Shown: positions 1 to 64,000 of the stretch, piece after piece
How positions within the stretch are numbered: position 1 is the first letter of the stretch
How the letters are laid out: every line of letters begins with the position of its first letter
Assembly: GCA_965218055.1 (NCBI GenBank)
Contig: CBDCKA010000002.1
Span: 1,056,695-1,120,694, forward strand
Source: Terriglobia bacterium
GTDB taxonomy: Bacteria; Acidobacteriota; Terriglobia; JAJPHL01; JAPKYU01
Length of the DNA stretch: 64,000 nucleotides
Direction: 5' to 3'
Made by a program: the position numbers and the translations under genes
Notes under the pieces: model-generated
Database searches by the model: none
What the model saw: the letters and a program-made list of their open reading frames with translations, nothing else
Told to the model about the DNA's origin: nothing

Positions 1-219
1 CCTCGTTCAGGGCCCGGTTCAGAGCCTAGTTCCGCATACTGCGCGGCAGATTGTATCCCTCAGCCCGTTGAGCTACAAGCCAGTTTCGGTGGCTTCCGGC
101 CTGCGCCCGGCAACTTGGTCAGGTTGACGCGTGGTAGTGCTACACGCCACATTCCGCGCCGCTCCGTTCGCAGCTGCTTTCCCTTGACTGTGCCCTGTAG
201 ATCAAGGAAAAATCTTACG

Positions 220-582
220 ATGAGCCTGTCGCGACGGCAATTTTTTGGACGCTTGCGAGAGGTAGCCGAAGGGCCAGACCGCTGGCGCGAGCGGCGTATC
301 GCCGAACTGTGCGAGTATGCCCTGAAGAAGATGCCGGCCGGGTGGACCCCCCAGCAACGCGACACAGCCCGCTGGGCGGTGGAGCACCGCGTGGTGTACC
401 TGAGCGAGGAGTCGCTGAGGACACCGGAGATGTACAAATACGTCGACGCCATCCTGAGCAGCAAGGATCTCTTCTTTGAAACCACCGAGGTCTCTGAAAC
501 CACCGAGGTCTTTGAAGCCACCGAGACTGAGCAGGACCAGTACCACCACGAGGATCCCTATTGCGAGGACTACTCCGGCTAG
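220..582 (+). CDS. hypothetical protein with acidic C-terminal tail
   Basis: ATG at 220 (MSLSRRQFFGRL...); tail contains an 18-bp tandem repeat. Confidence 0.6.
   Translation: MSLSRRQFFGRLREVAEGPDRWRERRIAELCEYALKKMPAGWTPQQRDTARWAVEHRVVYLSEESLRTPEMYKYVDAILSSKDLFFETTEVSETTEVFEATETEQDQYHHEDPYCEDYSG
475..528 (+). repeat. 18-bp tandem repeat x3 (ETTEV)
   Basis: tttgaaaccaccgaggtc / tctgaaaccaccgaggtc / tttgaagccaccgagact. Confidence 0.85.
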
Positions 583-766
583 GTGGTTGGCTCGGTGACC
601 GGATCGCCCACCTCCATATCCTCTGACCTACGTCCTCGCCGGTCGCCAAACTAGCCCACATGACCTCGCGGTCTCTGCAGTTGGATCGCATCCTGACCTG
701 GCAAGAGGTTGCCTAGCGTCCTTGGACGCTGCTGCTGGCTCGGGGAGCGCAAGGCCCGGTGGTAGA

Positions 767-1321
767 ATGCCGGCCGTGGAGCTTCCCTGGGAACGGCCGG
801 AAGGGGATTGGCAGTCGGTCTCGCTCGCGGCGTTAGTGGGCTGGCTCGCATTCTACGCGCTGTTCCTGCTGCACGCGGCCACTGATCGGGACGGCTTCCT
901 GCTGATCGACAATGTCAACCTGATCATTCACGAGGGCGGCCATTTCTTTTTTGGTTGGTTCGGCTATATCGTTGGCATCCTGGGGAGGACGCTCGGCGAG
1001 TTGCTGGTCCCGCTGCTGATTGCCATCTACTTCTTCTGGCATCGCCAGACCGCGGCAGTTGCCTTCGCCGCATTCTGGTTCTTCGAGAACTTCCTCTACA
1101 TCGGGACCTATATGGCCGACGCGCGCACCCAGGTGATTCCGCTGGTGGGCTCGGGCGAGCACGATTGGGAAATCTTGTTCAGCCATTGGGGTGTGCTGGG
1201 GCAGGACCTTACGATTGGCGGCCTGACGCGCCGCCTGGGCTGGCTGGGTATGCTGGCCACGGTTGCATGGTTGATCTGGATGAGCCGCCGGACAACTTCC
1301 CGTGATCTGTACGATGGATGA
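767..1321 (+). CDS. membrane protein, M50-like metallopeptidase
   Basis: several TM segments; HEGGH motif; downstream HDW motif. Confidence 0.65.
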   Translation: MPAVELPWERPEGDWQSVSLAALVGWLAFYALFLLHAATDRDGFLLIDNVNLIIHEGGHFFFGWFGYIVGILGRTLGELLVPLLIAIYFFWHRQTAAVAFAAFWFFENFLYIGTYMADARTQVIPLVGSGEHDWEILFSHWGVLGQDLTIGGLTRRLGWLGMLATVAWLIWMSRRTTSRDLYDG

Positions 1322-1542
1322 CCAGAGCTTGGTGTGCTGGTGAATTCCAACTGCGCTACTCAGCAGTAGCGAACCGCTGAGCCATTCTGCAGCCGGTGCG
1401 CGCCATCTGCAGTGCAGCCCGGCGGCTAGCGCCTGAACCCGCGACCTGACGCCTGTCTTATTTGCGCAGCGCTTGGACAGCTTCATTCGATGCCCGCGCA
1501 AGCAAGGGGTCGTCGGGGGGGCACAGGTTTGCCAGAAATTTG

Positions 1543-1869
1543 CTAAGGTTTCAGGAAAATGCCAAGCAGCTTGATGGCAACGCCCTTTTTTATCGAACCT
1601 CCGATTTCCTGGGCCCGCACGACTTCTGCACTCATGGGCCGATCCATCGAGGGCTTTGATGGGTCGTAGGGAAATGTAACCTCCATCCCCATGCCCGGCT
1701 GGTAATCGCCAAAAGCCTCAAAGAAGATTCCGTTGCGGGTCAGGTTCTTGACGCTCCCCACTTGCGAAGACTGGTGGGAACCCTTGAACTGGACCAGGAT
1801 CTTGACCTCGTTGGTGACCCGATACCGTTGCCGCCGCTCGCTGCCCTCGTACTTAGGCTTATCTGGCAT
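1543..1869 (-). CDS. PilZ domain protein
   Basis: RRQRYR (RxxxR) and NLTRNG motifs; ~108 aa. Confidence 0.75.
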   Translation of the reverse strand: MPDKPKYEGSERRQRYRVTNEVKILVQFKGSHQSSQVGSVKNLTRNGIFFEAFGDYQPGMGMEVTFPYDPSKPSMDRPMSAEVVRAQEIGGSIKKGVAIKLLGIFLKP

Positions 1870-2133
1870 TGTCCTACATTAGCGCGCCAGGGCTGTGTTC
1901 CGCCATCATAGCAGCGTTTTCACGCCCGGCGAAGTGACAAACTAGCAACCGGGCCGGCCGAGGTGGAACTGTGTTGCCGATTCTGCGAATGATCGTGCTG
2001 GGAGGTACCCTTTGGCGTGCGGGCCCGGAGGCCTTGGCTGCAGCCAAAGCTGCACATCTGGTTTCCAACGTGCTTGCCTGCGCATATACTGGTCACGCAA
2101 CGGGCTATTGCTTCCAACCGAACGGGAGGAGAT

Positions 2134-3013
2134 CTGAAGGAAGGACGGAAATCTTATCGGCGCGGTGGAGGAGACCGTCGCCAGCGACAGATTCCTGTGT
2201 CGGTTGACCGGCGCAAGGTCCGGGATCGGCGCGCCAGAACGGATCGCCGCTCCAGAGAGAGTATCCAGGGATCTTTGTCCAGGGCAGATGCCAAGACAGG
2301 TGATGCTGCTGCCGCTGCTCCCAAGGCGCCGGCAGCCGAGCCCGAACCCAGGGCAGCCAAGCCCACCCCGAAGGCAGCCGAGCCCGAACCCAGGGCGGCC
2401 AAGCCCACCCCGAAGGCGCCCGAGCCCGGACCCAGAGAACCTGGCAGGGTAGTTCTGAACGACATCGTCCTGCGTTCGCTTGCAGCGGCAGATTCAGACG
2501 CCTTTGCTGCTCGGTTGGTAAAACTGAAGGTGTTTGCTTCGGTCGAAACGGCCAAACGGGCGTCGGGCAAGACGCCCTCCGTCCTGGCCCGTTACGTGGG
2601 CGAGGAGACCTCCTACGCGGTCTGCTCCGCGCTGAAGGAGATAGGTGCGGATGTCGCTCTGCAAGGCTCCCACGTCAACTGCCCCCACTGCGCATTTCCC
2701 CTACCCTGCGAGGGGGAGGCCAACAAGTCGCGGGGCGGCATTGTGTTCTCTTGTCCCTCCTGCAATGGCCTGACCATGCTCGACGTGCGGGACCGCAGCT
2801 TCCATCCCTTACTGCGCTGCACCGCCTTGTAAGTCGCTGCTGTATCTCCCAACCAACGCCCGGACAGGCAGGTACCGCTGCAGGTGCGGCAAGATTCTCG
2901 GCTACAACCAGGCACAGGTGAAGGCGGAGGTGGTGGCAGATCCCACCGAGGATGAGCCGTCTCCGCGAGCCGGCCGCAAGCCCAAACCTCGAAATCGCCC
3001 GCCAGAACTCTGA
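2134..3013 (+). pseudogene. multi-Zn-ribbon protein split by a frameshift near 2827
   Basis: CPHC and CPSC motifs; CTA|CKSLLYLP...CRCGK continues in the next frame to TGA 3011-3013; start uncertain (CTG 2134 after GGAGGAG). Confidence 0.55.
2333..2430 (+). repeat. 39-bp coding tandem repeat (AEPEPRAAKPTPK)
   Basis: about 2.5 copies visible in DNA and protein. Confidence 0.8.
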
Positions 3014-3046
3014 ACGCCGGAGTGGCCAGAAGGGTATGGATACCCG

Positions 3047-4174
3047 CTAGCCGGGTGCTCCCAGGGGAGGCTGCGAATAGGCGTGGGCGCGGCGGATGCG
3101 TTTCTCCACCGAGGGGTGACTATGGAAGAGAAACTCGACCAGCGGATGCGGACAGCGCTCGCTCAGGTTCTGGGCTGCTAACTTCTCCAGGCTGGAGATA
3201 AACGGCGCGGCGCTCCCAATGGCTCCCAGCGCGTACTCATCGGCCTGCCGCTCAAAATAGCGGGAGACGCCGTTCACCACCGGCAGTAGCACAAGTGAAA
3301 CAGCGGCGCCGACCAGCGCCAGCAGCGGCAAGTTGGCAAAATCGTCCAGGCCCCGGAAGCCGAGCCGAGGCGTGAAGGCGCGCAAAGCCGCGCCGGCCAG
3401 CCAGAATCCAGCGAAGCTGGTCGCCGCCTGGAGCGCCAGCGACTTGCCGATGTGATGATGGACGTGATGAGCTAGTTCGTGCGCCAGGACGGACTCGATC
3501 TCCTCGGACGAGTAATTTTCCAGCAGCGTATCGGCGAGCAGGATGCGGCGCGTGTTGCCCCAGCCGGCGAGCGCGGCGTTGGCCTTGCGGCTCTTCGCGC
3601 TCAGCTTCCACTCGAAGATGCCGCGCACGCGAGTTCCGGCGCGTGCGCACAGGCTGAGCAGCCGCTGGTTCACCTCCTCGTCCTGGAGGGGGCGGAACTT
3701 GTAAAACAGTGGGAACAGCAGCACAGGGGCCAGGTTCGCCAGGGCGACCACGAATAGCAGAAAGGCGGCCCAGGCGATCAGCCACCACTGTTCGGGGTAG
3801 GAGCGAAGCAGGCGGTAGAGGACCTGCGTGGCCGCCAGTGCCAGTACGACCCGCAGCGCGAAGCCTTTGGCCTGATCTTTCACCCAGGCCGCGCGGGTCA
3901 GGTTGGAAAGCCCGTAGCGGTGTTCCAGTACGTATCCGGTGTAGTAGTCCAGCGGCAGTCCCAGCGTTTTGCCCAACAGCAACAGAAGCGCGGTGTAACA
4001 CACCAGGGCTGCAGAGAAGTTGTCGGCCACTGCCCAGGCGAAATTGCGCAGGACAGCCGACCAGCCCAGCAACAGCAGCGCTGCCAGCCAGGCCCAGCCG
4101 AGCAGGAAGTCGGCCAGCCGGAGGTAACGCCGCGCGCGCTGGTAGCGGCGGGCGCGCACCTCCTCCTCAGGCAT
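3047..4174 (-). CDS. M48 family (Ste24-like) metalloprotease
   Basis: HELAH motif, ERQAD, SHP; N-terminal TM helices. Confidence 0.9.
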   Translation of the reverse strand: MPEEEVRARRYQRARRYLRLADFLLGWAWLAALLLLGWSAVLRNFAWAVADNFSAALVCYTALLLLLGKTLGLPLDYYTGYVLEHRYGLSNLTRAAWVKDQAKGFALRVVLALAATQVLYRLLRSYPEQWWLIAWAAFLLFVVALANLAPVLLFPLFYKFRPLQDEEVNQRLLSLCARAGTRVRGIFEWKLSAKSRKANAALAGWGNTRRILLADTLLENYSSEEIESVLAHELAHHVHHHIGKSLALQAATSFAGFWLAGAALRAFTPRLGFRGLDDFANLPLLALVGAAVSLVLLPVVNGVSRYFERQADEYALGAIGSAAPFISSLEKLAAQNLSERCPHPLVEFLFHSHPSVEKRIRRAHAYSQPPLGAPG

Positions 4175-5588
4175 TTCGGACCAGTTCCTCCACTTGGCTC
4201 AGGATGGCCGCGACCGCGTCGGGCGAAGGCGCTTCGGCATAGACGCGCAGCAGCGGCTCGGTGCCGGAGACGCGCACCAGCACCCACGCGTTGGGTTTCA
4301 GAAGAAACTTTTTCCCGTCCAGGTTCTCAACTGCGGTCACCCGAAAGCCCGCGATGCTTGAGGGGGCCTGTGCCAGAGCCGCCACTGCTCGCTCCTTCTG
4401 CTCCGGCGTCAGGTGCAGATCCAGCCGGTTATAAACCTGGGGCCCGTAGCGGCGATGCAGTTCGCCCACCAGCTCGCCGAGGGTCTTGCCGCGGTCGGCC
4501 ATCAGTTCAGCCAGCAGCAGGGAGACCAAAATGCCATCGCGCTCTGGCAGGTGCCCCTTGATACCAATACCCCCGCTCTCTTCCCCGCCGATCAGGATGT
4601 CGCGCTCCAGCATCAGGTCACAGATGTGCTTGAAGCCGATGGGGGTTTCATGCAGCATCAGGCCGTGGCTCGCGGCGATGCGGTCCACCATCTTGGTGGA
4701 GGAAAACGTCTTGGCAACTTCGCCGCGCATGCCGCGCTGCTCCAGCAGGTATTCGAGCAGCAGGCTGAAGATGCGGTGGGAATCCACCATCCCGCCTGTG
4801 CGGTCAATTGCCCCCACCCGGTCGGCATCGCCATCCAGGGCAAAGCCAGCGTCGTAGCCGCCTTCCAGGACCGCGCGCCGCAGTCCCTCAACGTGGGGCT
4901 CGATGGGTTCCGGGTTCAGGCCGGGGAAGAGCGGGTTTCGCGCGCCGTGTACCTCCCGATACGGGATGCCATGCTGCTCGAACAGGGCGGGCAGGTAGCC
5001 GCGGGCCGCGCCATACATGGGATCCACCGCCAGCCGCAGACCGGCACCGGCGATTTTCTTCAGGTTGGCCAACCGTGCCACCTGCTCAAGGTAAGGCGCG
5101 CGGAAATCCACCTGGCGGATATCCCCGCCGGGCCGTTCCGGCACTGCGGCGTCCAGCGCGGCTTCAATCTTGCCGACAATCGTGGGCGAGGCCGATCCGC
5201 CGTAGCTGGCCTTGAATTTGACGCCGTTCCACTGCCAGGGGTTGTGGCTGGCAGTAATCATCACCGCGCCGGCCGTCTGCCAGTGGCGCACGGCGTAGGA
5301 GGCGGCCGGGGTCGGGCTGTGGTCAGCCGCCAGCCAGACACACAGGCCGGCGCGGGCCAGCTCCTCGGCAGCAGTCTGCGCGAACCGCTCGGAGCCGAAG
5401 CGCAGGTCGTAGCCGACCGCCACCCCTCGCTCCGGTTGCTCGTAGCGATGAATGTAGGCGGCGACCGCGCGCACGACCCGGCGCACGTTGTCGGTGGTGA
5501 AGTCGTCGGCGATGACGCCACGCCACCCGTCGGTGCCGAATTTGATCGCGGCTACAGCAGCTTCTCGCGTTTGTGCTTCTCGAGCCAC
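4167..5588 (-). CDS. manB: phosphoglucomutase/phosphomannomutase
   Basis: FGTDGWRG, TASHNP, DGDADR, GEESGG. Confidence 0.9.
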   Translation of the reverse strand: MAREAQTREAAVAAIKFGTDGWRGVIADDFTTDNVRRVVRAVAAYIHRYEQPERGVAVGYDLRFGSERFAQTAAEELARAGLCVWLAADHSPTPAASYAVRHWQTAGAVMITASHNPWQWNGVKFKASYGGSASPTIVGKIEAALDAAVPERPGGDIRQVDFRAPYLEQVARLANLKKIAGAGLRLAVDPMYGAARGYLPALFEQHGIPYREVHGARNPLFPGLNPEPIEPHVEGLRRAVLEGGYDAGFALDGDADRVGAIDRTGGMVDSHRIFSLLLEYLLEQRGMRGEVAKTFSSTKMVDRIAASHGLMLHETPIGFKHICDLMLERDILIGGEESGGIGIKGHLPERDGILVSLLLAELMADRGKTLGELVGELHRRYGPQVYNRLDLHLTPEQKERAVAALAQAPSSIAGFRVTAVENLDGKKFLLKPNAWVLVRVSGTEPLLRVYAEAPSPDAVAAILSQVEELVRNA

Positions 5589-6679
5589 GCTACCACCTTG
5601 GAGACGTCCTGCGCCCGATCGCGGCGCGCGATCAATAGCGCGTCGTGGCAGTCCACCACCACCAGGTTTTCCACCCCGATGGCCGCGACCATCTTTTTGG
5701 GCCCCTTGCTTCCCGGCACCCCCAGCACGTCCAGGTAATTGCCCCGGGCGTCCAGCAGCCAGGCTTGGCCGCGCACCGCATTGCCCTTCTCGTCGTGCGG
5801 CAATAGCTCGTAGAGGGCGTTCCAGCTTCCCACGTCATTCCAGCCCATGTTGCAGAGCACGCCCGCCACCCGCCCCGCAGCGCCGGCCTTTTCCAGCACC
5901 GCATAGTCCACCGAAATGTTGTCGCACAGGGGATAGAGACGGGTCAGGGTCTGTGGCCGGAAGTCGCGCCCGATTTCATCCAGCAGCGCCGCCGTGCGTG
6001 GCAGGTACTGTTCCAGCGAGTCCAGGATGGTTGCCGCTGACCACAGGAACATGCCGCTGTTCCAGAAGTGCCGCCCGCTGCGCAAGAAACGCCGGGCGGT
6101 CGCCAGGTCCGGTTTCTCGCGGAAGCGCTCAACGGGCTGGAGACGGAGTCCGCTTGGGGGGCGAGCTTTGAACTGGATGTAGCCGTAGCCGGTTTCCGGC
6201 CAGCGTGGGCGGATGCCCAGGACCACCAAACACCCGGCGGACGCAGCGCGCGCTGCCACCCGCAGCGCCCTGTGAAACTGGGCCGGACGGGCCACGACGT
6301 GGTCGGACGGGAAAACCCCCAGCAGCGCCTCCCGGCCGGCTTTGCGCGCAATCAACCGCGCGGCCAGGCCGATGGCCGGGGCTGTGTTGCGCTGTGCCGG
6401 TTCGGCGATCACCTGCGACGGCGGAATGGCTGGAAGCTGCCGCAGGATGAGCTCGCGCAGATGTTCGTTGGTGAGGATCCAGGTGCGCTTGGGCGGGACC
6501 AGAGGCTGCAGCCGCTCCAGCGTCTGCTGGATCAGGCTGCCGCGGCCCAGCACAGGCAGGACCTGCTTGGCTCGGCGCCGCCGGCTGAGAGGCCAGAAGC
6601 GTGTGCCGCGCCCGCCGGCCAGGATCACGGCGTGCAGCCGGAGTTCGGATTGCGGATTGAGGATTGCGGGTTTTTTCAT
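5552..6679 (-). CDS. manC: mannose-1-phosphate guanylyltransferase
   Basis: ILAGGRGTRFWPLSR, RNTAPAI, FREKP, WNSGMF, WNDVGSW. Confidence 0.92.
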   Translation of the reverse strand: MKKPAILNPQSELRLHAVILAGGRGTRFWPLSRRRRAKQVLPVLGRGSLIQQTLERLQPLVPPKRTWILTNEHLRELILRQLPAIPPSQVIAEPAQRNTAPAIGLAARLIARKAGREALLGVFPSDHVVARPAQFHRALRVAARAASAGCLVVLGIRPRWPETGYGYIQFKARPPSGLRLQPVERFREKPDLATARRFLRSGRHFWNSGMFLWSAATILDSLEQYLPRTAALLDEIGRDFRPQTLTRLYPLCDNISVDYAVLEKAGAAGRVAGVLCNMGWNDVGSWNALYELLPHDEKGNAVRGQAWLLDARGNYLDVLGVPGSKGPKKMVAAIGVENLVVVDCHDALLIARRDRAQDVSKVVAWLEKHKREKLL

Positions 6680-6705
6680 ACACAAAGGGAGCCGCAAGGA
6701 ATTCT

Positions 6706-6777
6706 GGCCACAGAGCCGCAGAGGACACAGAGCCAAGCAAAGCTGACGGAACTCTATGTTCTCTGTGCCGCTGTGAT
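6706..6777. repeat. imperfect REP-like inverted repeat
   Basis: cacagagccgcagaggacacagag ... ctctatgttctctgtgccgctgtg between manA and manC. Confidence 0.55.
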
Positions 6778-6799
6778 TCCCATGGGCAATCTGAAATCG

Positions 6800-7705
6800 T
6801 CAGAGCTCTTCAATGACAATCCTCCGCTGCTCGTCCAGCGGCACGCCAGCTTGCTCCAGCGTGGCCCGGAACCGTTCCATGCTGACCGGGCTGACCGGGA
6901 CGTAAGCCTTCAGCCAGTTGGTTTTGCTCCGGGGAACGATGGCATAGTCTCCCAGTGTCTCGGGAAGGCGCCACATCTGCTGGTGCCCGTAGGGCGCACG
7001 GAAATCCCCTGCGACAATCTCCCCCTCCCCGTTCAGGAAGACCAGCACTTCGAACCTAGCTGGCTCGGTCGCCGCGCCGTACTCGCGGGCGGATGAAAAG
7101 CGCTCCAGGGCAAAGTGGCGGCAACCGATCAGGAAGTCGCGAGTTAGCTCAGCCGCCTCCGTCCGGACAGGCCGTATGCGCCCGGCGGCCGGATGGCGCC
7201 GGATCACCTCCAGGGCCTTTTCCAGATGAAGTTCTCGCGGGCGCCCATAATCGTAGAGCCGATAGGTAACGTCGCTGAGCTCCTGCACCTCGCACAGCGT
7301 CAGTCCCGGTCCGATGGCATGGACGGTCCCGGCCGGGACGAAGATGAAGTCGCCTGGCTCAACCGTGAACCAGTTCAGTTCCTGCTCGATGGTTCCCGCG
7401 CGCACGTGTTCCCGAATTTCCTTGGGGGCCAAGTCCCGGCGAAAACCAACCGCCAGTTGGGCGCCGGGCTCGGTTTCCACAATGTACCAACATTCCGTCT
7501 TGCCAGCGCTGTTCTCGTGCTCGAGGGCGTAGGCGTCGCCGGGGTGAACCTGCACGGAAAGCTTGTCGCTGGTGAAGAGGAACTTCAGCAGCAGCGGAGG
7601 CGCCGGAAACCAGATTTCCCCCAGACGCCGCCCGTCGCGGAGCTGCCCCCAGAGTTTCTCGTAATGCACGGGCGCAATGGGGAAGGGCCGCCTCTCCTGT
7701 TCCAC
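6800..7705 (-). CDS. manA: mannose-6-phosphate isomerase, type I
   Basis: LSVQVHP, KTECWY, PAGTVHAIG, YRLYDY. Confidence 0.9.
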   Translation of the reverse strand: MEQERRPFPIAPVHYEKLWGQLRDGRRLGEIWFPAPPLLLKFLFTSDKLSVQVHPGDAYALEHENSAGKTECWYIVETEPGAQLAVGFRRDLAPKEIREHVRAGTIEQELNWFTVEPGDFIFVPAGTVHAIGPGLTLCEVQELSDVTYRLYDYGRPRELHLEKALEVIRRHPAAGRIRPVRTEAAELTRDFLIGCRHFALERFSSAREYGAATEPARFEVLVFLNGEGEIVAGDFRAPYGHQQMWRLPETLGDYAIVPRSKTNWLKAYVPVSPVSMERFRATLEQAGVPLDEQRRIVIEEL

Positions 7706-7713
7706 CGACCTAC

Positions 7714-7779
7714 CTCAGCTTGGCCTCAACCGGGCCTCAGCTTGGCCTCAACTGAGCCTCAACTGGGCCCCAGCTTGGC
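7714..7779. repeat. short tandem duplications at the aminotransferase stop
   Basis: ctcagcttggcctcaac repeated. Confidence 0.7.
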
Positions 7780-8940
7780 GAAGAACTGGCGCATCCGCTC
7801 CAGGCCCCGCTCGAGCTCGCCGATCGAGGTGGCGTAGGAAAGCCGCAGGTGTTCGGTGCTGCCGAAGGCCTCGCCCGGCACCACCGCCACCTGCGCTTCA
7901 CGGAGCAGGCGGCCAGTCAGATCCATCGTGGAGATCCCGCCGTTGATCTTCAGGTAGGCGCCCACGTTCGGGTACACGTAGAAAGCTCCCTGCGGCATCG
8001 GGCAACGGATGCCGGGGATGCTGCGCAGCCCCGGGACCACGAAATCGCGCCGCTTCCGATATTCCGCGCACATCTGACCGACCGAATCCTGGGGGCCCCG
8101 CAGCGCCTCCACGCCCGCCTTCTGCGCAATAGAAGTTGGGTTGGAGGTGCAGTGACTCTGCAGCTTCAGCATAGCCTGAATGATCTCGGCGCGAGCCAGC
8201 ACATAGCCCACCCGCCAGCCGGTCATGGCAAAGGTCTTCGAGAGCGAACCAATGACAATGGCTTTTTCGCGGGCACCGAGCAGTGTCCCCACCGAAAAGG
8301 GCCGGCCTTCGTAGACAAAGTGCGAGTAGCACTCGTCGGAAAGCAGCAGGACGCCGCGCGAGGCGGCCAGCTCGTAGAGCTGGCGAAACTCCTCGGGCCC
8401 GATCACCGCCCCGCTGGGGTTGTTGGGGGAGTTGAGAACCAGCAGGCGCGTGCGGGCCGTCAGAGCCTGCTCGACGGCTTCCTGCCGAAGGCGGTAGCCG
8501 GCCTCCTCATCGGTCGGCACCAGGACCGCGCGCCCACTCGCGTACTGGATAATGTCGCGGAAGCTGACCCAGAAGGGCACGGGCAGGATCACCTCGTCGC
8601 CGGGATTGACCAGCACCGAGATGGCGTTGAAGATGGCATGCTTGCCCCCCACGGTGACCAGCACCTCGGCAGGCGTGTATTCGGTGCCGAACTGCTGATG
8701 GTGCCAGTCGCAGATGGCCCGTTTCAATTCGGCTGTGCCGCCGGTCGGGGTGTACTTGGTAAAGCCCTCCTGGATGGCGCGGACCGCGGCCTGGCAGATA
8801 TTGTCGGGGGTGATGAAATCCGGCTCACCCGCGCCGAAATCCACTAGGTCGGCGCCCGCCGCCCGGGACCTTTCGGCCTCCGCCACCACGGCCTGCGTGG
8901 CGCTAACAGAAATTCGTGAGATACGTTCGGATAGTTGCAA
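7759..8940 (-). CDS. PLP-dependent aminotransferase class I (AspC-like)
   Basis: GEPDF, NSPNNPSG, SDECY, SKTFAMTGWRVGY. Confidence 0.92.
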   Translation of the reverse strand: MQLSERISRISVSATQAVVAEAERSRAAGADLVDFGAGEPDFITPDNICQAAVRAIQEGFTKYTPTGGTAELKRAICDWHHQQFGTEYTPAEVLVTVGGKHAIFNAISVLVNPGDEVILPVPFWVSFRDIIQYASGRAVLVPTDEEAGYRLRQEAVEQALTARTRLLVLNSPNNPSGAVIGPEEFRQLYELAASRGVLLLSDECYSHFVYEGRPFSVGTLLGAREKAIVIGSLSKTFAMTGWRVGYVLARAEIIQAMLKLQSHCTSNPTSIAQKAGVEALRGPQDSVGQMCAEYRKRRDFVVPGLRSIPGIRCPMPQGAFYVYPNVGAYLKINGGISTMDLTGRLLREAQVAVVPGEAFGSTEHLRLSYATSIGELERGLERMRQFFAKLGPS

Positions 8941-8969
8941 TGGGTCGCTCGATTCAGTCGGTGCCGGGA

Positions 8970-9467
8970 TCAGACCGGAACCTTGGTTTTCAGCCGCTCC
9001 ACCACGATGGGCGGCACCAGGTCCTTGATGTCGCCGCCCAGCAAGTGCACTTCCTTGACCAGCCGCGAGCTGATGTAGCTGTAGGTTTCGGCTGGCATCA
9101 TATACACGGTTTCCACCCGGGGGTTCAGCTTGCGGTTCATCAGGGCCATCTGCAACTCGTACTCGTAATCAGAGATGGCGCGAATGCCCCGCAGAATCAC
9201 GTTGGCGTCGCGCCGGGCGGCGTAGTCCACCAGCAGCCCGTCAAAAGATTCGACCAGGACCCGGCCCAGCGGCGCCGTCACTTGCTGCAGCATCTCCATC
9301 CGCTCTTCCAGAGAGAACAGGGGGCGCTTGTCCGGGTTGCGGAGCACGCCGACGATCAGCTCGTCGAAAATCTTGATGCCGCGCTCGATCAGGTCCAGGT
9401 GGCCGTTGGTCAGTGGGTCAAAGGACCCAGCATACACGGCCCGCCTGTAATTGGCCATCTCCCGCAT
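8970..9467 (-). CDS. coaD: pantetheine-phosphate adenylyltransferase
   Basis: YAGSFDPLTNGHLD, RGIRAISDYEYE, ISS. Confidence 0.95.
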   Translation of the reverse strand: MREMANYRRAVYAGSFDPLTNGHLDLIERGIKIFDELIVGVLRNPDKRPLFSLEERMEMLQQVTAPLGRVLVESFDGLLVDYAARRDANVILRGIRAISDYEYELQMALMNRKLNPRVETVYMMPAETYSYISSRLVKEVHLLGGDIKDLVPPIVVERLKTKVPV

Positions 9468-9646
9468 TCTAGGGGGCGGTGCGCACCGCCGTCAATGTCC
9501 GCCGAAGCCGGGCCAGCACGAGCGCTGAGAGCGTACGGTCCCGATTGTCAGTTCCTGGCGCCGGCGGGCCTGGACCCTTTCGTGGATGGAGAAGCTGCCG
9601 GGGGGCGAGATTGACGGGGATGGGCGAGGCGCAATAGACTGGGCTG

Positions 9647-11236
9647 GTGTGGTTGGTTGGGCATGCCGTGCTATGGCGGAGGCGTGCTGCGGCAGCCGTG
9701 GTGGCTCCGGCCTGCCTTCTTGCCTGCCTGCCGCTGCTGGCGCAACAGCCGGCTCCGGTCGACAGGAACCTGCGGCTGTTTGTGGTGATGGCCGCCATCA
9801 ATGCAGCCGGCTATGATGCAGGCCTCAATTCTGCGCACGCCAGCCCTGTGAGGCGGCTGGTTCGCCAGGAGGTCGCCGCGGCCCAGCCGGCCAGCCTGGA
9901 AGCACTGCGCGCCTTTTACGCGGCCCACCGCCATCCGGATTCGGTGCGCACCCTGAGCCAGTTTATTTCCTTCGGGCTTTTCCTTGGCGGGCCCCCGGAT
10001 TTCCCGTTCCGAGTGGGCGAGTCGGAATTGCCACCCGAGGTTTCGGCGCTGCGCGACCTGCGGCCTCTGCTGGCTGCCTTCTACCAGGAGGCCGATCTGG
10101 AAGCCCTGTGGGAGAAACACCAGCCCGCCTACGAGCAGGAACTGGAGCGCTACAATGAAGGTTTTGCGCAACTGATGCTGGAGGCCGGCGGCTACTTGCG
10201 CATCGTTTCTTCGGGTTTCCTGGGGCGCGATTTCTGGATTTACGTGGACCTGCTGGGAGCCCCCGGCCAAGTGAACGCGCGGGGCTTCGGGCGAGACTAC
10301 TATGTGGTGGTCAGCACTTCCCGGGAGCCGAAGCTGAAGGAAGTCCGCCACGGGTTGCTTCACTACCTGCTGGAGCCGCTGGCCCTCAAACACAGCGCGC
10401 TGGTGCGCAGCAAGGCGGACTTACAATGGTTTGCCGAAGGCGCGCATGCGCTGCCGCCCTGGTTGCGTAAAGATTTCCGGCTGTTGCTGAGCGAATCGCT
10501 GATCCGCGCCGTGGAGTTGCGGCTGGCTCGAAACTCCCCGGCCGCCAAGGAACAGCGCCTGCGCGAGATCTTGGAAGAAGGACATCTGCTGGCGCCGTAT
10601 TTCTACGAGGCGCTGGAGACGTTTGAACAGCAGGAGGCCGGCATGCGGATCTATTATCCGGAGATGCTCGAAAAGCTGGACGTGGTGCAGGAGCGAAAGC
10701 GTCTGGCCGGAGTCCGGTTCCGCGAACCCCCAGAGGCCGACGATCTGGGGCACCCAAGATGGTCTTCTTCTTCGCTGGCAGGCGCAACCGGCTCTCCCCG
10801 AAGCCCGTCAGAAGAAGAAGCGCTTCTGGCCCAGGCAGAGGATGCCATGGCCCGCCAGGATTTCGCTCAGGCCCGGCAGTTGTATCAAGTTACGCTGGAA
10901 AAGAACGGCGCTTTGCAGGCGCAAGCTGTCTATGGCCTGGCCCTGGTGGCCACCCAGGAAAGGAAACCGGAAGTGGCCAAGAGCTACTTCCAGCGCATCC
11001 TGCTGGTCAGCAAAGAGCCGCACCTGCTGGGGTGGTCGCATATCTACCTGGGGCGCATTTATGATATGGAGCGGAAGCGCGAGCTCGCAGTCGAACACTA
11101 CCGGCAAGCGCTGGAGACTCAGGGTGCGGAGCCGGCGACTCACCGGGCAGCCGAACGAGGCCTGCAGGTCCCGTTCCGCCGGGAGACGTCCCGCGAGCAA
11201 GGAAGGGAAAGCGGGAACAAAAATGGATCGTGCTAA
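9647..11236 (+). CDS. secreted protein with C-terminal TPRs
   Basis: signal-like N-terminus; TPR-like helices at the C-terminus. Confidence 0.75.
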   Translation: MWLVGHAVLWRRRAAAAVVAPACLLACLPLLAQQPAPVDRNLRLFVVMAAINAAGYDAGLNSAHASPVRRLVRQEVAAAQPASLEALRAFYAAHRHPDSVRTLSQFISFGLFLGGPPDFPFRVGESELPPEVSALRDLRPLLAAFYQEADLEALWEKHQPAYEQELERYNEGFAQLMLEAGGYLRIVSSGFLGRDFWIYVDLLGAPGQVNARGFGRDYYVVVSTSREPKLKEVRHGLLHYLLEPLALKHSALVRSKADLQWFAEGAHALPPWLRKDFRLLLSESLIRAVELRLARNSPAAKEQRLREILEEGHLLAPYFYEALETFEQQEAGMRIYYPEMLEKLDVVQERKRLAGVRFREPPEADDLGHPRWSSSSLAGATGSPRSPSEEEALLAQAEDAMARQDFAQARQLYQVTLEKNGALQAQAVYGLALVATQERKPEVAKSYFQRILLVSKEPHLLGWSHIYLGRIYDMERKRELAVEHYRQALETQGAEPATHRAAERGLQVPFRRETSREQGRESGNKNGSC

Positions 11237-11264
11237 CCACAGCGCGGAAGGAGAACAACACCCC

Positions 11265-12098
11265 ATGCCAAGGATGAAAATGACAACGGTGACCCTCGCC
11301 CTGGTGGTTGGTCTGCTTATCGCGATGGCTCCGGCCCAGGAGCCAGAGCAGACACCGGACACATTTGGCCTGCCCGCCGAGGAAACGCCAACCGGCAAGA
11401 AGCCACCCCAGCCCAAGACCGAGGAGGAGTATAGAGCGGCACAAGAGCTGAGCAACCTCTCCCTGAGCCCCGACCGGATGATCACCCTGGCCGTGGAATT
11501 TGTGCAACAGTTTCCGGACAGCGACTACAAAGGTTTAGCCTACCGCGCGGCAATGGAAGGCTACGGCGAAAAAAACAACGTTCCCAAGATGCGTGAGTTC
11601 GGCGAGAAGGCGCTCACAGAAGATCCGGACGACACCTGGGTCTTGGTCCGGCTGGCCACGGTCATACCGATGCGGACCCGGCCAACCGATCTGAACAAGA
11701 AAGAGAAGCTAAAGCAGGCCGAGGAGTACGCCAGGCACGCCCTGGCGGTCATTCCGAAGATGTCGAAGCCTAACCCGGAAATGTCAGACGCCGAATGGAA
11801 GAGTGGTCAAAACGACCTGCGCGGCGACAGTTACGCCGCGCTGGGCCATGTGGCCCAGATACGCGAACAGTATCCGGCGGCTGTGGACTTCTTCAAGAAG
11901 GCCATCGAACTTATGGCGAGCAAAGACGCCGTTGTGCATTTGCGCCTCGGGGTGACGTACCGGGCAATGAACGAATTAGAGCTGGCCCGCGACACGCTGA
12001 AACAGACGGTGGAGATCCAGAGAGACGGCATGGTCGGAAACCTGGCCGCCCAGCATTTGCAGCGGGTTGAAAAGTTGCTGGAGAAACAGAAGCAGTAG
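11265..12098 (+). CDS. secreted TPR protein
   Basis: GGAGA RBS, signal peptide, TPR-like repeats. Confidence 0.75.
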   Translation: MPRMKMTTVTLALVVGLLIAMAPAQEPEQTPDTFGLPAEETPTGKKPPQPKTEEEYRAAQELSNLSLSPDRMITLAVEFVQQFPDSDYKGLAYRAAMEGYGEKNNVPKMREFGEKALTEDPDDTWVLVRLATVIPMRTRPTDLNKKEKLKQAEEYARHALAVIPKMSKPNPEMSDAEWKSGQNDLRGDSYAALGHVAQIREQYPAAVDFFKKAIELMASKDAVVHLRLGVTYRAMNELELARDTLKQTVEIQRDGMVGNLAAQHLQRVEKLLEKQKQ

Positions 12099-12299
12099 AC
12101 TGACTGCGCACCGGCATCCGGCAATATCCGAAGCGGACACAGGGATTGGAGGAGTGCGAATCGTGGGAGGAAAGGAGTTGCTCCTCGCCGCCATCCACCT
12201 TGCGCACTGCACCAGTGCCCGAGGATGCTTCCGTTGCGGACGACCGGGCGGTGCTGGGTTCACCGGAGCCGCAGTCCCAGACCCGCAAGCGAAATCTAC

Positions 12300-13031
12300 A
12301 TGGGCGACCTGAGCCAATTGGAAAAGGCTATGGGGCATACATTTGCCCGGCGGGAACTGCTGCTGCGGGCTCTGACCCACAGCTCCCACAGCCACGAGCA
12401 CAGTGAGAGCGGCGTCTGCCACAACGAGCAGTTGGAGTTCCTTGGAGATGCGATTCTGGGATTTCTGGTCAGCCGGGAACTGGTGGAGCGCTTCCCGGAC
12501 TGCTCGGAAGGTCAGCTCTCAAAGATGAAAGCCCACCTGGTGAGCGCTTCGCACCTGTTTGCCATGGCCAGCCAGTTGCACCTGGGCGCGTTTCTGCAAC
12601 TGGGGCGGGGGGAGGAGAAGAGCGGCGGGCGTTACAAGCGGGCGCTGCTGGTGGACGCGCTGGAAGCGCTGATTGCAGCCCTCTACCTGGACGCTGGGCT
12701 GGAGAAGACGTGCAAACTGGTCCGCCGCTGGGTGCTCAGCCACGGGCTGGAAGGCGGAATTGATCAATTCCCCGTGACCGACTTCAAGTCGACGCTCCAG
12801 GAATACCTTCAAGCCGCGCACCTGCCGCCACCGCGCTACGTTGTGGTAGGCGAGCGTGGCCCGGAGCACCGCAAGACCTTTACCGTCGAAGTTCGGATCG
12901 GCAAGGAATTTATCTCCCAGGCCGAAGGTGCGACCAAGAAGGCCGCCGAGCAGGAAGCGGCCCGCGCCGCCTTGCTCCACTTCCAGCAACACACCGCACA
13001 GCTTGCCTCCTCGCCGGCTGCAGTAGGCTAA
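12300..13031 (+). CDS. rnc: ribonuclease III
   Basis: NEQLEFLGDAILG signature; C-terminal dsRBD. Confidence 0.95.
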   Translation: MGDLSQLEKAMGHTFARRELLLRALTHSSHSHEHSESGVCHNEQLEFLGDAILGFLVSRELVERFPDCSEGQLSKMKAHLVSASHLFAMASQLHLGAFLQLGRGEEKSGGRYKRALLVDALEALIAALYLDAGLEKTCKLVRRWVLSHGLEGGIDQFPVTDFKSTLQEYLQAAHLPPPRYVVVGERGPEHRKTFTVEVRIGKEFISQAEGATKKAAEQEAARAALLHFQQHTAQLASSPAAVG

Positions 13032-13032
13032 C

Positions 13033-13836
13033 ATGGCGGTAACCAAAACCGACGTGGTGAAGACACAGAAGACCGTCGAGACCGCAACGCTGCCCAGTGA
13101 CGCGGGTAGAAAGTCCACCCTTCGCGAGTATTTCGAATCCATTGTAGTGACCGTGATCCTGGCGCTTTACGGAACCACGTTCGCCATCCAGGCCTTCAAG
13201 ATACCCTCCAGCTCCATGGAGGATACGTTGCTGATCGGCGACCATCTGATGGTGGACAAGCTGGCCTATGCGCCGCCCGACCGCTGGCTGGGACCGCTGC
13301 TGCCGTACCAGCAGGTCCAGCGCCGCGACATTGTCGTCTTCAAATACCCGATGGACCCGAGGACGCATTTTGTCAAGCGCGTCGTCGGGGTTCCGGGCGA
13401 CCGGCTGCGGATGGTCAACCAGCAGCTGTACATCAACGGCCATCTGGCCGACGAAGGCCACAAAAGGCACAAAATGGGCAACGTGGATGTGTACCGGGAC
13501 AATTTCCCCGATTCCCCTCCCCTCTCTGTCTCCCCGGACTGGGCGGAGGCCCTGCCCTGGCACGTGGAAGACGGTTGGCTGGTGGTTCCGCCCGGCCAGT
13601 ACTTCGTCATGGGGGACAACCGGGACTTCAGCTCCGACAGCCGCTACTGGGGCTTTGTCCCGCGGCAAAATATCCTGGGTAAGCCCCTATTGATTTACTG
13701 GTCGCTGGAGAGCACCAGCGCCGACTACCGTCACCGTTCGCTTTGGGAACGCGGCGTGGGCATCTTGAAAACCCTCGTGCTGTTGCCGTTCAAGACCCGT
13801 TGGGGGCGAATGTTCTTGCTGATTCGCCCCAACTAG
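13033..13836 (+). CDS. lepB: signal peptidase I
   Basis: PSSSMEDTL (Ser), FVKRVVG (Lys), GDNRDFSSDSRYWG. Confidence 0.95.
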   Translation: MAVTKTDVVKTQKTVETATLPSDAGRKSTLREYFESIVVTVILALYGTTFAIQAFKIPSSSMEDTLLIGDHLMVDKLAYAPPDRWLGPLLPYQQVQRRDIVVFKYPMDPRTHFVKRVVGVPGDRLRMVNQQLYINGHLADEGHKRHKMGNVDVYRDNFPDSPPLSVSPDWAEALPWHVEDGWLVVPPGQYFVMGDNRDFSSDSRYWGFVPRQNILGKPLLIYWSLESTSADYRHRSLWERGVGILKTLVLLPFKTRWGRMFLLIRPN

Positions 13837-13899
13837 AAGATTTCTGGTAATCTTAAAAGAATCGACGCTGGGGTAAAGTGTAACCGGCTGGAATCGTCC

Positions 13900-16425
13900 T
13901 TGCCGCGTAAACGCACCATTTTGACAGCCGTTGCGGCCACGCTGGCCGTTGCTCTTCTGTTGCCCTCCCTGGTGAATGTTAACCGTTTCCGCAGTCAGAT
14001 TGTCGTTGCGCTGGAGGCCGGCCTGGGACGACGGGTTCAAGTCGGGGACGTGCGGTTGAAGCTGCTGAGCGGCCCCGGCTTTGACCTCGAGAACGTCAGC
14101 GTGGCCGACGAGGCGGCCTTCGGCATTGAACCTTTCGCGCGCATGCCCACCCTGCGCGCCACCCTGCGCCTGCGCTCGCTGTGGACCGGGCGGTTCAGCT
14201 TTTCTTCTTTGGTCTTCGTGCGGCCGAGCCTGAATCTGGCCCGCAACCGCGGCGGCCGCTGGAATGTCGAGCCGCTGCTCAGACGAGCCGCTGCCACCTC
14301 GCGTCACCCCAGCGCTTTGCCTTACGTCGAACTGCAGGATGCCAGGATCAACTTCAAGTCGGGTGACACCAAAAGCGTTTTCTTCCTTTCCGGGGTGGAT
14401 GCAGCGCTGTACTCGACCGCACCCCCGGACGGTGACAGCTCTCCGGCTCGCTGGCACCTGCGGTTCACGGGGTCTCCGGCGCGCACCGACCGCACGCTGA
14501 CCGACGTCGGGCGGTTGCGGGTGGAAGGCTCGTTTGCGCCTGCTCCGCCCGGTGCGCCTGACACCGGCTCCGACCTGCGGCTGCAAGTAAATCTGACCGA
14601 TGCTTACCTCGCCGACTTGCTCGTGCTGGCCTCCGGCACCGACCACGGCATTCACGGTGTGCTGGAGGTGCAGGCAGGGCTGCGAGGCCATCCCGCGGCG
14701 CTCAAAGCCAGCGGGTCGGTGCGCCTGCGTGACTTACATCGCTGGGACATGCTGCCTCCGGAACGCGGTTCGTCTGTGGAGGTGCACTACGAAGCCCTGC
14801 TCAACGGGCCGGCGCAGCGGCTCGAGGTCCAGAAGTTGGAGGCCGCTTTAGACAGCGGGAGCCTGGTCGGGAGCGGCTCGGTCCTCGGCTTGCTGGATCA
14901 CCCGCAGTGGAAATGGCACCTGCGCTTCTCCGGCGCGCGGGCAGGGAGCGCACTGCGCGCTGCGCAACACTTTTCGCCGCGGCTCTCCCGCACAATGAAA
15001 CTGAGTGGAATTCTGGACGGGGAGCTGTTGCTCAAGGGCTCGCCGCTCGAAGTTCAGGGTTTCGTCACGGGCCGCGAGATGGAGTACGAGGACAGCGGAC
15101 TGCCGCAATTGCGGGCAGCCGAGACACGGCTGAACCTGAACGGTTCCACAGTCAGCCTCACCCCGACCACTGTGGAACTGGAGCGCGGCCGGAACCTGAA
15201 TCTGGGGGCCAGCTGGAACTGGCGGACTGGAAACGGCGAGTTTTCCGCTGCCGGCCGCGGCCTTCCCTTGCGGACGGTTTCCGGCCTTTTGCAGGCCGCC
15301 GGAGCCGATCCGCGGCTGGCCCGCGCTGCCCTGCCTCGCCCGTCCCTGCCTCGACAAGGCTACCTGGCGCTGAAACTTCGCGGGCGAATTGCGCGCGATA
15401 CCGCACCGCGCGTTTCCGGATGGGGACAACTGACGCGCGCGCGTTGGGCGCCGCCAGGCCTGTCCACGCCAGTTCTCTTGCACACCGCCCGGCTGGACTT
15501 TAGGAGCGATCAGGTCCGTGTCAGTCGGCTGGTGGCTACCTGGGCTGGCGCTACGATCACCGGCAGCGTGCGCATTCCCTTACGACCGTCGCCGGTCTAT
15601 TGGGCGGATTTGGAGGTAGACGAATGGGACAGTGCAGCGCTGGCCGAGATCCTGCGTCCCTCACTGCGTTTGTTGGACGAGCCGAGGCAGGTTGGGGTCG
15701 AGGCTGGTTCTGCGCCACTGGCTGCCGAGACTCCCGCTCGGTCCCAGTTTCGCGCCGAAGGGCGGCTGAGGATCGGACGCCTGCGCTTGCCGCGCCTTCA
15801 GGTGGAAGCGGTCGGGACGGCCTTCCGCCTGACGGGCAGGAACCTGCGGCTGGAACAAGCCCGCGGTGCTTTCGCCGGTGGCACCTGGACCGGTAGCTCC
15901 CGGCTTGATTTCCGAGCCAATCGCCCGCGCTATCAGGTGAACGGGCTCGTTCAGGATGTGGACCTGGCCACACTGGCTGGTTTATCTCCTCGCCTGGAAG
16001 GCCTTGCTTCCGGCCGGGCTTCAGGCTCCCTTCGACTGGTCACTTCCGGCTGGAAGGCGCCCGATTTGCTGAACAATTTGATCATCGGGTTGCAGTTGGA
16101 GGGCAGCAATCTCACCTTGCGCAATGTGGACCTGGAGGCTGCCGCCACTGACCAGCCTTCCGTTTCCAACGGCGTCAGCCGCCTCCTTTCCTTCAGCGCC
16201 GATCTGGCAGTGGAACAGCGACGGGTGCATTTGCGGAAGGTCATGCTGGAAGCGCCATCGGGGACCTTCCAGGCCAGTGGTACGGTGGGGTTTGACCATG
16301 TGGCCGATATCTTGGTGTTGCCCCTCGACAGCACTTCGCTCAGTTCCTTCCGGCTGGTAGGTCCTCTGGAGTGGCCACGGCTCCCTGGGCGGGAAGTCGC
16401 GCGCAGGGTGGCGGGTGGCAAGTAG
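13900..16425 (+). CDS. AsmA family protein
   Basis: N-terminal anchor; long beta-rich AsmA-like body. Confidence 0.8.
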   Translation: MPRKRTILTAVAATLAVALLLPSLVNVNRFRSQIVVALEAGLGRRVQVGDVRLKLLSGPGFDLENVSVADEAAFGIEPFARMPTLRATLRLRSLWTGRFSFSSLVFVRPSLNLARNRGGRWNVEPLLRRAAATSRHPSALPYVELQDARINFKSGDTKSVFFLSGVDAALYSTAPPDGDSSPARWHLRFTGSPARTDRTLTDVGRLRVEGSFAPAPPGAPDTGSDLRLQVNLTDAYLADLLVLASGTDHGIHGVLEVQAGLRGHPAALKASGSVRLRDLHRWDMLPPERGSSVEVHYEALLNGPAQRLEVQKLEAALDSGSLVGSGSVLGLLDHPQWKWHLRFSGARAGSALRAAQHFSPRLSRTMKLSGILDGELLLKGSPLEVQGFVTGREMEYEDSGLPQLRAAETRLNLNGSTVSLTPTTVELERGRNLNLGASWNWRTGNGEFSAAGRGLPLRTVSGLLQAAGADPRLARAALPRPSLPRQGYLALKLRGRIARDTAPRVSGWGQLTRARWAPPGLSTPVLLHTARLDFRSDQVRVSRLVATWAGATITGSVRIPLRPSPVYWADLEVDEWDSAALAEILRPSLRLLDEPRQVGVEAGSAPLAAETPARSQFRAEGRLRIGRLRLPRLQVEAVGTAFRLTGRNLRLEQARGAFAGGTWTGSSRLDFRANRPRYQVNGLVQDVDLATLAGLSPRLEGLASGRASGSLRLVTSGWKAPDLLNNLIIGLQLEGSNLTLRNVDLEAAATDQPSVSNGVSRLLSFSADLAVEQRRVHLRKVMLEAPSGTFQASGTVGFDHVADILVLPLDSTSLSSFRLVGPLEWPRLPGREVARRVAGGK

Positions 16426-16547
16426 CGCTGGTAGGACGGATGACCACCTGTTGCGATCGGCGGCACCGATCTGTCCGCGGCCTGCGTCTAACTCACTGTT
16501 CCAGCGCTGCGTCTAGCGCGTCGACCCAGCCCTGCGCCTAGCGCATT

Positions 16548-17180
16548 GTGCCAGTCATGAAGCGTCTTGTTACGGTTCCGCTGATGTTTCTAGCTCTGCT
16601 CGGCAACCGGTCGGACCAGCCCCGGGCAACCGAACCGGAACTCTCAGAAGCGCTGGCGGAACAGATGGAGAAGAAGCTGGCGCAAATCACCGACCGGGAT
16701 GACCGAGCCCAGGGTGCCGCCACCAACCCGCACAACTCTCATGTAGTGACAGTTCTGCTGGAAGAAGAAATCAATTCCTATTTCAAATACCGGATGGGCG
16801 CGAAGATTCCAGCCGGCATCTCCCAGGTGCGTGTCCAGTTGCGCCCCCAACGTCCTTCGGCAACCGCCCTGGTGGACTTCGACCGCTTCAAGGCTGCCTC
16901 GCGCCGACCCATCCATCCCCTGCTCGACACGTTGCTCGATGGCCAGCACACGGTTGGAGTGCGCGGCCGTTTTACTTCCTCAAACGGTTCCGGGGTGTTC
17001 CATCTGGAAGAGGTCTCCATCGGAAGCTTGGCCCTCCGCGGTGCCTTGCTGGAGTTGCTCGTCCGCCATTTCATCCAGCCCCGCTATCCCGAGGCGGCCA
17101 TCAATCGCCCGTTTGCTTTGGCGGAGGGGATCGAGCAGGCGGTGGTCGAGGAGGGACGCGTTGTCATCCATCAGAAGTGA
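16548..17180 (+). CDS. hypothetical secreted protein
   Basis: signal-like N-terminus; co-oriented with the operon. Confidence 0.65.
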   Translation: MPVMKRLVTVPLMFLALLGNRSDQPRATEPELSEALAEQMEKKLAQITDRDDRAQGAATNPHNSHVVTVLLEEEINSYFKYRMGAKIPAGISQVRVQLRPQRPSATALVDFDRFKAASRRPIHPLLDTLLDGQHTVGVRGRFTSSNGSGVFHLEEVSIGSLALRGALLELLVRHFIQPRYPEAAINRPFALAEGIEQAVVEEGRVVIHQK

Positions 17181-17228
17181 TGGGCAGAGGTAATGGGCAG
17201 AAATGACCGGCACGACTGTTCAGCAATG

Positions 17229-17255
17229 AAAAAGGGAACCCGTGGCCGGATCCCC
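17229..17255 (-). terminator. rho-independent terminator
   Basis: minus strand GGGGAUCCG-GCCA-CGGGUUCCC-UUUUU; the stem needs G-U pairs available only on this strand. Confidence 0.8.
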
Positions 17256-17331
17256 TCTGGTTGATTTCAGCGCCCGCGCTGGTGGCTCGGAACAGCCGCC
17301 AGCGCGGCGCGGGCTGCTTTTGCAGTTGAGG

Positions 17332-17385
17332 CTACTTGCGTTTCTTCTTCGCCTTCTTTGCTTTCTTCTTTGCTGTCTTCTTCAT
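17332..17385 (-). CDS. 17-aa Lys-rich peptide MKKTAKKKAKKAKKKRK
   Basis: AGGAGG 9 nt upstream of ATG; own promoter and terminator. Confidence 0.7.
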   Translation of the reverse strand: MKKTAKKKAKKAKKKRK

Positions 17386-17489
17386 GCTGCGCATCCTCCT
17401 TGGCTACATTCTCCCTATGGGAACCACTGGATATCGTTCCCGCCGGCGGGAAATGCTCAACATGTTGAGCCTTCCCCGAGATTAGGCTC

Positions 17490-17517
17490 AGTGTATAGAC
17501 TTCGGTTTTCTTGTCAA
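17490..17517 (-). promoter_or_regulatory. sigma70-type promoter for the small peptide gene
   Basis: TTGACA-16 nt-TACACT on the minus strand. Confidence 0.65.
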
Positions 17518-17607
17518 GAACAAAATTTGAGAAACATGTTTTATTGTAAGCCGCCCACTCTCGCCACTCCTATTCCTCGCCGTTGGACTCCGCCAACCTC
17601 ATTGCGG

Positions 17608-17684
17608 TCGACAACCAGCATTGACAACACCAGCGATTGACAACAGCAGCGATTGACAACAGCAGTTGACGACAGTAGTTGACA
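17608..17684 (+). repeat. array of TTGACA-containing 13-16 bp repeats
   Basis: units start at 17608 (degenerate), 17621, 17637, 17653, 17666, 17679. Confidence 0.85.
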
Positions 17685-17707
17685 AGCGGCCAGACGCGCT
17701 CTATGTT
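17679..17707 (+). promoter_or_regulatory. sigma70 promoter of the porin operon
   Basis: TTGACA-17 nt-TATGTT. Confidence 0.7.
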
Positions 17708-17712
17708 TTGTG

Positions 17713-17748
17713 AACCATGGTATGGTTTACTTTTAAACCTAGGTTAAA
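17713..17748. promoter_or_regulatory. candidate DtxR-family operator(s)
   Basis: inverted repeats AACCAT-GGT-ATGGTT and AACCTAGGTT just downstream of the -10. Confidence 0.55.
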
Positions 17749-19108
17749 GAAGATCCAAGCCACCTGGCTGTTTTTCCTGCTTGCCGTTGGCGCCGTTGGT
17801 GCAGCCGTTGCGGAGCAGTCTCCGGACCCGCAAGCGCGCATCCGCGCTTTGGAGGAGCAGGTGCGTCAGTTGGAAGAACGCCTCGCGCGGCTGGAGGCGA
17901 GCGCCGTCCGGCCACAGGCGGCGGTTTCCGCCCCTACCACGGCGCCGTCAACTCCGGCGTCTCCCGAGGTGTCGGTGCCGCCGGTGGAGGCGCCTGCTGG
18001 CACCGCCGCGCCGGTGCAGGCCGTTTCGGTGACTGCCAGCTCGCCCCCAATTAAGGATTCCGAGGAAAGCGTAAATCTGCCCTATGCGGGCTACATGGAA
18101 TTTCACCTGAACAAGCCGCGTGGAGAATCCGCACAGTTCGACTTTCACCGGTTCGTGCTGCTGTTCGGCCACAGTTTTTCGTCGCGCATCAAGTTCTGGT
18201 CGGAGCTGGAGCTGGAACACTCCATTGTCGAAGGCGGAGAGGAAAAGGGGGAGCTAGAGCTGGAGCAGGCCTACCTGGATTTCTACCTGAATCCCTATTT
18301 CAACCTGCGTGGGGGAATGGTGCTGGCGCCGATGGGGATCATCAACGAGCGGCACGAACCGCCTGCCTTCTTCGGAGTCGAGCGCCCGATGGTGGACACG
18401 GTAATCATCCCCAGCACTTGGTTTGATCTTGGCGTGGGAGCCTGGGGGGATTTGGGGCGGGGCTTCACCTATCGCTTCTACCTGATGTCGCCGCTTGACG
18501 CCACCGGCTTTAGTGCGGACGAGGGTCTGCGCGGCGGCCGCCAGAAAGGCTTCCGCTCCAACGTGCGCAACTTGGCCAGGACGGCGCGGGTGGAATACCG
18601 TGGCATTCCTCGGCTGACGCTGGGCGGCAGCATCTGGGCGGGGCGCACGGGGTTCGACACGCCCGACCTGGACGCGCCGGTGCGTCTGGGCAGCTTCGAC
18701 GGGCGTTACTCCTGGAGTCGCCTGGAATTCCGTGGCCAATACGCGCATGGGTGGATTCGGGAAGCAGGATTGCTCAACCGCACGTTGCAGCGGCGCCGCG
18801 GCGTCAACCCCAACATCGCTGAGCAGATTCGGGGATTCTACCTGGAGGGCGGCGTCTACCTGTTGCCGTTCCATAGCTCGCAGAATCTGGCGGTGTTCAC
18901 CCGCTACGAGAATTTTGATACGCAGTACCGGATGCCGGACGGCTTCTTGCCCCTGGCGCAGTTCGACCGTTCGAGCTGGACGGTGGGTGCCAGCTACTTC
19001 CCGCACCCGGACGTGGTGTTCAAGGCCGACTACGTCTTCAACCGCAACGCCAGTCAGGTGATCGAAACCCGGGATCAGTTTAATCTCGGCCTCGGCTGGT
19101 GGTTTTAG
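17717..19108 (+). CDS. outer-membrane porin (OprO/P-like beta-barrel)
   Basis: signal peptide, coiled coil, ELELEQAYLDF, C-terminal aromatic WWF. Confidence 0.8.
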   Translation: MVWFTFKPRLKKIQATWLFFLLAVGAVGAAVAEQSPDPQARIRALEEQVRQLEERLARLEASAVRPQAAVSAPTTAPSTPASPEVSVPPVEAPAGTAAPVQAVSVTASSPPIKDSEESVNLPYAGYMEFHLNKPRGESAQFDFHRFVLLFGHSFSSRIKFWSELELEHSIVEGGEEKGELELEQAYLDFYLNPYFNLRGGMVLAPMGIINERHEPPAFFGVERPMVDTVIIPSTWFDLGVGAWGDLGRGFTYRFYLMSPLDATGFSADEGLRGGRQKGFRSNVRNLARTARVEYRGIPRLTLGGSIWAGRTGFDTPDLDAPVRLGSFDGRYSWSRLEFRGQYAHGWIREAGLLNRTLQRRRGVNPNIAEQIRGFYLEGGVYLLPFHSSQNLAVFTRYENFDTQYRMPDGFLPLAQFDRSSWTVGASYFPHPDVVFKADYVFNRNASQVIETRDQFNLGLGWWF

Positions 19109-19179
19109 GAGATGGGATCCTTGCGGACTAGTTCATGGACCATGGAGGCTTTTCAATTTCATCCGACGGAGGCAACCAG

Positions 19180-19521
19180 GTGATTCCGTTGTTGCTGTTT
19201 CTCCTGCTGGGACAGGCAGGCCCGGAGCCCGTGAAGCATGAGCCGAAGCGGGTGTACATGCGCGCGGAACGCTTCAGCTTCACTCCTTCGCAAATCAAGT
19301 TGCAGGAGGGGCAGCCGCTGGAGCTGACGATCGTCAGCGAAGATACCCAACACGGCTTCTGGATTCGCAAGCTGGGGATCAATTACTTGATCCCGGCGCG
19401 TGGCAAGGGAGAGTTGAAACTGAAGATCGAGTCGCTCGAACGCGGCCAGTATGTCTTCGAGTGCTCGCGCGCTTGCGGAGCCGAGCACAACATGATGCGG
19501 GGCGTGATCAAGGTCAAGTGA
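19180..19521 (+). CDS. secreted cupredoxin with CuA-type motif
   Basis: GTG after GGAGG; DTQHGF and CSRACGAEHNMM (H...CxxxCxxxHxxM). Confidence 0.8.
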   Translation: MIPLLLFLLLGQAGPEPVKHEPKRVYMRAERFSFTPSQIKLQEGQPLELTIVSEDTQHGFWIRKLGINYLIPARGKGELKLKIESLERGQYVFECSRACGAEHNMMRGVIKVK

Positions 19522-19548
19522 ACAGGGAAGGCAAGGATCGGGAAGCCT

Positions 19549-19583
19549 GGGCTCCGAGCCACGAGCGTCAGCGAGTGGTCCCT
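19549..19583. repeat. REP-like element
   Basis: gagccacgagcgtcagcgagtggtccc imperfect hairpin (translates PLADARGS on the minus strand). Confidence 0.5.
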
Positions 19584-19630
19584 TGCGGCACGACTGCCAT
19601 GACGCTCGGTTGCGGATGCAGGAGGGAATC

Positions 19631-20848
19631 ATGACCAGCAGGATACTGCGCTTGGGGTTGTTGGGTGTCGTGCTGCTTGCGGCGCCGGGCATCTACTGGC
19701 TCGGTGGCTCCCCCGCGGGCGCGCGTGCCGCCGCGGGGGCGGGTGAGCCGCAGTTCGGGGACCCGGTCCGCGGCCTGACCCCGTTTGAATTCGAACTGTT
19801 CCGACTGGGCCTGGAGGATTTCCTGGAGGTGGAGGAGCCGGAAGATGGCCTGGGGCCGGTCTTCAACGGACGCTCCTGCGCCGAGTGCCACAGCATTCCG
19901 GCCGTCGGCGGTTCCGGCACCATCCTGGAACTCCGGGCTGGTCTCCGTAACGAGGACGGCAGTTACACCGAGCTGCCCGGCGGCTCGGTGTTCCAGCTCT
20001 TCTCGATCCCGCCGCACGGCTGCCACAAGCTGATTCCGCCAGAGGCCAACGTGTTTTCACGGAGGAAGTCGCTGCCGCTGTTTGGCAATGGGTTGATCGA
20101 AGCGATTCCTGAAGAGGTGCTGTTACTGGGCGCTGCCGCCAACCAATCCCATCCGGATGGCATCGGCGGGCGTCCGCACATGGTGGTAGACGTGTCGACC
20201 GACACAACCCGCGTGGGCCGCTTCGGCTGGAAAGCGCAGCAGGCCACCCTGATGAGCTTCGGCGCCGAAGCCTACCTGGAAGAGATGGGCATCACCAGTG
20301 ATCTGTTCCCGCAAGAAGTGGAGGCAGGCTTTGACGACCCACGTAAGACGCGCGACTGCGACCCGCGCCCCGATCCTGAGGATGCGCGCGAGCCCCTGAC
20401 CGGGCTGCGCGGCATTGATAACTTTGCCAACTTCCTGCGGATGCTGGGCCCGCCTCCCCGCGGGCCGCAAGACGAGTTGACCGCAGCCGGCGCACAGGTG
20501 TTCGAGCAGATCGGTTGCGCTGCCTGCCACCTCCCGGTCATGCTTACGGGTCCAGCGCGCGAGCCCTGGCTGGATCGCCAGCCCGTGCGGCTCTACTCTG
20601 ACCTGTTGCTGCACGACATCGGCACCGGCGACGGGCTGCCGCAGGGTGACGCTTCCGGCGACGAGTTTCGCACACCTCCCCTTTGGGGGCTGCGGGTGCG
20701 CTCCCCGTTTCTGCACGACGGCCGGGCGCCGAGCGTTGAGCAGGCCATTCGTATGCATTGGAACCAGGCCGAGCAAAGCGGGCGTCGCTTTGAGGCTTTG
20801 ACAGACCAAGAGCGAACCGCTTTGCTACAATTCCTGAAGTCGCTGTAG
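19631..20848 (+). CDS. di-heme oxidoreductase (DHOR family), secreted
   Basis: GLGPVFNGRSCAECH, CAACH, GRFGWKA, FRTPPLWGL, FLHDGRA. Confidence 0.88.
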   Translation: MTSRILRLGLLGVVLLAAPGIYWLGGSPAGARAAAGAGEPQFGDPVRGLTPFEFELFRLGLEDFLEVEEPEDGLGPVFNGRSCAECHSIPAVGGSGTILELRAGLRNEDGSYTELPGGSVFQLFSIPPHGCHKLIPPEANVFSRRKSLPLFGNGLIEAIPEEVLLLGAAANQSHPDGIGGRPHMVVDVSTDTTRVGRFGWKAQQATLMSFGAEAYLEEMGITSDLFPQEVEAGFDDPRKTRDCDPRPDPEDAREPLTGLRGIDNFANFLRMLGPPPRGPQDELTAAGAQVFEQIGCAACHLPVMLTGPAREPWLDRQPVRLYSDLLLHDIGTGDGLPQGDASGDEFRTPPLWGLRVRSPFLHDGRAPSVEQAIRMHWNQAEQSGRRFEALTDQERTALLQFLKSL

Positions 20849-20853
20849 CAGCT

Positions 20854-21600
20854 TTGGGGGGGGGGAGCGCACTCGGGCAGGACCGCGTCCAACCCGAAAA
20901 GGAGACCGATATCGCCGCCAAGCGCAGACCGCCGCGGGTCCCACTGGGAGAGGCCGTTGAAGACTATTTGAAGACGGTCTATCAGCTCACGGTCGGGGAA
21001 ACACCGGTCTCGACCAGCGCCGTGGCGGCGGCGCTGAAGGTGTCGCCGGCCGCCGTCACCAAGATGCTCCGGCGCCTTTCCTCCCTGCGGCTGGTAGATC
21101 ACTCCCGCTACCGGGGTGTCCGCTTGACGCCCGCGGGACGGCGAGTGGCGCTGGAAATCGTGCGGCACCACCGCCTGCTGGAACTCTACCTCAGCCACGC
21201 GCTCGGCTATCCGCTGGAGCGCGTACACGAGGAAGCGGAAATCCTGGAACACGCCATCTCGGAAGATTTCGAGGAACGCATTGACCGCCTGCTGGGCCAT
21301 CCGCAGGTGGATCCGCACGGCGATCCCATCCCCACGCGCTCCGGTTCCGTCCCCAAGACCCTGGGCGGAATGCTCGCGGATGCCGAAGTGGGCGAAAAAC
21401 TGGAGGTCTGCCGCGTGCGCGACAATGACGGGGAGCTGTTGCGCTACCTGGTTTCGCTGGGATTGGTACCGAAGACCCGGCTGGAAGTGATGGAAAAGCT
21501 CCCCTTTGGCGGCCCCGTGAAGGTGCGCGTCGGCGGCACCGGCGTCGAGCAGTTCGTTGGCCACGAGGCTGCCTGCAGCGTCTTCGTCGAGCGCCGCTGA
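20854..21600 (+). CDS. DtxR/MntR family metal-dependent repressor with FeoA-like domain
   Basis: VEDYLKTVY, RHHRLLELYL, EAEILEH, DPHGDPIP; start uncertain. Confidence 0.9.
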   Translation: MGGGSALGQDRVQPEKETDIAAKRRPPRVPLGEAVEDYLKTVYQLTVGETPVSTSAVAAALKVSPAAVTKMLRRLSSLRLVDHSRYRGVRLTPAGRRVALEIVRHHRLLELYLSHALGYPLERVHEEAEILEHAISEDFEERIDRLLGHPQVDPHGDPIPTRSGSVPKTLGGMLADAEVGEKLEVCRVRDNDGELLRYLVSLGLVPKTRLEVMEKLPFGGPVKVRVGGTGVEQFVGHEAACSVFVERR

Positions 21601-21667
21601 AAGAAGCGCTGGGCAGGCCCCACCTCTTGTTCGCCGTTCCTTAGCCTACTCGCACTATAATCCTCTT

Positions 21668-22114
21668 ATGTTCGCGCCGATTCTGCTTGCCATGCTGTTG
21701 CTGCAGGACAAGCCTGCCGAGGAGCCGGCCCAGGACCCGGCAAAGCAGAAACCGGAAGTGGTTTTGGTTGACCCCGGCGAGCAGAAAGCCGATCCGGACC
21801 CCGATCCGGACAATGAGGGGCCTCTCGAGCACGACTTGAATCCCGAGCGGGCCAAGAAAGAGATGAAGGTCGGCAACTTCTACCTGAGGAAGGGCAAGTA
21901 CACCGCTGCAGTGGCGCGCTTCCGAGAGGCCCTGAAATGGCATCCGCGCCTTTCGGCGGCGTACTTCAAGCTGGGCGAAGCCTATGAGAAGCGGGGCGAG
22001 TTGAGAAATGCCCTGGAAAGTTATCAGAAGTATCTGAAACTGGACCCCAAGGGGAAGAAGGCCAAGAAGGTTCGCAAAGCGATCGCCCGCCTGGAGCGCG
22101 AACTGAAGCAGTAG
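21668..22114 (+). CDS. TPR protein
   Basis: signal-like N-terminus; TPR helices. Confidence 0.75.
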   Translation: MFAPILLAMLLLQDKPAEEPAQDPAKQKPEVVLVDPGEQKADPDPDPDNEGPLEHDLNPERAKKEMKVGNFYLRKGKYTAAVARFREALKWHPRLSAAYFKLGEAYEKRGELRNALESYQKYLKLDPKGKKAKKVRKAIARLERELKQ

Positions 22115-22122
22115 CGTCCTGC

Positions 22123-22419
22123 TCAGAACTGCGATGGGGGTTTGGCCAGCTTGCAGTGCAAGGCAGCCGCCAATCGTGTCTTGACGTCTTCGGGCATCGG
22201 GTAGGGCTGGCTGTCCCGGAAAATCCCGATCGTCTTTCGAGTGGTATCCACGATCACACAACACTGCGGACAGGCTTTCAGGTGGAACTCCAGCTCTTGC
22301 CGCAACGCGCAGTCCAACTCACCATCGAGGTAGTTGGATAGCTCAACAAGCAAGTTCTGACAGCTAATCAAGGCCTGTTCCTCTGACCCCCGGCCTCTGA
22401 GAGCCTCATTCGTGCGCAA
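22123..22419 (-). CDS. zf-HC2 anti-sigma-like small protein
   Basis: C...LSNYLDGEL...HLKACPQC; true start probably near 22370. Confidence 0.75.
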
Positions 22420-22633
22420 CTTCCCTGGAGGTCTTGGTTGCCCCGGAGGCCGCGGATGCGCGTGTCGGTTCTATTTGTTAGATACAAAGGGGGCGGCAGA
22501 GTTGCAAAACCTTCGCGCCGGCCCGCCTCTCCATTCTGCTCCACCGGCAGGGTCTCAGTTTCAATTTGAGTCACTATCTGCTCCATCTGGTCTCTTCCCA
22601 CTTCGCCTGCGCCTGTGCCAAACTGCCTTCCGC

Positions 22634-23590
<957 letters not shown>

Positions 23591-23627
23591 CCGAGCCGAC
23601 CTCGGCATGCTGCCGTGTCGGGGGTTA

Positions 23628-24290
23628 CTAGGAGTTGGCGGATTCCAACAGAAGCGCGTCCAGCAGGTCACGAGTCCGCGGGGCTGGCGCCGCGTCGCGT
23701 GCGAAGCGCATCAGGTCTTCCCATTCGTCAAGATCGTACGAGGGGGCCAGCGAGGTGACCGAGAGACCGGCGGCTGCAGCGGCTGCGCGCGTCTGCTGGA
23801 ACACGCGCGCGGTTCCCCATTCCACGCCCGCAAACGCGGCAGGGGAGAACCGTCCCGCTCGGCAGCCCACAAGGTAGTACCCGCCATCGTCGGTCGGACC
23901 GAGCACCAGCTCAGCGGTGTCCAGTGCCTCGACGGCTTCCAGGATGCGCGCCGGCGGCAGGTGCGGGCTGTCGCTGCCCAACACGATGGCGTTCTCCGCG
24001 CCCCCGGCGAAGGCGTTTTCGATGGCCGCGACCAGCCGAGCCCCCAGATCGCCCTCCGCCTGGCGTCCGGCTTCGATGCCCTCGGGAAGGGCCATTGGTG
24101 GCGGCGCTTCGCTGAACAGGACGCGTCGCGCGGCCGGCAGCGGCAGGGCGGCGACCAGATCGGCGGTATCGGCGATCATGGCCTTATGCAGTTCAGCAGC
24201 TTGCTGGGCGGTCAGCCGCCCGATGAGCCGCGTCTTCACGCGCCCGGCCACGGGCGTCCGCGCGAACACGATCAGGTGCAATGCATTCAC
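23628..24290 (-). CDS. DUF2064/TIGR04282-type glycosyltransferase-like protein
   Basis: GRVKTRL, GSDSP, LGPTDDGGYYLVG, DLDEWEDL. Confidence 0.85.
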   Translation of the reverse strand: MNALHLIVFARTPVAGRVKTRLIGRLTAQQAAELHKAMIADTADLVAALPLPAARRVLFSEAPPPMALPEGIEAGRQAEGDLGARLVAAIENAFAGGAENAIVLGSDSPHLPPARILEAVEALDTAELVLGPTDDGGYYLVGCRAGRFSPAAFAGVEWGTARVFQQTRAAAAAAGLSVTSLAPSYDLDEWEDLMRFARDAAPAPRTRDLLDALLLESANS

Positions 24291-24370
24291 GCTGCCAGTT
24301 TAGCAAACGTGGCAGCCCTGCCATGGGAGGGACTATTCTTGCGAGGGGGCTAAAAAGGGCAATAATATAC

Positions 24371-24399
24371 TTGACATACCAAGAGAATTCTAGTACTAT
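24371..24399 (+). promoter_or_regulatory. transposase promoter
   Basis: TTGACA-17 nt-TACTAT. Confidence 0.7.
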
Positions 24400-24408
24400 T
24401 GTCTCATT

Positions 24409-25362
24409 ATGAAGTATCCAAAGACGTTAGTTGATGCCATCCGATACTTTCAGGACTTCGAGCGGTGCCGCGAGTTCATGATAGAACTTCGCTGGCCGGA
24501 CGGCAAGGTGAATTGCCCGCGGTGCGGTGAGGACCGCGTGAGGTGGCTGGAAAAGGCTCGGGTTTGGAAGTGCTACGCAAAGCACAAGCAGCCCACCTTC
24601 TCACTCAAGACGGGGACGATCTTCGAAGATTCCCCAATCGGTCTGGACAAGTGGATCGTGGCCGTATGGCTGGTTGTCAACTGCAAGAACGGCGTCTCAT
24701 CCTACGAGATAGGCCGCCATCTTGGAGTTACGCAGAAGTCGGCCTGGTTCATGAATCACAGGATTCGGAAGGCGATGCAGGAAGGCTCGTTCTCAAAGCT
24801 CGGCGGAGAGGTTGAGGTCGATGAGACGTTCATCGGCGGGAAGGCCCGCAACATGCACGTCTCGAAGCGGAGGCGTCGTATCACAGGGACAGGGGGGAAG
24901 GACAAGACGGCCGTTCTCGGCATGTTGGAACGCAACGGCAGGGTACGAACCACCGCGCTAGAGGATCGGCGCAAGCGAACAATCCAGCCGGAAGTTCGCG
25001 AGTATGTTGAGGCTGGCGCGGCTCTCTTTTCCGATGAACTTTTGTTGTATGACGGGCTAGAAGCCGACTACGCCCACGAGGTCATCGACCATGCCGTGGA
25101 GTACGTGAGGGGGAATGTCCACACAAATTCTTTGGAAAATTACTGGTCCCTTCTCAAGCGCGGCCTGAAAGGGACATACGTTTCTGTCGAGCCGTTTCAC
25201 CTATTCCGTTACCTTTCCGAGCAGGCTTTCCGGTTCAACAACCGCAAGGCTCAGGGTGGAGACTTCGAGCGATTCGTGCTTGCAATGGCGCAATCTGTCG
25301 GGAGGCGTTTGACCTTTGATGAGCTTGTGGGGAGAACGCCTAGTCCAGCGGCAGTTTACTAA
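24409..25362 (+). CDS. IS1595 family transposase
   Basis: N-terminal Zn ribbon CPRC, VEVDETFIGG, HTNSLENYWSLLKR, FRFNNR. Confidence 0.92.
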   Translation: MKYPKTLVDAIRYFQDFERCREFMIELRWPDGKVNCPRCGEDRVRWLEKARVWKCYAKHKQPTFSLKTGTIFEDSPIGLDKWIVAVWLVVNCKNGVSSYEIGRHLGVTQKSAWFMNHRIRKAMQEGSFSKLGGEVEVDETFIGGKARNMHVSKRRRRITGTGGKDKTAVLGMLERNGRVRTTALEDRRKRTIQPEVREYVEAGAALFSDELLLYDGLEADYAHEVIDHAVEYVRGNVHTNSLENYWSLLKRGLKGTYVSVEPFHLFRYLSEQAFRFNNRKAQGGDFERFVLAMAQSVGRRLTFDELVGRTPSPAAVY

Positions 25363-25544
25363 GAAGGAGGCCGAGAGGCAGGGTCGCGGGAAACGCCGCG
25401 ACCCTTAACGATATTTTTCATTGCAGATTGAAACCGACTGAACGCCTCTTCACCTTCGATCAGATCAGGGGTCTTTCCTTCCCGTTGAAGAGCCGGGCGG
25501 CTGGCATCCGCCTTAGCTTTCCTTCTCTGTGGTTGTGCGTCCAA
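25359..25544 (-). CDS. small hypothetical protein convergent with the transposase
   Basis: 61-aa ORF whose stop overlaps the transposase stop. Confidence 0.45.
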   Translation of the reverse strand: MDAQPQRRKAKADASRPALQREGKTPDLIEGEEAFSRFQSAMKNIVKGRGVSRDPASRPPS

Positions 25545-25600
25545 GCAACCTCCAGCAAGCGAACTGTAACCCGCTTACAAGGAGGCTGTCAACCATGGAT

Positions 25601-26378
25601 TCACACACGGCTGGAAACGCACTCAATCACCGTGCGAACCTCACGCACCATTTCTGGGAGCATATAGGGAACTTCAAGTGGTTTTTCTGTCGAGAGGGAT
25701 GTGAGCATGGAGATCACGCAATATGCCGTGAATTTAGGGTCGGCATCCTTAGACGGACCCGAGAAAATGAGCTCGCCGACCTTTGCGCCGTCTACCACTT
25801 CGGACACCCCGTTGAGCATATCGGGAACAGGGAGTCTAGGGTCCTGATTCCAAGCCCAGCCATCACGCATTTTAAAGACCAAAGCAATGCGGAGCAAATG
25901 GTGTTTGTCAGAGTCATCGAAACTTTTGAGCAGTCGAAGAAGCGGCGGGAGTGTTTTGTGAGGTCGATTGTACGGCTGGAACCTCTCGATTTCTTTAATC
26001 ACGGACTGTCCTATCCTGAGAAGTGGGGAGGAAGACACGGCTCTTTGAAAGGAGGCGGGATCATATCCGATCGGAAAGGACCAAGCTCTCTTCCGTGGGG
26101 GTGGATTCGTGTTTGTTCGGAAGATGGCGATGGCGTAAATGAGGTGGTCCAGAGCACATCGGAGGTTGTGGATGGCATCGCCGATAATCAGAGACCACCT
26201 CTCAAGACTGGGCGCATGATCGACGATGGCGATAGCCCAGTACCTGGAAAAATCGACGTTGTGTTCAACGGAGACTCGATACGGCTTGCTGTTGATCCAG
26301 GGAACCAGTTCCTTCTCGAAGGTGTTTATATGCTCCTCGGCACGATGGAACTTTGCCCATACGCTAGAAAAGTCGGCG
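25601..26378 (-). pseudogene. frameshifted, 5'-truncated passenger gene (HEPN-like helical family, tentative)
   Basis: minus-strand frames read AKFHRAEEHI...IGDAIHNLRCALDHLIY, then QPYNRP...LLKSFDDSDKH. Confidence 0.55.
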
Positions 26379-26420
26379 TGTCAAGGACTGATTTCTTTAG
26401 ACACTGATTCTGAGAGTTTT

Positions 26421-27220
26421 TTACGCGACTAACGCATACCGTTTGGCGAATACCACAGGCGGCATGTTGAGCGCGGAGTGAATCCGCGTGTTGTTGTAGT
26501 CCCACAGGGTGCGGTAGATCTCCGCCACTAGCTCCCCCAGTGTTTTGAAGCGGTTCGGATCTCCCAGGTCAACCTTGAATTTGTCGTAGAACGATTCCTG
26601 GTATCCGTTCTCCCAAGGGCACCCCGGGCGGCTCCGTGAAATCACGATGCCGCATCCATCAAGGATTTCAGTGAACGCCATCGCGTCATACTCCCTCCCG
26701 TTGTCGGAGTGGAATAGACCCGGGCGCGGATGATGGAGCAGGGCGTTGGAAAGCGCCTGAATGGTGAGCGCGGCTCCCTTTCTCACCGCAACCTGGATTC
26801 CCAGGATCCGGCGGGTGTAGAGATCGATCACGGTCGCCACATAGGCCTTCTTTCCGTGCTGCACGAACTCGGTGAAGTCCGTTGCCCAGATGTGGTTTGC
26901 ATATGCGGGCATGACCGCGAGCAGGAGGTTGGGATAGGTCCGGGAAACCTTGGATTTTCTCCATTTTCTGCCTCTCCTGCGGTAGGGCTTGATGCCAAAC
27001 AGACGCATGACCCTCTGCGCCCGCTGGCGGCAGAGTCCCAGTGCCGTAGCAATTCGCCGGGAGCCGTAGGAGGGATGGATCTGCAGCTCTTCTTCCAGGC
27101 GGACCTTGAGGCGCCAGTCCTTCTCCTTCATTCTTGGGACGTAATACAGGCTCGCGCGGGATATGCCAAGGGCTCGGGCAAGCGCTGATTTGTTTCTTCC
27201 TTCGCTCAATTGTTTTTTTG
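26421..27220 (-). CDS. IS3 OrfB DDE transposase (-1 frameshift fusion)
   Basis: WATDFT, HSDNG, ENGYQESF; A7C slippery site near 27212-27219. Confidence 0.88.
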
Positions 27221-27466
27221 AGTCATGGAGAGCTTGAGCGTGATCTCGCCCACGAGTTCCAGGAGTTCTCTGTTCTGCTTCTGAAGTCGGGAGAACTCCG
27301 CCCAGGACGGGGCACCGGTTGCTCCTTTTACCATCCAACCATAGATGCTCCCTTCAGAAATACCGTGATCCTTGGCGGCCTGGGCCACCGAGATGCCTTC
27401 TTCCTTGACGCGGCGTAGGATATCGGCTTTTACGTCAGCTGCAATACGATGATGTTTTTTGTTCAT
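27206..27466 (-). CDS. IS3 OrfA HTH protein
   Basis: HTH (SVAQAAKDHGISEGSIYGW) plus leucine zipper. Confidence 0.85.
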   Translation of the reverse strand: MNKKHHRIAADVKADILRRVKEEGISVAQAAKDHGISEGSIYGWMVKGATGAPSWAEFSRLQKQNRELLELVGEITLKLSMTQKNN

Positions 27467-27728
27467 ATGACACCAGGGTAGTTAATTCCCAACCTCAGTG
27501 TCTAAATTACCCAGTCCAGGGCAATCCGCCTACAGACAAGGGTCTAGAGGAGGGTTATGGCACAGGGCACGTCACAAACCCACCTTCGCCGTGAGTGATG
27601 GTACCAGCCCCTGCCGCCGCTTTGTAATTCGGAATACTTATTTTCAACAGAAAGGCTGGACAGAACCACGGGGCGGGCCCCCTTGACTCGTGAAGTGGGT
27701 AGGAGGATGATATGCGGTGCCCTGGCCA

Positions 27729-27828
27729 GTGCACGAGCTGCTGAGGCACAAGAACGTTGAGACCACGAGAGGCTACACACACGCCTGACCGTGGCAGGCG
27801 AGGGGTTCCCAGCCCTGTGGAGCAGATC
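27729..27828 (+). pseudogene. integron integrase-like C-terminal remnant
   Basis: VHELLRHKNVETTRGYTH, then shifted RGRRGVPSPVE, resembling the IntI tail VQELLGH..TT.IYTHV..RG..GV.SPLD. Confidence 0.6.
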
Positions 27829-27982
27829 GGGCAGGCTCCTTCCATCGAAAGCCGGAGGAGAGCCGGGGAATCATGCGGACCGGCGGTCCGTATAAGATTC
27901 CGGACGCATGTCGCCGAATGGAACTGAAGTCTCTGAATCTTGTGAGCAGGTACAGCCATAGGTACGGAAGGAATCGAACAAC

Positions 27983-28702
27983 ATGAATCAGTACAAGAGC
28001 ATCGCCCGGTACTACGATCTGGTGATGGATGCCGGCTACTACGATCACAAGTCGTTGGCCAGAGTCATTCAAGCCACGATCGGCGAACGTAGAAGGGTGC
28101 TTGAACTTGGCGTGGGGACGGGCCTGTTGGCACGAGAACTTTGTAAACTCGATTCGTCCTACCATTTTACCGGCGTAGATTTCAGTCCCTCGATGCTGGA
28201 GATTGCTCGGGAGCGTCTGCCCAGTCGAGTTTCACTCATAGAATGCGATGTTGCCGAAATGAACCTTGACCGCAAGTTTGATGTTGCCTTATCGAGCGGC
28301 GGTACGTGGGTCATAATCCGGTCGGACAAAGAGTTGCTGCTGGGAACACATTTGCTCAACCGCGAAAAGGACTTCAAAGGATTGCAAAACGTTGCCGACC
28401 ATCTTGATGCCGGTGGGCTCTTGTTGTTAAGCGTCCAGAAACCCCATGAAGACCGTGACATCGACTTGGTCAATGGGATTGTCTATTCCCAAAGAATTGA
28501 CGGTCGCAACGGCACCTCCGACCACTTTTTCATCGAGAAGGGATATTCCTTTAAGAGGAATGGACAACTCCTTGCAGAAGAGAAGTTGACCTTGGGATTC
28601 TACAAACACACAGTGTTTCCAGGGATGCTTGCTGATGCTGGCTTCTCACCTTTGGGAATGACTGATACCGAAAAATTCTTCGTGTGGCAAAAGGTGAAGT
28701 AG
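27983..28702 (+). CDS. class I SAM-dependent methyltransferase
   Basis: VLELGVGTG, GVDFSPSML. Confidence 0.88.
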   Translation: MNQYKSIARYYDLVMDAGYYDHKSLARVIQATIGERRRVLELGVGTGLLARELCKLDSSYHFTGVDFSPSMLEIARERLPSRVSLIECDVAEMNLDRKFDVALSSGGTWVIIRSDKELLLGTHLLNREKDFKGLQNVADHLDAGGLLLLSVQKPHEDRDIDLVNGIVYSQRIDGRNGTSDHFFIEKGYSFKRNGQLLAEEKLTLGFYKHTVFPGMLADAGFSPLGMTDTEKFFVWQKVK

Positions 28703-28968
28703 CTCCAGTGCACAACAAGTCAAGCAGGAAAAAGGAGCCGGGCTTGACTGCCCCGAAACGTCGGGACGAATCCCGGCCGACAAGCCGCCCCCCTTCCGCG
28801 TGCCGCACTCGCAGAAGGCCGTGCGTCCCAACGAAAGCTCCCTCTCCGGAGGCGCGAATTTCCCCTGTCGTGTCTTAAAAAACAGACCAAACAGGGGTCC
28901 GTGTGGACATCCGTGTGGACACGAAGACGAACAATGTTTGCTCGGTTGGACTAACTTATTGAGAGCAA

Positions 28969-28987
28969 TGGCGCGCCCGGAGAGACT
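28969..28987 (-). repeat. att duplication of the tRNA-Arg 3' end
   Basis: tggcgcgcccggagagact is identical to 39435-39453. Confidence 0.85.
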
Positions 28988-29339
28988 AATGACTTAGCCA
29001 GAGGCCCCATGCACTCGGTAGCACTCCATCTATACAGGTGGTGGGCACAAAATTGGGCACAGTGTCCCACCGGCGGGAACCCACTGCGATGCCCCGCAAT
29101 CGCGCAGAATCGCCCGGCAGGGCATGCGAGGCTTCCGGCTCGGCCCGGCCCCGGTCACGCGCGTGATGGTACCAACCCGCACTACTGGGCCAGAAATCGG
29201 AATGCCACATAATGACTTTATGTGACGGGCCGCCACACCCCCTGACAATGGTTGGAGTGCACTGGTGAGTGACAATGGGCACGGAGGCAAGCGTAGGAGG
29301 TGGAGCGGGAGTCCCACGGACAGGCCGCTTACCATCATC

Positions 29340-29626
29340 CCCCGGACCCCTGGCACGTTTCCAGCAGCTACATTGAGCGCCAGAATCTTTCGGCTCGAAT
29401 GATGATGCGCCGCTACACGCGCCTAACTAATGCATTCAGCAAAAAGATCGAGAACCATTCGGCAGCTGTGGCCCTGAACTATTTCGCGTATAATTTCATT
29501 CGGATTCACCGGACGCTGCGGACCAGTCCGGCTATGGCGGCGGGCGTAACAAACCGGCTGTGGGAAGTCTCAGACCTCGTTGCTCTGTGGGAAGCCGAAG
29601 AGCGGAGGTTGGAAAGAGCGGCATGA
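29340..29626 (+). pseudogene. IS1-family transposase C-terminal fragment
   Basis: SSSYIERQNL...RRYTRLTNAFSKK...YNF.R.H.TL..SPAMAAG. Confidence 0.8.
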
Positions 29627-29645
29627 TTCCACTCGATGAGGGGTT

Positions 29646-30344
29646 ATGGTGGTAAGGAAGGGAGCCTTACTACGCTGGCTGGAGAATCGCTATTTGCAGC
29701 GTTACCTTCACGGCAGTGGGATAGAAATCGGAGCGTTGTGGCGACGCTTTCCTTTGCCTCAGAACTTACGAGTTTGGTATGTCGATCGATTGAGTCGCGA
29801 GGAGTTGGAACGACACTACCCGGAACTAAAAGGCAGCATTGTGTCACCAGAATTGTTGGCCGAAGCCACGCAGTTGCCCGTGCACCCGGCGAGTCTAGAT
29901 TTTCTGATCGCCAGTCATGTCCTCGAGCACCTGCCTTTCCCATTGATGGCGCTGCAGTATTGGTACGAGGCTCTAGCACCGGGAGGAGTCTTGTTGCTCA
30001 AAGTGCCCGACAAGCGGTATACATTCGATTTTCATCGCTCACGGACACCACTGGCTCATTTGGTAGATGAGCACCATAACCCGAAGCGGTTTGACTATCG
30101 TGCCCATTACGCCGACTGGGTAGAAGGTGGTGGCCACAACCATTCAATGCCAGGGTTTGAACAAGCAGTCCAGGATCTGATGGATCAGGATTACAGCATC
30201 CACTTCCATGTTTGGATCGACGAGGACGTGAGAGAAATTGTTAACTTTACCCATCAGAGTTGGCGGCTGGAGTGGGAGCCGGTGGTGTTCTGGGGCGCGC
30301 ACTTCTACCGCAAAGAGACGACGGTACTTCTTCTACGGAAATAG
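29646..30344 (+). CDS. methyltransferase type 11-like protein
   Basis: GIEIGA, IASHVLEH, VPDKRYTFD. Confidence 0.75.
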   Translation: MVVRKGALLRWLENRYLQRYLHGSGIEIGALWRRFPLPQNLRVWYVDRLSREELERHYPELKGSIVSPELLAEATQLPVHPASLDFLIASHVLEHLPFPLMALQYWYEALAPGGVLLLKVPDKRYTFDFHRSRTPLAHLVDEHHNPKRFDYRAHYADWVEGGGHNHSMPGFEQAVQDLMDQDYSIHFHVWIDEDVREIVNFTHQSWRLEWEPVVFWGAHFYRKETTVLLLRK

Positions 30345-30644
30345 TTAGCTGAAATCAAAGTAGCACTTGGATGTATAACGCCCTATACGTAGAAGTGCCT
30401 GGATTCCCTTCGGGGAAGTAGACCTGGCGCAAAAGGCCGATAGTCCCCCCTAACGGGCTAGTGTCTACCTATGTTCGGGCGCTTGACCCTAGAGATCCCA
30501 GACCATAAAATTCCGCCATGCGTTTGTTGATCTCGTCCCTTGCAATTTCCCTTTCGATCGGGAACCTCGCCTTTGGCGCAAAATGTTCCTCTTCCCCCTG
30601 ATGCTGCAAGCCCCGCGAACGACAAAGTGAATCGCCAGTTGCCA

Positions 30645-32777
30645 CTACTCCAGCGGTTCCAGTCCGACATAAGCAAATACCACTGATAAAAGGCGGTTGT
30701 CGCTACCAAGCCTTGCTGCTTTTCCCATAGCAAATTCTATAACATTGACCTTTCTGCGGGGCAGGTCGTGCGGCAGGGGAGTGACGTGCCTTTTGCTTCC
30801 AGCCAAGTCTTGCTCGTCCAATTTGGCGACAATCACGCTATTGACGGAAACTTCCATTGATTGCCCAGTGATCCATGGGGGTATGTAAGTGTCAAACACA
30901 AGCTGAACCCTGCTTTCGGTCGGGAAAGAAAGATAGGCGCGGGCTAGCGCGCCCTCAACCCAGCGCTTTGGCCGTTCTTGGTCCCAAAGTGTACTGAAAC
31001 CCAGAGCGAAATGCGAGAAGCGCGGGTGATCCATTGTCAAGGCCGCAGGAGCCTCTTCTAGAGGGGATGGGGAAGGTAGAATCCAGGCTTCGCGGCTGAA
31101 TAGATCGCCACGAATGCGATAGCGCACAACCTTGGGAAGCGCCTCCAGAACAGCTTCCCATGCGCCTCCAGGTTCAAGCTCATACCAAAGGAATACACGT
31201 TCACGCTCGGAGGTCTCATTAAGACTAAACATGGGAATACCCGGGAATTGGCCATCCAGTCCAAAAGCATCGTTGATCGTCGCCGGGACGTCACCTATGC
31301 TCACTGGAGCACGTGAGAATCTTAGGGGTCCCTGCATTTTCGGCGGTTTCACCAATATAGCAGGGTTTGCACCCCCACTCACACGTGGAAGTATAACCGC
31401 GTCCCCCACAGAGTTCAACGATGGGGTGAGCCATGGGTTGCCGTGGTCGCTGTGCATGATGATCATAGTTTCATCATAAATGTCCAGTTGCTTGAGCTTT
31501 TGGACCAAGCGCTCAAGTTGCAATAAGGTACAGGTGACCTGGGCGCGTATGTTTTCGTAGTTCTCTTTTTGCGTCCCAACGTAGGCACAGTTCTCGGCAA
31601 ACTGTATTGGAGAATGCCCGCCCGCGACATGGAAATAGTTGTAAGAGCCTGGACGCTCATCGGTTGTCATGTTTTCTAGAAACAGATCAAAGCTCGCCGA
31701 ATAGGTACGCGTTGTTGTCACTAGCTGGGACAGAAACCACCGTTCGTCATTATGGATGTAACGACGAATCAGAACCGGCGTGACCTGAAATAAGGCAATA
31801 TCCAAAAGCTCAAGGCCGATCCGCCCCATGTGGGTGGCTTTTCCCGAACTGATCGCCTGTCCGTGGAAAACGTCCCCAGCCGTACAAGCCGTGTAACGCC
31901 CTACACAATAGGAACCGCGCCACTGATAGGCGAACGTCTTGAAGTCATGCAGGGCCAACGTGTTAACGATGGAGTGTTCGTTGAGAGTCGTCCACATGTA
32001 CTTATGAGTGAAAGGCAAAGATGGAACAGAGTCCTTCCCAGGGTCGGGGCCCCGGCCTGTCATGAAAAATGAAATCGAAGCAAAACTGCGTGGATAGCGT
32101 CCGGCAGCACGTGTAAACAAAGTGAAACCATCGAACACTTCAGAGTATCGATCGAAGTCAGAAGCCACAATCTCGTACATCAGGGCACCCGGGGTGTTAT
32201 CCGGCACAATGTGAATGACGTTGCGCTCTCTGGATAAGCGATAAAACTCCCTAAAGTAAGGGGATGGATCTTGAACGGTTCTTGCGGACTGTCGAATCGT
32301 ATCAAACTTGGTAATTGTCGCCTGAAGGAACCCAATACCATGGAATAGCAGTATGAAGAGCGAAACAGAATAGAAAAGCTCCTGGCGTTTCCTGAATACA
32401 ACAGTCAGAATTGCAAGGCCGAGGATTGCGGCTATTTCTATATGTGAGAGCGTACTCAGTTCTTCCCAATCAATCAATGTTCCGTCAAAGGGTCGATGTC
32501 TCGCGAGACCAAACAATATCTTGGATTCAATGAAAGTCACGACGCTGAGGAATGTAACGGCAGCTAAGAATATCTGAGAGTGAAGCTTGCCAGCACCAAA
32601 GTATAAGACGGCAATCAAACCGGATGAGGCAAGTAGGAACAAGAAACACAAGTGAGCGAAGCTCACTGAGAATTCAGTGACGTTGTTGAGAAATATGTGA
32701 AGCGGGGCAAAGAAGAAGACTTGAGAAACAAAAGCAGAAACAATCGCAATTACTCGCCCGTCAAGGCGCCTAATCAT
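30645..32777 (-). CDS. membrane-anchored sulfatase-like/alkaline phosphatase superfamily protein
   Basis: N-terminal TM bundle; NVIHIVPD, HSP, SDHG motifs. Confidence 0.75.
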   Translation of the reverse strand: MIRRLDGRVIAIVSAFVSQVFFFAPLHIFLNNVTEFSVSFAHLCFLFLLASSGLIAVLYFGAGKLHSQIFLAAVTFLSVVTFIESKILFGLARHRPFDGTLIDWEELSTLSHIEIAAILGLAILTVVFRKRQELFYSVSLFILLFHGIGFLQATITKFDTIRQSARTVQDPSPYFREFYRLSRERNVIHIVPDNTPGALMYEIVASDFDRYSEVFDGFTLFTRAAGRYPRSFASISFFMTGRGPDPGKDSVPSLPFTHKYMWTTLNEHSIVNTLALHDFKTFAYQWRGSYCVGRYTACTAGDVFHGQAISSGKATHMGRIGLELLDIALFQVTPVLIRRYIHNDERWFLSQLVTTTRTYSASFDLFLENMTTDERPGSYNYFHVAGGHSPIQFAENCAYVGTQKENYENIRAQVTCTLLQLERLVQKLKQLDIYDETMIIMHSDHGNPWLTPSLNSVGDAVILPRVSGGANPAILVKPPKMQGPLRFSRAPVSIGDVPATINDAFGLDGQFPGIPMFSLNETSERERVFLWYELEPGGAWEAVLEALPKVVRYRIRGDLFSREAWILPSPSPLEEAPAALTMDHPRFSHFALGFSTLWDQERPKRWVEGALARAYLSFPTESRVQLVFDTYIPPWITGQSMEVSVNSVIVAKLDEQDLAGSKRHVTPLPHDLPRRKVNVIEFAMGKAARLGSDNRLLSVVFAYVGLEPLE

Positions 32778-32899
32778 GAGTGTATGCCCTGCCTCATGGG
32801 TCCTGAAGTACCCTGAAGCTTTTTGCCGGAATTAACTTGTTGGCTCTGCGACGGTTAAGAGTATACACGCGTTTGCCCCCAGTGGAGCCCTCCGAGGGC

Positions 32900-33000
32900 A
32901 CACGCCGCCAGAGATTCCCCAAGTTATAGGCAATCACGCTCAGGCACAGCCGCACCTCGTCGGACCGGAATCGATGGCAGGAAAGGCGGGTCCAGCTCAC
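32900..33000 (-). pseudogene. IS1380-family transposase fragment
   Basis: WTRLSCHRFRSDEVRLCLSVIAYNLGNLWRR. Confidence 0.75.
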
Positions 33001-33030
33001 TGTCAGGCCATAGGAGAAAGGCTTCTAACC

Positions 33031-33099
33031 CACTTGTCCGGTTTGCCGACTATACGTCCAAGTGACCGCTGACGTTAGAGGAGGAGCCGCAAGGCGCTG
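33031..33099. repeat. 69-bp structured repeat, copy A
   Basis: 63/69 identical to 38609-38677. Confidence 0.85.
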
Positions 33100-33120
33100 C
33101 GATAGTTTCTGAGTTGGTGG

Positions 33121-34569
33121 CTAGGCGAGGATGTCCTTCACAATGTTGCCGTGCACATCGGTGAGACGGAAATCGCGACCCTGAAAACGATACGTCACTT
33201 TGGTGTGATCGAATCCTAGAAGATGGAGGATCGTCGCGTGCAGGTCATGCACATGAACCTTGTCCTTCACCACGTTGAATCCAAGTTCGTCGGTTTCACC
33301 TAGCGTGATGCCGGGCTTGATGCCGCCGCCAGCCAGCCACATGGTGAATGCATTCGGGTGATGGTCGCGGCCGTCCGCTTCAGGACCTTGCTGCACCATA
33401 GGCGTGCGCCCAAATTCGCCGCCCCAGATGACAAGCGTATCCTGGAGCATGCCGCGTTGCTTGAGGTCCTGAATCAAGGCAGCACAGGCCTGATCGGTGT
33501 CTTTACAATTCTGCGTGATGTCCTTCACCAGATTACTATGCTGGTCCCAGGCCTCGTGGTATAGCTGGACGAAACGGACGCCGCGTTCTACGAGGCGCCG
33601 GGCCAGCAGGCAGTTGTTGGCGAACGAAGGCCGGCCCGGTTCTGCGCCATAGCTGTCGAGGACGCGCTTGGGTTCCCGGGAAATGTCCATCAACTCTGGC
33701 GCGCTACTTTGCATGCGGAACGCCATTTCGAAAGAGTTGATCCGCGTAGCGATTTCCGGATCGCCCGTCAGATCCAGACGCATCTGGTTGAGGCGGCGGA
33801 TTGCATGGACGGAGTCCTCCTGCAGCTCCTGGTCCACGCCCCCCGGGTTCGAAAGATAAAGAACCGGGTCGCCGCTGCCGCGGAACGGGACGCCCTGATA
33901 GACAGTGGGAAGAAAGCCGCTACCCCAGCAGGAATTGCCGCAGCTCGGGCCCTTTGAACCGGAGCTAAACACGACAAAGGCCGGCAAGTCCTTCGATTCA
34001 CTGCCTAACCCATAGGTGACCCATGCGCCCATGCTGGGTCGCCCGAACTGTTGCGAACCGGTGTTCATTAGAAGTTGCCCGGGCGCGTGATTGAACGCGT
34101 CGGTAACCATCGATTTCACGACGGCAATGTCATCGACGACCTTGCTCAGATGGGGCAGCAACTCAGAGAGTTCCGCACCGGCTTGGCCATATTTGGCAAA
34201 CTTGAACTTCGGACCGAGCAACTTGGAGCTTGGGTCTATAAAGGCGGCTCGGTAGCCCTTAAGCAGCTCCGGAGGCGGCAGCGTTCCGTCGAACTTGGCC
34301 AATTGGGGTTTGTAATCAAAAAGCTCCAGATGGCTTGGAGCTCCCGCCATGAAGAGGAAGATGACGTTTTTGGCCTTGGGGGTGTAATGCGGCTTTTTCG
34401 GTGCCAGCGGATCGGTCGGCACCAGGCTCGCCTGTGCTTGAAAGGGAGAAATTTCCAGCAAGTGACCCAGCGCCACCGCGCCCAGTCCGACGCTGCATTG
34501 TTCAAAGAACCAGCGCCGGCTAATCAACCTGGGGTCCCGGTTTCGATAACTACGATCCTGGTAGTTCAT
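33121..34569 (-). CDS. DUF1501 domain protein (sulfatase-like, Tat-type signal)
   Basis: [37 protein letters not shown]. Confidence 0.92.
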
Positions 34570-34598
34570 GGCTAGGCGACCTTTATTCTTTGGTGCCG

Positions 34599-37500
34599 CT
34601 ATTCCTTGGTGATAGTTTCATCCAGATTCAACAGGACACGAGTGATGGCAGTCCATGCGGCAAGCTGGACTGGAGTGGTGCTCTTCGGAAGTTGTGGCTG
34701 CTGCGTCGAGTCGTAACCCGCCAAATCCCACGGGCTTAACCATCCATCCGCAAGACGCTCGGTTTGCTTGTGCAGCAGCGAAAGCGGCTCGGCGGCTTCT
34801 TGTTGGTTCGGTTTTCTAGCCAAACAGCGGCGGAATGCGTAGGTCAGGCGTTGCTCGTCGGTCTCGCCGCCCTCGTGAAGCGTTCGCAGTGCCAGCGCCC
34901 GGGCAGACTCCACGAACAGGGGTTCGTTCAAAGTCGTCAGCGCCTGCAGCGGCGTATTGGAACGGGGACGGCGGACGCAGGAGGCGTCCCCGTTCGGCGC
35001 GTCAAAGGTCTGCAACACAGGATAGAGAACAGAGCGATAGCGGAACGTGTAGAAGGCGCGGCGGTACCGGTCTTCCCCTTTTGCTTCGGGCCAACTCTTC
35101 GCGGAGTAGCTCGCCGGCGGGACAAAGAGAAACTCAGGGGCAGGCGGGTAGACACTCGGCCCGCCGATCTTGGGGTTCAGCAGACCGCTGGCGGCTAAGG
35201 CAATGTCGCGCACAATTTCCGCTTCCACCCGGAACCGCGGTCCGCGGGCCAGCAGGCGGTTATAGGGATCGCGCGTATAGAGGTCCGGCGCTGCCCGGGA
35301 CGACTGCCGATACGTTGCCGAACTCACAACGAGCCGGTGCATCGCCTTCAAGCTCCAGCCGCGTTCCATGAACTCGACTGCCAGCCAGTCCAGCAGTTCA
35401 GGATGCGACGGGGGCTCGCTTTGCTTTCCTAAGTCCTCGCTGGTGCTGACCAGTCCGATGCCGAAATAGGTTTGCCAGACGCGGTTGACCAGGGCGCGGG
35501 CCGTGGTCGGCGAGTTGCGGTCCACCAGCCACCTGCCGAAGCCGAGACGCGTCAGCGGCGCATCCTGCGGCATTCGATGGAGAAAGGACGGCACGCCCAG
35601 ACCGACCGGCTTGCCGGGTTTGAGAAAATCGCCGCGCGTCAGTACGTGTGTCTTTCGTTCGTCCTCACGGGCTTGGAGCACCAACTGCGTGGGTCCTTCC
35701 GGATGCTGCTGCCACAACTCAGCGATCTTCGCATTTTCCTCTTTCCACTCGGGCACGGTCGTGCGCCAGTAACGGAAAACGGCCTTCTTCTGTGAGGGTG
35801 TTCGCCGATCGAGCGGGATGGAAAGAATGTCGCGAACGTTTTTCGGCAGCGGATCAGCAATTGCACCGGGCGCGGTAGTCATGGAAAGCCGGATCCGGCC
35901 GAGGTTGTGGTTCTGATTCTTATCGGAGTCCCCGCCGCCGTGTTTCTGACTCAAATAAAAGGTGAGGATTGTTCCCGCGGGATTGGCAATGGGCGCTTCA
36001 GCCCTGAAAACGGCTTTGCGCGGTCGATTGCGGAGTCCCGGCCCCGCATCGATGCCCCAGGCCGTGTCGTCGTTATTGTCGATGGCAAACTGGATCGGAC
36101 CCGTGACGCGACGCTTGCCGCTCTTGTCAGCGAAGAACGCCGCCAAAGGTGTTTCGGGCAGTGAGATGTCCGCCGTCGCCTTGGCGATTTTGATCTTGGT
36201 AGCCTTGTCGGGCGCGCTGGTTGGGGCAACCTCCACCTCGAACTCGGTCAATGCGCCGGTTCCCATGATGGAACGGCCCGGTCCGCCAAGTGGCAGGTCG
36301 GGATCGTTGAGCAGTTCCAGCCGGAATGCTGTGATGTCTTGGACGTCGGTCTTCACCGTCATCTTCACGCGGTGTCTGGTGGGAGCATAGCCCTGGGCGA
36401 GGAAGGAGCCGTCCTTGAGCGGCAGATATTTTTGCCCACCGGTGGAGATCTCTTCAATTTGCGGTTTCAGGACGATCCACTCCGGCTGATCGCCCTTCAG
36501 CTCCTTTTCCCATTTCGCCATCTGCTGCCGCCAGTCCGGATGCCCGCGCCTGAGGCTGGCTTCGATTTCACTGATCCGCCGGAAAAGTTCCGCCCGCTTC
36601 ATTTGTTCTTCCGGGGTGTACACCCTGATTTTCGCCTCGTGGGAGTTGTTCAGAAACGCAAACATCCGGTAATACTCTTCCTGGGTGAGCGGGTCGTATT
36701 TGTGGTCGTGGCACTGCGCGCATTGGATGGTGATGCCCAGAATGCTCTTGCCGATAGCATCCATGCGATCGAACATGGCTTCCATCCGGAACTGCTCCGG
36801 GTCCACGCCGCCTTCCTCGTTAATCATCGAATTGCGCAAAAGCCCTGTGGCCACAATCTGGTCCTGCGTCGCGTTGGGGAGTAAATCTCCCGCCAGCTGC
36901 TCGATGATGAACTGGTTGTAGGGCAAGTCGCGATTGAAGGCCTCAATCACCCAGTCCCGGTAGAACCAGACCTCGCGCTGCAGGTCTTTCTCGTAGCCGT
37001 TTGAGTCAGCATAGCGGGCCGCATCCAGCCAGTGCTGCCCCCAACGTTCGCCATAGTGGGGCGACAATAAGAGCCGCTCGACCTGTATCTGGTATGCATT
37101 CTCTCTGCTGTCGCTTAGAAAGGCGTTGACCTCCTGGATCGTTGGCGGCAGACCAATGAGATCAAGACTCAGCCGCCGCAACAGCGTCACCCGGTCCGCC
37201 TCCGGAGAGGGGGACAAGCCTTCTTTTTCAAGGCGCGCCAGGACGAAGGAATCAACGGGGTTGGCGGCCCAATCCCGACGACTGACCTTTGGCAGCGGCG
37301 GCCGCTTCGGCGGGACGTAGGCCCAGTGTTTTTCGATCTCCGCAACTTCCGTGCCCACCCCCTCCGGCCACTTGGCTCCCTGATCGATCCAGGCTCGAAT
37401 ACGCGCAATCTGCTCTCGGTCGAGCGGTTCACCACCCATCGGCATCCGAACCTGGTTGCCAATCCCTGCCACGCGCCGGTACAGCGGACTTTCCGACGCC

Positions 37501-37787
37501 TTGTGGGGATAGATAACCTTTCCCGACTGCCCGCCAGCGAGCGCAAGCTTTTTCGAGTCCAGCCGAAGCCCGTGCATTTGCTGCTTGGGCCCGTGGCAGG
37601 AATAGCAAGACTTTTTGAATATGGGCAGAATCTCCCTGGCGAAGTCGACTTTGCTGGACGAAGCAGAATCCGGTATCCCTTGCGCCCGGACGTGCCGCCC
37701 CGAGTTCTGAATCCCGACGACGACGGCAACAACCGCGATCAAGACCGTTGTAGAAAGCTGTTTGCCTCTTATCTGTGCGACAGCCAT
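34599..37787 (-). CDS. PSD1 (DUF1549/DUF1553) planctomycete cytochrome c protein
   Basis: [52 protein letters not shown]. Confidence 0.92.
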
Positions 37788-37971
37788 TCGAATCGCAACC
37801 TTATTACAAATCAGAAATATACGCCCTCCACACTGTTGATGCAATTGCTTGTTGCCGAGGCCCGGATTGCGCTCCAGCAGGAAGAGAAGGCCAGCTAACC
37901 CTGTGTTGGTAAGGGTGGGCACAGTCAGGCAGGTATGGGCAAGCGTTTTGCTGCCAACTGCTTCAAAAGAT

Positions 37972-38000
37972 TGGTGGGCCCGGCTGGATTCGAACCAGCC
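37972..38000 (-). other. isolated tRNA 3'-half fragment (att remnant of a different tRNA)
   Basis: minus strand GCTGG-TTCGAAT-CCAGC-CGGGCCC-ACCA. Confidence 0.75.
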
Positions 38001-38286
38001 AACAATTCGCCCCAGCTTGTGAGGTGACCCTGGAGGTGCTGCCGCCGGGCAGCCAGTTCCTTGTCCGTTATCCCCAATGCCTCCCTCCAAAACCGGAGCC
38101 GCCTACCCAATCTAGGCCCATTTGCTCCAATTTGCTGTGGGGTACATTCGCCTGCTGGGTCCGGGGAGGTAGCCTGGGGCCTCCGAACCAGCCCTGGGTC
38201 GTACAAATGGGTGCTGCACCTCGGGCAGATTTCCCGTTTCCCCCTCGGCATCAGGACATAGAGCACGTCTGTACCGGAATTTCCGT

Positions 38287-38583
38287 CTATGTTGAAAACA
38301 CGGTTATGAGAGGCGTGTTTTCTGATGCCATCCGGGCTTCCACCGAGGCCAAGGCCGTGCTATTTGCATAATCGTCATGGCCGCCGCGAGGGTGGTCGAC
38401 CACTTTTCTTCCTCCTGGTTTCACCCTGCACTCTAGTAGCCTCAGCTCCCGTATGAGTTGGGGGTGATCTAGAAGCTCGATCCGTCCCTGTGCGAACAGC
38501 ACCTCCAATTCCAGGTAGGCCTGGGACTTCTCCTTCGCCTCTAGGTATTCGATCCCCTCCCGCGCAAAGGCCTGCCGCACCAA
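38287..38583 (-). pseudogene. phage terminase large subunit C-terminal fragment
   Basis: KSQAYLELE...GRIELLDHPQLIRELRLLE...VDHPRGGHDDYANS. Confidence 0.65.
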
Positions 38584-38608
38584 GACCTCTACCAGTTGGG
38601 TGGAGGGT

Positions 38609-38677
38609 CACTTGTCCGGTAAGCCGACTATACGGCCAAGTGACCGCCGACGTCAGAGAAGGAGCCGCAAGGCGCTG
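38609..38677. repeat. 69-bp structured repeat, copy B
   Basis: direct repeat of 33031-33099. Confidence 0.85.
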
Positions 38678-39418
38678 AAGATCGCAGGCTACACAGCTAA
38701 GCGCCAGGACGTGGGATTGCAGGTAAGCAGCATCAACCGTGAGTTACAGGTGCTGCGGCGGATGTTCTACTTGACCCAAGAGTGGGGAAAGGTGGAAAAG
38801 GCGCTGCCCAAGGTTCGGATGCTACCCGGCGAGCGCCATCGGGAGCGCGTGCTAACTGCTGAGGAAGAGACGCACTACCTCGGGGCAGCGCGGCCCTTGC
38901 TGCGAGACGTGACCACGGTGCTGCTGGATTGCGGGCTGCGCCCGGAAGAATGCTTCCGCTTGCGGTGGGAGAACGCTCGGGACGGCGGTCTGGAGATGCA
39001 ACACGGCAAGACGGAAGCAGCCCGTAGGCGAATCCCAACCTCACAGCGGGTGGCCGCAATCCTGGAAATGCGGCAGGGCCTGATAGAGAGTGAATGGGTA
39101 TTCCCAGCGCAGACTCGGAGCGGCCACAGCGAGCCTTCTAGTGTAAAACGGCAGCATCTCCGAGCCTTTAGAGAAAGCGGGGTCCGACCGTTCCCGCTCT
39201 ACACGCTTCGGCATACCTGTTTGACGCGCTGGGCGCCGAACATGGACCCCTGGACGCTGGCCTATCTCGCGGGTCATCGGGATATGGCCATCACCCGGCG
39301 ATACATTCACCCGCAAGAGCAAACCATCCGTGAGGCGCTGGAAAAGACGAGGAGTAGGCACAAAATTGGGCACACTGTGGCTTCTGGGCCCGCACCTGGA
39401 TTGCCCGCAATCAATTGA
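38678..39418 (+). pseudogene. tyrosine recombinase/integrase, N-terminally truncated
   Basis: INRELQVLRRMF, GLRPEE, GKT, YTLRH, AGH, TRRY; the N-terminal part of ORF 38600 is repeat-derived. Confidence 0.8.
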
Positions 39419-39434
39419 TGGGGAAAGAAAAAGC

Positions 39435-39511
39435 TGGCGCGCCCGGAGAGACTCGAACTCCCGACCTACTGGTTCGTAGCCAGTCGCTCTATCCAACTGA
39501 GCTACGGGCGC
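39435..39511 (-). tRNA. tRNA-Arg(ACG)
   Basis: GCGCCCGTAGCTCAGTTGGATAGAGC...CTACGAA...GGGAGTTCGAGTCTCTCCGGGCGCGCCA, 77 nt. Confidence 0.97.
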
Positions 39512-39586
39512 GCACTAGCCAGTGTAGCGGCGTGCCGATCATCAAGTCAACCGGGGGCGGACCGGGTTGGGAGGCTAGGAGGCTAA

Positions 39587-40300
39587 TTAGTCGAGGCGCA
39601 CCACGAAAGCAGCCAGCTGGTCCTGCCGGAGCCGCCCGGCGATCAGGGCGGCTCGTTGCTCGCTGGGTTCATTGCCCACCCAAACGCGGTAGCGGGCCCC
39701 GTCGCGGGTGAGGTTCAGAAGCACCGGATACTGCGGATAGCTGCGGGCGAGCCGAGCGCGCAACTGATCGGCATTGCGCCACTCGGCAAAGGCACCCACC
39801 TGCACGCTGTAGCGGCCGGCTCGGGTCCGTACGATATCCCGACCATCGGCGGATGAAGTGGAGCCATGCCCCGGAACGCGGAGGATTCTTACCCGCACCC
39901 GGGCCGTTCCGGGGCCAACCATGCGGATGGCTTTGGCCGCTTTCAGCGACAGGTCAATGATGCGGCCGTCCACAAACGGACCGCGATCGTTGATGCGCAC
40001 CTGCACCCTCCGCTCATTCTCCATGTTGGTCACTTCCACCTGGGTGCCGAAGGGAAGGGTACGATGGGCAGCCGTCAGCTTGTGCATGTCGTAAGTTTCG
40101 CCGTTGGAGGTCCGCCGGCCGTGGAAAGGATGGCCATACCAGCTGGCGCGTCCGTACTCAAAGTCTCCCGGCTGGACCGCGACGGGGGAGGGAAGTTGCG
40201 GTGCGCCCGCCCGGGTACGCTGTTTCTTGCCACACCCGGTGCCGCCCACCACCAGTAGCAGCGCCGCAACCAGGATCAGCCGAGCGTAGCGAGCGTTCAT
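39587..40300 (-). CDS. rlpA: septal ring lytic transglycosylase RlpA (lipoprotein, SPOR domain)
   Basis: ASWYG, TAAHRTLPFG, INDRGPF, IIDLS; VQVGAF. Confidence 0.92.
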   Translation of the reverse strand: MNARYARLILVAALLLVVGGTGCGKKQRTRAGAPQLPSPVAVQPGDFEYGRASWYGHPFHGRRTSNGETYDMHKLTAAHRTLPFGTQVEVTNMENERRVQVRINDRGPFVDGRIIDLSLKAAKAIRMVGPGTARVRVRILRVPGHGSTSSADGRDIVRTRAGRYSVQVGAFAEWRNADQLRARLARSYPQYPVLLNLTRDGARYRVWVGNEPSEQRAALIAGRLRQDQLAAFVVRLD

Positions 40301-40498
40301 ATTTCCGGATTTCCTGCTGGTCCTTCGCGAGCTGTCGCAACAGGTGTCATGCAACCCTCGCTTAAACTGTCCCATTCGTCCACGTCCTGCAACGCGATGA
40401 ACTCGCCTTCCCCTTCCTGCGCCTTCATTGAAACACACCCCGCTGCGGATTCCAGGACGGGCTGGCCACCGGGCACGGTACTATAATGGAACCGCGCA

Positions 40499-41419
40499 AT
40501 GCTCCTCTCGCCCCGCATGAAGTGGAAACTGGACCGGTACCGCCGCTCCTTGCGGGATCGCTTAGAAAGGCTCAGCTGGCTGATGAAAGCCAGCGCGGTA
40601 AAGCAGAAGGTTTGCCCGGCCTGTCACGCCCTGGTGGGTGCAAGGGAGGCGCGTTGCCCGTACTGCGACGAGTCGCTGTCGGCCGTCCATCGGGTTGGCG
40701 TTCAACGCCTGTTCACCGCACTGGTGCCCGAACGGGCTACTTACACTACGCTGCTGCTTGGGGCGAACTTTTTTCTGTTCGGGATTTCCCTGCTGGCGGC
40801 GTCTCGCAGCGGCGGCGGGCTGGAAGCACTATGGAGCATGCCCGGTCGCACCCTGGTGGAGTTGGGCGCACGCGACTACCACGTAGTAGAAGGTGAGTGG
40901 TGGCGTCTGGCGACCGCCGTCTTCCTGCATGGCAATTTGATCCACCTGCTGTTCAACACTCTGGTTCTGTTCGACCTCGGCCCGGCCGTCGAGGAAATGT
41001 ACGGAGGCGCCCGCTTCCTGGTGCTCTACTTTCTGGCGGGCATTACCGGCAGTCTGGCCAGCTTGTTGTGGCACCCGTTTGCCATCTCGGTTGGCGCATC
41101 AGGCGCCCTGTTCGGTTTGATTGGCGTGATGATCGCCTACGGCTACCGGCACCGTACGTCTCTCGGCGAGCAGGTCAAAACGATGTACGTGCGCTGGGCC
41201 ATCTACGGTCTGTTGTTCGGATTCGTGATTCCCGGAATTGACAATGCCGGTCACATCGGCGGGCTGCTGGCGGGCCTGGCGTTCGGCGCGCTGGTGAGCG
41301 ACACGCCTTTGTTCCAGCGCGGTTCCATTCTGGCCTGGCGGTTTGCCAGTTACGCCGTCCTGTTGACGATTGCCATTTCGTTTCTACTAGTCGGCTGGAA
41401 CTTCGGCCGCCTGGGCTAG
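40499..41419 (+). CDS. rhomboid intramembrane serine protease with N-terminal Zn ribbon
   Basis: WWRL, HLLFN, GASGA, GHIGG; CPAC/CPYC. Confidence 0.9.
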   Translation: MLLSPRMKWKLDRYRRSLRDRLERLSWLMKASAVKQKVCPACHALVGAREARCPYCDESLSAVHRVGVQRLFTALVPERATYTTLLLGANFFLFGISLLAASRSGGGLEALWSMPGRTLVELGARDYHVVEGEWWRLATAVFLHGNLIHLLFNTLVLFDLGPAVEEMYGGARFLVLYFLAGITGSLASLLWHPFAISVGASGALFGLIGVMIAYGYRHRTSLGEQVKTMYVRWAIYGLLFGFVIPGIDNAGHIGGLLAGLAFGALVSDTPLFQRGSILAWRFASYAVLLTIAISFLLVGWNFGRLG

Positions 41420-41454
41420 CCCGGATTTTCTACGTTCGCCGGTTGACTCGAGGT

Positions 41455-42267
41455 TCAAGGCTCCTCCCTGCCCGACCGCTGGGCAGGCCCCTGAACGACA
41501 TCCTCGCGCGGCCGATTGTATCTCCCCTGAAAGTCCATCCAACGTATGCGCCACAGGTCAGCGAACATCCGCGCGCTGGCTTGGAACATGCGGACCTTGG
41601 TGTCTTGATCATGACTCCACCGAACCGGCACCTCAGCAACCCGGTATCCGAACTTGCGCGCCAGGTAGAGCACCTCCACGTCGAAGCCGAAGCCATCAAT
41701 TTGCTGGTGGCCGAAGACGGCGCGCGCCGCCTCGCGCCGGAACAACTTGAAACCGCACTGGGTATCCCGGAAAGGAAGCCTGGTGAAGGTCCGCACAAGC
41801 AGATTAAAAATCCTGCCCGCCGTTTCCCGCATCCGGGACTGGTGCACCGCGATCAGCTCAGGCCGCAGAGCGCGGGACCCAATAGCGACTTCGTGGCCGG
41901 CTTCGAGCGCCTCCAGCAGCCGGTCAGCTTCCTCGATGGGTGCGGCCAGGTCGGTGTCGGTGAATAGCACCAGCTGCCCGGCGGCTTCCAGCATTCCGTG
42001 GCGCACGCTGTAGCCCTTGCCGCGGTTTCCGGGATTGCGCAGCAAGCGGGCAGCTGGCCAGGTCTCGGCCATGCGGGTGACTGCCGCCGCGGTCCCGTCG
42101 CGCGAGCCATCGTCCACCACCAGCACCTCCAGATGGAAACCCTTCGAGGCCGCATAGACGGCGATGGATCCCAGCGCCCGTGGCAGTCGGGTCTCTTCGT
42201 TATAGGCCGGGATGACGATGCTGAGAAACGGCTCAGGCAGTTGGGCCAATTGGGGCTCCTCCTGCAT
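41455..42267 (-). CDS. GT2 dolichyl-phosphate glucosyltransferase-like protein
   Basis: VIPAYNE, DDGS, DTD, DTQCGFKLF. Confidence 0.9.
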   Translation of the reverse strand: MQEEPQLAQLPEPFLSIVIPAYNEETRLPRALGSIAVYAASKGFHLEVLVVDDGSRDGTAAAVTRMAETWPAARLLRNPGNRGKGYSVRHGMLEAAGQLVLFTDTDLAAPIEEADRLLEALEAGHEVAIGSRALRPELIAVHQSRMRETAGRIFNLLVRTFTRLPFRDTQCGFKLFRREAARAVFGHQQIDGFGFDVEVLYLARKFGYRVAEVPVRWSHDQDTKVRMFQASARMFADLWRIRWMDFQGRYNRPREDVVQGPAQRSGREEP

Positions 42268-42327
42268 TATAGCGCGGTGCGGTTCGGCGCCCTGGCGCCG
42301 AGCGTGGATTTCCTATAACCTTTACCC

Positions 42328-42549
42328 ATGAATTGCTGTGATGAAATGCAGCAAGCCCTGGACCGCGAATTCCTGGCGTACGGCTCAATCCAGCACCTGC
42401 CGGGGGGGCGGGTGCTCAATGAAATCGATTCGGAGTACTTCCTGCGCAACGCCGAGGAAGGCCGCGTCTCTTACCTGGCGGTCAATTACTGCCCGTTCTG
42501 CGGCCGGGCGATCTCGCGCGGTCTCTGGATCGCGGAAAAGAAAAAGTAG
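42328..42549 (+). CDS. small Cys-containing hypothetical protein
   Basis: MNCC...NYCPFCG. Confidence 0.6.
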   Translation: MNCCDEMQQALDREFLAYGSIQHLPGGRVLNEIDSEYFLRNAEEGRVSYLAVNYCPFCGRAISRGLWIAEKKK

Positions 42550-42589
42550 CGGCGGACTGTAGCCTGAGAGTGTGGCCGGCTTCGGGCAA

Positions 42590-43117
42590 TCACGTCTGGG
42601 TGCTCAGCTCCCGGAAGAACACAAGCAGTGCGGGATCACGCCAGTCGGCGGGGCCAACCAACTTCCGCAACAGCCGCCCCTGCCGGTCCAGGATGTAGGT
42701 TTCCGGGTACATATAGGTCTTGTAGAGGGTGGCGGCTTGGCGGCGGGGGTCGCGCAGGATGACCATCTCCAGTTGATGGTCGGTCACGAACCGGCGCAGG
42801 GCCTGCTCATCATCGTCCACGCTGACCGCGACCACCACCACTCCCCGGGAAGCAAAAATCCGCGCGAAGCTGTTGAGTGACGGCATCTCCTCGACGCAAG
42901 GGGGACACCAGGTGGCCCAGAAATTCAACACCACCACCTTGCCCCTGTACATCGAAAGCTGAACTTGTTGCCCTTGGAGGTTTGACAGCTCGAAGTCAGG
43001 CGTAACTTCTCCCACTGCCGGCGGAGCATCGCCGGGTTGCAGGATGACAAAAATGAACGCGCCCACCAGTACCACCAGGAGAGCGCGCGCCACGGTCTGG
43101 GGCTGAAGGAAAATCAT
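42590..43117 (-). CDS. TlpA/ResA disulfide reductase
   Basis: LNFWATWCPPC, YPETY. Confidence 0.9.
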   Translation of the reverse strand: MIFLQPQTVARALLVVLVGAFIFVILQPGDAPPAVGEVTPDFELSNLQGQQVQLSMYRGKVVVLNFWATWCPPCVEEMPSLNSFARIFASRGVVVVAVSVDDDEQALRRFVTDHQLEMVILRDPRRQAATLYKTYMYPETYILDRQGRLLRKLVGPADWRDPALLVFFRELSTQT

Positions 43118-43268
43118 TCCCTCCCGAATGCTGACTGCCCGCCTTGCGGGCGGTATATAATGACAGTTTGCAGTGCAGAACCAGTTTACAACACGGGACC
43201 GGGAACAAGCCCGCATCCGTTCCTCGAGCGGGGTCTCCTTGCAAACGGGCCCGTGAAATGAGACATCT

Positions 43269-43892
43269 ATGACGAACTCCCCATTGAAAACACCAGCAGG
43301 GAGCGTAGCCGCCGTAGCCACTCCCGACACGCAGTCGTTGCAGGATCTGGTGCGCGAACTGCTGATCCGGCTGGGGGAAGACCCGGAGCGGGACGGTCTA
43401 CGAGACACGCCCAGACGCGTCGAGCAGGCGCTGCGCTTCCTCACCGAGGGCTACCGGAAGAGCCTGGAGGATACGCTGAACGGAGCGCTGTATAGCGTCA
43501 CCTACGACGAAATGGTCATCGTGAAGGACATCGAGGTGTTCAGCCTGTGCGAACACCACCTGCTGCCTTTCTTTGGCAAGGCCCATGTGGCCTACATCCC
43601 CAACAAGCAGGTGATCGGGTTGAGCAAGATCCCTCGCCTGGTAGACATTTTTGCCCAACGTCTCCAAATTCAGGAGCGGCTTACCATGCAGATTGCGCGG
43701 GCCATCGAGGAAAAAATTCAGCCGCAAGGGGTGGGGGTGGTGATGGAAGCACGTCACCTCTGCATGATGATGCGCGGCGTGGAAAAGCAGCATTCCCAAG
43801 CCGTCACCAGCGCCATGCTCGGCTCGTTCCGGGAGAAGAAGCAGACCCGGGACGAGTTCCTGGCCCTGGTCCAGCGCGGCAACAATGGCTGA
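43269..43892 (+). CDS. folE: GTP cyclohydrolase I
   Basis: [27 protein letters not shown]. Confidence 0.95.
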
Positions 43893-43959
43893 GCGCGCCG
43901 AGCCCGCAAGGGGCTGTCATGAACCGGCGGCAGAAAGCCAGTACCGTGGCCGTCCAATT

Positions 43960-44053
43960 CCCTTCAATATAGACCGGCTTCGCCGCGAGCGCCTGGCGCG
44001 CGTCAAGAGCCTTCTTCAAGGTTCTGAACTGGGTGCGCTGCTGTGTTTCGATC
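43960..44053 (+). pseudogene. M24 peptidase N-terminal fragment
   Basis: DRLRRERLARVKSLLQGSELGALLCFD with no continuation. Confidence 0.5.
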
Positions 44054-44099
44054 GGACAGCCCCAAGGCCTGCCCGAGTCAAACCAACAACTGGGGGTTC

Positions 44100-44585
44100 A
44101 TGATGAAGGTTCGCAAATTGCAGATTTGTGTCATTGTCAAGGAGCTTCATGCTGCCATGGAGAAATACCAGCGTCTGTTTGGCATCGGGCCATTTTCCGT
44201 CTACACGGTGGACGCCAAAGATTTGGCGGGAGTAACCTATCGCGGACGGCCTGCGAATTATCGCTTGCAGGTCGGCATCGCCCCGTTCGCTGGTGGCCTG
44301 ATCGAATTGCTGGAGCCGCAAGGTGGCGAGAGCATTTTCAAGGAGTTTCTCGATCGCCATGGCGAAGGCGTCCAGCACATCGGCCTAGTGGTCGACGGAG
44401 ACTACAGGGCTGCGTTCCAAGAGATGCTCGACCATGGATATAAGCATTCCCAGGGCGGTCCGATTGAAGGTTTAAACCGGAACGGCGCCTTCGACTACTT
44501 CGACACAGCGCACGAGCTGGGAACCACTTTCGAGCTGCTGGACTTCCCCGAGCAACCGGCGGCGAGTACGAACCTGGAGGTGTGA
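44100..44585 (+). CDS. VOC/glyoxalase family protein (methylmalonyl-CoA epimerase-like)
   Basis: QICVIV, IELLEP, GEGVQHIG, YFDT. Confidence 0.85.
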   Translation: MMKVRKLQICVIVKELHAAMEKYQRLFGIGPFSVYTVDAKDLAGVTYRGRPANYRLQVGIAPFAGGLIELLEPQGGESIFKEFLDRHGEGVQHIGLVVDGDYRAAFQEMLDHGYKHSQGGPIEGLNRNGAFDYFDTAHELGTTFELLDFPEQPAASTNLEV

Positions 44586-44647
44586 GGTCCGACCGCCCAA
44601 ACAGCAAGCAGCCTGCCTTCGCCACACCCGAAAACGCGGAAGAACAT

Positions 44648-44844
44648 TCAATCTTTCTTGCGGATCTGGAGGTCCAGCTCGCGGAGCTGGGCGTCGCTGA
44701 TCGGGGTGGGCGCGTCCACCATGAGGTCCACGGCGCGCGCCGTTTTCGGGAAAGGAATCACCTCGCGGATCGAGGTCTCGCCTGCCAATAGCATCACCAC
44801 CCGATCCAGCCCCAGCGCCATGCCACCGTGGGGCGGCGTCCCGT
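44648..44844 (-). pseudogene. diverged duplicate of the aspS 3' end
   Basis: 197-bp colinear match to 45202-45398. Confidence 0.9.
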
Positions 44845-44874
44845 GGCGTGGCTACCCATTTACTGACGCTCATA

Positions 44875-45177
44875 CTACGTCGAAGGCGCCACGAATTGCT
44901 TTGCCAATACAATTGATCCGTTTTTCGTCGAACTAAGCCGGACCTGTTTCACCGGGCCATAGTCCGCATCGTTATACCAGTTGCGAGCCGCCTTCTCCGA
45001 ATCGAACTTCAGAACCACATTCACCCCTGGAGCCCGTCCTTCCAGAGGTTCAGCTTCAAAGTCAGCGACCAGAATTTCAGCGCCGTGTTTCTGAAGCAGC
45101 GGCATGACGCCGGGGACGTAGCTCTCATAGCCCTTGGGGTCGACGATGTCATAGGTGGCGATTACGTAAACGGACAT
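44875..45177 (-). CDS. DUF1330 domain protein
   Basis: AGGAGG RBS; PLEG, VLKFDSEKAARNWY. Confidence 0.85.
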   Translation of the reverse strand: MSVYVIATYDIVDPKGYESYVPGVMPLLQKHGAEILVADFEAEPLEGRAPGVNVVLKFDSEKAARNWYNDADYGPVKQVRLSSTKNGSIVLAKQFVAPST

Positions 45178-45201
45178 GCTTGAATCCTCCTATTGTTAAC
45201 T

Positions 45202-47046
45202 TCAATCTTTCTTGCGGATCTGGAGGCCCAGCTCGCGGAGCTGTGCGTCGCTGATGGGAGTGGGCGCGTCCACCATCAGATCCACGGCGCGCGCCGTTTT
45301 CGGGAAAGCAATGACCTCGCGGATCGAGGTCTCCCCTACCAATAGCATCACCAGCCGATCCAGACCCAGCGCCATGCCGCCGTGGGGCGGCGTTCCGTAC
45401 TCCAGCGCTTCCAAAAAAAAGCCGAAGCGCGCGCGCGCTTCCTCTTCACTGAAGCCCAGCGCGCGAAACACTTGCGATTGCACGTCGCGCCGGTGAATTC
45501 GGATGGAGCCAGAGCCCACTTCGGTGCCATTCAACACCAGGTCATAGGCGCGGGAGCGCACTGCGCCTGGAGCGCTTTCCAGCCGGTCCAGGTCTTCCTC
45601 GTGAGGCGAGGTGAAGGGGTGATGCGCCGCCACCCAGCGTCGATCCTGCTCGCTCCATTCAAACATGGGAAAGTCGGTGACCCACAGGAAGCGGAAATCG
45701 CGCGCGTTCAGCAGCCGGTGACGTTCGTTGTACTTTTGTCCCAGATGCAGGCGCAGGGCGCCGGCAGCGTTGAAGATGGGGGTGTCGTGCGGGGTCACGG
45801 CCGGACCCGACGGAGGAACCTCCTCGTGGCGCGCCCCCAGGGCCAGCGGCCCAGCCACAATGGGGATCAGGTCCCCCACCTCGGCGGCGACGGCTTCGGC
45901 AATGCGGCGTGCCGCTTCCGGCAGGCTCCGGGTCAGGGAGCCTTCCAGTCCGTCGCCCAACAGGCGGAGGTCGGCAAAGCCGCGCGCGTTCCGCTCGGCG
46001 ATGAACTGGTCAATCTCCTCCCGCTCCTTTCGCGACAGGCTGGCGCATTGAGGCACGCGGAACGCCACCAGCGGCAATTCCGGGTTCAGGCGCAGCTTGG
46101 CGGTCTCCTCGGGGGCGAGCAGGTGTTTGACGCCCACCAGCGGCGGCAGGCGCAAGTCGGGTTTGTCGCTGCCGTAGAGGCGGATGGCCTCGTCGTATCT
46201 CAGGCGCGGGAATGGCCGGGGCGCTTGCACACCGGCCAGTGTGGCCAGACGCAGCATCAGCGGCTCGACCAGATCAAAGAGGCGGTCCTGCTGCGTGAAG
46301 GCCATCTCGATGTCGAGCTGGGTGAACTCGGGCTGGCGGTCGGCGCGCAGGTCTTCGTCGCGGAAGCACCGCACGATTTGGAAGTAGCGGTCCAGGCCGG
46401 CGATCATCAGAATCTGCTTGAACAACTGGGGCGACTGCGGCAGCGCGTAGAACGAGCCGGGCTGGATGCGGCTGGGGACCAGGTAATCGCGCGCTCCCTC
46501 GGGAGTCGAGCGGGTCATGAACGGAGTTTCGATTTCGAAAAAACCCTCGTCGGTCATATACCGGCGAATCTCAAAGCAGATGCGGTGACGCAACGCGAGG
46601 TTGGCCTGCATGCCCGGCCGCCGCAGGTCGAGAAAGCGGTAGCGCAGGCGGGTCTCTTCCTGAACCGCAGCGTCGTCTTCGATGGGGAATGGCGGGGTGC
46701 GGGCATCATTCAGCACAAGGAGTTGCTCGGCGAGCAACTCCACCATTCCCGTGGCCAGTTCTGGGTTGACGGTGTTCGGGTCGCGCTCGACTACCTGCCC
46801 CCTCACGGCCACCACAAACTCGCGGCCCAGCTCGCTGGCGAGCTGGTGGGCCTGGGGGTGAAGGTCACGATTGAAGACGACCTGGGTGATGCCGGTGCGG
46901 TCGCGCAGATCAATGAAGATCAGGCTGCCCAGGTCGCGCTGCCGCGCGACCCAGCCCATCAACACCGCCGTTTGCCCGGCGTGCTGAGGACGCAGCTCGT
47001 CGCACATGTGGGTGCGGCGCAGGTCGCCCAGGAAATCGAGTTTCAT
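45202..47046 (-). CDS. aspS: aspartate--tRNA ligase
   Basis: [36 protein letters not shown]. Confidence 0.97.
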
Positions 47047-48365
47047 TGGTCCTTCGCGCGTGGCGGGGTGCCGCGGCGCTGCGGGAGCGCCAGCTCCTCC
47101 AGCAGCTCAGCTTTGCTCAGCTCCCGCTGTTTGCCCCGGGCCAGATCCTTCAGCGGGTAGCGGCCTTGCCGGATTTCGTTTTCCCCCACGATCAAGGCGA
47201 ACCGCGCCTTCTGCTTGCTGGCCAGCTCCAGGGCGCGGCGCAGCTTCAAGGCTTCCGGTTGCAACTCAACGACCAGCCCGCACGCCCGCAGGTCGTGGGC
47301 CAGCTCGGCGGCGTGGCGATAGGCGGGCTCGACCGGGCTGGCCGGGGCTGCAGCGGCTCCGGACTCTGAAATCCAGGCCACGTACACGTCGAGTGCCGGC
47401 CCCGGTATCTCTACCCCCGAAGCCGCCAGGGCCAGCACAAGCCGGTCCTCCCCGATGGAGAAGCCGATTCCGGGCGCTTTCGGTCCGTCCAGCGCCTCCG
47501 AGAGGCCATCATAGCGGCCGCCGCCCAGCACCGCGTCCTGGGCGCCCAGGCCGCGATGCACAAACTCAAAGGTGGTACGCGTGTAGTAGTCCAGACCGCG
47601 CACCATGCGCGGGACGACGGTGTATGCCACGCGCCGATCCTCGAGAGCTTGCTGGAGAGCTTGGAAGTGCTCGCGGCAGGGGTTGCAGAGCGAGTCCGTC
47701 ACCGCCGGCAGCTTCTCAATGATGGGCTGGTCGGCGGGCACCTTGCAGTCCAGGACGCGCAGGGGGTTGGTGACGGCGCGGCGCTGGCAGTCGCCACACA
47801 TTTCACCGCGCACCTCCGCCAGCTCCTGCTGCAGGCGCTCGAGGTAGCGCGGGCGGCACGACTCGTCTCCAATCGAGTTCAGCCGCAACTCGCAGTCCTC
47901 GAGCCCGGCACGGTCCAGCAGCTCCACCAGCATTTCCAGCATCTCGGCATCCACCGCCGGGCTTTCCGAGCCAATGGCCTCGGCGCCGATTTGCGAGAAC
48001 TGCCGGTAGCGGCCTTTTTGCGGCCGCTCCCGCCGGAACATCGGCCCCATGTAGTAGAGCTTGGTCAATCCGGGGCGCTGCCACATACGGTGCTCGATGT
48101 AGGCGCGGACCACCGACGCGGTGGCTTCCGGTCGCAGCGTCAGTGAGCTGCCGTCGCGGTCCTCGAAGGTGTACATCTCTTTGCGGACGATGTCGGTCTC
48201 CTCGCCTACGCTGCGGGCAAACAACTGCGTCTCTTCAAACAAGGGAGTGCGGATTTCCCCATAGTTGTAGCTGGCAAACAGGTCGCGGGCGAGCGCCTCC
48301 AACCGGTTCCACAACGCGGTTTCCGGCGGCAGGATGTCGCGAGTGCCTTTGACGGCGCGGATCAT
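47043..48365 (-). CDS. hisS: histidine--tRNA ligase
   Basis: [33 protein letters not shown]. Confidence 0.97.
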
Positions 48366-48402
48366 GGGTCTTCAGTGTTTGTCGCCGACGCCTTGCTTTG
48401 CT

Positions 48403-48963
48403 TTACTTTTGGCCACCGGATTCGGCCAGACCGTCACGTTTGGCCAGATTGGCACATTCAGCCACATAGGCGGCGGCGTATTCCACGTAATTGGACGCGT
48501 AGCGGCGGATCTCCTGGAGGTCCTCCGGACCCAACTGGCGCCGAAACTTGGCCGGGGCCCCCAGGAAAAGGCTGTTGGGCGGCACCACGGCGCCTTCGGT
48601 CACCACGGCGCCGGCGCCGATGATCGAACCGGAGCCGACGCGCGCCCCATTCAACACGATGGCGCCCATCCCAATCAGGCAATCGGATTCGATGCTGCAG
48701 CCATGCAGGGTGGCGCCGTGGCCTACGGTGACCCGGTCGCCCACCAGCAGCGGGTGGAGGTCCTTCATCACGTGCAACACCGAGCTATCCTGGATGTTGG
48801 TTTCGGCGCCGATGCGGATGTAGTGGACATCGCCCCGAATCACCACGCCCATCCAGACGCTGGAGCGCTCGCCGATCTCCACGTCGCCGATCACCTGCGC
48901 GCTCTCGTCAATGTAGACGTTGGGGGCGATACGCGGCAGTGTTCCGCGGAAGCTACGGACCAT
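48403..48963 (-). CDS. gamma carbonic anhydrase family protein
   Basis: hexapeptide repeats; RGDV, NIQD, GH..LHGC. Confidence 0.9.
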   Translation of the reverse strand: MVRSFRGTLPRIAPNVYIDESAQVIGDVEIGERSSVWMGVVIRGDVHYIRIGAETNIQDSSVLHVMKDLHPLLVGDRVTVGHGATLHGCSIESDCLIGMGAIVLNGARVGSGSIIGAGAVVTEGAVVPPNSLFLGAPAKFRRQLGPEDLQEIRRYASNYVEYAAAYVAECANLAKRDGLAESGGQK

Positions 48964-49283
48964 GGGTCTCCCCGTTGGTAAAATTCATGGAGAACAGGAT
49001 AAGCGAGAAACCTAACACAGGGGGCAGAGGCAGGCAAGCCGCCCGGACTTCGGAATGCGGCGGCCTGGTTCTCTTCGCTCGGAATGACCAGCTTCCACAT
49101 TTTCAGCACCGCCCCAGAACCTGGCCCTAGAACAGAGCTTTTACAGGCCGCCCATGCGGCCAATCCTTGCTGGTTTGCGCAATTGGACCAGATCTCTTGA
49201 ATTGCAGTACACTTGATTAGAAGAGTGGGACCCGATTGGGGGTCAGAGTAGGTGTTGGCGACACAAGCTTTGTAGAGTAGCCC

Positions 49284-50393
49284 ATGTCATTTCGCGTGCT
49301 GATTCTGGTCTTGTTCCTTACCTTGCCAGCCGACTGGGCGGTGGCCGCTCAGGACGTCTGGAAGGGAGTGGGGAGGATCGTGGCGATCGGGGACGTCCAT
49401 GGAGACTATGACCAGTTTGTCGCTCTGCTTGACTCAGCCGGCCTCATCAACGCGAACCACGACTGGACCGGGGGAAAGACCCATCTGGTACAGACCGGCG
49501 ACGTCCTCGATCGGGGACCGCAGTCGCGCAAGGTAATGGACCTGTTGATGCGGTTGGAAGTGCAGGCCCGGAAGGCCGGGGGCTATGTGCACGCCCTGAT
49601 CGGTAATCACGAGGCGATGAATATCTACGGCGATCATCGCTATGTTTCACCGCAGGAGTATGCCGCATTTCGTGATGAAAAGTCGGAAAAGACGCGCGAT
49701 CACTTCTATAAACAGCATATTAAGGAGTTGAAGGGATCCCCTCCGCCCGAACGCAAAGAGTGGGAGTCTCGGCATCCGCTGGGATATTTCGAGCACCGTT
49801 ACCATTTCGGGCCCAACGGGAAATACGGAAAGTGGATTCGGCGTCACAACACCGTGATTAAGATTAACGACACGATCTTTTTGCACGGCGGGATCAGCCC
49901 GAAATACGCAAACCATTCCATCCGCCGAATCAATGACCGGGTTCGCAAGGAACTCAAAGACATGAGGAAGCTCCGGGGTGGAATCGTGACGGATGAGGAA
50001 GGGCCCTTGTGGTACAGGGGACTGGCGCGAACAGCTGAGAAGGACCTGGAGTCCCATCTGGAGACGGTCCTTAGTAACTACGGTTGCGAGAGAATCGTCG
50101 TGGCCCACGCGAAAGTGCCCGGGGCGGTCATGCCCCGATTTGGAGGTCGCGTCATCTTGATCGAGGTAGGCATGTCGGCACCCAATGGCGGGCGCCTGGC
50201 CTGTTTGCTGATTGAGAAGAACCGAGCCTACGCCTTGCACCGGGGGAAGAAGCTCGAGCTGCCAAAGGATTCCGGCACAGGCTTGCTCAACTACCTAAAA
50301 CGGGCCGCCGCCTTGGACCCGGCACCCTCGCCGCTGCAAGCAACGATTCGGCAGCTTGAAGCCCAGTTGGCCGTCCCCGCCGCAAACCAGTAG
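49284..50393 (+). CDS. secreted metallophosphoesterase (Shewanella-like PPP phosphatase)
   Basis: signal peptide; GDVHG, GDVLDRG, GNHE, HGG, GPLWYRG. Confidence 0.88.
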   Translation: MSFRVLILVLFLTLPADWAVAAQDVWKGVGRIVAIGDVHGDYDQFVALLDSAGLINANHDWTGGKTHLVQTGDVLDRGPQSRKVMDLLMRLEVQARKAGGYVHALIGNHEAMNIYGDHRYVSPQEYAAFRDEKSEKTRDHFYKQHIKELKGSPPPERKEWESRHPLGYFEHRYHFGPNGKYGKWIRRHNTVIKINDTIFLHGGISPKYANHSIRRINDRVRKELKDMRKLRGGIVTDEEGPLWYRGLARTAEKDLESHLETVLSNYGCERIVVAHAKVPGAVMPRFGGRVILIEVGMSAPNGGRLACLLIEKNRAYALHRGKKLELPKDSGTGLLNYLKRAAALDPAPSPLQATIRQLEAQLAVPAANQ

Positions 50394-50419
50394 CCAATCC
50401 AGCCTGGCTCCCATCAGGG

Positions 50420-51259
50420 TCACTGCCGTGGCGGGGAGTCGAAAAGAACGGCGTGCTCACCCTTTTGGGCAACGGCCTTGTCGAAAAACTCGACGATCCG
50501 ATCGCGCCGCGCCAGCAATGCCTTAATCTGCGCCTTACTGAGATAGGGACGAAGTTCCCTGGCCAGCACTTCGTAGTTTAACTTGCGCATCGCGGCCAGC
50601 AGCCGCCGGTCGCATTTGACCAAGTCTCCCGGAGTTTTCAGTGTCTTGTGAAGGCGGAATGCACGGGTGTGATCGATCATCCAAATCTGCCAGTCGTTCG
50701 TGATCAACACGTTGCCGAAACTCCGATCGGTGTTGTAAATCAACTCGTCAAACACTCGCCAGCAGAACACCTGCTTGTTCAAGTTCGATCGCTGCGCGTG
50801 CGGCACTTGGGTTTTTTCATTCCACTGCTTCTGGGTCATCAGTAGCACGTCATCGACCCACCAGGTGACTGCCGCGAAGTCCCCGGCGACCGTCCGCTCC
50901 ACCGACACCGGCACCATCCCCAAGCCCAAAAGCTTATCCAGCCGGTAGGCGGCGATGTTGTACTTATAACTGTCAGTAAAGTTAATTTCTTTGCCCAGCG
51001 GAGTTGGGTAGATGACCTTGTAGATATCTACTGGCTGGATTTGAGCGTCGTGCGTCGTTCGCCCATCCGCTAGCGTGGCCCTGGAAGGGCGCGTGGACCC
51101 GCTGGTCTCGCGCTTCTTTTTGATGCGCGCCGTCCGCAAGAACTCCTCCTGTTGCTCCTGGGTAAGCGTATCCCGGCTGGGTGGCGTCTGGGCAAAGCCG
51201 AGCGCCGTTAGGCTCAACACAAGACTCAAGGCCAAGCAATTTCTAGATAACCTGTTCAT
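50420..51259 (-). CDS. secreted atypical kinase-like protein (FAM20C/PI4K-like fold)
   Basis: signal peptide; IAAYRLDKLLGLGMVPVSVER, FDELIYNTDRSFGN, IDHTRAF. Confidence 0.7.
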   Translation of the reverse strand: MNRLSRNCLALSLVLSLTALGFAQTPPSRDTLTQEQQEEFLRTARIKKKRETSGSTRPSRATLADGRTTHDAQIQPVDIYKVIYPTPLGKEINFTDSYKYNIAAYRLDKLLGLGMVPVSVERTVAGDFAAVTWWVDDVLLMTQKQWNEKTQVPHAQRSNLNKQVFCWRVFDELIYNTDRSFGNVLITNDWQIWMIDHTRAFRLHKTLKTPGDLVKCDRRLLAAMRKLNYEVLARELRPYLSKAQIKALLARRDRIVEFFDKAVAQKGEHAVLFDSPPRQ

Positions 51260-51277
51260 GACGTTTCCCTCCGTTCG

Positions 51278-51407
51278 TTGCCTGGAGAAAGCCTACGCGG
51301 AGCGCGTCCCCACCATGGCTCATCTCAGGGCAGAACCGAGTTGGGACGACCTGCGCGGCGACCCGCGCTTCCAGGACCTGCTGCGCCGCATGAACCTCCC
51401 ACAGTAA
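51278..51407 (+). pseudogene. C-terminal fragment of a TPR-containing kinase/regulator-type protein
   Basis: LEKAYAER...EPSWDDLRGDPRFQDLLRRMNLP*. Confidence 0.6.
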
Positions 51408-51454
51408 GCCTGAGACTCCCTCCGGTGCCCGGAATTCTCGGCCTATTATTTGGT

Positions 51455-52746
51455 CTAGTCCCCCAGGTCCAGAGCCACGATGCTCTTTCTGTCGCGGACG
51501 TAGAGGGTCCTGCCGGCCAGCGAGGGTGCTGTCCAGCAGTTTTTCTCCAGCAAATCCACTTTGGAGAGAACTTTGAGGCCCTCGGGGGAGAGTGTGGCAA
51601 GGGCGAGGCGGCCGTCCTCATCCAGAATGATGAGCTTTCCGTTGGCGTAAACCAAGTTGGCCTTGGCAAAACTGCGATCCCGCCAGGCGATTTTCCGGTG
51701 CGCACATTGAGGGCCGTGATGAAGGCCGGTCCAAAGTCGCCACTGGAGCCGTACACGTAGTCGCCGACCCGCACGATGCTCCCGATGTGCACCCGCATCT
51801 GGTTGGTGTGCCACACTTCCTTAGCCACGGTTCCACCGTCCGACTTGCTCAGCTTGATGAGGCGGCTCCCTCCGTCGTATGCCGAGGAGCAAAACAAGAG
51901 GTTGCCTTCCCCCCACACAGGCATGCTGATGTTCAGGCCATTATTGATCTGGTGGGGGATCGTCCAAATCAGGTCGCCGTTGCCGGGGTCCAGACCAGCG
52001 ACCTGCTTCGCCATGAACACCACCAGCTGATCCTGGCCTGCGAAGTGGATCAACACGGGAGAGGAAGGAGAATTCGAGAAACTCTGCTTTTTCCAGGCCA
52101 TGGCCCCGTCCGTCTGCCGGAAAGCCATGATGGCGTTGCCCCCGCCCCCGGTTTGCAGGATCACCGTGTCCTGGTAGGCGATGGGGCTACAGGAGAAACC
52201 GCGGTTCCTTCGGTCGATATTGAACTCCTGGTAGAGGTCGTGGAACCATTCCATCTTCCCGGTTTTTTTATCAAGCGCGAAGAACTTCCCGGTGACTCCC
52301 ACTGTGAACACACGCGCGCCTGCCACCAGCGGGGTGGAGTGAGGGCCGGGACCGAGCTTCATGTCCATCGAGCTGAGAAAGGGTGCTGCGTAGGGGTGCT
52401 CCCAGAGCGTCTTGCCGGTCGCGGCGTCCAAGGCGATGACGACCTCTTGCTCCCCCTTGCGATACATAGTGAAGAGGGTGCCGTCGTCCACAGCGATGCC
52501 GGAGTAACCCTCCCCCAACTGGCGGCTCCAGAGACGGCGCGGGCCGTCCGGCGGCCAGGAGGATGCCAAGCGCTCGGAATCGGTCCTGAAGTTGCGGTGG
52601 GGCCCGCCGAACTGCGGCCAGTCGGCAGCGGCGGCGCACAGGGTCAGGGCGGCCCAGCTCAGGGCGATTTCAACGCACAGACACAGAGCGCGCGGAGATA
52701 CACCGTAGACCCATGCAGCTCGTCTCATCAACCACCTCCTCTGCAA
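51455..52746 (-). CDS. PQQ-binding-like beta-propeller protein, frameshifted near 51692
   Basis: DWPQFGGP...; C-terminus WTAPSLAGRTLYVRD lies in another frame after an A4 run. Confidence 0.8.
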
Positions 52747-52954
52747 GCAAAATGTTCACTCTTGACTTGATGTTTGCGCGAGATCATACACCGGCAGCAA
52801 TCACGCTGCAAGCTTACTGGCCAGCCGATCCCCATCCACTGCTGCTTGCTAAGTCGCGTCGTATTCATCTGCTACAAGAACCACAGGTGTGTGAGATGAT
52901 GAACCGGCTCCGCGATGGGCCAGAAGCGTGGAGCGCCTGAGAGGAGAGGCCTCG

Positions 52955-54031
52955 ATGAAGTTGGGCGTCTTCATGATGCCATTGCATCCTCCGGAGAAGC
53001 AGCGCACGCTATGCTTCGAGGAAGATATCGAGCTGATTGTTCGGGCCGACGAGCTGGGATTCTCCGAGGCCTGGATCGGTCAGCACCATTCGCTGGCCTG
53101 GGAGCCGATCCCCTCCAACGACGTGTTCATTGCCAATGTGCTGCCCCGGACCAAGAACATTCGGCTTGGTCCCGGGGTGACCATCGCCCCCCAACATCAT
53201 CCCGCAAACGTAGCCGTCCGGCTCGCTTTGTTGGACCACTTGTCCCGGGGACGCCTGAATTGCGCTTTCGGACAGGGCGGCGTACCGACCGATCACGAGC
53301 TGTTCGACCTGCCGGACGCCAAGACGCAGGGGCTCATGACCCTAGAAGGCATTGATATGGTCCTGAAGTTGTGGCGGGCCGAAGCCCCGTTCGATTTCCG
53401 AGGCCAATTCTGGCGCATCCGGATTAAGAACCCCAACCGTGAACTGGCCACCGGCGCGCTGTTAAAACCCTATCAGAAGCCGCACCCGCCCATCGCCATG
53501 AGCGTGATCAAGGGTCAATCCATGGCGGCTCAGACGGCTGGGTGCCGGGGCTACATGATGCTGAGCACGAACCTGGTGCCCATCTCCACGCTGCCCGCTC
53601 ACTGGAGGACCTACTGCGCCGGAGCCGAGCAAGCGGGCCGTCCGGCGCCCAGCCGCTCCCTGTGGCGTGTGTCGCGGAGCATCTACGTCGCCGAGACGGA
53701 CCGGGAAGCCTGGGAGCATGCCCGGACCGGCACCTTTGCCCGCGCGTTCGCCTACCTAGTCGAGCTGCTGAAGTCTGCCAACATGCTGCAGGTCTTCAAG
53801 ACCGATCCTGACATGCCAGACTCCGAGGTCACCGTGGAGTATGTGCTGAAAAATCTGTGCGTTATCGGAAGTCCGGACAGTTGCATCCGCCAGCTCCGGC
53901 AGGTATGGAAGCAAACGGGCGGCTTCGACACCCTGCTGATGATTGCGCACGACTGGGACGACAAGGCGAAGTGGCTGCGCTCGATGGACCTGTTGGCCAA
54001 GGAGGTCGTGCCGGCGCTTCCCGCAATCTGA
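52955..54031 (+). CDS. LLM-class flavin-dependent monooxygenase
   Basis: MKLGVFMMPLHPP, AWIGQHH, LDHLSRGR, KPYQKPHPP. Confidence 0.9.
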   Translation: MKLGVFMMPLHPPEKQRTLCFEEDIELIVRADELGFSEAWIGQHHSLAWEPIPSNDVFIANVLPRTKNIRLGPGVTIAPQHHPANVAVRLALLDHLSRGRLNCAFGQGGVPTDHELFDLPDAKTQGLMTLEGIDMVLKLWRAEAPFDFRGQFWRIRIKNPNRELATGALLKPYQKPHPPIAMSVIKGQSMAAQTAGCRGYMMLSTNLVPISTLPAHWRTYCAGAEQAGRPAPSRSLWRVSRSIYVAETDREAWEHARTGTFARAFAYLVELLKSANMLQVFKTDPDMPDSEVTVEYVLKNLCVIGSPDSCIRQLRQVWKQTGGFDTLLMIAHDWDDKAKWLRSMDLLAKEVVPALPAI

Positions 54032-54077
54032 GGGCGGGCGCAGTCGTGGGTCGCAATCGTGACTCGCAGTCGTGACT

Positions 54078-54617
54078 ATGGATACGATGTCGCAGCGCCG
54101 GATCATGGGATGTTTTGCCACCGGCGTGACGCTGATCACCACCGGAGACGGCGACTCGATCTACGGCATGACGGCGAATGCCGTCCTGTCCCTTTCTCTG
54201 GACCCCCCGCTGGTGTTGTTGGCTGTAGGCCGGAGCAACCAGACCCGGGAGCGCCTGCTTGAGCACAAGTGCTTCGCCGTGAACGTGCTGGCAGCTGATC
54301 AGGAGGCGCTGGCGCGCCGGTTCGCGAAATCAGGACCAAAGGATTTCTCCGACGTCAACACGAAAGTCGTTGCCAGCGGCGCCCCTGTCCTCCGCGAAGC
54401 GCTCGCGTTTGTGGATTGCCGGGTCATCGAGATCCGGCCCGCCGGCGACCACGACATTTTTATCGGGGAAATTCTGGCCGGTGATTCGCGGGAGGGTGAC
54501 CCATTGCTGTTCTACCGGGGCAGCTATGCAGAGCTGCAGAACAACAGACCTGTGGAACCCCGCCAGCAAGGGGATATCGCAGACGCCGAATCCGCGGATT
54601 GGGACTTTTGTTTTTGA
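54078..54617 (+). CDS. flavin reductase
   Basis: FATGVT, SLSLDPPLV, AGDHDIFIG. Confidence 0.9.
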   Translation: MDTMSQRRIMGCFATGVTLITTGDGDSIYGMTANAVLSLSLDPPLVLLAVGRSNQTRERLLEHKCFAVNVLAADQEALARRFAKSGPKDFSDVNTKVVASGAPVLREALAFVDCRVIEIRPAGDHDIFIGEILAGDSREGDPLLFYRGSYAELQNNRPVEPRQQGDIADAESADWDFCF

Positions 54618-54643
54618 AGATGTTTTTGAAGGTGTTTTTGAAG
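54610..54643. repeat. 12-bp tandem repeat x3 at the stop codon
   Basis: tttttgaagatg tttttgaaggtg tttttgaagg. Confidence 0.75.
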
Positions 54644-54701
54644 GGTCGAAGGCTGGCCCTAAGCACCAGCGCGGCCAGCACAATCACCACGGCCAGCACG
54701 A

Positions 54702-56117
54702 TTACCCCTGGTGGATGCGAGACACCGTTTTCCGGCGGGGTCGGTTGCTGCGAGCAGCCGCACGTCGCTTTTTCCGCGCCCGGGTCCGGAGCAGGATGGG
54801 CGTTCCGGCAAAGCCAAACCGCCGCCGGATCTGGTTTTCCAGGAAGCGCTCAAAAGCAGGGTGCAGTTTGTTCGCGCGGTCGGTAAACAGCACGAAAGTC
54901 GGTGGGCGTATCCCCGGCTGGGTCAGGTAGAGGATTTTTACCTTCTTTGCCGCCGGGACTGGAGCTCGTTCCAGGTCCAGGCTCTGAAACAACCGGTTCA
55001 GCTCCCCAGTCGGCATGCGCTGCGACCGCGCCCGGTCCACCTCCCGGATGCGTTCCAGCAATTTCTCCAGGTTCCACCCGCTGGCGGCCGAGAGAAACTG
55101 CATCGGCGCGTAGTCCACGAACTTTATCGCGCGTCGCACGGTGCCGGCCAGCAGGCCGGCCTTGCGGAGCTTGTCTTCGACCAAGTCCCACTTGTTGAGC
55201 ACCACGATCAGCCCCTTGCCATGATCATGGGCGTAGCGGGCGATGGCCGCGTCCAGGGCGGTGGCTCCTTCGGTGGCGTCCACCAGCAGCAGGGCAATGT
55301 CGCAGAGGCGAATGTGGCGCTGGGCCATCATCACGCTCAGTTTTTCCGCCATCAGCTTGGTTTTGCTCTTGCGGCGGATGCCAGCCGTGTCCACCACCCG
55401 CAGCCGCCCGGCCAGCGGGGATTCCACCAGCAGATCCACCGCATCGCGTGTCGTTCCGGGCAGCGGGGTCACCATAGCGCGCTCCTGTCCGGCGATGAGG
55501 TTCAGCAGCGTGGACTTGCCCACGTTGGGCTTGCCAATAATCGCCACCCGAATTTCCCTGGCTTCCTCGGGCGCGGCCGTAGTCTCCGCGGGGCGGGGGG
55601 GCAAATCGCCCGCCACTTCGTCCAGCAGCTCCGCTACTCCGGTCCCGTGTTCGGCTGAAACGAAGAACAGCCGGCCGATGCCCAGGGCGTACCACTCCTG
55701 CATCTGCGCTTCCAGGTGCGGCGTGTCCACTTTGTTCACCGCCAGCGCCAGCGGCTTGCCGGTGCGCAGCAGCAGTCGGGCCAGTTCGCGGTCGCTGCCG
55801 GTAATTTCTGCCCGGCCGTCCACCACCAACACCACCTGAGCTGCCTCCCGGATGGCCAGCTCGGCGTGCTTGAGGATTTGGCGAGGTATCAGCTCGCGGT
55901 CCCCAGGCAGCATGCCGCCCGTGTCCACCACCTGGAACGCTGTGCGCCCCCACCGGGCCTCTGCGTAGATGCGATCGCGGGTGATGCCCGGTTCGTTGCC
56001 CACGATAACTCGCCGGGTCCCGGTGATGCGGTTGAACAGGGTGGACTTGCCGACGTTGGGCCGGCCGACAATGGCGATCAAAGGGGCATGCCTCGACCCC
56101 TCAGCGCCTGACGCCAT
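54702..56117 (-). CDS. der: ribosome biogenesis GTPase Der
   Basis: two GxPNVGKS G-domains, DTGG/DTAG, NKVD/NKWD. Confidence 0.95.
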   Translation of the reverse strand: MASGAEGSRHAPLIAIVGRPNVGKSTLFNRITGTRRVIVGNEPGITRDRIYAEARWGRTAFQVVDTGGMLPGDRELIPRQILKHAELAIREAAQVVLVVDGRAEITGSDRELARLLLRTGKPLALAVNKVDTPHLEAQMQEWYALGIGRLFFVSAEHGTGVAELLDEVAGDLPPRPAETTAAPEEAREIRVAIIGKPNVGKSTLLNLIAGQERAMVTPLPGTTRDAVDLLVESPLAGRLRVVDTAGIRRKSKTKLMAEKLSVMMAQRHIRLCDIALLLVDATEGATALDAAIARYAHDHGKGLIVVLNKWDLVEDKLRKAGLLAGTVRRAIKFVDYAPMQFLSAASGWNLEKLLERIREVDRARSQRMPTGELNRLFQSLDLERAPVPAAKKVKILYLTQPGIRPPTFVLFTDRANKLHPAFERFLENQIRRRFGFAGTPILLRTRARKKRRAAARSNRPRRKTVSRIHQG

Positions 56118-56302
56118 GTCGACTCCCACCTTGCCCGTGCTATTCTCCAAATCCGCCCGCATTGTTGGCCGTCCATTCATTATGCTTTAAGAGCGGCCCG
56201 GCGAGGATGCCCGAAGTTTGTTGCCCATGCTTTCTTGCTTATGCCCGAACTTTCTTGCTCATGAAAAACGCGCACAGCGGCAGCGTGTCTAAGGATTCCA
56301 GC

Positions 56303-58285
56303 ATGCGGGAGTTCTTCGCGCCGAACGGGTGGCTGGCCCGCGCCCACCCCCGCTACGAGTTCCGCCCCGGCCAACTGGAGATGGCGGAGCTGGTTGCCGC
56401 TGCCTTCCGCGAGAAGCGCCACCTGCTCGTAGAGGCGGGCACCGGCACCGGAAAGACTCTGGCCTACCTGGTTCCCGCCCTGCTCAGCGGCCGGCGGGTG
56501 GTGATTTCCACGGGCACCAAGAACCTTCAAGAGCAGCTCTACTACCAGGACATCCCGTTTCTGGAGCGGCATATGGGCAGGCGGCTGCGGGTCTGCTACA
56601 TGAAGGGCCGGAACAACTACCTGTGCCGGCAAAAGCTCTACGCGCTGAGCGCCCCGGCGACAGCCGGGCAGGTGGAGCAGCGGGAAGAACTGGCGCTGCT
56701 CGGCGAGTGGGAGCCGCGCACCGAAACCGGCGACCGCGCCGAACTGGCATCTCTGCCCGAGTCCAGCGCCTTGTGGCCCCATTTGAACGCGCGTCGCGAG
56801 ACCTGCACCGGCCAGAAGTGTCCTCAGTTCGAGCGCTGTTTCCTCACTCTAATGCACCAGCGCGCCCTGGAGTCGGACCTGCTGATCGTGAACCACCACC
56901 TGTTTTTCGCCGACCTGGCTTTGAAGGTCGCCGCGGCCAATCGGGTACCCGGCTTGGGCGTCCTGCCGGACTATCGCGCGGTGATTTTCGACGAGGCCCA
57001 CGAACTGGAGGAGGTGGCTTCACAATATTTCGGACTCATCGTCAGCAACTACCGCCTGGAGGAGCTGGTGCGCGACTGCGACCAGACGCTGCGGATGAAG
57101 GCAACGCAGGAAGGCGCTGCGTCAAAAAGCGACGGCGGAACGCCCGAGCTGTTCCGCGCTGCTCGCCGTGTAGGGGAGCGTGCCGCCGTTCTGTTTGGAC
57201 TGCTTGCGGGAGAAGATGGGCGCTTCGCTTTCGACGTGCACCAGGAGCTCGCGGACCCCGATGGGAACCTGCAAAGCGCCCATGCCGGACTGGCCAGAGC
57301 GCTGGAGGCACTGGAATCAGCGCTGGCGGCACTCCCCGACAAGCCGGAAGAGTTGCATGCGCTGATCCGCCGGGCCAGCGAGTTGCGCCGCGAGCTGAAG
57401 TTCCTGATGGAGGGGAACGATCCTGGCTACATCTATTGGATCGAGCGGCGCGGCCGCGGCATCTTCCTTCAGGCCACCCCCATTGACGTGGCTCCCATCC
57501 TTGCCGAGGCCCTGTTCGAGCGGGTGGAGACCTGCGCGCTGACCTCGGCCACTCTGGCCGTGGCCGGCAGCTTCGAGTTTGTTGAGCGGCGCCTGGGAAT
57601 CCGCTACGCGCGCCAGAGGGCGCTGGACTCGCACTTCGACTTCCGCAACCAAGCTCTGCTCTACATCCCGCCGAAACTCCCCGACCCGCGCCGGCCGGAA
57701 TTCCTGGAGCAGGCGACCCAGGAGGTCTGCCGCATCCTGCGGGCCACCCGCGGGCGGGCCTTCGTGCTGTTCACCAGCTACCAGCAGATGCAGCAAATCT
57801 ATCGGCGCGCCGCGTCCCGGCTGCAGGCGGCCGGGCTGAAGTATCCGTTGCTGGTTCAGGGCGAGGCGCCCCGCACCGCACTGCTGGAGCGCTTCCGCAG
57901 GGAATCGAACCCGGTGTTGTTCGCCACCGCCAGCTTCTGGCAGGGCGTGGACGTGCCTGGCCAGCAGCTTAGCTGCGTCGTCATTGACCGGCTGCCGTTT
58001 GCAGTGCCCACCGACCCGGTGGTGGCGGCGCGCCTGCGCCTGATTGGGGAGGAGGGCGGCAACCCCTTCCTGGAGTATCAGGTGCCTCAGGCGATCCTGG
58101 CGCTCAAGCAGGGCTTCGGCCGGTTGATCCGCAGCCGCGCCGACCGGGGCCTGCTGGCTATTCTGGATACGCGCATTCTGACCAAGAACTACGGTACAAT
58201 TTTCCTGGAGAGTCTTGCCGACTACCGTACGACTCGAGAATTTGCCGAAGTCGAGCGGTTTATGGAGCCTTTGCCCAATGTTTGA
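56303..58285 (+). CDS. DinG/YoaA ATP-dependent DNA helicase
   Basis: EAGTGTGKT, DEAH, TSATL, QGFGRLIR; Fe-S Cys residues. Confidence 0.92.
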   Translation: MREFFAPNGWLARAHPRYEFRPGQLEMAELVAAAFREKRHLLVEAGTGTGKTLAYLVPALLSGRRVVISTGTKNLQEQLYYQDIPFLERHMGRRLRVCYMKGRNNYLCRQKLYALSAPATAGQVEQREELALLGEWEPRTETGDRAELASLPESSALWPHLNARRETCTGQKCPQFERCFLTLMHQRALESDLLIVNHHLFFADLALKVAAANRVPGLGVLPDYRAVIFDEAHELEEVASQYFGLIVSNYRLEELVRDCDQTLRMKATQEGAASKSDGGTPELFRAARRVGERAAVLFGLLAGEDGRFAFDVHQELADPDGNLQSAHAGLARALEALESALAALPDKPEELHALIRRASELRRELKFLMEGNDPGYIYWIERRGRGIFLQATPIDVAPILAEALFERVETCALTSATLAVAGSFEFVERRLGIRYARQRALDSHFDFRNQALLYIPPKLPDPRRPEFLEQATQEVCRILRATRGRAFVLFTSYQQMQQIYRRAASRLQAAGLKYPLLVQGEAPRTALLERFRRESNPVLFATASFWQGVDVPGQQLSCVVIDRLPFAVPTDPVVAARLRLIGEEGGNPFLEYQVPQAILALKQGFGRLIRSRADRGLLAILDTRILTKNYGTIFLESLADYRTTREFAEVERFMEPLPNV

Positions 58286-58661
58286 AGTCACCGTGGAGCA
58301 TACCTTCGCCGCCGGCCACGCTTTGCGAGGCTACCGCGGCAAGTGCGAAAACACGCACGGCCACAACTACCGTGTCCGCCTCATCCTGCGCGGGCAGCGA
58401 CTGAATGCCACCGGCCTGCTATACGACTTTGTGGAGCTGAAAGGCGCTCTGCGCCAGGTCGCCGATCGGCTCGACCACCAGTTCCTCAACGACCTGGCGC
58501 CGTTCGACGCGCTGAACCCTTCGGCGGAGAATCTGGCGAAGTATTTTTACCAGGAGATTGATGGCCGGCTGGCCGAGCGGCGCCCCGAGAACGGAGTGAA
58601 GGTCGCAGCGGTCACCGTCTGGGAAACTGACACCACCACTGCCACCTACACACCGGAATAG
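58278..58661 (+). CDS. queD: 6-carboxytetrahydropterin synthase
   Basis: CENTHGHNY, LDH, PSAENLA, WET. Confidence 0.92.
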   Translation: MFEVTVEHTFAAGHALRGYRGKCENTHGHNYRVRLILRGQRLNATGLLYDFVELKGALRQVADRLDHQFLNDLAPFDALNPSAENLAKYFYQEIDGRLAERRPENGVKVAAVTVWETDTTTATYTPE

Positions 58662-58796
58662 CGCCGCCCGCCTTCCCCTGGCGGCTGTTGCCTGCTCGAA
58701 CAAAAAGGCAGGGACTACGGGTCGCGATAATTTCGCGGCCGCTCAAGCTTGGATCTGGGATTGCAGGGGCTGAGCTCAGGGCTTGGGACTCGGGGA

Positions 58797-60839
58797 TCAA
58801 TATCGTTCCGCCACCCGCTCGCGGCGGTAGCGTTCCTTCAGGTAGCGCTCGGCTTCCGCCTGCGCGCCCTGGGTATTGTCGCTGGTGCGCTGCGCCTGCT
58901 GATATTCGTTCACGGCTCGCTCGCGCTGCCCGGTGATGTCGAAGATCTTGCCCAAGTTGATGTGGCTCCAGACCTCGGTCCAGTTCGGTTCCAGGTCTCC
59001 GTTGAGCGCTTCGCGGAAGGCATTGGCCGCCGACTGGTAGTTGTTCTGGGCAAAGAACACCTCGGCGATGCGGAAGTGGGCCAGCGAGTTGTTCTTGTTG
59101 ATTTCCAGCGCCTTCTGATATTCCTTCAGCGCTTCCTCGTAGTAGCCCACGTCGGTCCACTGCTCTCCCTTACGGATCGCCACCTGGAGGCGAATCTGGT
59201 CGTTGTACCTCAGGACCCGGCTGTCTGGGTCCACCGTCACGGTGCGCGGGCGTCCGAAAGTTTCGACGATGAAGTCCGAGGATCTTCCGGCCACCTCGAT
59301 GCGCCGCATCACGGGGTCCCCGTCGGTTTCAATGCGCACTTCCACCGGCATGCGGAAGGTATCCATGTCTTGCTTGATCTGGCCTACGATTCTGAATCCC
59401 TTGCTGGTGCGGTAGACAGCATAGTCAGCCTTGAACTCCGGTGTTCCGGGGGCCTCCAGCCACTGGATGAAGAAGCCCGTCAAATCCGCTCCGCTGACCT
59501 GCTCAAAGATCTGCCGCAGGTCGTCCGTGCTGGCCTGCTTGTCCGCGTAGGTGGTGGCAAACTGGCGCAAACCCTGGAAAAAGGCAGCATCGCCAATGAC
59601 CCATCGCAGCATGTGCAGGACCATTGCGCCCTTTTTGGCTACTACGGCGTCATACTCCAGCGAGAACTCCTCCAGTCTGGACGCGCGGAAGACGGCGACG
59701 GTGTCATTGGTCAGTGCCGAAATCGAGACGTCTCTAACCGCTTCCTCCAGTGCTGCCTCTCCGGCGAATTCTTCCACGTAAAGCAACTCGCTGTAAGTGG
59801 CCAACCCTTCATCCAGCCAGAGGTGGGTGCGGGAAACGGGGCTGACAATGCCTCGCCACCACTGGTGCGCCAGCTCGTGCGCCAGCAGGCGGTAGTTGAG
59901 CTGGTCCCCGATGGCGCGTGGAGAGAGGAAAATAATTCCTGGCGCGCAGTAGCCGTTCACCGAGCCTTCATCAATTTCCACCAGCGACACCGTGGGGTCC
60001 GGCGTCGGCCCGAACTTACTGGAGAAAAAGGTGAGGATCCTGCCCGCGGCGTCGCCGTAGGTTTGTGCCTGGGCCAGCTCAGGCCCGCGAAAATAGACGT
60101 TCACCTGCGCGCCTCCGCCTGTCACTCGTTGTGGTTGGTCGCGCACCACCGCCAGGCTGCCAGGGAATGCCGGGCGATCGTAGACAAAGCGGAAGGTGTG
60201 CCTGCCCTCCGGGCCAATCTCGGCTGGCCCACTGCGGCCGGGCGCGACCACCCGCAGGCCTTGCGGCACGGTCACATTGATTTCCGCCGCAAATCGGTCC
60301 GCCTGGTAGTCAGAGACGGGGAACCAGCGGCCCGGATAGAGCAAATAGCTGACCTCCTCGCCGACATAGGCCAGCTTCAATCCTTCCACCGGCTGGTTGT
60401 CGGCGCCGACCAGCCTGCCGTCGTATTCAAACAGGATGCTGGCCGGTTCGTCCGCGCGCAGGGGCTCCTCGAAGTTGACCTGCAAGGTGCCCTGCCGGGG
60501 GAAGCGCTGTGAGGAGAGCAATTGGCCACCGGCGTCGGTGATTTTGGTGGGGGTCAGATTGTTGTTCAATTCAAAGGTGACCGACTGTGTGTCCACCACG
60601 GCCACGAACTCGACCAGCGCGCGGGCTCGCAACAGGTGCTCCTGCGGATCTAGCTCAGCATCAATCACGTACTTCTCGACGTCGATCCGCGCGCTCCTCT
60701 GCTGCCCCCATAAGGGGAGGTAGCCACATGCCAGCACCGCGGCCAGGAGCGCCGCCGTGAGGGAATGCGGCCGCTGATCTGCGGACTTGGAACTACCGCT
60801 TGCTGACATCCAACGGGCAACAGCGGAGAAAAACATCAA
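58797..60839 (-). CDS. M1 family aminopeptidase with C-terminal TPRs
   Basis: HELAHQWW...DEGLA, KGAMVLHMLR; start uncertain. Confidence 0.88.
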   Translation of the reverse strand: MMFFSAVARWMSASGSSKSADQRPHSLTAALLAAVLACGYLPLWGQQRSARIDVEKYVIDAELDPQEHLLRARALVEFVAVVDTQSVTFELNNNLTPTKITDAGGQLLSSQRFPRQGTLQVNFEEPLRADEPASILFEYDGRLVGADNQPVEGLKLAYVGEEVSYLLYPGRWFPVSDYQADRFAAEINVTVPQGLRVVAPGRSGPAEIGPEGRHTFRFVYDRPAFPGSLAVVRDQPQRVTGGGAQVNVYFRGPELAQAQTYGDAAGRILTFFSSKFGPTPDPTVSLVEIDEGSVNGYCAPGIIFLSPRAIGDQLNYRLLAHELAHQWWRGIVSPVSRTHLWLDEGLATYSELLYVEEFAGEAALEEAVRDVSISALTNDTVAVFRASRLEEFSLEYDAVVAKKGAMVLHMLRWVIGDAAFFQGLRQFATTYADKQASTDDLRQIFEQVSGADLTGFFIQWLEAPGTPEFKADYAVYRTSKGFRIVGQIKQDMDTFRMPVEVRIETDGDPVMRRIEVAGRSSDFIVETFGRPRTVTVDPDSRVLRYNDQIRLQVAIRKGEQWTDVGYYEEALKEYQKALEINKNNSLAHFRIAEVFFAQNNYQSAANAFREALNGDLEPNWTEVWSHINLGKIFDITGQRERAVNEYQQAQRTSDNTQGAQAEAERYLKERYRRERVAERY

Positions 60840-60876
60840 ACACTCCTTTGTGGTCCGGCCCACGACCATAGGATGA

Positions 60877-62061
60877 TCAGGACAGTACCTTGGGTGCACC
60901 TGGGGGTGCACCTGCAGCTGGGGGCGCAGCTGGGTGTGCAGCCGGAGAGCCGCTCTTCAGCATTTCCACCGCCCGCTCCGCAGCGCGTCCCAGAGGATCG
61001 GAGACCGGGATCAGCTTTCGCGCTACCTCAGCCAGCCTAACCCGCATGATGTCCCGTGCCTCACGGTTCCCAAGCAGGCGCTGCGCCTCGTCGGCCACCC
61101 GCGTCGGGGTAAACGCATCCTGGATCAACTCGGGAACCAGACGCCGCTCGGCCACTAAGTTCACCATACTGTAGAACGGCGTCTTTACTAGAAGACGGCC
61201 CAACCACCAAGTGGGTTCCGTCACCCGGTAGACCACCACCATAGGCGTGCCGAGCAGCGCGGCTTCGATGGTCGCCGTGCCGCTGGCAACCAGGGCCACG
61301 TCGGCGTGGGCCAACGCGTCGTAGGTGGCGCCGCGAACCACCGGAAGGGGCGCTTCGGGCAAAGGCAGCTCCGGCGGCGCGGCAATCAGGCTCTGCGCCT
61401 TACAGCGCGCGGCGGCCTCCACCAGGACTGGCAGGTTCAGCGATATTTCGCGGCGCCGGCTGCCGGGCAGGAGGACCAACAGTGGCTGTCGCAAATCGAG
61501 CCGCTGCCGGCTAAAAAATTCTTCCCGACTCCACCGCGGGCGAACGCGGCCGGCGAGTGGATGGCCGATGTATTCGGCGTTCACGCCGCGCTGGCGGAAC
61601 CAGGCTTCCTCGAAGGGAAAAATGCACAGCAGCCGGTCCACCAGCCGCCGCAACTGGCCCGTCCGCCAGGGCCGCCACGCCCAAGCCTGTGGCGCTACCA
61701 GATAGAGCACCGGAATGCCGTGGCGGCGAAGATGGCGGGCCAGGCGCAGGTTGAAATCCGGCGCATCCACCAACACGGCCAGTTCGGGGCGGCGCTCCAG
61801 AGCGTCCGTCACCAGGCGCCGGTACTGGCGCCAGACGCGTGGGATTTCCCCGGCCACCTCGGCCAGGCCCACCATGGCGATGCTTTCCGAGCGGAGCAAA
61901 GGCGCGCAGCCCGCGTCGCGCAGGCGTGGACCGGCGCAACCAAAGCATTCCGCTTCCGGAACACGCTCGCGCAGCGCTTCCACAAACCAGGCCGCATACA
62001 TGTCCCCAGAGGCTTCCCCTGCGGAAAGGAAGATTCTCGGACGTTCAAGCTGGTCCGCCAT
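60877..62061 (-). CDS. lpxB: lipid-A-disaccharide synthase
   Basis: AGEASGD, DAPDFN, PQAWAWR, LPGSR, SGTATIE. Confidence 0.95.
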   Translation of the reverse strand: MADQLERPRIFLSAGEASGDMYAAWFVEALRERVPEAECFGCAGPRLRDAGCAPLLRSESIAMVGLAEVAGEIPRVWRQYRRLVTDALERRPELAVLVDAPDFNLRLARHLRRHGIPVLYLVAPQAWAWRPWRTGQLRRLVDRLLCIFPFEEAWFRQRGVNAEYIGHPLAGRVRPRWSREEFFSRQRLDLRQPLLVLLPGSRRREISLNLPVLVEAAARCKAQSLIAAPPELPLPEAPLPVVRGATYDALAHADVALVASGTATIEAALLGTPMVVVYRVTEPTWWLGRLLVKTPFYSMVNLVAERRLVPELIQDAFTPTRVADEAQRLLGNREARDIMRVRLAEVARKLIPVSDPLGRAAERAVEMLKSGSPAAHPAAPPAAGAPPGAPKVLS

Positions 62062-62181
62062 CAGAAAGGCCGGCTCGTATTATACCGAAACAGGTGGACA
62101 GAATTTGGCCGCGCGCACTAGTTGTTCTCGCATAAAATCAGGGGAGAGAGGAGGAGCTCACGCGTTGAGCGCTGGCCTTTT

Positions 62182-63471
62182 ATGCGACTTAGAACTGTAC
62201 TGATCTGCCTGGCCGTCTGTTCGCCCGGTTTGGCCGAGGAGGGCACTCATCACCGTAACATCGGCCAATTGGGAACCGTTCGCTTCCAGATCTCCTGCAG
62301 CCCAAAAGTGCAGGCCCCATTCAGCCGTGCAGCGGCGATGCTGCACTCCTTTTGGTACAACGAGGCGGAAAAGGCCTTCTCCTATGTCGCAGAGGCGGAC
62401 TCGGCGTGCGGAATGGCCTATTGGGGTGTTGCCATGAGTAACTATCATCCAGTTTGGGCGCCCCCGAATCCGGCGGAGTTGAAAAGGGGTGTCGAAGCGG
62501 CCCAAAAGGCCGTTGCCATCGGCGCCAAGACCGTACGGGAACGAGACTACATCGCCGCCATCGCGGCTTTCTACAGGGGCTCCGACAGACTCGATCATCG
62601 GGGCCGCGCTGTCGCCTATGAGAAGGCGATGGAGCAGCTCTACCGCAAGTACCCGGACGACTCAGAAGCAGGCATCTTCTACGCGCTGGCTTTGTTGGGA
62701 ACCGCCCCGCCGACCGACAAGCAGTATGTCAACCAGAGAAAAGCAGCCGGCATTCTGAACAGGCTGCTGCCGAAGAACCCAAACCACCCGGGCGCGGCCC
62801 ACTACATGATCCACAGCTACGACTACCCACAGCTTGCCGAACTGGCGCTTCCCGCCGCCCGGAGCTACGCCAAGATCGCTCCCGATTCACCCCACGCGCT
62901 TCACATGCCGTCTCACATCTTCACGCGCTTGGGACTCTGGGAAGATTCCATTCAATCCAACATTGCTTCGGCAGCGTCCGCCAGGAAGCACGTTCAGCGC
63001 CTCAAGCCTGGCGCGGGGTCCTTCGATCAGGTTCACGCGATGGCGAGCGGCTACGACTGGGCCACTCAGGTGGAAGTCCAGCGCCGCGCCGTCGCCGCGT
63101 GGCTGGCGCATGCGGAAGGCAGAGCTGAAGAAGCCATCCAACTAATGGGTTCGGCGGCCGACCTTGAGGACAGCACTGACAAACATCCGGTCACTCCAGG
63201 CGCCGCGTTGCCGGCGCGGGAACTGTTGGGCGACATGCTTCTTGAACTGAAGCGGCCCGCGGAAGCACTGAAGGAGTTTGAATCTGTATTGAAACAGTCA
63301 CCCAACCGGTTTAACGGGCTCTACGGAGCAGCGCGCGCTGCCAAGCTTTCGGACGATCCGACTAAGGCCAAGGCTTACTTCGCAAAGCTCACCACGCTGG
63401 GCGCCAAGGCGGATACAGTGAGGCCCGAGCTTGAGGAAGCTCGTCAACAGGCCAGCGCCACCTTGCGCTGA
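62182..63471 (+). CDS. secreted TPR-like protein, possibly internally deleted
   Basis: LHSFWY, HPGAAHYMIH, HALHMPSHIF, EDSTDKHPVTPG. Confidence 0.75.
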   Translation: MRLRTVLICLAVCSPGLAEEGTHHRNIGQLGTVRFQISCSPKVQAPFSRAAAMLHSFWYNEAEKAFSYVAEADSACGMAYWGVAMSNYHPVWAPPNPAELKRGVEAAQKAVAIGAKTVRERDYIAAIAAFYRGSDRLDHRGRAVAYEKAMEQLYRKYPDDSEAGIFYALALLGTAPPTDKQYVNQRKAAGILNRLLPKNPNHPGAAHYMIHSYDYPQLAELALPAARSYAKIAPDSPHALHMPSHIFTRLGLWEDSIQSNIASAASARKHVQRLKPGAGSFDQVHAMASGYDWATQVEVQRRAVAAWLAHAEGRAEEAIQLMGSAADLEDSTDKHPVTPGAALPARELLGDMLLELKRPAEALKEFESVLKQSPNRFNGLYGAARAAKLSDDPTKAKAYFAKLTTLGAKADTVRPELEEARQQASATLR

Positions 63472-63550
63472 ACTACGCTCGACCATGACCGCGCAGGGAC
63501 CTCGCCAGGCCCGCCCCGCCACGGGCGAGGCGGACTTTTCGGACACGGCG

Positions 63551-64000
63551 CTAAGATCTCGGATCCAGCAGGGTTGCCACTATCTTGGGATCGGCGGTGG
63601 GTAACTTACACACGTAGTTTTCGCAGATATAGGCGGTGGCGCGTCCCTGCTTCCGGCCCATGCCCTTGATAAAAGGCAGCCACTCGGCCAGCTGCTGTTG
63701 GCCCTGAGCGCCGTCGGCCAGCAACAGGATCTTGTTGGGAATGAAGCGCTCGTGCACCAGACGGAGCAGGGCGCGCGTGTCGGCGCCGTTCGGGTCGCCG
63801 GCAATGATGATCTGCTTCGGCTTGGAAAGTTTGAAGTCCAGCGCGGCAACCAATTGCGGCATCGCATGGGGGAACGTCTGGAGTCGCCGCCCAAATACGG
63901 CGAAGCTTTTCCCCGCTTTCTCTTCCCACGTCTTCCGGCCGGTCATCTGCCATAGCCGCAACAGATTCATGGCGGCAACGGAATTGGGAGAAGGCTCGGC
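63551..64000 (-). CDS. DUF255/YyaL thioredoxin-domain protein, C-terminal part (runs off the window)
   Basis: EPSPNSVAAMNLLRL, ATAYICENYVCKLP. Confidence 0.85.
   Translation of the reverse strand, partial: AEPSPNSVAAMNLLRLWQMTGRKTWEEKAGKSFAVFGRRLQTFPHAMPQLVAALDFKLSKPKQIIIAGDPNGADTRALLRLVHERFIPNKILLLADGAQGQQQLAEWLPFIKGMGRKQGRATAYICENYVCKLPTADPKIVATLLDPRS

Follow-up and report, generated by a model that had tools for sequence, protein, structure and literature searches.

bTHX, bS22/COX24 and eL41 are strongly basic proteins of fewer than 35 residues that are missed by gene finders, and they are Arg-rich, with fixed positions and length. A short ORF rich in one amino acid is combined with structured RNA and a terminator in the polycysteine attenuators of mycobacteria, while in the CtrA regulon of Caulobacter one motif stands at replication genes, at regulator genes, and at some envelope and division genes. 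Longer basic sequences are found in Chlamydia Hc2 (HctB; 165–237 aa, PMC2848022) and in the C-terminal domain of Pseudomonas AlgP, whose repeat region of 154 aa sits on a folded domain (PMC9239181); both are Lys/Ala/Thr/Pro-rich, of low complexity, Arg-poor and variable in repeat number. Non-specific DNA binding has been proposed for both. ResR/McdR, a MerR-type regulator of mycobacteria, controls cell division, DNA repair and ribosomal genes (PMC10336103), and in the motif published for it ACA and TGT stand 4 nt apart (PMC9040748).

The gene described here lies in the window, the whole 64,000-nucleotide stretch of DNA that was analysed. It shares the composition of Hc2 and the AlgP tail, but its product is a free peptide (10–22 aa across the class) with its own transcription unit. 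The peptide, MKKTAKKKAKKAKKKRK, has 17 residues, 11 of them Lys, a net charge of +12 and a mass of ~2.0 kDa. The features of the locus are as follows.

17519..17540, no strand assigned: inverted repeat AACA-N14-TGTT, a candidate operator, 1 nt upstream of the -35 box
17512..17517, minus strand: -35 box TTGACA, invariant in 7/7 family genomes (promoter scan)
17490..17495, minus strand: -10 box TACACT, with a 16-nt spacer to the -35 box (promoter scan and family alignment)
near 17483, minus strand: transcription start, predicted only
17448..17477, minus strand: leader hairpin P2 with a conserved CAUG loop, 12 pairs
17423..17447, minus strand: leader helix P3, 7 pairs
17395..17400, minus strand: Shine-Dalgarno (SD) sequence AGGAGG, invariant in the family
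17332..17385, minus strand: ORF MKKTAKKKAKKAKKKRK (ATG at 17385, TAG at 17332), showing in-frame indels and synonymous change
17270..17310, minus strand: GC-rich 3' stem of varying length, fold z -3.7
17229..17258, minus strand: intrinsic terminator-like hairpin with a U run, -19 kcal/mol, z -3.8
16548..17180, plus strand: convergent neighbour encoding a 210-aa protein, context only
17717..19108, plus strand: divergent neighbour encoding a porin O/P-like protein, context only

An earlier note on this DNA had assigned a promoter, leader, SD, 17-codon ORF, 3' stem and terminator to the minus strand, and all of them, including the terminator with its fold, lie where it had placed them. The inverted repeat upstream of the -35 box and its regulon are new here, the repeat and the conserved fold of the leader having escaped that note. 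The leader measures ~98 nt, and the mRNA predicted from the start site to the end of the terminator is 255 nt long, with a folding z of -4.0 for the whole RNA. The promoter scan scores the site 10/12 (2 sites per 4 kb versus 0.6±0.7 in shuffles), and the hexamer TACACT is also found at the -10 position of the tRNA-Pro and tRNA-Arg genes of the source genome, G000. In the family alignment, relatives carry TTGACA-17-TATACA or have 19 nt to TACAnT, and the spacer of G000 is 3 nt shorter than theirs. The terminator is absent from the list of the automatic consensus terminator scan, despite its fold and U run. An upstream ATG at 17394 was rejected as the start codon: it lies directly against the SD, which leaves too little distance, and relatives such as G005 lack it.

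The surroundings of the unit vary. The convergent 210-aa protein has no Pfam or NCBIfam match; its gene is also convergent in G001–G003 and G006 and is replaced in G004 and G005, and the porin O/P-like gene is not the neighbour in G005 or G006. Before the porin-like gene, at 17610–17690 on the plus strand, is a tandem repeat of four TTGACA and one TTGACG, with two copies in G002 and one in G001, a lineage-specific expansion of a -35 box. Consecutive genes for the porin O/P-like protein, a cupredoxin, a di-haem oxidoreductase and a DtxR/MntR-type repressor occupy 17717–21600 (plus strand) and likely form a metal-uptake unit. Elsewhere in the window are an ORF that by eye looks like a transposase and has a TTGACA promoter of its own (24409–25362, plus strand), and a tRNA-Arg(ACG) gene (39435–39511, minus strand).

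Sequence comparison gives good support to the view that the locus is a real, conserved, stand-alone coding gene. Its status as a gene is established by conservation, as Lys composition by itself is weak evidence: ATG ORFs of 10–40 codons with at least 50% Lys occur at three loci in G000 (this gene, a paralog and one unrelated ORF), compared with one in the reversed genome. A DNA search matched 13 of 41 genomes. Among these are all six other members of the family, each of which has kept the promoter, leader, SD, an in-frame Lys/Ala ORF of 14–18 codons and the terminator, so that the check proposed in the earlier note, a search of relatives for a conserved SD and Lys-rich ORF, came out in its favour. 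The unit is also present in 3/4 sister-family genomes; the order is represented by 11 genomes of 7 genera, which are kin and not independent. Within five same-length groups comprising 14 ORFs, we counted 23 extra synonymous codon states versus 3 amino-acid states, with Ala and Thr codons changing synonymously as well; indels in the ORF stay in frame, and SD, start and stop are invariant. A pattern built on the leader only retrieved 11 metagenome loci, and an SD with a Lys ORF followed in 10 of the 10 that have downstream DNA. The 17 leader-bearing units contain 148 Lys codons among 211 and no AGA or AGG codon. Over 48 ORFs of 10–22 aa, from which two further ORFs had been dropped as not stand-alone, the composition is K 68% (a share partly set by the search filter), A 20%, T 4%, P 3%, G 2% and R 0.6%; composition is preserved among the peptides, residue positions are not. 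That an A-rich stretch gave rise to the ORF as a by-product, never translated, is hardly credible. One comparable ORF does turn up in the reversed-genome control, and the exact 20–22-aa peptide forms were not found in a collection of 15 billion proteins, yet such absence is expected below the length limits of gene callers, and the confinement of change to synonymous sites and in-frame indels around an invariant SD, start and stop argues against a by-product.

Public sequencing runs containing this DNA include RNA runs labelled sponge metagenome, and we aligned four runs (RNA runs X1, X2 and X4 and one DNA run) to 16500–18200. X1 yielded one RNA contig, 17245–17467, which is identical to the window and is the only one in the 1.7 kb; X2, from a different study, covers 17256–17467 in two pieces, together with a small piece in the neighbouring gene. 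X4, from a related strain, extends over 16990–17439, spans the terminator and carries two changes in the ORF, both synonymous. The DNA run covers the entire region. The 5' contig end at 17467 was rejected as a transcription start, since the DNA run is broken as well, at the palindrome (17466), which marks an assembly effect. The 3' ends of RNA contigs near the terminator, where the DNA run continues, offer a weak hint. RNA contigs cannot give expression levels, which leaves the high expression proposed in the earlier note a conjecture, and gaps in RNA runs prove nothing; the contigs from two metatranscriptome studies faintly suggest that the unit is transcribed.

The peptide belongs to a wider class. 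Of 201 class genomes, 30 matched an ORF pattern (5 in the reversed control), and 27 of these proved on reading to encode Lys/Ala peptides; a first, too narrow class pattern had given 8/201 matches, 2 of them false. In the phylum sample 12/251 genomes matched, eight with the Lys/Ala type, four as tandem pairs. A scan of genome contigs returned at least 119 matches, at least 12 of them past the filter, with one dropped as overlapping the end of a larger gene, and among the matches listed the Lys mini-gene type also occurs in named records of Rokubacteria and Gemmatimonadota. Named Acidobacteria records contain peptides that match those of class family f5, and one pattern found no K/A mini-gene in five f7 genomes. 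Full-text searches of largely non-subscription literature returned nothing on these peptides or on the AACA-N14-TGTT motif.

The members differ in their surroundings. The paralog in G000 (C2:455612–455830, L017; also L014–L016 and L180) encodes 22 aa, with Cys at position 3 in the genus, and is carried by G000 and its genus; its leader is unlike that of the 17-aa gene, and it has its own TTGACA-17-TATACA promoter, a short hairpin leader and a terminator, without the operator. In the f5 units (L106, L116, L138, L162, L165–L167, L169–L171), an invariant 17-nt element stands between the stop codon and the terminator, and a loop resembles the CAUG hairpin, with no Rfam match for those scanned; these units are flanked by a VWA-domain gene and, in several cases, a JAB-domain gene. 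Family f61 (L206–L209) has tandem pairs of genes of the MAKKAKKAAKK type, with a promoter-like TTGACA at the first and a hairpin after each. Rokubacteria-type loci (L058 so named; L135 and L158 similar) contain one or two Lys ORFs of 10–12 aa, convergent to a gene that by eye resembles rpmB (L28).

The leader of the unit has a conserved fold. P2 and P3 are paired in 190 of 190 cells over ten family sequences; two P2 pairs are changed on both sides, in one lineage, alongside several G-U variants, and P3 shows one-sided changes only, such that covariation in the leader appears modest. The upper part of P2, the CAUG-loop hairpin, is kept in the sister family. The 3' stem is conserved at its base, with changes on both sides, and variable at its top, and the terminator hairpin is conserved with paired changes. 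Consensus folds of both families pair a 5' UCUC with the SD, as a switch that hides the SD would, and in single-sequence ensembles this pairing is at or below 0.14 in 16/17 units. The AUG of the loop was rejected as the start of an upstream ORF, because over the 17 units its frame relative to the main ORF is 0, 1 or 2 and its length 5–91 codons. Nothing exceeded the Rfam gathering threshold in the window or in 20 homolog loci. The leader was also rejected as a general cis-element: over 141 genomes, model R1 hit nothing beyond the peptide loci on either strand, apart from two weak matches elsewhere that are unrelated.

Three other accounts of the gene were weighed. One makes the RNA the main product or a sensor, in which lysyl-tRNA supply or the state of the ribosome would be read out as the Lys run is translated, and the readout would tune the stability or activity of a trans-acting structured RNA. 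We consider this unlikely. It could explain why the first 45 nt of the leader are more conserved than the ORF, why a CAUG-loop hairpin is present in two families, with a similar loop and the invariant 17-nt 3' element in f5, and why Lys is retained where Arg would preserve the charge. However, leaders and 3' parts change between orders while the peptide type persists, Ala and Thr codons vary synonymously too, and Rfam provides no match; nor was CsrA found in G000, on which ground a CsrA sponge was rejected. The neighbours also vary, the downstream gene being convergent in 6/7 family genomes, and no lysine gene was found among 52 neighbours scanned, which rules out ordinary attenuation: unlike amino-acid attenuators, the locus has neither a consistent co-oriented downstream gene nor a lysine-pathway gene nearby.

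The remaining two accounts keep the peptide as the product and give it other targets. The earlier note had offered as one option a tiny ribosome-associated protein analogous to bTHX/bS22. Such a protein of the ribosome, or binder of rRNA, would occupy a pocket as bTHX, bS22 or eL41 do; the analogy is now disfavoured and in our estimate improbable. Size and charge suit it, and whole-genome searches of G000 for PF17070 (Thx) and PF08213 (bS22-type) found neither, although controls were detected, so that the slot could be open; the Rokubacteria-type Lys ORFs are convergent to the rpmB-looking gene, and the mycobacterial MerR-type ResR/McdR controls ribosomal genes (PMC10336103). Unlike bTHX, bS22 and eL41, however, the peptides are Arg-poor, almost without Arg, vary in length with no fixed positions, and are unlinked to ribosomal operons in the order. 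The 20-aa extended form has no profile or PDB match, which is a weak test at such length, and no operator was found at five ribosomal-protein operon leaders. The distribution is patchy as well (27/201 class genomes by pattern). We give an equally low rating to a general-purpose encoded polycation, either a polyamine substitute or a binder of, for example, polyphosphate, with no chromosome-specific job. Similar mini-genes without the operator occur in distant phyla, and the Lys/Ala/Pro tail of AlgP localises to and spaces polyphosphate granules (PMC9239181). Neither PPK1 nor PPK2 was found in G000, which is 97.8% complete, and polyphosphate was rejected as the target on this ground; moreover, the operator ties this copy of the gene to replication genes.

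That tie comes from the inverted repeat. The AACA-N14-TGTT motif was defined at the peptide promoters first and then looked for elsewhere. It is exact in 15/17 leader-bearing units, the other two having one mismatch and a 13-nt spacer, respectively, and it stands 1 nt from TTGACA in family genomes and 9 nt from it in those of the sister family. Together with a -35 box it occurs 11 times in the 11 order genomes, 9 times at the peptide gene (1 occurrence in the reversed control). In G000 the motif is also found upstream of gyrB, smc and the gene for a MerR-like protein. At gyrB it is exact in 7/8 order genomes, the eighth scoring 21.4, versus 0/12 outside (one of 21 loci was dropped for having no upstream DNA). 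At the MerR-like gene an exact site lies over the ribosome-binding site in 11/11 order genomes, several of which have one in the promoter spacer too, and the right half-site is formed by the start codon and the first bases of the next codon. In G000, where only 21 of 2004 upstream regions reach 14, a matrix trained on 29 sites from other genomes puts gyrB in second place and the peptide gene in third. Three loci lay outside the training set of the matrix: dnaB scores at least 15.7 in 10/10 order genomes versus 1/12 outside (three second, weaker dnaB hits were dropped), the gene for an XRE-like regulator at least 16.9 in 8/11, and smc at least 17.7 in 4/11, all in the family, versus 0/14 outside. 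The candidate regulon of AACA-N14-TGTT in G000 includes the following.

C1:552559–553056: gene for the MerR-like protein
C2:1046429–1047076: gene for the XRE-like protein
C1:850741, C2:2321207 and C2:942803: further regulon coordinates, listed with dnaB, gyrB and smc

In G000 no site reaching 14 was present at the leaders of rpsL, rpsJ, rplK, rpsB and rplU, at two lysC-like genes, dapA and lysS, or at the leaders of recA, lexA, ftsZ, topA and HU, and parA (10.4) and dnaA (9.1) fall below threshold; the ribosomal, lysine-related and other control genes were located by sequence signatures. Sites at tolQ, parB, an M23 peptidase and a lytic transglycosylase were found in single genomes or in f2 only and are absent in G000, and recurring sites also stand at genes without an evident link to DNA (tolQ, a putative ATPase). 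The motif spacing is not enriched genome-wide in G000; counts versus the reversed control are 11/0 in G005, 25/12 in G008, 12/5 in G010 and 5/4, hardly above it, in G002. Several sites overlap TTGACA or TATAAT, and the matrix partly scores promoters. The motif is absent at the paralog in the same genomes and at all class members outside the order, and the link is thus lineage-specific. Taken together with the sites at the other genes, the repeat suggests that the peptide gene is likely under the same regulator that is predicted for gyrB, dnaB and smc in the order.

Some sites have features of their own. In G008, 5 of 15 examined sites lie at the centre of long palindromic repeats, an intergenic family centred on AACATTT...AAATGTT (L288, L293, L295, L299, L301). 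The top-scoring site in G000 (C2:2718050, L214) overlaps TTGACA before a 106-aa, Cys-rich, signal-peptide-like ORF without a Pfam match. The 450 nt before dnaB (L332, L337, L341) are a long leader without coding sequence, in which the operator covers an extended -10 box and DnaA-box-like words recur at a similar position; the leader was rejected as oriC, as these words are scattered and the GC skew is uninformative.

From these positions we infer that the motif is a protein-binding site and that the MerR-like protein is its reader. This protein matches PF13411 over the cut-off (E 9e-16), with atlas hits below 0.9 for its C-terminal part, and is encoded in 11/11 order genomes and 2/2 f7 genomes and in none of 12 others. 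The XRE-like protein, found in 11/11 order genomes with one weak hit outside, is a second candidate. The MerR-like protein is favoured because the sole two outside genomes with the site are both f7 genomes, G023 having it at dnaB and G015 at the MerR-like gene. Activator sites are often located just upstream of the -35 box, and repressor sites overlap the promoter or ribosome-binding site. The site is just upstream of the -35 box at the peptide gene and overlaps the promoter or ribosome-binding site at dnaB and the MerR-like gene, which would correspond to activation of the former and repression of the latter two. McdR/ResR resembles this arrangement in its MerR-type HTH, its inverted repeat built on ACA/TGT and its growth-related targets, but differs in the spacer, which is 14 nt here and 4 nt as published (PMC9040748, PMC10336103). 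The CtrA regulon, which involves a different protein family and motif, is a functional analogy only.

Of the uses to which such a peptide could be put, a free polycation resembling a histone H1 tail, neutralising or condensing DNA under a chromosome-replication regulon, is in our judgement the probable one, if by a small measure. On this reading the 255-nt mRNA would be translated into a disordered Lys/Ala polycation of 17 residues; the +12 peptide would attach to DNA of any sequence, neutralising or compacting it as a free H1 tail does; and the packing of the chromosome would be kept in step with replication through the regulator common to gyrB, dnaB and smc. In vitro, plasmid DNA is condensed by oligolysines that carry charges of +3 to +10 (PMC2790876). 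Since a +12 peptide binds any polyanion in vitro, DNA as the target is drawn from the regulon, and the chromosome is proposed because of co-regulation with gyrase, helicase and SMC. The condensed state of H1 tails is determined by charge density and the ratio of Lys to Arg (PMC11331069), and the retention of Lys over Arg fits a dynamic, H1-like rather than a protamine-like condensation. The nucleoid peptide that the earlier note had called histone-H1/protamine-like therefore divides: its H1-like half gains indirect support from the operator common to gyrB, dnaB and smc, whereas its protamine-like half agrees poorly with 0.6% Arg and the missing AGA/AGG codons. The composition is that of an H1-like protein, Lys/Ala/Pro/Thr-rich and Arg-poor; the H1-like length (>100 aa) and a folded domain are both lacking, and the stop codon is conserved. 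At 10–22 aa and with neither the 20-aa extended form nor the 22-aa paralog matching a Pfam or NCBIfam profile, a search of little power at such length, the peptide may at most work like Hc2 or the AlgP tail. A broader proposal, which we put forward tentatively and hold to be doubtful, is an undescribed master regulon in the order, in which the MerR-like protein would act at AACA-N14-TGTT to lower expression of the replicative helicase and of its own gene, to set the levels of gyrase and SMC, and to turn on a minimal polycation condenser.

Genes for oligo-lysine peptides of 10–22 residues constitute a widespread class that neither gene callers nor trypsin proteomics can see, and the motif link to the gyrase, helicase and SMC genes provides a first functional handle on it, in the form of a testable regulator-operator pair. 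Should the peptide condense DNA, it would count as a minimal nucleoid protein and could serve to model the bacterial origin that has been proposed for the H1 tail; if both the condenser and the master regulon hold true, it would represent the smallest type of nucleoid protein, a linker-histone tail without a domain. The regulon itself would open a first view of how replication is controlled in this order of Acidobacteriota, which has been little studied.

Follow-up and report, generated by a model that had tools for sequence, protein, structure and literature searches.

A porin, a CuA cupredoxin and a di-heme DHOR protein are encoded together by a conserved three-gene cassette of the outer membrane and periplasm in Terriglobia, mostly Bryobacterales (Acidobacteriota), and this triad is recurrently linked to MntR-type regulators. 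In the 64,000-nucleotide stretch of Terriglobia DNA analysed here (the window), four plus-strand genes encode the porin, the cupredoxin, the DHOR protein and a DtxR-family regulator, with profile matches and motifs that bear out the gene identities given in a first-pass annotation. The four-gene module proposed there is complete in the window, but only three of its genes form the conserved core. A neighbourhood survey, of the kind that it had suggested, started from the cupredoxin and covered 80 loci, acidobacterial by their record titles. In 78 of them porin, cupredoxin and DHOR follow in this order on one strand, whereas a DtxR homologue is present in 26; these counts overstate independence because closely related MAGs supply many of the loci (the rows of L084 and L088 are identical). 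In one exception (L031) the contig stops right after the cupredoxin gene, and the other (L080) is without a DHOR match. The genes flanking the cassette vary across six relatives from the same class, and any other neighbour family is limited to seven loci at most (824 ORFs, 80 loci). All three gene junctions are bridged by metatranscriptome contigs 95–99% alike (three runs, one study); these are assembled contigs that may include DNA, and a single transcript is not demonstrable from them. Literature searches found no description of the cassette, in keeping with its earlier designation as possibly undescribed.

The first gene (17717..19108, + strand) encodes an outer-membrane porin of 463 residues, recognized from its ORF, Pfam, an AlphaFold model and Foldseek. 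The match to Pfam Porin_O_P is marginal (22.9 bits for a cut-off of 20.9, over 74 residues). The AlphaFold model (pLDDT 80.7) displays a signal helix, a coiled-coil helix (residues 38–63), a disordered linker (residues 65–114) and 16 strands, and its Foldseek matches are the trimeric porins OmpT, OmpU, OmpM1, OmpF and OprP (E values of 3e-12 to 1e-10). The predicted architecture thus comprises a signal peptide, a periplasmic coiled coil, an Ala/Pro-rich linker and a 16-strand barrel. In the predicted constriction loop, residues 210–214 form an invariant NERHE motif, followed by a nearly invariant and an invariant Pro; numerous further His and Glu positions are invariant.

The second gene (19135..19521, + strand) encodes a small secreted or anchored CuA cupredoxin of 128 residues (Cupredoxin_1, 7.3e-8; COX2, 2.4e-4). 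Its CuA ligand set is complete (H73...C110-x3-C114-x3-H118-x2-M121), H73, C110 and H118 being invariant and C114 and M121 present in at least 90% of 49 relatives. The closest solved sequences are those of the CuA domain of Thermus thermophilus ba3 oxidase (E values of 2e-13 to 8e-12, with 6pty at 2e-13 and 2cua at 5e-12), with which the cupredoxin shares the fold and the H...CxxxCxxxHxxM signature of oxidase subunit II (2cua, 1ehk). Unlike that domain, the cassette protein stands alone with only an N-terminal signal or anchor, and the genes next to its own are those of a porin and a di-heme protein, with no oxidase subunit I nearby. The oxidase-type COX2 homologues of the window's genome are separate and give much weaker matches (2e-5 and 6e-4). 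The cupredoxin is not part of an oxidase.

The third gene encodes a di-heme c-type protein of the DHOR/DUF1111 family (19631..20848, + strand; PF06537, 1.8e-41), with an ORF open over 19583–20848 and a likely start at the Met encoded at 19631. In nearly all full-length relatives, some 212 residues separate the two CxxCH motifs. Like the di-heme peroxidases, MauG, MbnH and BthA, the protein has two c-hemes and two cytochrome c-like domains, and the region of the PxLRN-like and HDG motifs can be aligned; it is distinguished by an additional β-rich insertion, with about 365 mature residues. The sequence remotely matches the di-heme peroxidases 1iqc (4.3e-7) and 3o5c (1.5e-6). The best fold matches of the DHOR model, a model of low confidence (pLDDT 63.4) with Z-scores in the tool's middling range, are HZS-γ, MauG (Z 5.7), BthA (5.6), YhjA, BccP and MbnH (5.2), together spanning Z 5.2–5.8, which as far as the model goes places DHOR in the bCCP/MauG fold class; the C-terminal domain is similar to the cytochrome c domain of caa3 (Z 4.1). 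Where the peroxidases have the Met that ligates the high-potential heme, the cassette DHORs have an invariant His, and two His residues probably ligate the heme of their C-terminal cytochrome c domain.

The resemblance to peroxidases in sequence and fold raises the possibility of a stress defence, in which manganese scarcity would disable Mn-dependent antioxidants and DHOR would take over as a periplasmic peroxidase with the CuA cupredoxin as donor, much as pseudoazurin or azurin feeds a bacterial cytochrome c peroxidase. Bacterial di-heme peroxidases are known to take electrons from small cupredoxins, and the regulator described below is of the manganese type. However, peroxide diffuses freely and would make a strictly conserved first-gene porin unneeded, the invariant His at the Met position speaks against a canonical donor-accepting heme, and the co-regulated genes are transporters (a ZIP-like permease here, FeoB-like in other genomes); we regard this explanation as unlikely. 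The presence of MauG, BthA and MbnH among the six top fold matches likewise recalls a maturation or copper-handling role, with DHOR oxidatively modifying the cupredoxin or the porin to make or load a metal site, as MbnH acts on MbnP beside an outer-membrane transporter. MbnPH and MopE/CorAB follow a similar gene logic of outer-membrane protein, small copper protein and di-heme enzyme. This role is very unlikely, given a CuA ligand set that is already complete, conserved and ordinary and needs no modification, a Pfam CCP_MauG score below cut-off (E value of 0.009; 17.1 bits for a cut-off of 25.6), and a regulator that is not of a copper-sensing type.

The cassette DHORs form a group of their own. 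Among the best 30 DHOR loci from 151 sampled genomes of the class, cupredoxin and porin are present at 12, whose DHORs are 55–100% identical to that of the window and fall on one side of a single tree branch (support 77/73). The remaining 18 lack both partners, and their DHORs are only 30–39% identical to the window and other cassette proteins, including one imelysin-linked example (L110). The expectation that DHOR genes usually accompany imelysin is mostly not borne out in Terriglobia, where only one of these 18 non-cassette loci has an imelysin gene within 1.5 kb. The window's genome contains a single DHOR gene. As the first-pass annotation had it, a profile scan of the ORFs at the window locus finds no imelysin, permease or oxidase subunit I; no imelysin was found anywhere in this 97.8%-complete genome, nor did any scanned ORF match Pfam DUF1513.

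The fourth gene (20854..21600, + strand) encodes an MntR-type DtxR-family metalloregulator with HTH, metal-binding/dimerization and FeoA/SH3-like domains, and is the only DtxR-family gene of the genome. Its start is uncertain: the sole canonical start codon lies within a run of G that lacks one base in related contigs from RNA libraries, and the true start is probably downstream of 20856. The window protein matches the NCBIfam MntR profile far better than DtxR (1.8e-66 versus 2e-22), and its best PDB matches are 5zr4, 8pvt, ScaR and SloR. The motifs E[D/N]YLK and [D/E]EAExLEH are present in all 18 regulator ORFs recovered by blastp among called ORFs, as well as in the window's, and place Asp/Asn and Glu at the positions of Met10 and Cys102 in iron-sensing DtxR/IdeR. 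Because of these residues and the kinship with MntR, ScaR and SloR, manganese is a likelier signal than iron, and the sequence suggests that the regulator most likely senses Mn(II). Inferring metal specificity from two residues follows a rule of thumb, and the related MtsR and TroR are reported to respond to other metals.

The 26 linked regulators occur in four arrangements: 2 downstream on the same strand, a position specific to the window's genus, 18 divergent upstream, 4 downstream in convergent orientation, and 2 farther downstream with a FeoB-like gene alongside (L042 and L048). Such a frequency is far above chance for a single-copy gene, given 12-kb stretches in genomes of 3–9 Mb. It bears on an alternative in which the regulator lies beside the triad by chance or in this genus alone, and the triad serves as a housekeeping branch of electron transfer with no link to the supply of metal. 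That no DtxR homologue is present within some 6 kb in 54 of the 80 loci, and that the palindrome described next is missing from part of the loci, agree with this alternative; the four arrangements of the linked regulators and the distribution of the palindrome in regulator-less loci make it highly improbable.

A promoter-like site, TTGACA-N17-TATGTT (17679..17707, + strand; 10 of 12 consensus matches), ends 10 nt before the porin ATG, implying a very short leader. It follows a tandem array of about 4–5 copies of a 16-nt unit (17604..17685, + strand; Tandem Repeats Finder period 16, 3.3–5.4 copies), each unit of which contains a TTGACA-like hexamer and the final copy of which supplies the −35 box. 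Alignment with two genomes of the same genus (G001, G002) shows that the promoter region is kept, with one or two copies of the unit there and an expanded array in the window's genome. Within the coding region, beginning at +18 of the porin ORF, lies a candidate operator of the MntR-type regulator, TAAACCTAGGTTAA (17734..17747, unstranded), with one mismatch to TTAAC-N4-GTTAA (9 of 10 half-site positions); at the same position G001 has TAAACCCGGGTTAA, changed at its centre yet still palindromic.

This palindrome is highly specific to porin promoters. With at most one mismatch allowed, and the region upstream of the porin compared with the rest of each locus, 39 of 66 tested loci have it at the porin promoter (16 of 22 with a nearby regulator and 23 of 44 without), against only 4 sites in the remaining 657,742 nt. 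The 44 regulator-less loci constitute the only independent test, because the motif was first read from loci having the regulator. It is absent from 27 of the 66 loci, including those of families f9 and f2, whose L030 and L044 score 10 of 14. These patterns are consistent with a candidate operator of the MntR-type regulator, and together with the regulator linkage they are strong signs that the cassette is metal-regulated, as had been proposed.

In the 4.28-Mb window genome the palindrome occurs 20 times, once at the porin 5′ end, and its only perfect copy lies 22 nt upstream of an operon for a multicopper oxidase and a ZIP-like permease. The oxidase, a two-domain protein with a TAT signal, is 59% identical to one encoded beside the L090 regulator, and next to the regulator in L104 and L100 are oxidases that share its ORF cluster or Pfam domains. 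The genome also encodes two Fur-family proteins and ten Nramp paralogues, with no shared motif found upstream of the ten Nramp genes.

That the perfect operator candidate belongs to an oxidase and a permease lends itself to an iron version, towards which the first-pass annotation leaned and in which an Fe(II)-sensing regulator would control an analogue of EfeOB or of imelysin–DHOR systems lacking imelysin or permease. The porin would admit Fe(II), DHOR with peroxide or the CuA protein would oxidize it, the Fe(III) would pass to a separate transporter, and the co-regulated oxidase and permease would behave like Fet3/Ftr1. CuA, at about +250 mV, could oxidize chelated Fe(II), not Mn(II). The FeoB-like gene beside the regulator in L042 and L048 points the same way, as does the tie of DUF1111/DHOR to iron-uptake operons in the accessible parts of two reports (PMC3143127; 10.1101/072470). 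However, all recovered regulators carry the manganese-type Asp/Asn and Glu rather than Met and Cys as in DtxR/IdeR, the profile and PDB matches point to MntR, ScaR and SloR, the two Fur-family genes are available for iron control, and imelysin was not found in the genome, so that we consider the iron version rather unlikely.

The closest known systems each share part of this design. EfeUOB and FtrABCD also place a cupredoxin-type domain beside a periplasmic heme or redox protein for metal uptake, but they include an Ftr1-type permease, missing from the cassette locus, and the cupredoxins of EfeO and FtrB are not known to be CuA sites. EfeB is a DyP-type peroxidase. It is called a DUF1111 member in the accessible part of one report (PMC3143127). 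The imelysin–DHOR operons, such as Pseudomonas aeruginosa PA4370–PA4373 or EfeO-like/DUF1111/EfeO-like/DUF1513, resemble the cassette in that they are portrayed, in the accessible parts of their reports (PMC3143127; 10.1101/072470), as having a periplasmic di-heme DHOR, metal control, no inner-membrane permease and a supposed role in metal (iron) uptake. The cassette differs by a CuA cupredoxin and a porin in place of imelysin and DUF1513, and by a regulator of MntR type, not Fur. With MntR, ScaR and SloR regulons it shares a Mn-type DtxR-family repressor and a palindromic candidate operator at uptake-gene promoters. To our knowledge, MntR regulons include no CuA protein, DHOR or multicopper oxidase, and none with a cupredoxin was found in the literature, judged by titles and abstracts. 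A dedicated outer-membrane channel for Mn(II) has a precedent in MnoP, the manganese porin of Bradyrhizobium named in the accessible text of PMC6011978.

Tentatively, we favour a Mn(II)-repressed outer-membrane and periplasmic module in which a heme–CuA redox pair processes what the porin admits. With metal plentiful, a regulator dimer would occupy TTAAC-N4-GTTAA, overlapping the promoter of the porin gene or its 5′ end, and keep the operon off; under scarcity, porin, cupredoxin and DHOR, and in the window's genus the regulator gene, would be co-transcribed. The 16-strand porin, with the invariant His and Glu of its loop, would admit the metal, or a complexed or oxidized form of it, to the periplasm. 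There DHOR and the CuA cupredoxin, which we infer to be redox partners, would form a heme c/CuA electron-transfer pair, just as cytochrome c and CuA do in oxidases. This pair may alter the redox state of the incoming or a competing metal and so promote Mn(II) uptake by inner-membrane permeases, the co-regulated ZIP-like permease and the ten Nramp paralogues being candidates. The chemistry of the whole cassette, and with it the redox-coupled acquisition or electron transfer first proposed for the locus, is conjectural. Mn(II) import needs no redox step, so that precedent does not explain a role of the redox pair in manganese uptake. The FeoB-like and oxidase-plus-permease neighbours would fit Fe(II) equally well. 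The cassette points to a new redox-assisted handling of scarce metal in soil Acidobacteria.

A cupredoxin search of 41 genomes, the window's own and 40 others of its class, recovers close orthologues (E ≤ 4e-30) in seven, and each of six stretches of 9–16 kb around orthologues contains a cluster of porin, cupredoxin and DHOR genes, at 50–91% identity. Among these six stretches the regulator and the flanks are retained only in two genomes of the window's genus; elsewhere the triad is flanked by ATP synthase, metallophosphoesterase or TonB-dependent receptor genes. A scan with the cupredoxin alignment over 185,579 species, each represented by a single genome, yields 137 relatives, of which the best 80 loci were kept. 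These best 80 are, with one exception, labelled Acidobacteriota (Terriglobia, Bryobacterales, Bryobacteraceae, Solibacteraceae). By tblastn the porin is present in 80 of the 80 and the DHOR in 78; the gene order is porin–cupredoxin–DHOR, on a single strand, throughout. The two loci without DHOR are L031, where the contig stops behind the cupredoxin, and L080, which gives no DHOR match. The taxonomic exception, L046 (CAZTKA010000147.1, 7,957 nt), is binned as 'uncultured Bordetella sp.' and carries the full triad in the same synteny; its proteins are 49–56% identical to those of the window, as in the Acidobacteriota loci, and misbinning, not transfer, is the probable explanation.

When the 824 ORFs of the 80 loci are clustered, no family besides the triad and the regulator occurs in more than seven loci, the most recurrent neighbours being an RND pump (seven loci), a methyltransferase (seven) and a signal peptidase (six). 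Since no other neighbour family recurs in more than these few loci, the conserved unit comprises three genes. Neither imelysin nor oxidase subunit I occurs at the window locus or at the 80 loci, and no permease, Ftr1-type included, is among the recurrent neighbours of the 80. The first-pass annotation had proposed a four-gene module devoid of imelysin, permease and oxidase subunit I, and had named loss of conservation as grounds for refutation. The fixed-order triad and the three absences stand; the fourth gene does not, as a regulator accompanies the triad in only 26 of the 80 loci.

The neighbourhood survey of PF06537 proteins that had been suggested at the same time finds this context at some of the DHOR loci. 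PF06537 scores above its cut-off in 61 of 151 sampled genomes of the class, a count that includes the unpublished genomes G074 and G090. Among the best 30 DHOR loci, 12 have both cupredoxin and porin and encode DHORs 55–100% identical to that of the window; the remaining 18 have neither, and their DHORs are 30–39% identical to it. Imelysin appears in just one of these 18 loci, L110, among the 33 of 86 ORFs scanned, the larger flanking ones. A maximum-likelihood tree of the 30 DHORs places the 12 cassette proteins on one side of a branch with support of 77/73, and the same split recurs in 84% of bootstrap trees, the placement of the long-branched L110 itself being unsure. By sequence, the cassette DHOR is thus a branch of its own.

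Among described systems, imelysin-DHOR operons (PMC3143127; 10.1101/072470) and EfeUOB/FtrABCD come closest. What they have in common with the cassette is control by metal, a DHOR or other heme protein in the periplasm and a cupredoxin theme; the cassette differs in its stand-alone CuA-type cupredoxin, its porin, its MntR-type regulator and its lack of imelysin and permease. The Peptidase_M75/EfeO-like gene beside DHOR that characterizes imelysin-DHOR operons is missing from the window locus and the 80 loci, and the Ftr1-type permease that EfeUOB/FtrABCD operons contain is missing from the recurrent neighbours. No description of the cassette was found in the titles, abstract openings and text passages covered, and to that extent the suggestion that the system is possibly undescribed still holds.

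The protein identities read from the sequence at first pass, a beta-barrel porin, a small secreted protein with CuA ligands and a secreted DHOR with two CxxCH motifs, are borne out for all three genes. The cupredoxin (19135–19521, + strand; 128 residues) matches Cupredoxin_1 (7.3e-8) and COX2 (2.4e-4) and contains the full CuA ligand set H73...C110-x3-C114-x3-H118-x2-M121. All five ligands are invariant across seven close orthologues; across 49 relatives this still holds for H73, C110 and H118, with C114 and M121 conserved in 90% or more. A profile of the seven orthologues finds the CuA domain of the Thermus ba3 oxidase as its best match in the PDB (2e-13 to 8e-12), with the ligands aligned. 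With both the similarity to CuA domains, in fold and in sequence, and the characteristic His...Cys-x3-Cys-x3-His-x2-Met set, the protein is predicted to be of CuA type. Its identification as subunit II of a cytochrome c oxidase was considered and rejected: it has a single N-terminal hydrophobic stretch, not two transmembrane helices, and no subunit I is found among the neighbours in the window or the 80 loci. No fused form was found at E ≤ 1e-8 among 188 longer-protein candidates, which is weak evidence.

Stand-alone CuA-like cupredoxins were also seen at four loci of relatives: preceded by ECF sigma/anti-sigma and metallophosphoesterase genes and followed by a cytochrome c gene (L020, 7783–8148), after a type III polyketide synthase gene (L023, 7803–8234; L025, 7985–8350), and adjoining phosphate ABC transporter and PhoU genes (L024, 7912–8346). 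They carry a CuA-like H...CxxxCxxxHxxM set and are encoded in genomes of the window's class, in unrelated contexts, so that the small CuA protein is a wider, little-noticed theme in the class.

The porin (17717–19108, + strand; 463 residues, with a signal peptide and without cysteine) is only marginally recognized by the Pfam family Porin_O_P (PF07396; 22.9 bits against a cut-off of 20.9, 74 residues covered). Its structural model (pLDDT 80.7) shows a signal helix, a coiled-coil helix (residues 38–63), a disordered Ala/Pro-rich linker (65–114) and 16 β-strands forming a barrel with an internal loop, as in trimeric 16-strand porins. A Foldseek search with this model returns the trimeric porins OmpT, OmpU, OmpM1, OmpF, OmpC and OprP (E 3e-12 to 1e-10), and the porin's Atlas neighbours are unnamed Acidobacteriota clusters and Porin_O_P clusters. 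The model and both sets of matches together establish that the porin identity is right. The predicted pore loop bears the motif NERHE at residues 210–214, and many His and Glu residues are among those invariant when 42 orthologues are aligned to the window's porin.

The regulator (20854–21600, + strand) has the three domains of the DtxR family: helix-turn-helix (PF01325, 3.2e-16), metal-binding/dimerization (PF02742, 4.4e-30) and SH3/FeoA-like (PF04023, 2.1e-18). Its homologues in the 26 loci occur in four arrangements: divergent and directly upstream of the porin (18 loci); convergent and directly downstream (four, in three of which a multicopper oxidase gene adjoins the regulator); on the same strand downstream, as in the window's genus (two); and further downstream beside an FeoB-like gene (two). 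The motifs E[D/N]YLK and [D/E]EAExLEH are present in all 18 regulator ORFs identified by blastp against called ORFs and in the window's protein, which reads EDYLK and HEEAEILEH, motifs identical to those in alignments of ScaR and SloR. The 2003 rule of Guedon and Helmann reportedly associates Met10 and Cys102 of DtxR/IdeR with iron, and Asp and Glu at these positions with manganese; the regulators have Asp or Asn and Glu there. The best NCBIfam match is the Thermus-type MntR model NF047407 (1.8e-66, versus 2e-22 for actinobacterial DtxR), with a score of 224.1 bits that falls below the equivalog cut-off of 350, and the best solved relatives are 5zr4, 8pvt, ScaR and SloR. The regulator is thereby predicted to belong to the manganese-type DtxR/MntR branch. 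At the DHOR/regulator junction a run of ten G (20857–20866) is one G shorter in contigs of close relatives from all three RNA runs. The difference may be one of strain or a homopolymer assembly error, and it makes the TTG annotated as the regulator's start codon doubtful.

The reading that we tentatively favour, at a little short of an even chance, is that a manganese-type sensor would repress the cassette, that the porin would admit metal and that the heme–CuA pair would perform a redox step serving uptake by separate permeases. Against it, we know of no precedent in which manganese import requires a redox step. The same logic could apply to Fe(II) instead, an explanation that has the manganese-type residues of the regulator against it and that we consider unlikely.

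The divergent intergenic regions share a palindrome close to GTTAACTATAGTTAAC, with a TTGACA box on one side of it and the gene start on the other. It was tested in the 66 loci with a placeable porin start, 14 loci being dropped because the porin N terminus was unaligned or fewer than 150 nt lay upstream. A degenerate 14-mer matching at 12 or more of 14 positions occurs in 16 of the 22 loci that have a regulator nearby and in 24 of the 44 that lack one, compared with 5 of 400 random windows of the tested loci. With at most one mismatch, TTAAC-N4-GTTAA occurs in 16 of 22 and 23 of 44, respectively, and at four sites in the remaining 657,742 nt of these loci. Because the motif was derived from loci having the regulator, the 44 regulator-less loci constitute an independent test. 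The regulator gene is itself preceded by additional sites in L042 and L048. Comparative genomics thus defines TTAAC-N4-GTTAA as a candidate operator. Two observations count against the manganese reading, namely that 27 of the 66 loci have no palindrome and that the window's site is imperfect and inside the porin coding region. That the triad has no real link to the regulator would sit easily with those 27 loci and poorly with the recurrence of the palindrome in regulator-less ones; we hold it to be highly improbable.

The window's candidate operator, TAAACCTAGGTTAA (17734–17747), begins 18 nt inside the porin ORF, a short distance behind a TTGACA-N17-TATGTT promoter whose end falls 10 nt short of the porin ATG. 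At the same place G001, a genome of the window's genus, has TAAACCCGGGTTAA, its centre changed and still palindromic. Directly upstream of the porin promoter lies a tandem array (17604–17685) of a 16-nt unit that includes a TTGACA-like box, in 4–5 copies compared with 1–2 in the two same-genus genomes; such an array could alter promoter strength or supply extra −35 boxes. Further upstream, the genus-conserved blocks GCTCAACATGTTGAGC (at 17455), TTCCCGCCGGCGGGAA and TGTCAAGAACAAAATT were considered as operators and rejected, genome scans giving no related sites near metal genes. A promoter scan shows them to be part of the promoter and leader, on the minus strand, of a very small divergent ORF (17332–17385, − strand), which encodes a 17-residue lysine-rich peptide, MKKTAKKKAKKAKKKRK, behind a GGAGG ribosome-binding site and is conserved in both same-genus genomes. 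Its promoter-like site comprises TTGACA at 17517 and TACACT at 17490, and the conserved leader, reaching to about 17483, contains TTCCCGCCGGCGGGAA and GCTCAACATGTTGAGC, both perfect palindromes of 16 nt. In appearance the peptide resembles either a leader peptide or a tiny, basic protein associated with the ribosome. Rfam gives nothing on 17150–17800 beyond a chance microRNA match (E 0.67).

The window's genome (4.28 Mb, 97.8% complete) holds one DtxR-family gene, that of the window, one DHOR, two Fur-family genes and ten Nramp paralogues; PF09375 (imelysin) has no match in it. Twenty sites in the 4.28 Mb fit the half-site pattern with at most one mismatch. The only perfect palindrome, TTAACCTTGGTTAA (G000:C2:2421792 in the window's genome), stands 22 nt upstream of a gene for a two-domain multicopper oxidase of 335 residues with a TAT signal (operon at L108 2830–5018, outside the window), followed by one for a 394-residue membrane protein with a weak ZIP match (1e-6, below cut-off). 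The oxidase is 59% identical to one encoded beside the regulator in L090, and its family adjoins MntR-type regulators in L090, L104 and L100; the ZIP-like protein matches its L090 counterpart at the N terminus only. The oxidase and ZIP-like genes probably constitute a second operon in the cassette's regulon. Comparison of the porin upstream region with those of the ten Nramp paralogues yields no common 14-mers above noise. Two Nramp paralogues share motif matches at the same upstream distances, and ten is an unusually high number in a genome of 4.3 Mb. Elsewhere in the window, G+C drops from about 0.65 to 0.52–0.56 at about 24400–28500, where three ORFs (24409–25362, 26421–27338, 27206–27466) appear transposase/integrase-like by eye; this is probably an insertion-sequence cluster.

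In three metatranscriptome runs of one study, contigs that are 95–99% alike bridge all three junctions: porin–cupredoxin (19034–19321), cupredoxin–DHOR (19481–19774) and DHOR–regulator (20566–20997, 20669–20939, 20782–21096). These contigs are assembled, come from close relatives, may include DNA and cannot prove a single transcript. They hint weakly at expression, and perhaps co-transcription, of the genes in nature. Contig cover is absent over about 17350–18560, part of the porin, and is uninformative there.

The DHOR ORF (+ strand) is open from 19583, with a likely start at Met 19631, and ends at 20848. PF06537 matches it with 142.6 bits (cut-off 22; E 1.8e-41) over profile positions 213–499 only, and both CxxCH cysteine pairs and their histidines, spaced by about 212 residues, are invariant in 43 sequences. 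Its structural model is of low confidence (pLDDT 63.4), and Foldseek finds nothing in the PDB at E ≤ 0.001, the best match being hydrazine synthase gamma (0.019). Compared with 48,161 chains by VIA-align, the six best matches (hydrazine synthase gamma, MauG, BthA, YhjA, BccP and MbnH) all belong to the di-heme peroxidase/MauG superfamily, at middling Z scores of 5.2–5.8; the next is the cytochrome c domain of a caa3 oxidase (Z 4.1, DHOR residues 281–405). A MauG/MbnH-like maturation or copper system would accord with these matches; the DHOR falls short of the CCP_MauG cut-off (PF03150; E 0.009, 17.1 bits versus 25.6), and we regard this explanation as very unlikely. Sequence profiles also reach the peroxidases of Nitrosomonas (1iqc, 4.3e-7) and Shewanella (3o5c, 1.5e-6), as a peroxidase defence turned on at low manganese would have it. 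However, in three alignments the invariant H392 (ORF numbering) occupies the position of the Met ligand of the high-potential heme in 1iqc and 3o5c, so that the DHOR lacks the His/Met pattern of the electron-accepting peroxidase heme in these alignments, and we infer two His ligands for its C-terminal heme. The predicted His/His heme would differ from that of a canonical peroxidase, and peroxidase defence seems to us quite unlikely.

In caa3- and ba3-type oxidases, a heme c domain and the adjoining CuA domain form a donor–acceptor pair. Because of this known pairing, DHOR and cupredoxin are read, by analogy, as proposed electron-transfer partners. Complex prediction with alignments of DHOR 40–405 and cupredoxin 36–128 scored 0.00 in two runs without controls and is uninformative.

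Taken further, the manganese reading becomes a new metal-acquisition machine, which we consider doubtful as a joint proposal: a first natural free-standing CuA shuttle would act with the DHOR and a His/Glu-lined porin in selective manganese import. The CuA protein would shuttle electrons in the periplasm between the DHOR and metal admitted by the porin; when manganese is lacking, the two proteins would generate Mn(II) by reduction of Mn(III) complexes or oxide-derived manganese or, alternatively, would oxidize competing Fe(II), and the redox step would lead to selective import by ZIP and Nramp permeases. Should the co-regulated multicopper oxidase and ZIP-like protein also take part, this would amount to a copper- and heme-dependent manganese-starvation regulon in a soil phylum that ranks among the most abundant.

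If the proposed roles are correct, the cassette would provide a soluble CuA protein that occurs naturally and belongs neither to an oxidase nor to nitrous-oxide reductase, of interest to bioinorganic chemistry, in which CuA work to date has used engineered fragments. For the DHOR/DUF1111 family there would be another genetic context, cleaner than the first, in which the one-electron partner is defined, making the family directly testable in vitro, and the predicted operator would offer a simple handle for mapping the regulon across the phylum. Acidobacteriota of the Bryobacterales group are among the commonest bacteria of soil and peat, and to our knowledge little is known of how they acquire trace metals. 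A manganese-sensor regulon that includes copper and heme redox enzymes would imply that redox chemistry takes part in their manganese supply, or in discrimination between iron and manganese, in soils that cycle both.

Follow-up and report, generated by a model that had tools for sequence, protein, structure and literature searches.

A possible periplasmic phosphorylation module in Acidobacteriota, suggested by the convergent genes of a Shewanella-like phosphatase and a kinase-like protein with a Fam20 fold that both have predicted export signals

The periplasm is held to be free of ATP, and kinases are not expected there. Kinase folds that hold ATP in an inverted orientation are known besides Fam20A, and the IDxG motif is part of the definition of the Shewanella-like (SLP) phosphatases. 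In the Fam20 proteins, a change to Gln at the position of E306 inactivates Fam20A (PMC4421793), and catalysis has been reported to depend on the beta-3 lysine or on another lysine that substitutes for it (PMC4718504). The plant phosphatase SLP2 resides in the mitochondrial intermembrane space (PMC8020409), so that, like an exported bacterial phosphatase, it lies outside the cytosol. The nucleotide carriers with HEAT repeats (NTT-HEAT) have no characterised substrate (PMC5381601). Our search of the literature, which covered mainly listings and abstracts and few subscription papers, returned no bacterial exported Fam20-like kinase, no gene trio such as the one discussed here, and no described bacterial counterpart of this three-part system. 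In PMC7948968, the word stem "bacteri" occurs once, within a reference.

We analysed a stretch of 64,000 nucleotides (hereafter, the window) from the genome of a Terriglobia bacterium (contig CBDCKA010000002.1, positions 1,056,695 to 1,120,694). This genome has 4.28 Mb and is 97.8% complete. The window encodes a convergent pair of genes whose named relatives are mostly from Acidobacteriota: an SLP metallophosphatase of the PPP family with 369 aa (49284..50393, plus strand) and a Fam20-fold kinase-like protein with 279 aa (50420..51259, minus strand). Both reading frames had been reported by the initial annotation, and all the motifs it quoted are present in their translations. The convergent stops are 26 bp apart (50394..50419), and the spacer between them was rejected as a dispersed repeat, as it has one copy in the genome. 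The junction between the two genes is bridged by contigs of independent sequencing runs (one of run X5 spans 50283-50989 with 1 difference), and the arrangement is therefore not an assembly error, although some of these runs may be of the source sample itself. One RNA run has a 254-base contig matching the phosphatase, which is no proof of expression. A scan for promoters found 0 sites (0.7 in shuffled sequences), and one for terminators found 1 (2.5 in shuffled sequences).

The phosphatase matches PF00149 of Pfam (E 1.4e-12), and a phmmer search relates it to the Shewanella cold-active protein-tyrosine phosphatase PPI (1v73, E 2.3e-41). Its AF2 model (pLDDT 88.5) superposes on 1v73 with Z 35.2 and rmsd 2.2 over 268 aligned residues, the next match having Z 21.4, in agreement with the Shewanella-like type originally proposed. 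The metal and catalytic motifs of the SLP phosphatases (GDxHG, GDxxDRG, GNHE, HGG, and H) are all present, the translation reading GDVHG, GDVLDRG, GNHE, LHGG, VVAHAK, and IEVGM. The residues D37, H39, D73, R77, N108, H109, H201, and H275 are intact and invariant in 40 aligned sequences. The phosphatase is likely to be active. The IDxG motif is IEVG in this copy, which therefore departs from the definition; since the position (D294E) is Asp in 115 of 119 relatives, the subfamily as a whole has the motif and the copy in the window is a variant. Similarly, the residue changed in T276A is Thr in 114 of 119 relatives. Among the seven closest relatives inspected, IEVG is found in two and AHA in none. 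The variants AHA and IEVG singled out by the initial annotation are thus real, but it gave them too much weight: we rejected them as the mark of a new type of phosphatase, because they are rare among relatives and reflect local drift.

Searches with the single sequence of the kinase-like protein were insignificant (HipA_2 of Pfam, E 0.033; PDB, E 0.58). It has no match to PF06702, and it scores 45.6 bits against TIGR03843, below the cut-off of 172.4; one relative (P0275) is above the cut-off of PF06702, with 29.4 bits. Profiles place the family more clearly: one made of 40 sequences retrieves Fam20A (E 4e-7), and a broader profile of 32 rows, which include two duplicates, retrieves Fam20A (E 1.2e-11), Fam20C (E 6.9e-7), and the Fam20 of Hydra (E 5e-6). 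The AlphaFold model (pLDDT 81.7, low at residues 1-29) has Fam20 as its top match in both Foldseek and VIA (VIA Z 19.2, 18.8, and 17.9), with the best superposition covering 238 aligned residues (Z 19.2, rmsd 4.4). It is followed by PI4K type II (Z 17.6), CtkA (15.2), the actin-fragmin kinase (12.4), HipA (11.5), and CotH (11.4). These five belong to the same atypical kinase branch and score lower than Fam20, and to our knowledge none of them has both an NTT carrier and an exported phosphatase as partners. The kinase fold and the parallel with Fam20 drawn at first sight thus hold, with Fam20 ahead of both PI4K and CotH. The translation includes AQIQP, YNIAAYRLDKLL..VPVSVER, FDELIYNTDR..N, and IDHTRAF. 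By sequence and model, the protein appears to resemble a Fam20-type secreted kinase, yet we have not placed it as a member of Fam20, because it lacks both the ion pair described below and a match to PF06702. The family is large: one search gave 3,406 proteins at E ≤0.001 (among 5,201 candidates), and another gave 996 clusters (50% identity) at E ≤1e-30. In the Atlas, the matches are first to clusters of Acidobacteriota and then to clusters with 12% PF00454 or 22% PF06702.

We assessed export by requiring that the best 12-mer before the domain had a mean Kyte-Doolittle hydrophobicity of at least 2.0. Both N-termini pass this test (2.85 for the phosphatase and 2.36 for the kinase-like protein), as do those of 115 of the 119 testable phosphatases and 105 of the 117 testable kinases (120 of each), whereas the control windows from mature regions pass in 0.9% and 0% of the cases, respectively. 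This agrees with the signal peptides claimed initially and extends signal-peptide-like N-termini to most relatives. The predicted Sec signal peptides cover residues 1-22 of the phosphatase (49284..49349, plus strand; cleavage after VAA, placed by eye) and residues 1-23 of the kinase-like protein (51191..51259, minus strand; cleavage after GFA, also by eye), the latter within the region of low pLDDT. In 8 of 34 long homologues (P0124-P0128 and P0141-P0143), the kinase-like domain is the C-terminal part of a Ser/Thr kinase, and in four of these eight a clear transmembrane segment lies between the two, which fits an outside location of the kinase-like domain. Such fusions would place a kinase fold both inside and outside the membrane. 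We infer that the phosphatase and the kinase-like protein are periplasmic. Further fusions of the kinase domain (P0122, P0144, P0146, P0130, and P0145) include penicillin amidase, FN3/PEGA/LRR, and TPR domains, although some may be read-through artefacts.

The association between the two families is strong and is visible in fusions, in co-occurrence, and in adjacency. Among the 34 long homologues, 19 are fusions of the same type of phosphatase with the kinase domain (18 with the phosphatase first and one with the kinase first; one of the 19 is a weak match, E 5.9e-5). We surveyed 161 genomes drawn from across the phylum: both families are present in 40, the kinase alone in two, and the phosphatase alone in one, where the match is weak and partial; the other 118 lack both. 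The two are within 5 kb of each other in 24 of these genomes, where roughly 0.35 would be expected by chance. These tallies overstate the association, because the surveyed genomes include kin and are not independent, and we attach no weight to P values. Among 31 near genomes, 10 have both, two the phosphatase only, one the kinase only, and 18 neither. The survey of co-occurrence and fusion proposed by the initial annotation hence came out in favour of a linkage. Most of the 80 best kinase loci have no partner nearby: the phosphatase was found in eight with tblastn and nine with the profile, in convergent and tandem layouts, and the carrier described next in 11. Among 80 loci anchored on the phosphatase in metagenomes, which are mostly short, 11 have the kinase. 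The kinase has expanded in some genomes, which have up to 11 copies of it and no more than one or two of the phosphatase.

Clustering of the neighbouring reading frames revealed a third component, a membrane protein of 900 aa present in 15 of 94 kinase loci. It consists of a TLC/NTT domain and HEAT repeats and is often followed by a gene for a cNMP-binding protein. The genome of the window has one such carrier (PF03219 and HEAT; G000:C2:2413066-2415885), adjacent to a cNBD gene and 1.3 Mb from the pair. The carrier occurs in 71 of the 161 genomes: all 42 with the kinase, all 41 with the phosphatase, and 29 of the 119 without the kinase. Within 5 kb, and among the matches listed, it accompanies the phosphatase in at least 18 genomes, the kinase in at least 14, and either in at least 19, and all three are linked in at least 15; these are lower bounds, because the list lacks twenty carrier matches and the second halves of split matches were dropped. 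The rough chance expectation for such pairwise links is 0.3-0.9 genomes. In two genomes of the same genus (G001 and G002), a second paralogue of the kinase adjoins the carrier and is missing at the matching site in the genome of the window. A cluster of the kinase, a histidine kinase, the NTT-HEAT carrier, a cNMP protein, and a second histidine kinase recurs in five loci (L007, L014, L029, L037, and L040, at about 6800-12800), and one cluster (G073:C23:41350-48883) has the carrier, the phosphatase, and five tandem Lys/Glu kinase paralogues.

Other neighbours are less telling. Histidine kinases and Ser/Thr kinases are found in 17 and 16 of the 94 loci, and we did not count them as linked because these families are abundant and there was no control. 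Four loci (L014, L043, L064, and L072) have an Omp85-type barrel and an exported protein of 587 aa. One small exported family with no Pfam match lies directly behind the kinase in seven loci (L002, L009, L010, L013, L035, L063, and L079), and a second, equally devoid of Pfam matches, lies mostly just before it in eight (L002, L012, L021, L063, L065, L073, L074, and L079). We rejected them as general substrates because they have no Pfam match, no similarity to the kinase, and no copy in the genome of the window; they could possibly be lineage-specific substrates. The neighbours examined included no gene for a substrate.

What we observed (the two folds with their conserved residues, N-termini that are hydrophobic, and genes that are fused, adjacent, or found together) is the basis for a three-part module in which the phosphatase, the Fam20-fold protein, and the NTT-HEAT carrier would cycle the phosphorylation of a target in the envelope. 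We regard the chances of this explanation as about even. The carrier would swap cytoplasmic ATP for periplasmic ADP, as an NTP/NDP exchanger with the cytoplasm as the source of ATP, and the HEAT arm and the partner with the cNMP domain would gate it. The kinase-like protein would transfer phosphate to a protein or glycan of the envelope, and the exported phosphatase would remove it from the same target. ATP as the cargo, export as its direction, the catalytic activity, and the protein or glycan nature of the substrate are the conjectural parts of this scheme. The initial annotation had proposed a writer and an eraser of extracytoplasmic phosphorylation and had noted that the periplasm is thought to be poor in ATP. 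Our results support this interpretation, with the two functions as presumptive ones, and the carrier, which the annotation had missed, could supply ATP and therefore addresses the problem it raised. The broader proposal, that free-living Acidobacteriota run reversible periplasmic phosphorylation on ATP exported through an NTT carrier gated by cyclic nucleotides, with one clade using a Gln/Asn kinase, is tentative and somewhat less probable than not.

Several observations on the carrier count against this explanation. It is present in 29 genomes without the kinase, and its relatives score 29-66 bits against the NTP/NDP-exchanger family TIGR00769 of NCBIfam, far below the cut-off of 387. The NTTs that have been characterised import nucleotides (PMC5381601), which would suit a role in scavenging, where the carrier takes up nucleotides, phosphate is released by the exported phosphatase, and the kinase-fold protein assists in the periplasm with nucleotide binding or salvage. 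Exported hydrolases are indeed found nearby, at low frequency (a sulfatase in 6 and a purple-acid-type phosphatase in 4 of the 94 loci). We consider scavenging improbable, because it leaves unexplained the intact kinase active site of most members, their expansion to up to 11 copies, and the PPP type of the phosphatase.

The most delicate issue concerns the active site of the kinase-like protein. Using relatives that keep AxFK and YE/EIAAY, we mapped Q75 and N101 to the positions of the Lys and the Glu of the kinase fold. In the profile alignment, these family motifs align with AMFKP/LFKP and NAEIAAF of Fam20A/C, so that Q75 and N101 correspond to K285 and E311 of Fam20 (numbering from PMC4421793). 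The Lys285/Glu311 ion pair is thus absent from the protein of the window, as the initial annotation had suspected, whereas Lys and Glu are present in 33 of 107 rows of the family. The most frequent types among these rows are Arg/Glu (36), Lys/Glu (33), and Gln/Asn (17), so that a basic and an acidic residue are retained in the majority, in favour of the three-part module. The rows are the kinase copies of the phylum survey plus 14 loci from near genomes, and leave out all copies of three genomes (G093, G105, and G183) and 8 of the 11 copies of a fourth (G117). The Gln/Asn type forms one clade with 21 of the 106 tips of the tree (FastTree support 0.992, midpoint root), in which the protein of the window is counted twice.

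This clade is conserved in its own way. It keeps D96, D178, N183, D196, and R199 in 19 of 19 sequences, and the clade-specific H70, W133, and E91 are each found in all 19; Q132, present in 73 of 86 sequences outside the clade, has been lost. In the family as a whole, 117 of 120 sequences have Arg or Lys at the position of R60, which belongs to the glycine-rich region, and D178 and D196 are found in 120 of 120, aligned with the NMDR (catalytic Asp458) and LDN (metal-binding Asp478) motifs of Fam20. D96 is also invariant and lies by count five residues before N101, like E306 of Fam20C, although the HMM alignments have a gap there. Of the 80 best genome loci, 11 are linked to the carrier, and every one of these is of the Gln/Asn type, which accounts for 8 of the 19 phosphatase-kinase fusions and for none of the 14 fusions of the phylum rows. 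In the three-part module, this clade would catalyse through a rebuilt pocket of R60, H70, and W133 with the acids D96, D178, and D196. Against this, Q75 is not basic, while the beta-3 lysine or a substitute lysine is reported as required.

Alternatively, the Lys/Glu members could be kinases and the Gln/Asn clade a periplasmic nucleotide-binding pseudokinase that acts as a sensor or as an allosteric regulator of the phosphatase. The joint loss of both residues of the ion pair in a single clade fits this reading, as do the absence of the catalytic-loop arginine from some clade members, the sensor-like position of the domain as the outer part of receptor-type Ser/Thr kinases, and the precedent of Fam20A, a secreted pseudokinase that binds ATP (PMC4718504, PMC4421793). 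It is harder to reconcile with the invariance in the clade of the three acidic residues and N183, and it would leave the phosphatase without a matching writer. Moreover, among the copies fetched, 14 of the 16 genomes with a member of the clade have no other type of kinase, and the broad profile finds one member of the family in the 97.8% complete genome of the window (next match, E 1.9). We therefore regard this alternative as unlikely, if still a serious contender. The pseudokinase partner suggested by the initial annotation is weakened in its Fam20A form because the genome lacks an active paralogue, and stays a candidate as a nucleotide-binding regulator of the phosphatase. The clade keeps the three acids and its link to the carrier, and most genomes that have it have no other type; a working remodelled enzyme is therefore probably a better reading of the sequences than an activator of a paralogue.

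A remodelled pocket might also perform other chemistry, such as nucleotide hydrolysis, nucleotidyl transfer, or the use of another phosphate donor, with the phosphatase reversing or finishing the reaction. The coordinated gains of H70, W133, and E91 with the loss of Q132 speak for remodelling rather than decay, and Fam20A provides an example of a kinase fold with inverted ATP (PMC7948968). Gln/Asn and Lys/Glu members, however, share the same partners, and we give other chemistry a slim chance.

The pair in the window has a particular history. In three genomes of the same genus, the phosphatase reads straight into the next gene, and they lack a block of 1038 bp that contains the kinase together with the remnant of another gene (joint at 50412-51451); the adjacency is hence missing in all three. 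The joined form is also present in three sequencing runs. The remnant (51282..51407, plus strand) is part of this block in blastn comparisons and is likely the orphan 3' end of a multicopy gene, given its tblastx matches elsewhere in the genome; we take it to resemble the C-terminus of acidobacterial proteins of the kinase/TPR type. One of the genomes of the genus (G003) keeps the spacer, which is single-copy in the genome of the window, both behind its phosphatase and behind its separated kinase, with the stop codon of the phosphatase included, which suggests that the convergent arrangement came first and was later split or lost in the other genomes. Next to the pair, a gene for a PQQ-type beta-propeller is present as two overlapping frames (51325-52746 and 51455-51814, both on the minus strand), as if a frameshift had occurred towards the 3' end of the gene. 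On another contig, 67 bp (G000:C1:994291-994357) match the beginning of the kinase gene at 91% identity, and the rest of the gene is absent; this is likely the remnant of a second copy.

These features raise the question of whether the two genes of the window are decaying, or adjacent by chance, and have no present function. Several conserved positions of the kinase carry private substitutions (N180S, against 118 of 120 sequences, R145Q, and W160L), the kinase is absent from the site in the three genomes of the genus, and a gene scar adjoins it. The pairwise dN/dS is also raised: 0.57 for the kinase (one pair, 233 codons) and 0.37-0.39 for the phosphatase, against 0.18 for leuA, 0.13 for leuB, and 0.19 for the carrier. 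Selection on the pair thus looks looser than on these genes, as far as such comparisons tell. Yet both frames are intact, the metal ligands are kept, dN/dS is below 1 (in single pairwise estimates), and the carrier-linked paralogues of G001 and G002 also have a raised value (0.46). Decay would concern the copy in the window and not the family, and we find it very improbable. The looser selection means, therefore, that a relative may be a better protein for tests.

If the three-part module is correct, a conserved exported kinase with its phosphatase and nucleotide carrier would overturn the view of an ATP-free periplasm for a major uncultured phylum. The NTT-HEAT carriers, which have lacked characterisation since 2017, would for the first time have a function that can be tested, and the module, as a counterpart of the Golgi Fam20 system, would serve as a minimal bacterial model of how Fam20 kinases arose. 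The Gln/Asn clade poses the further question of whether a working kinase can do without the residue that is most conserved in its fold. Both the module and this question can be tested with small soluble proteins.

The comparison with known systems shows what is shared and what is distinctive. The carrier has the same architecture, with an adjacent cNBD gene, as the NTT-HEAT and NTT-HEAT-cNBD carriers of Major, Embley and Williams 2017 (PMC5381601), for which the available part of that article states no function and does not mention exported kinases or phosphatases as linked genes. The phosphatase shares its metal ligands with the Shewanella PPI and the SLP phosphatases (1v73), and differs from 1v73 by an insert of ~50 aa after GNHE and a C-terminal helical extension, and from these phosphatases in general in that its subfamily tracks a kinase almost one to one. 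Fam20A is, like the protein of the window (whose export is predicted), an exported kinase fold without canonical residues. It keeps the ion pair and has lost the metal-binding Glu (Q258; PMC4421793), whereas the protein of the window has the reverse pattern, in a genome without an active paralogue. The best match of the fold is with the Fam20 kinases, such as the Golgi casein kinase Fam20C and the xylose kinase Fam20B (PDB 5xom, 5yh0, and 4kqa), with which the protein has in common the EIAAxxLDxxL..VP, NxDR, and D-x-x-R-x-F motifs and probably also export and an acid at the position of E306. In contrast to them, it is bacterial, minimal (~255 aa when mature), without a match to PF06702, and has Gln/Asn for Lys/Glu, and its family is associated, by fusion or by gene linkage, with a phosphatase and a nucleotide carrier.
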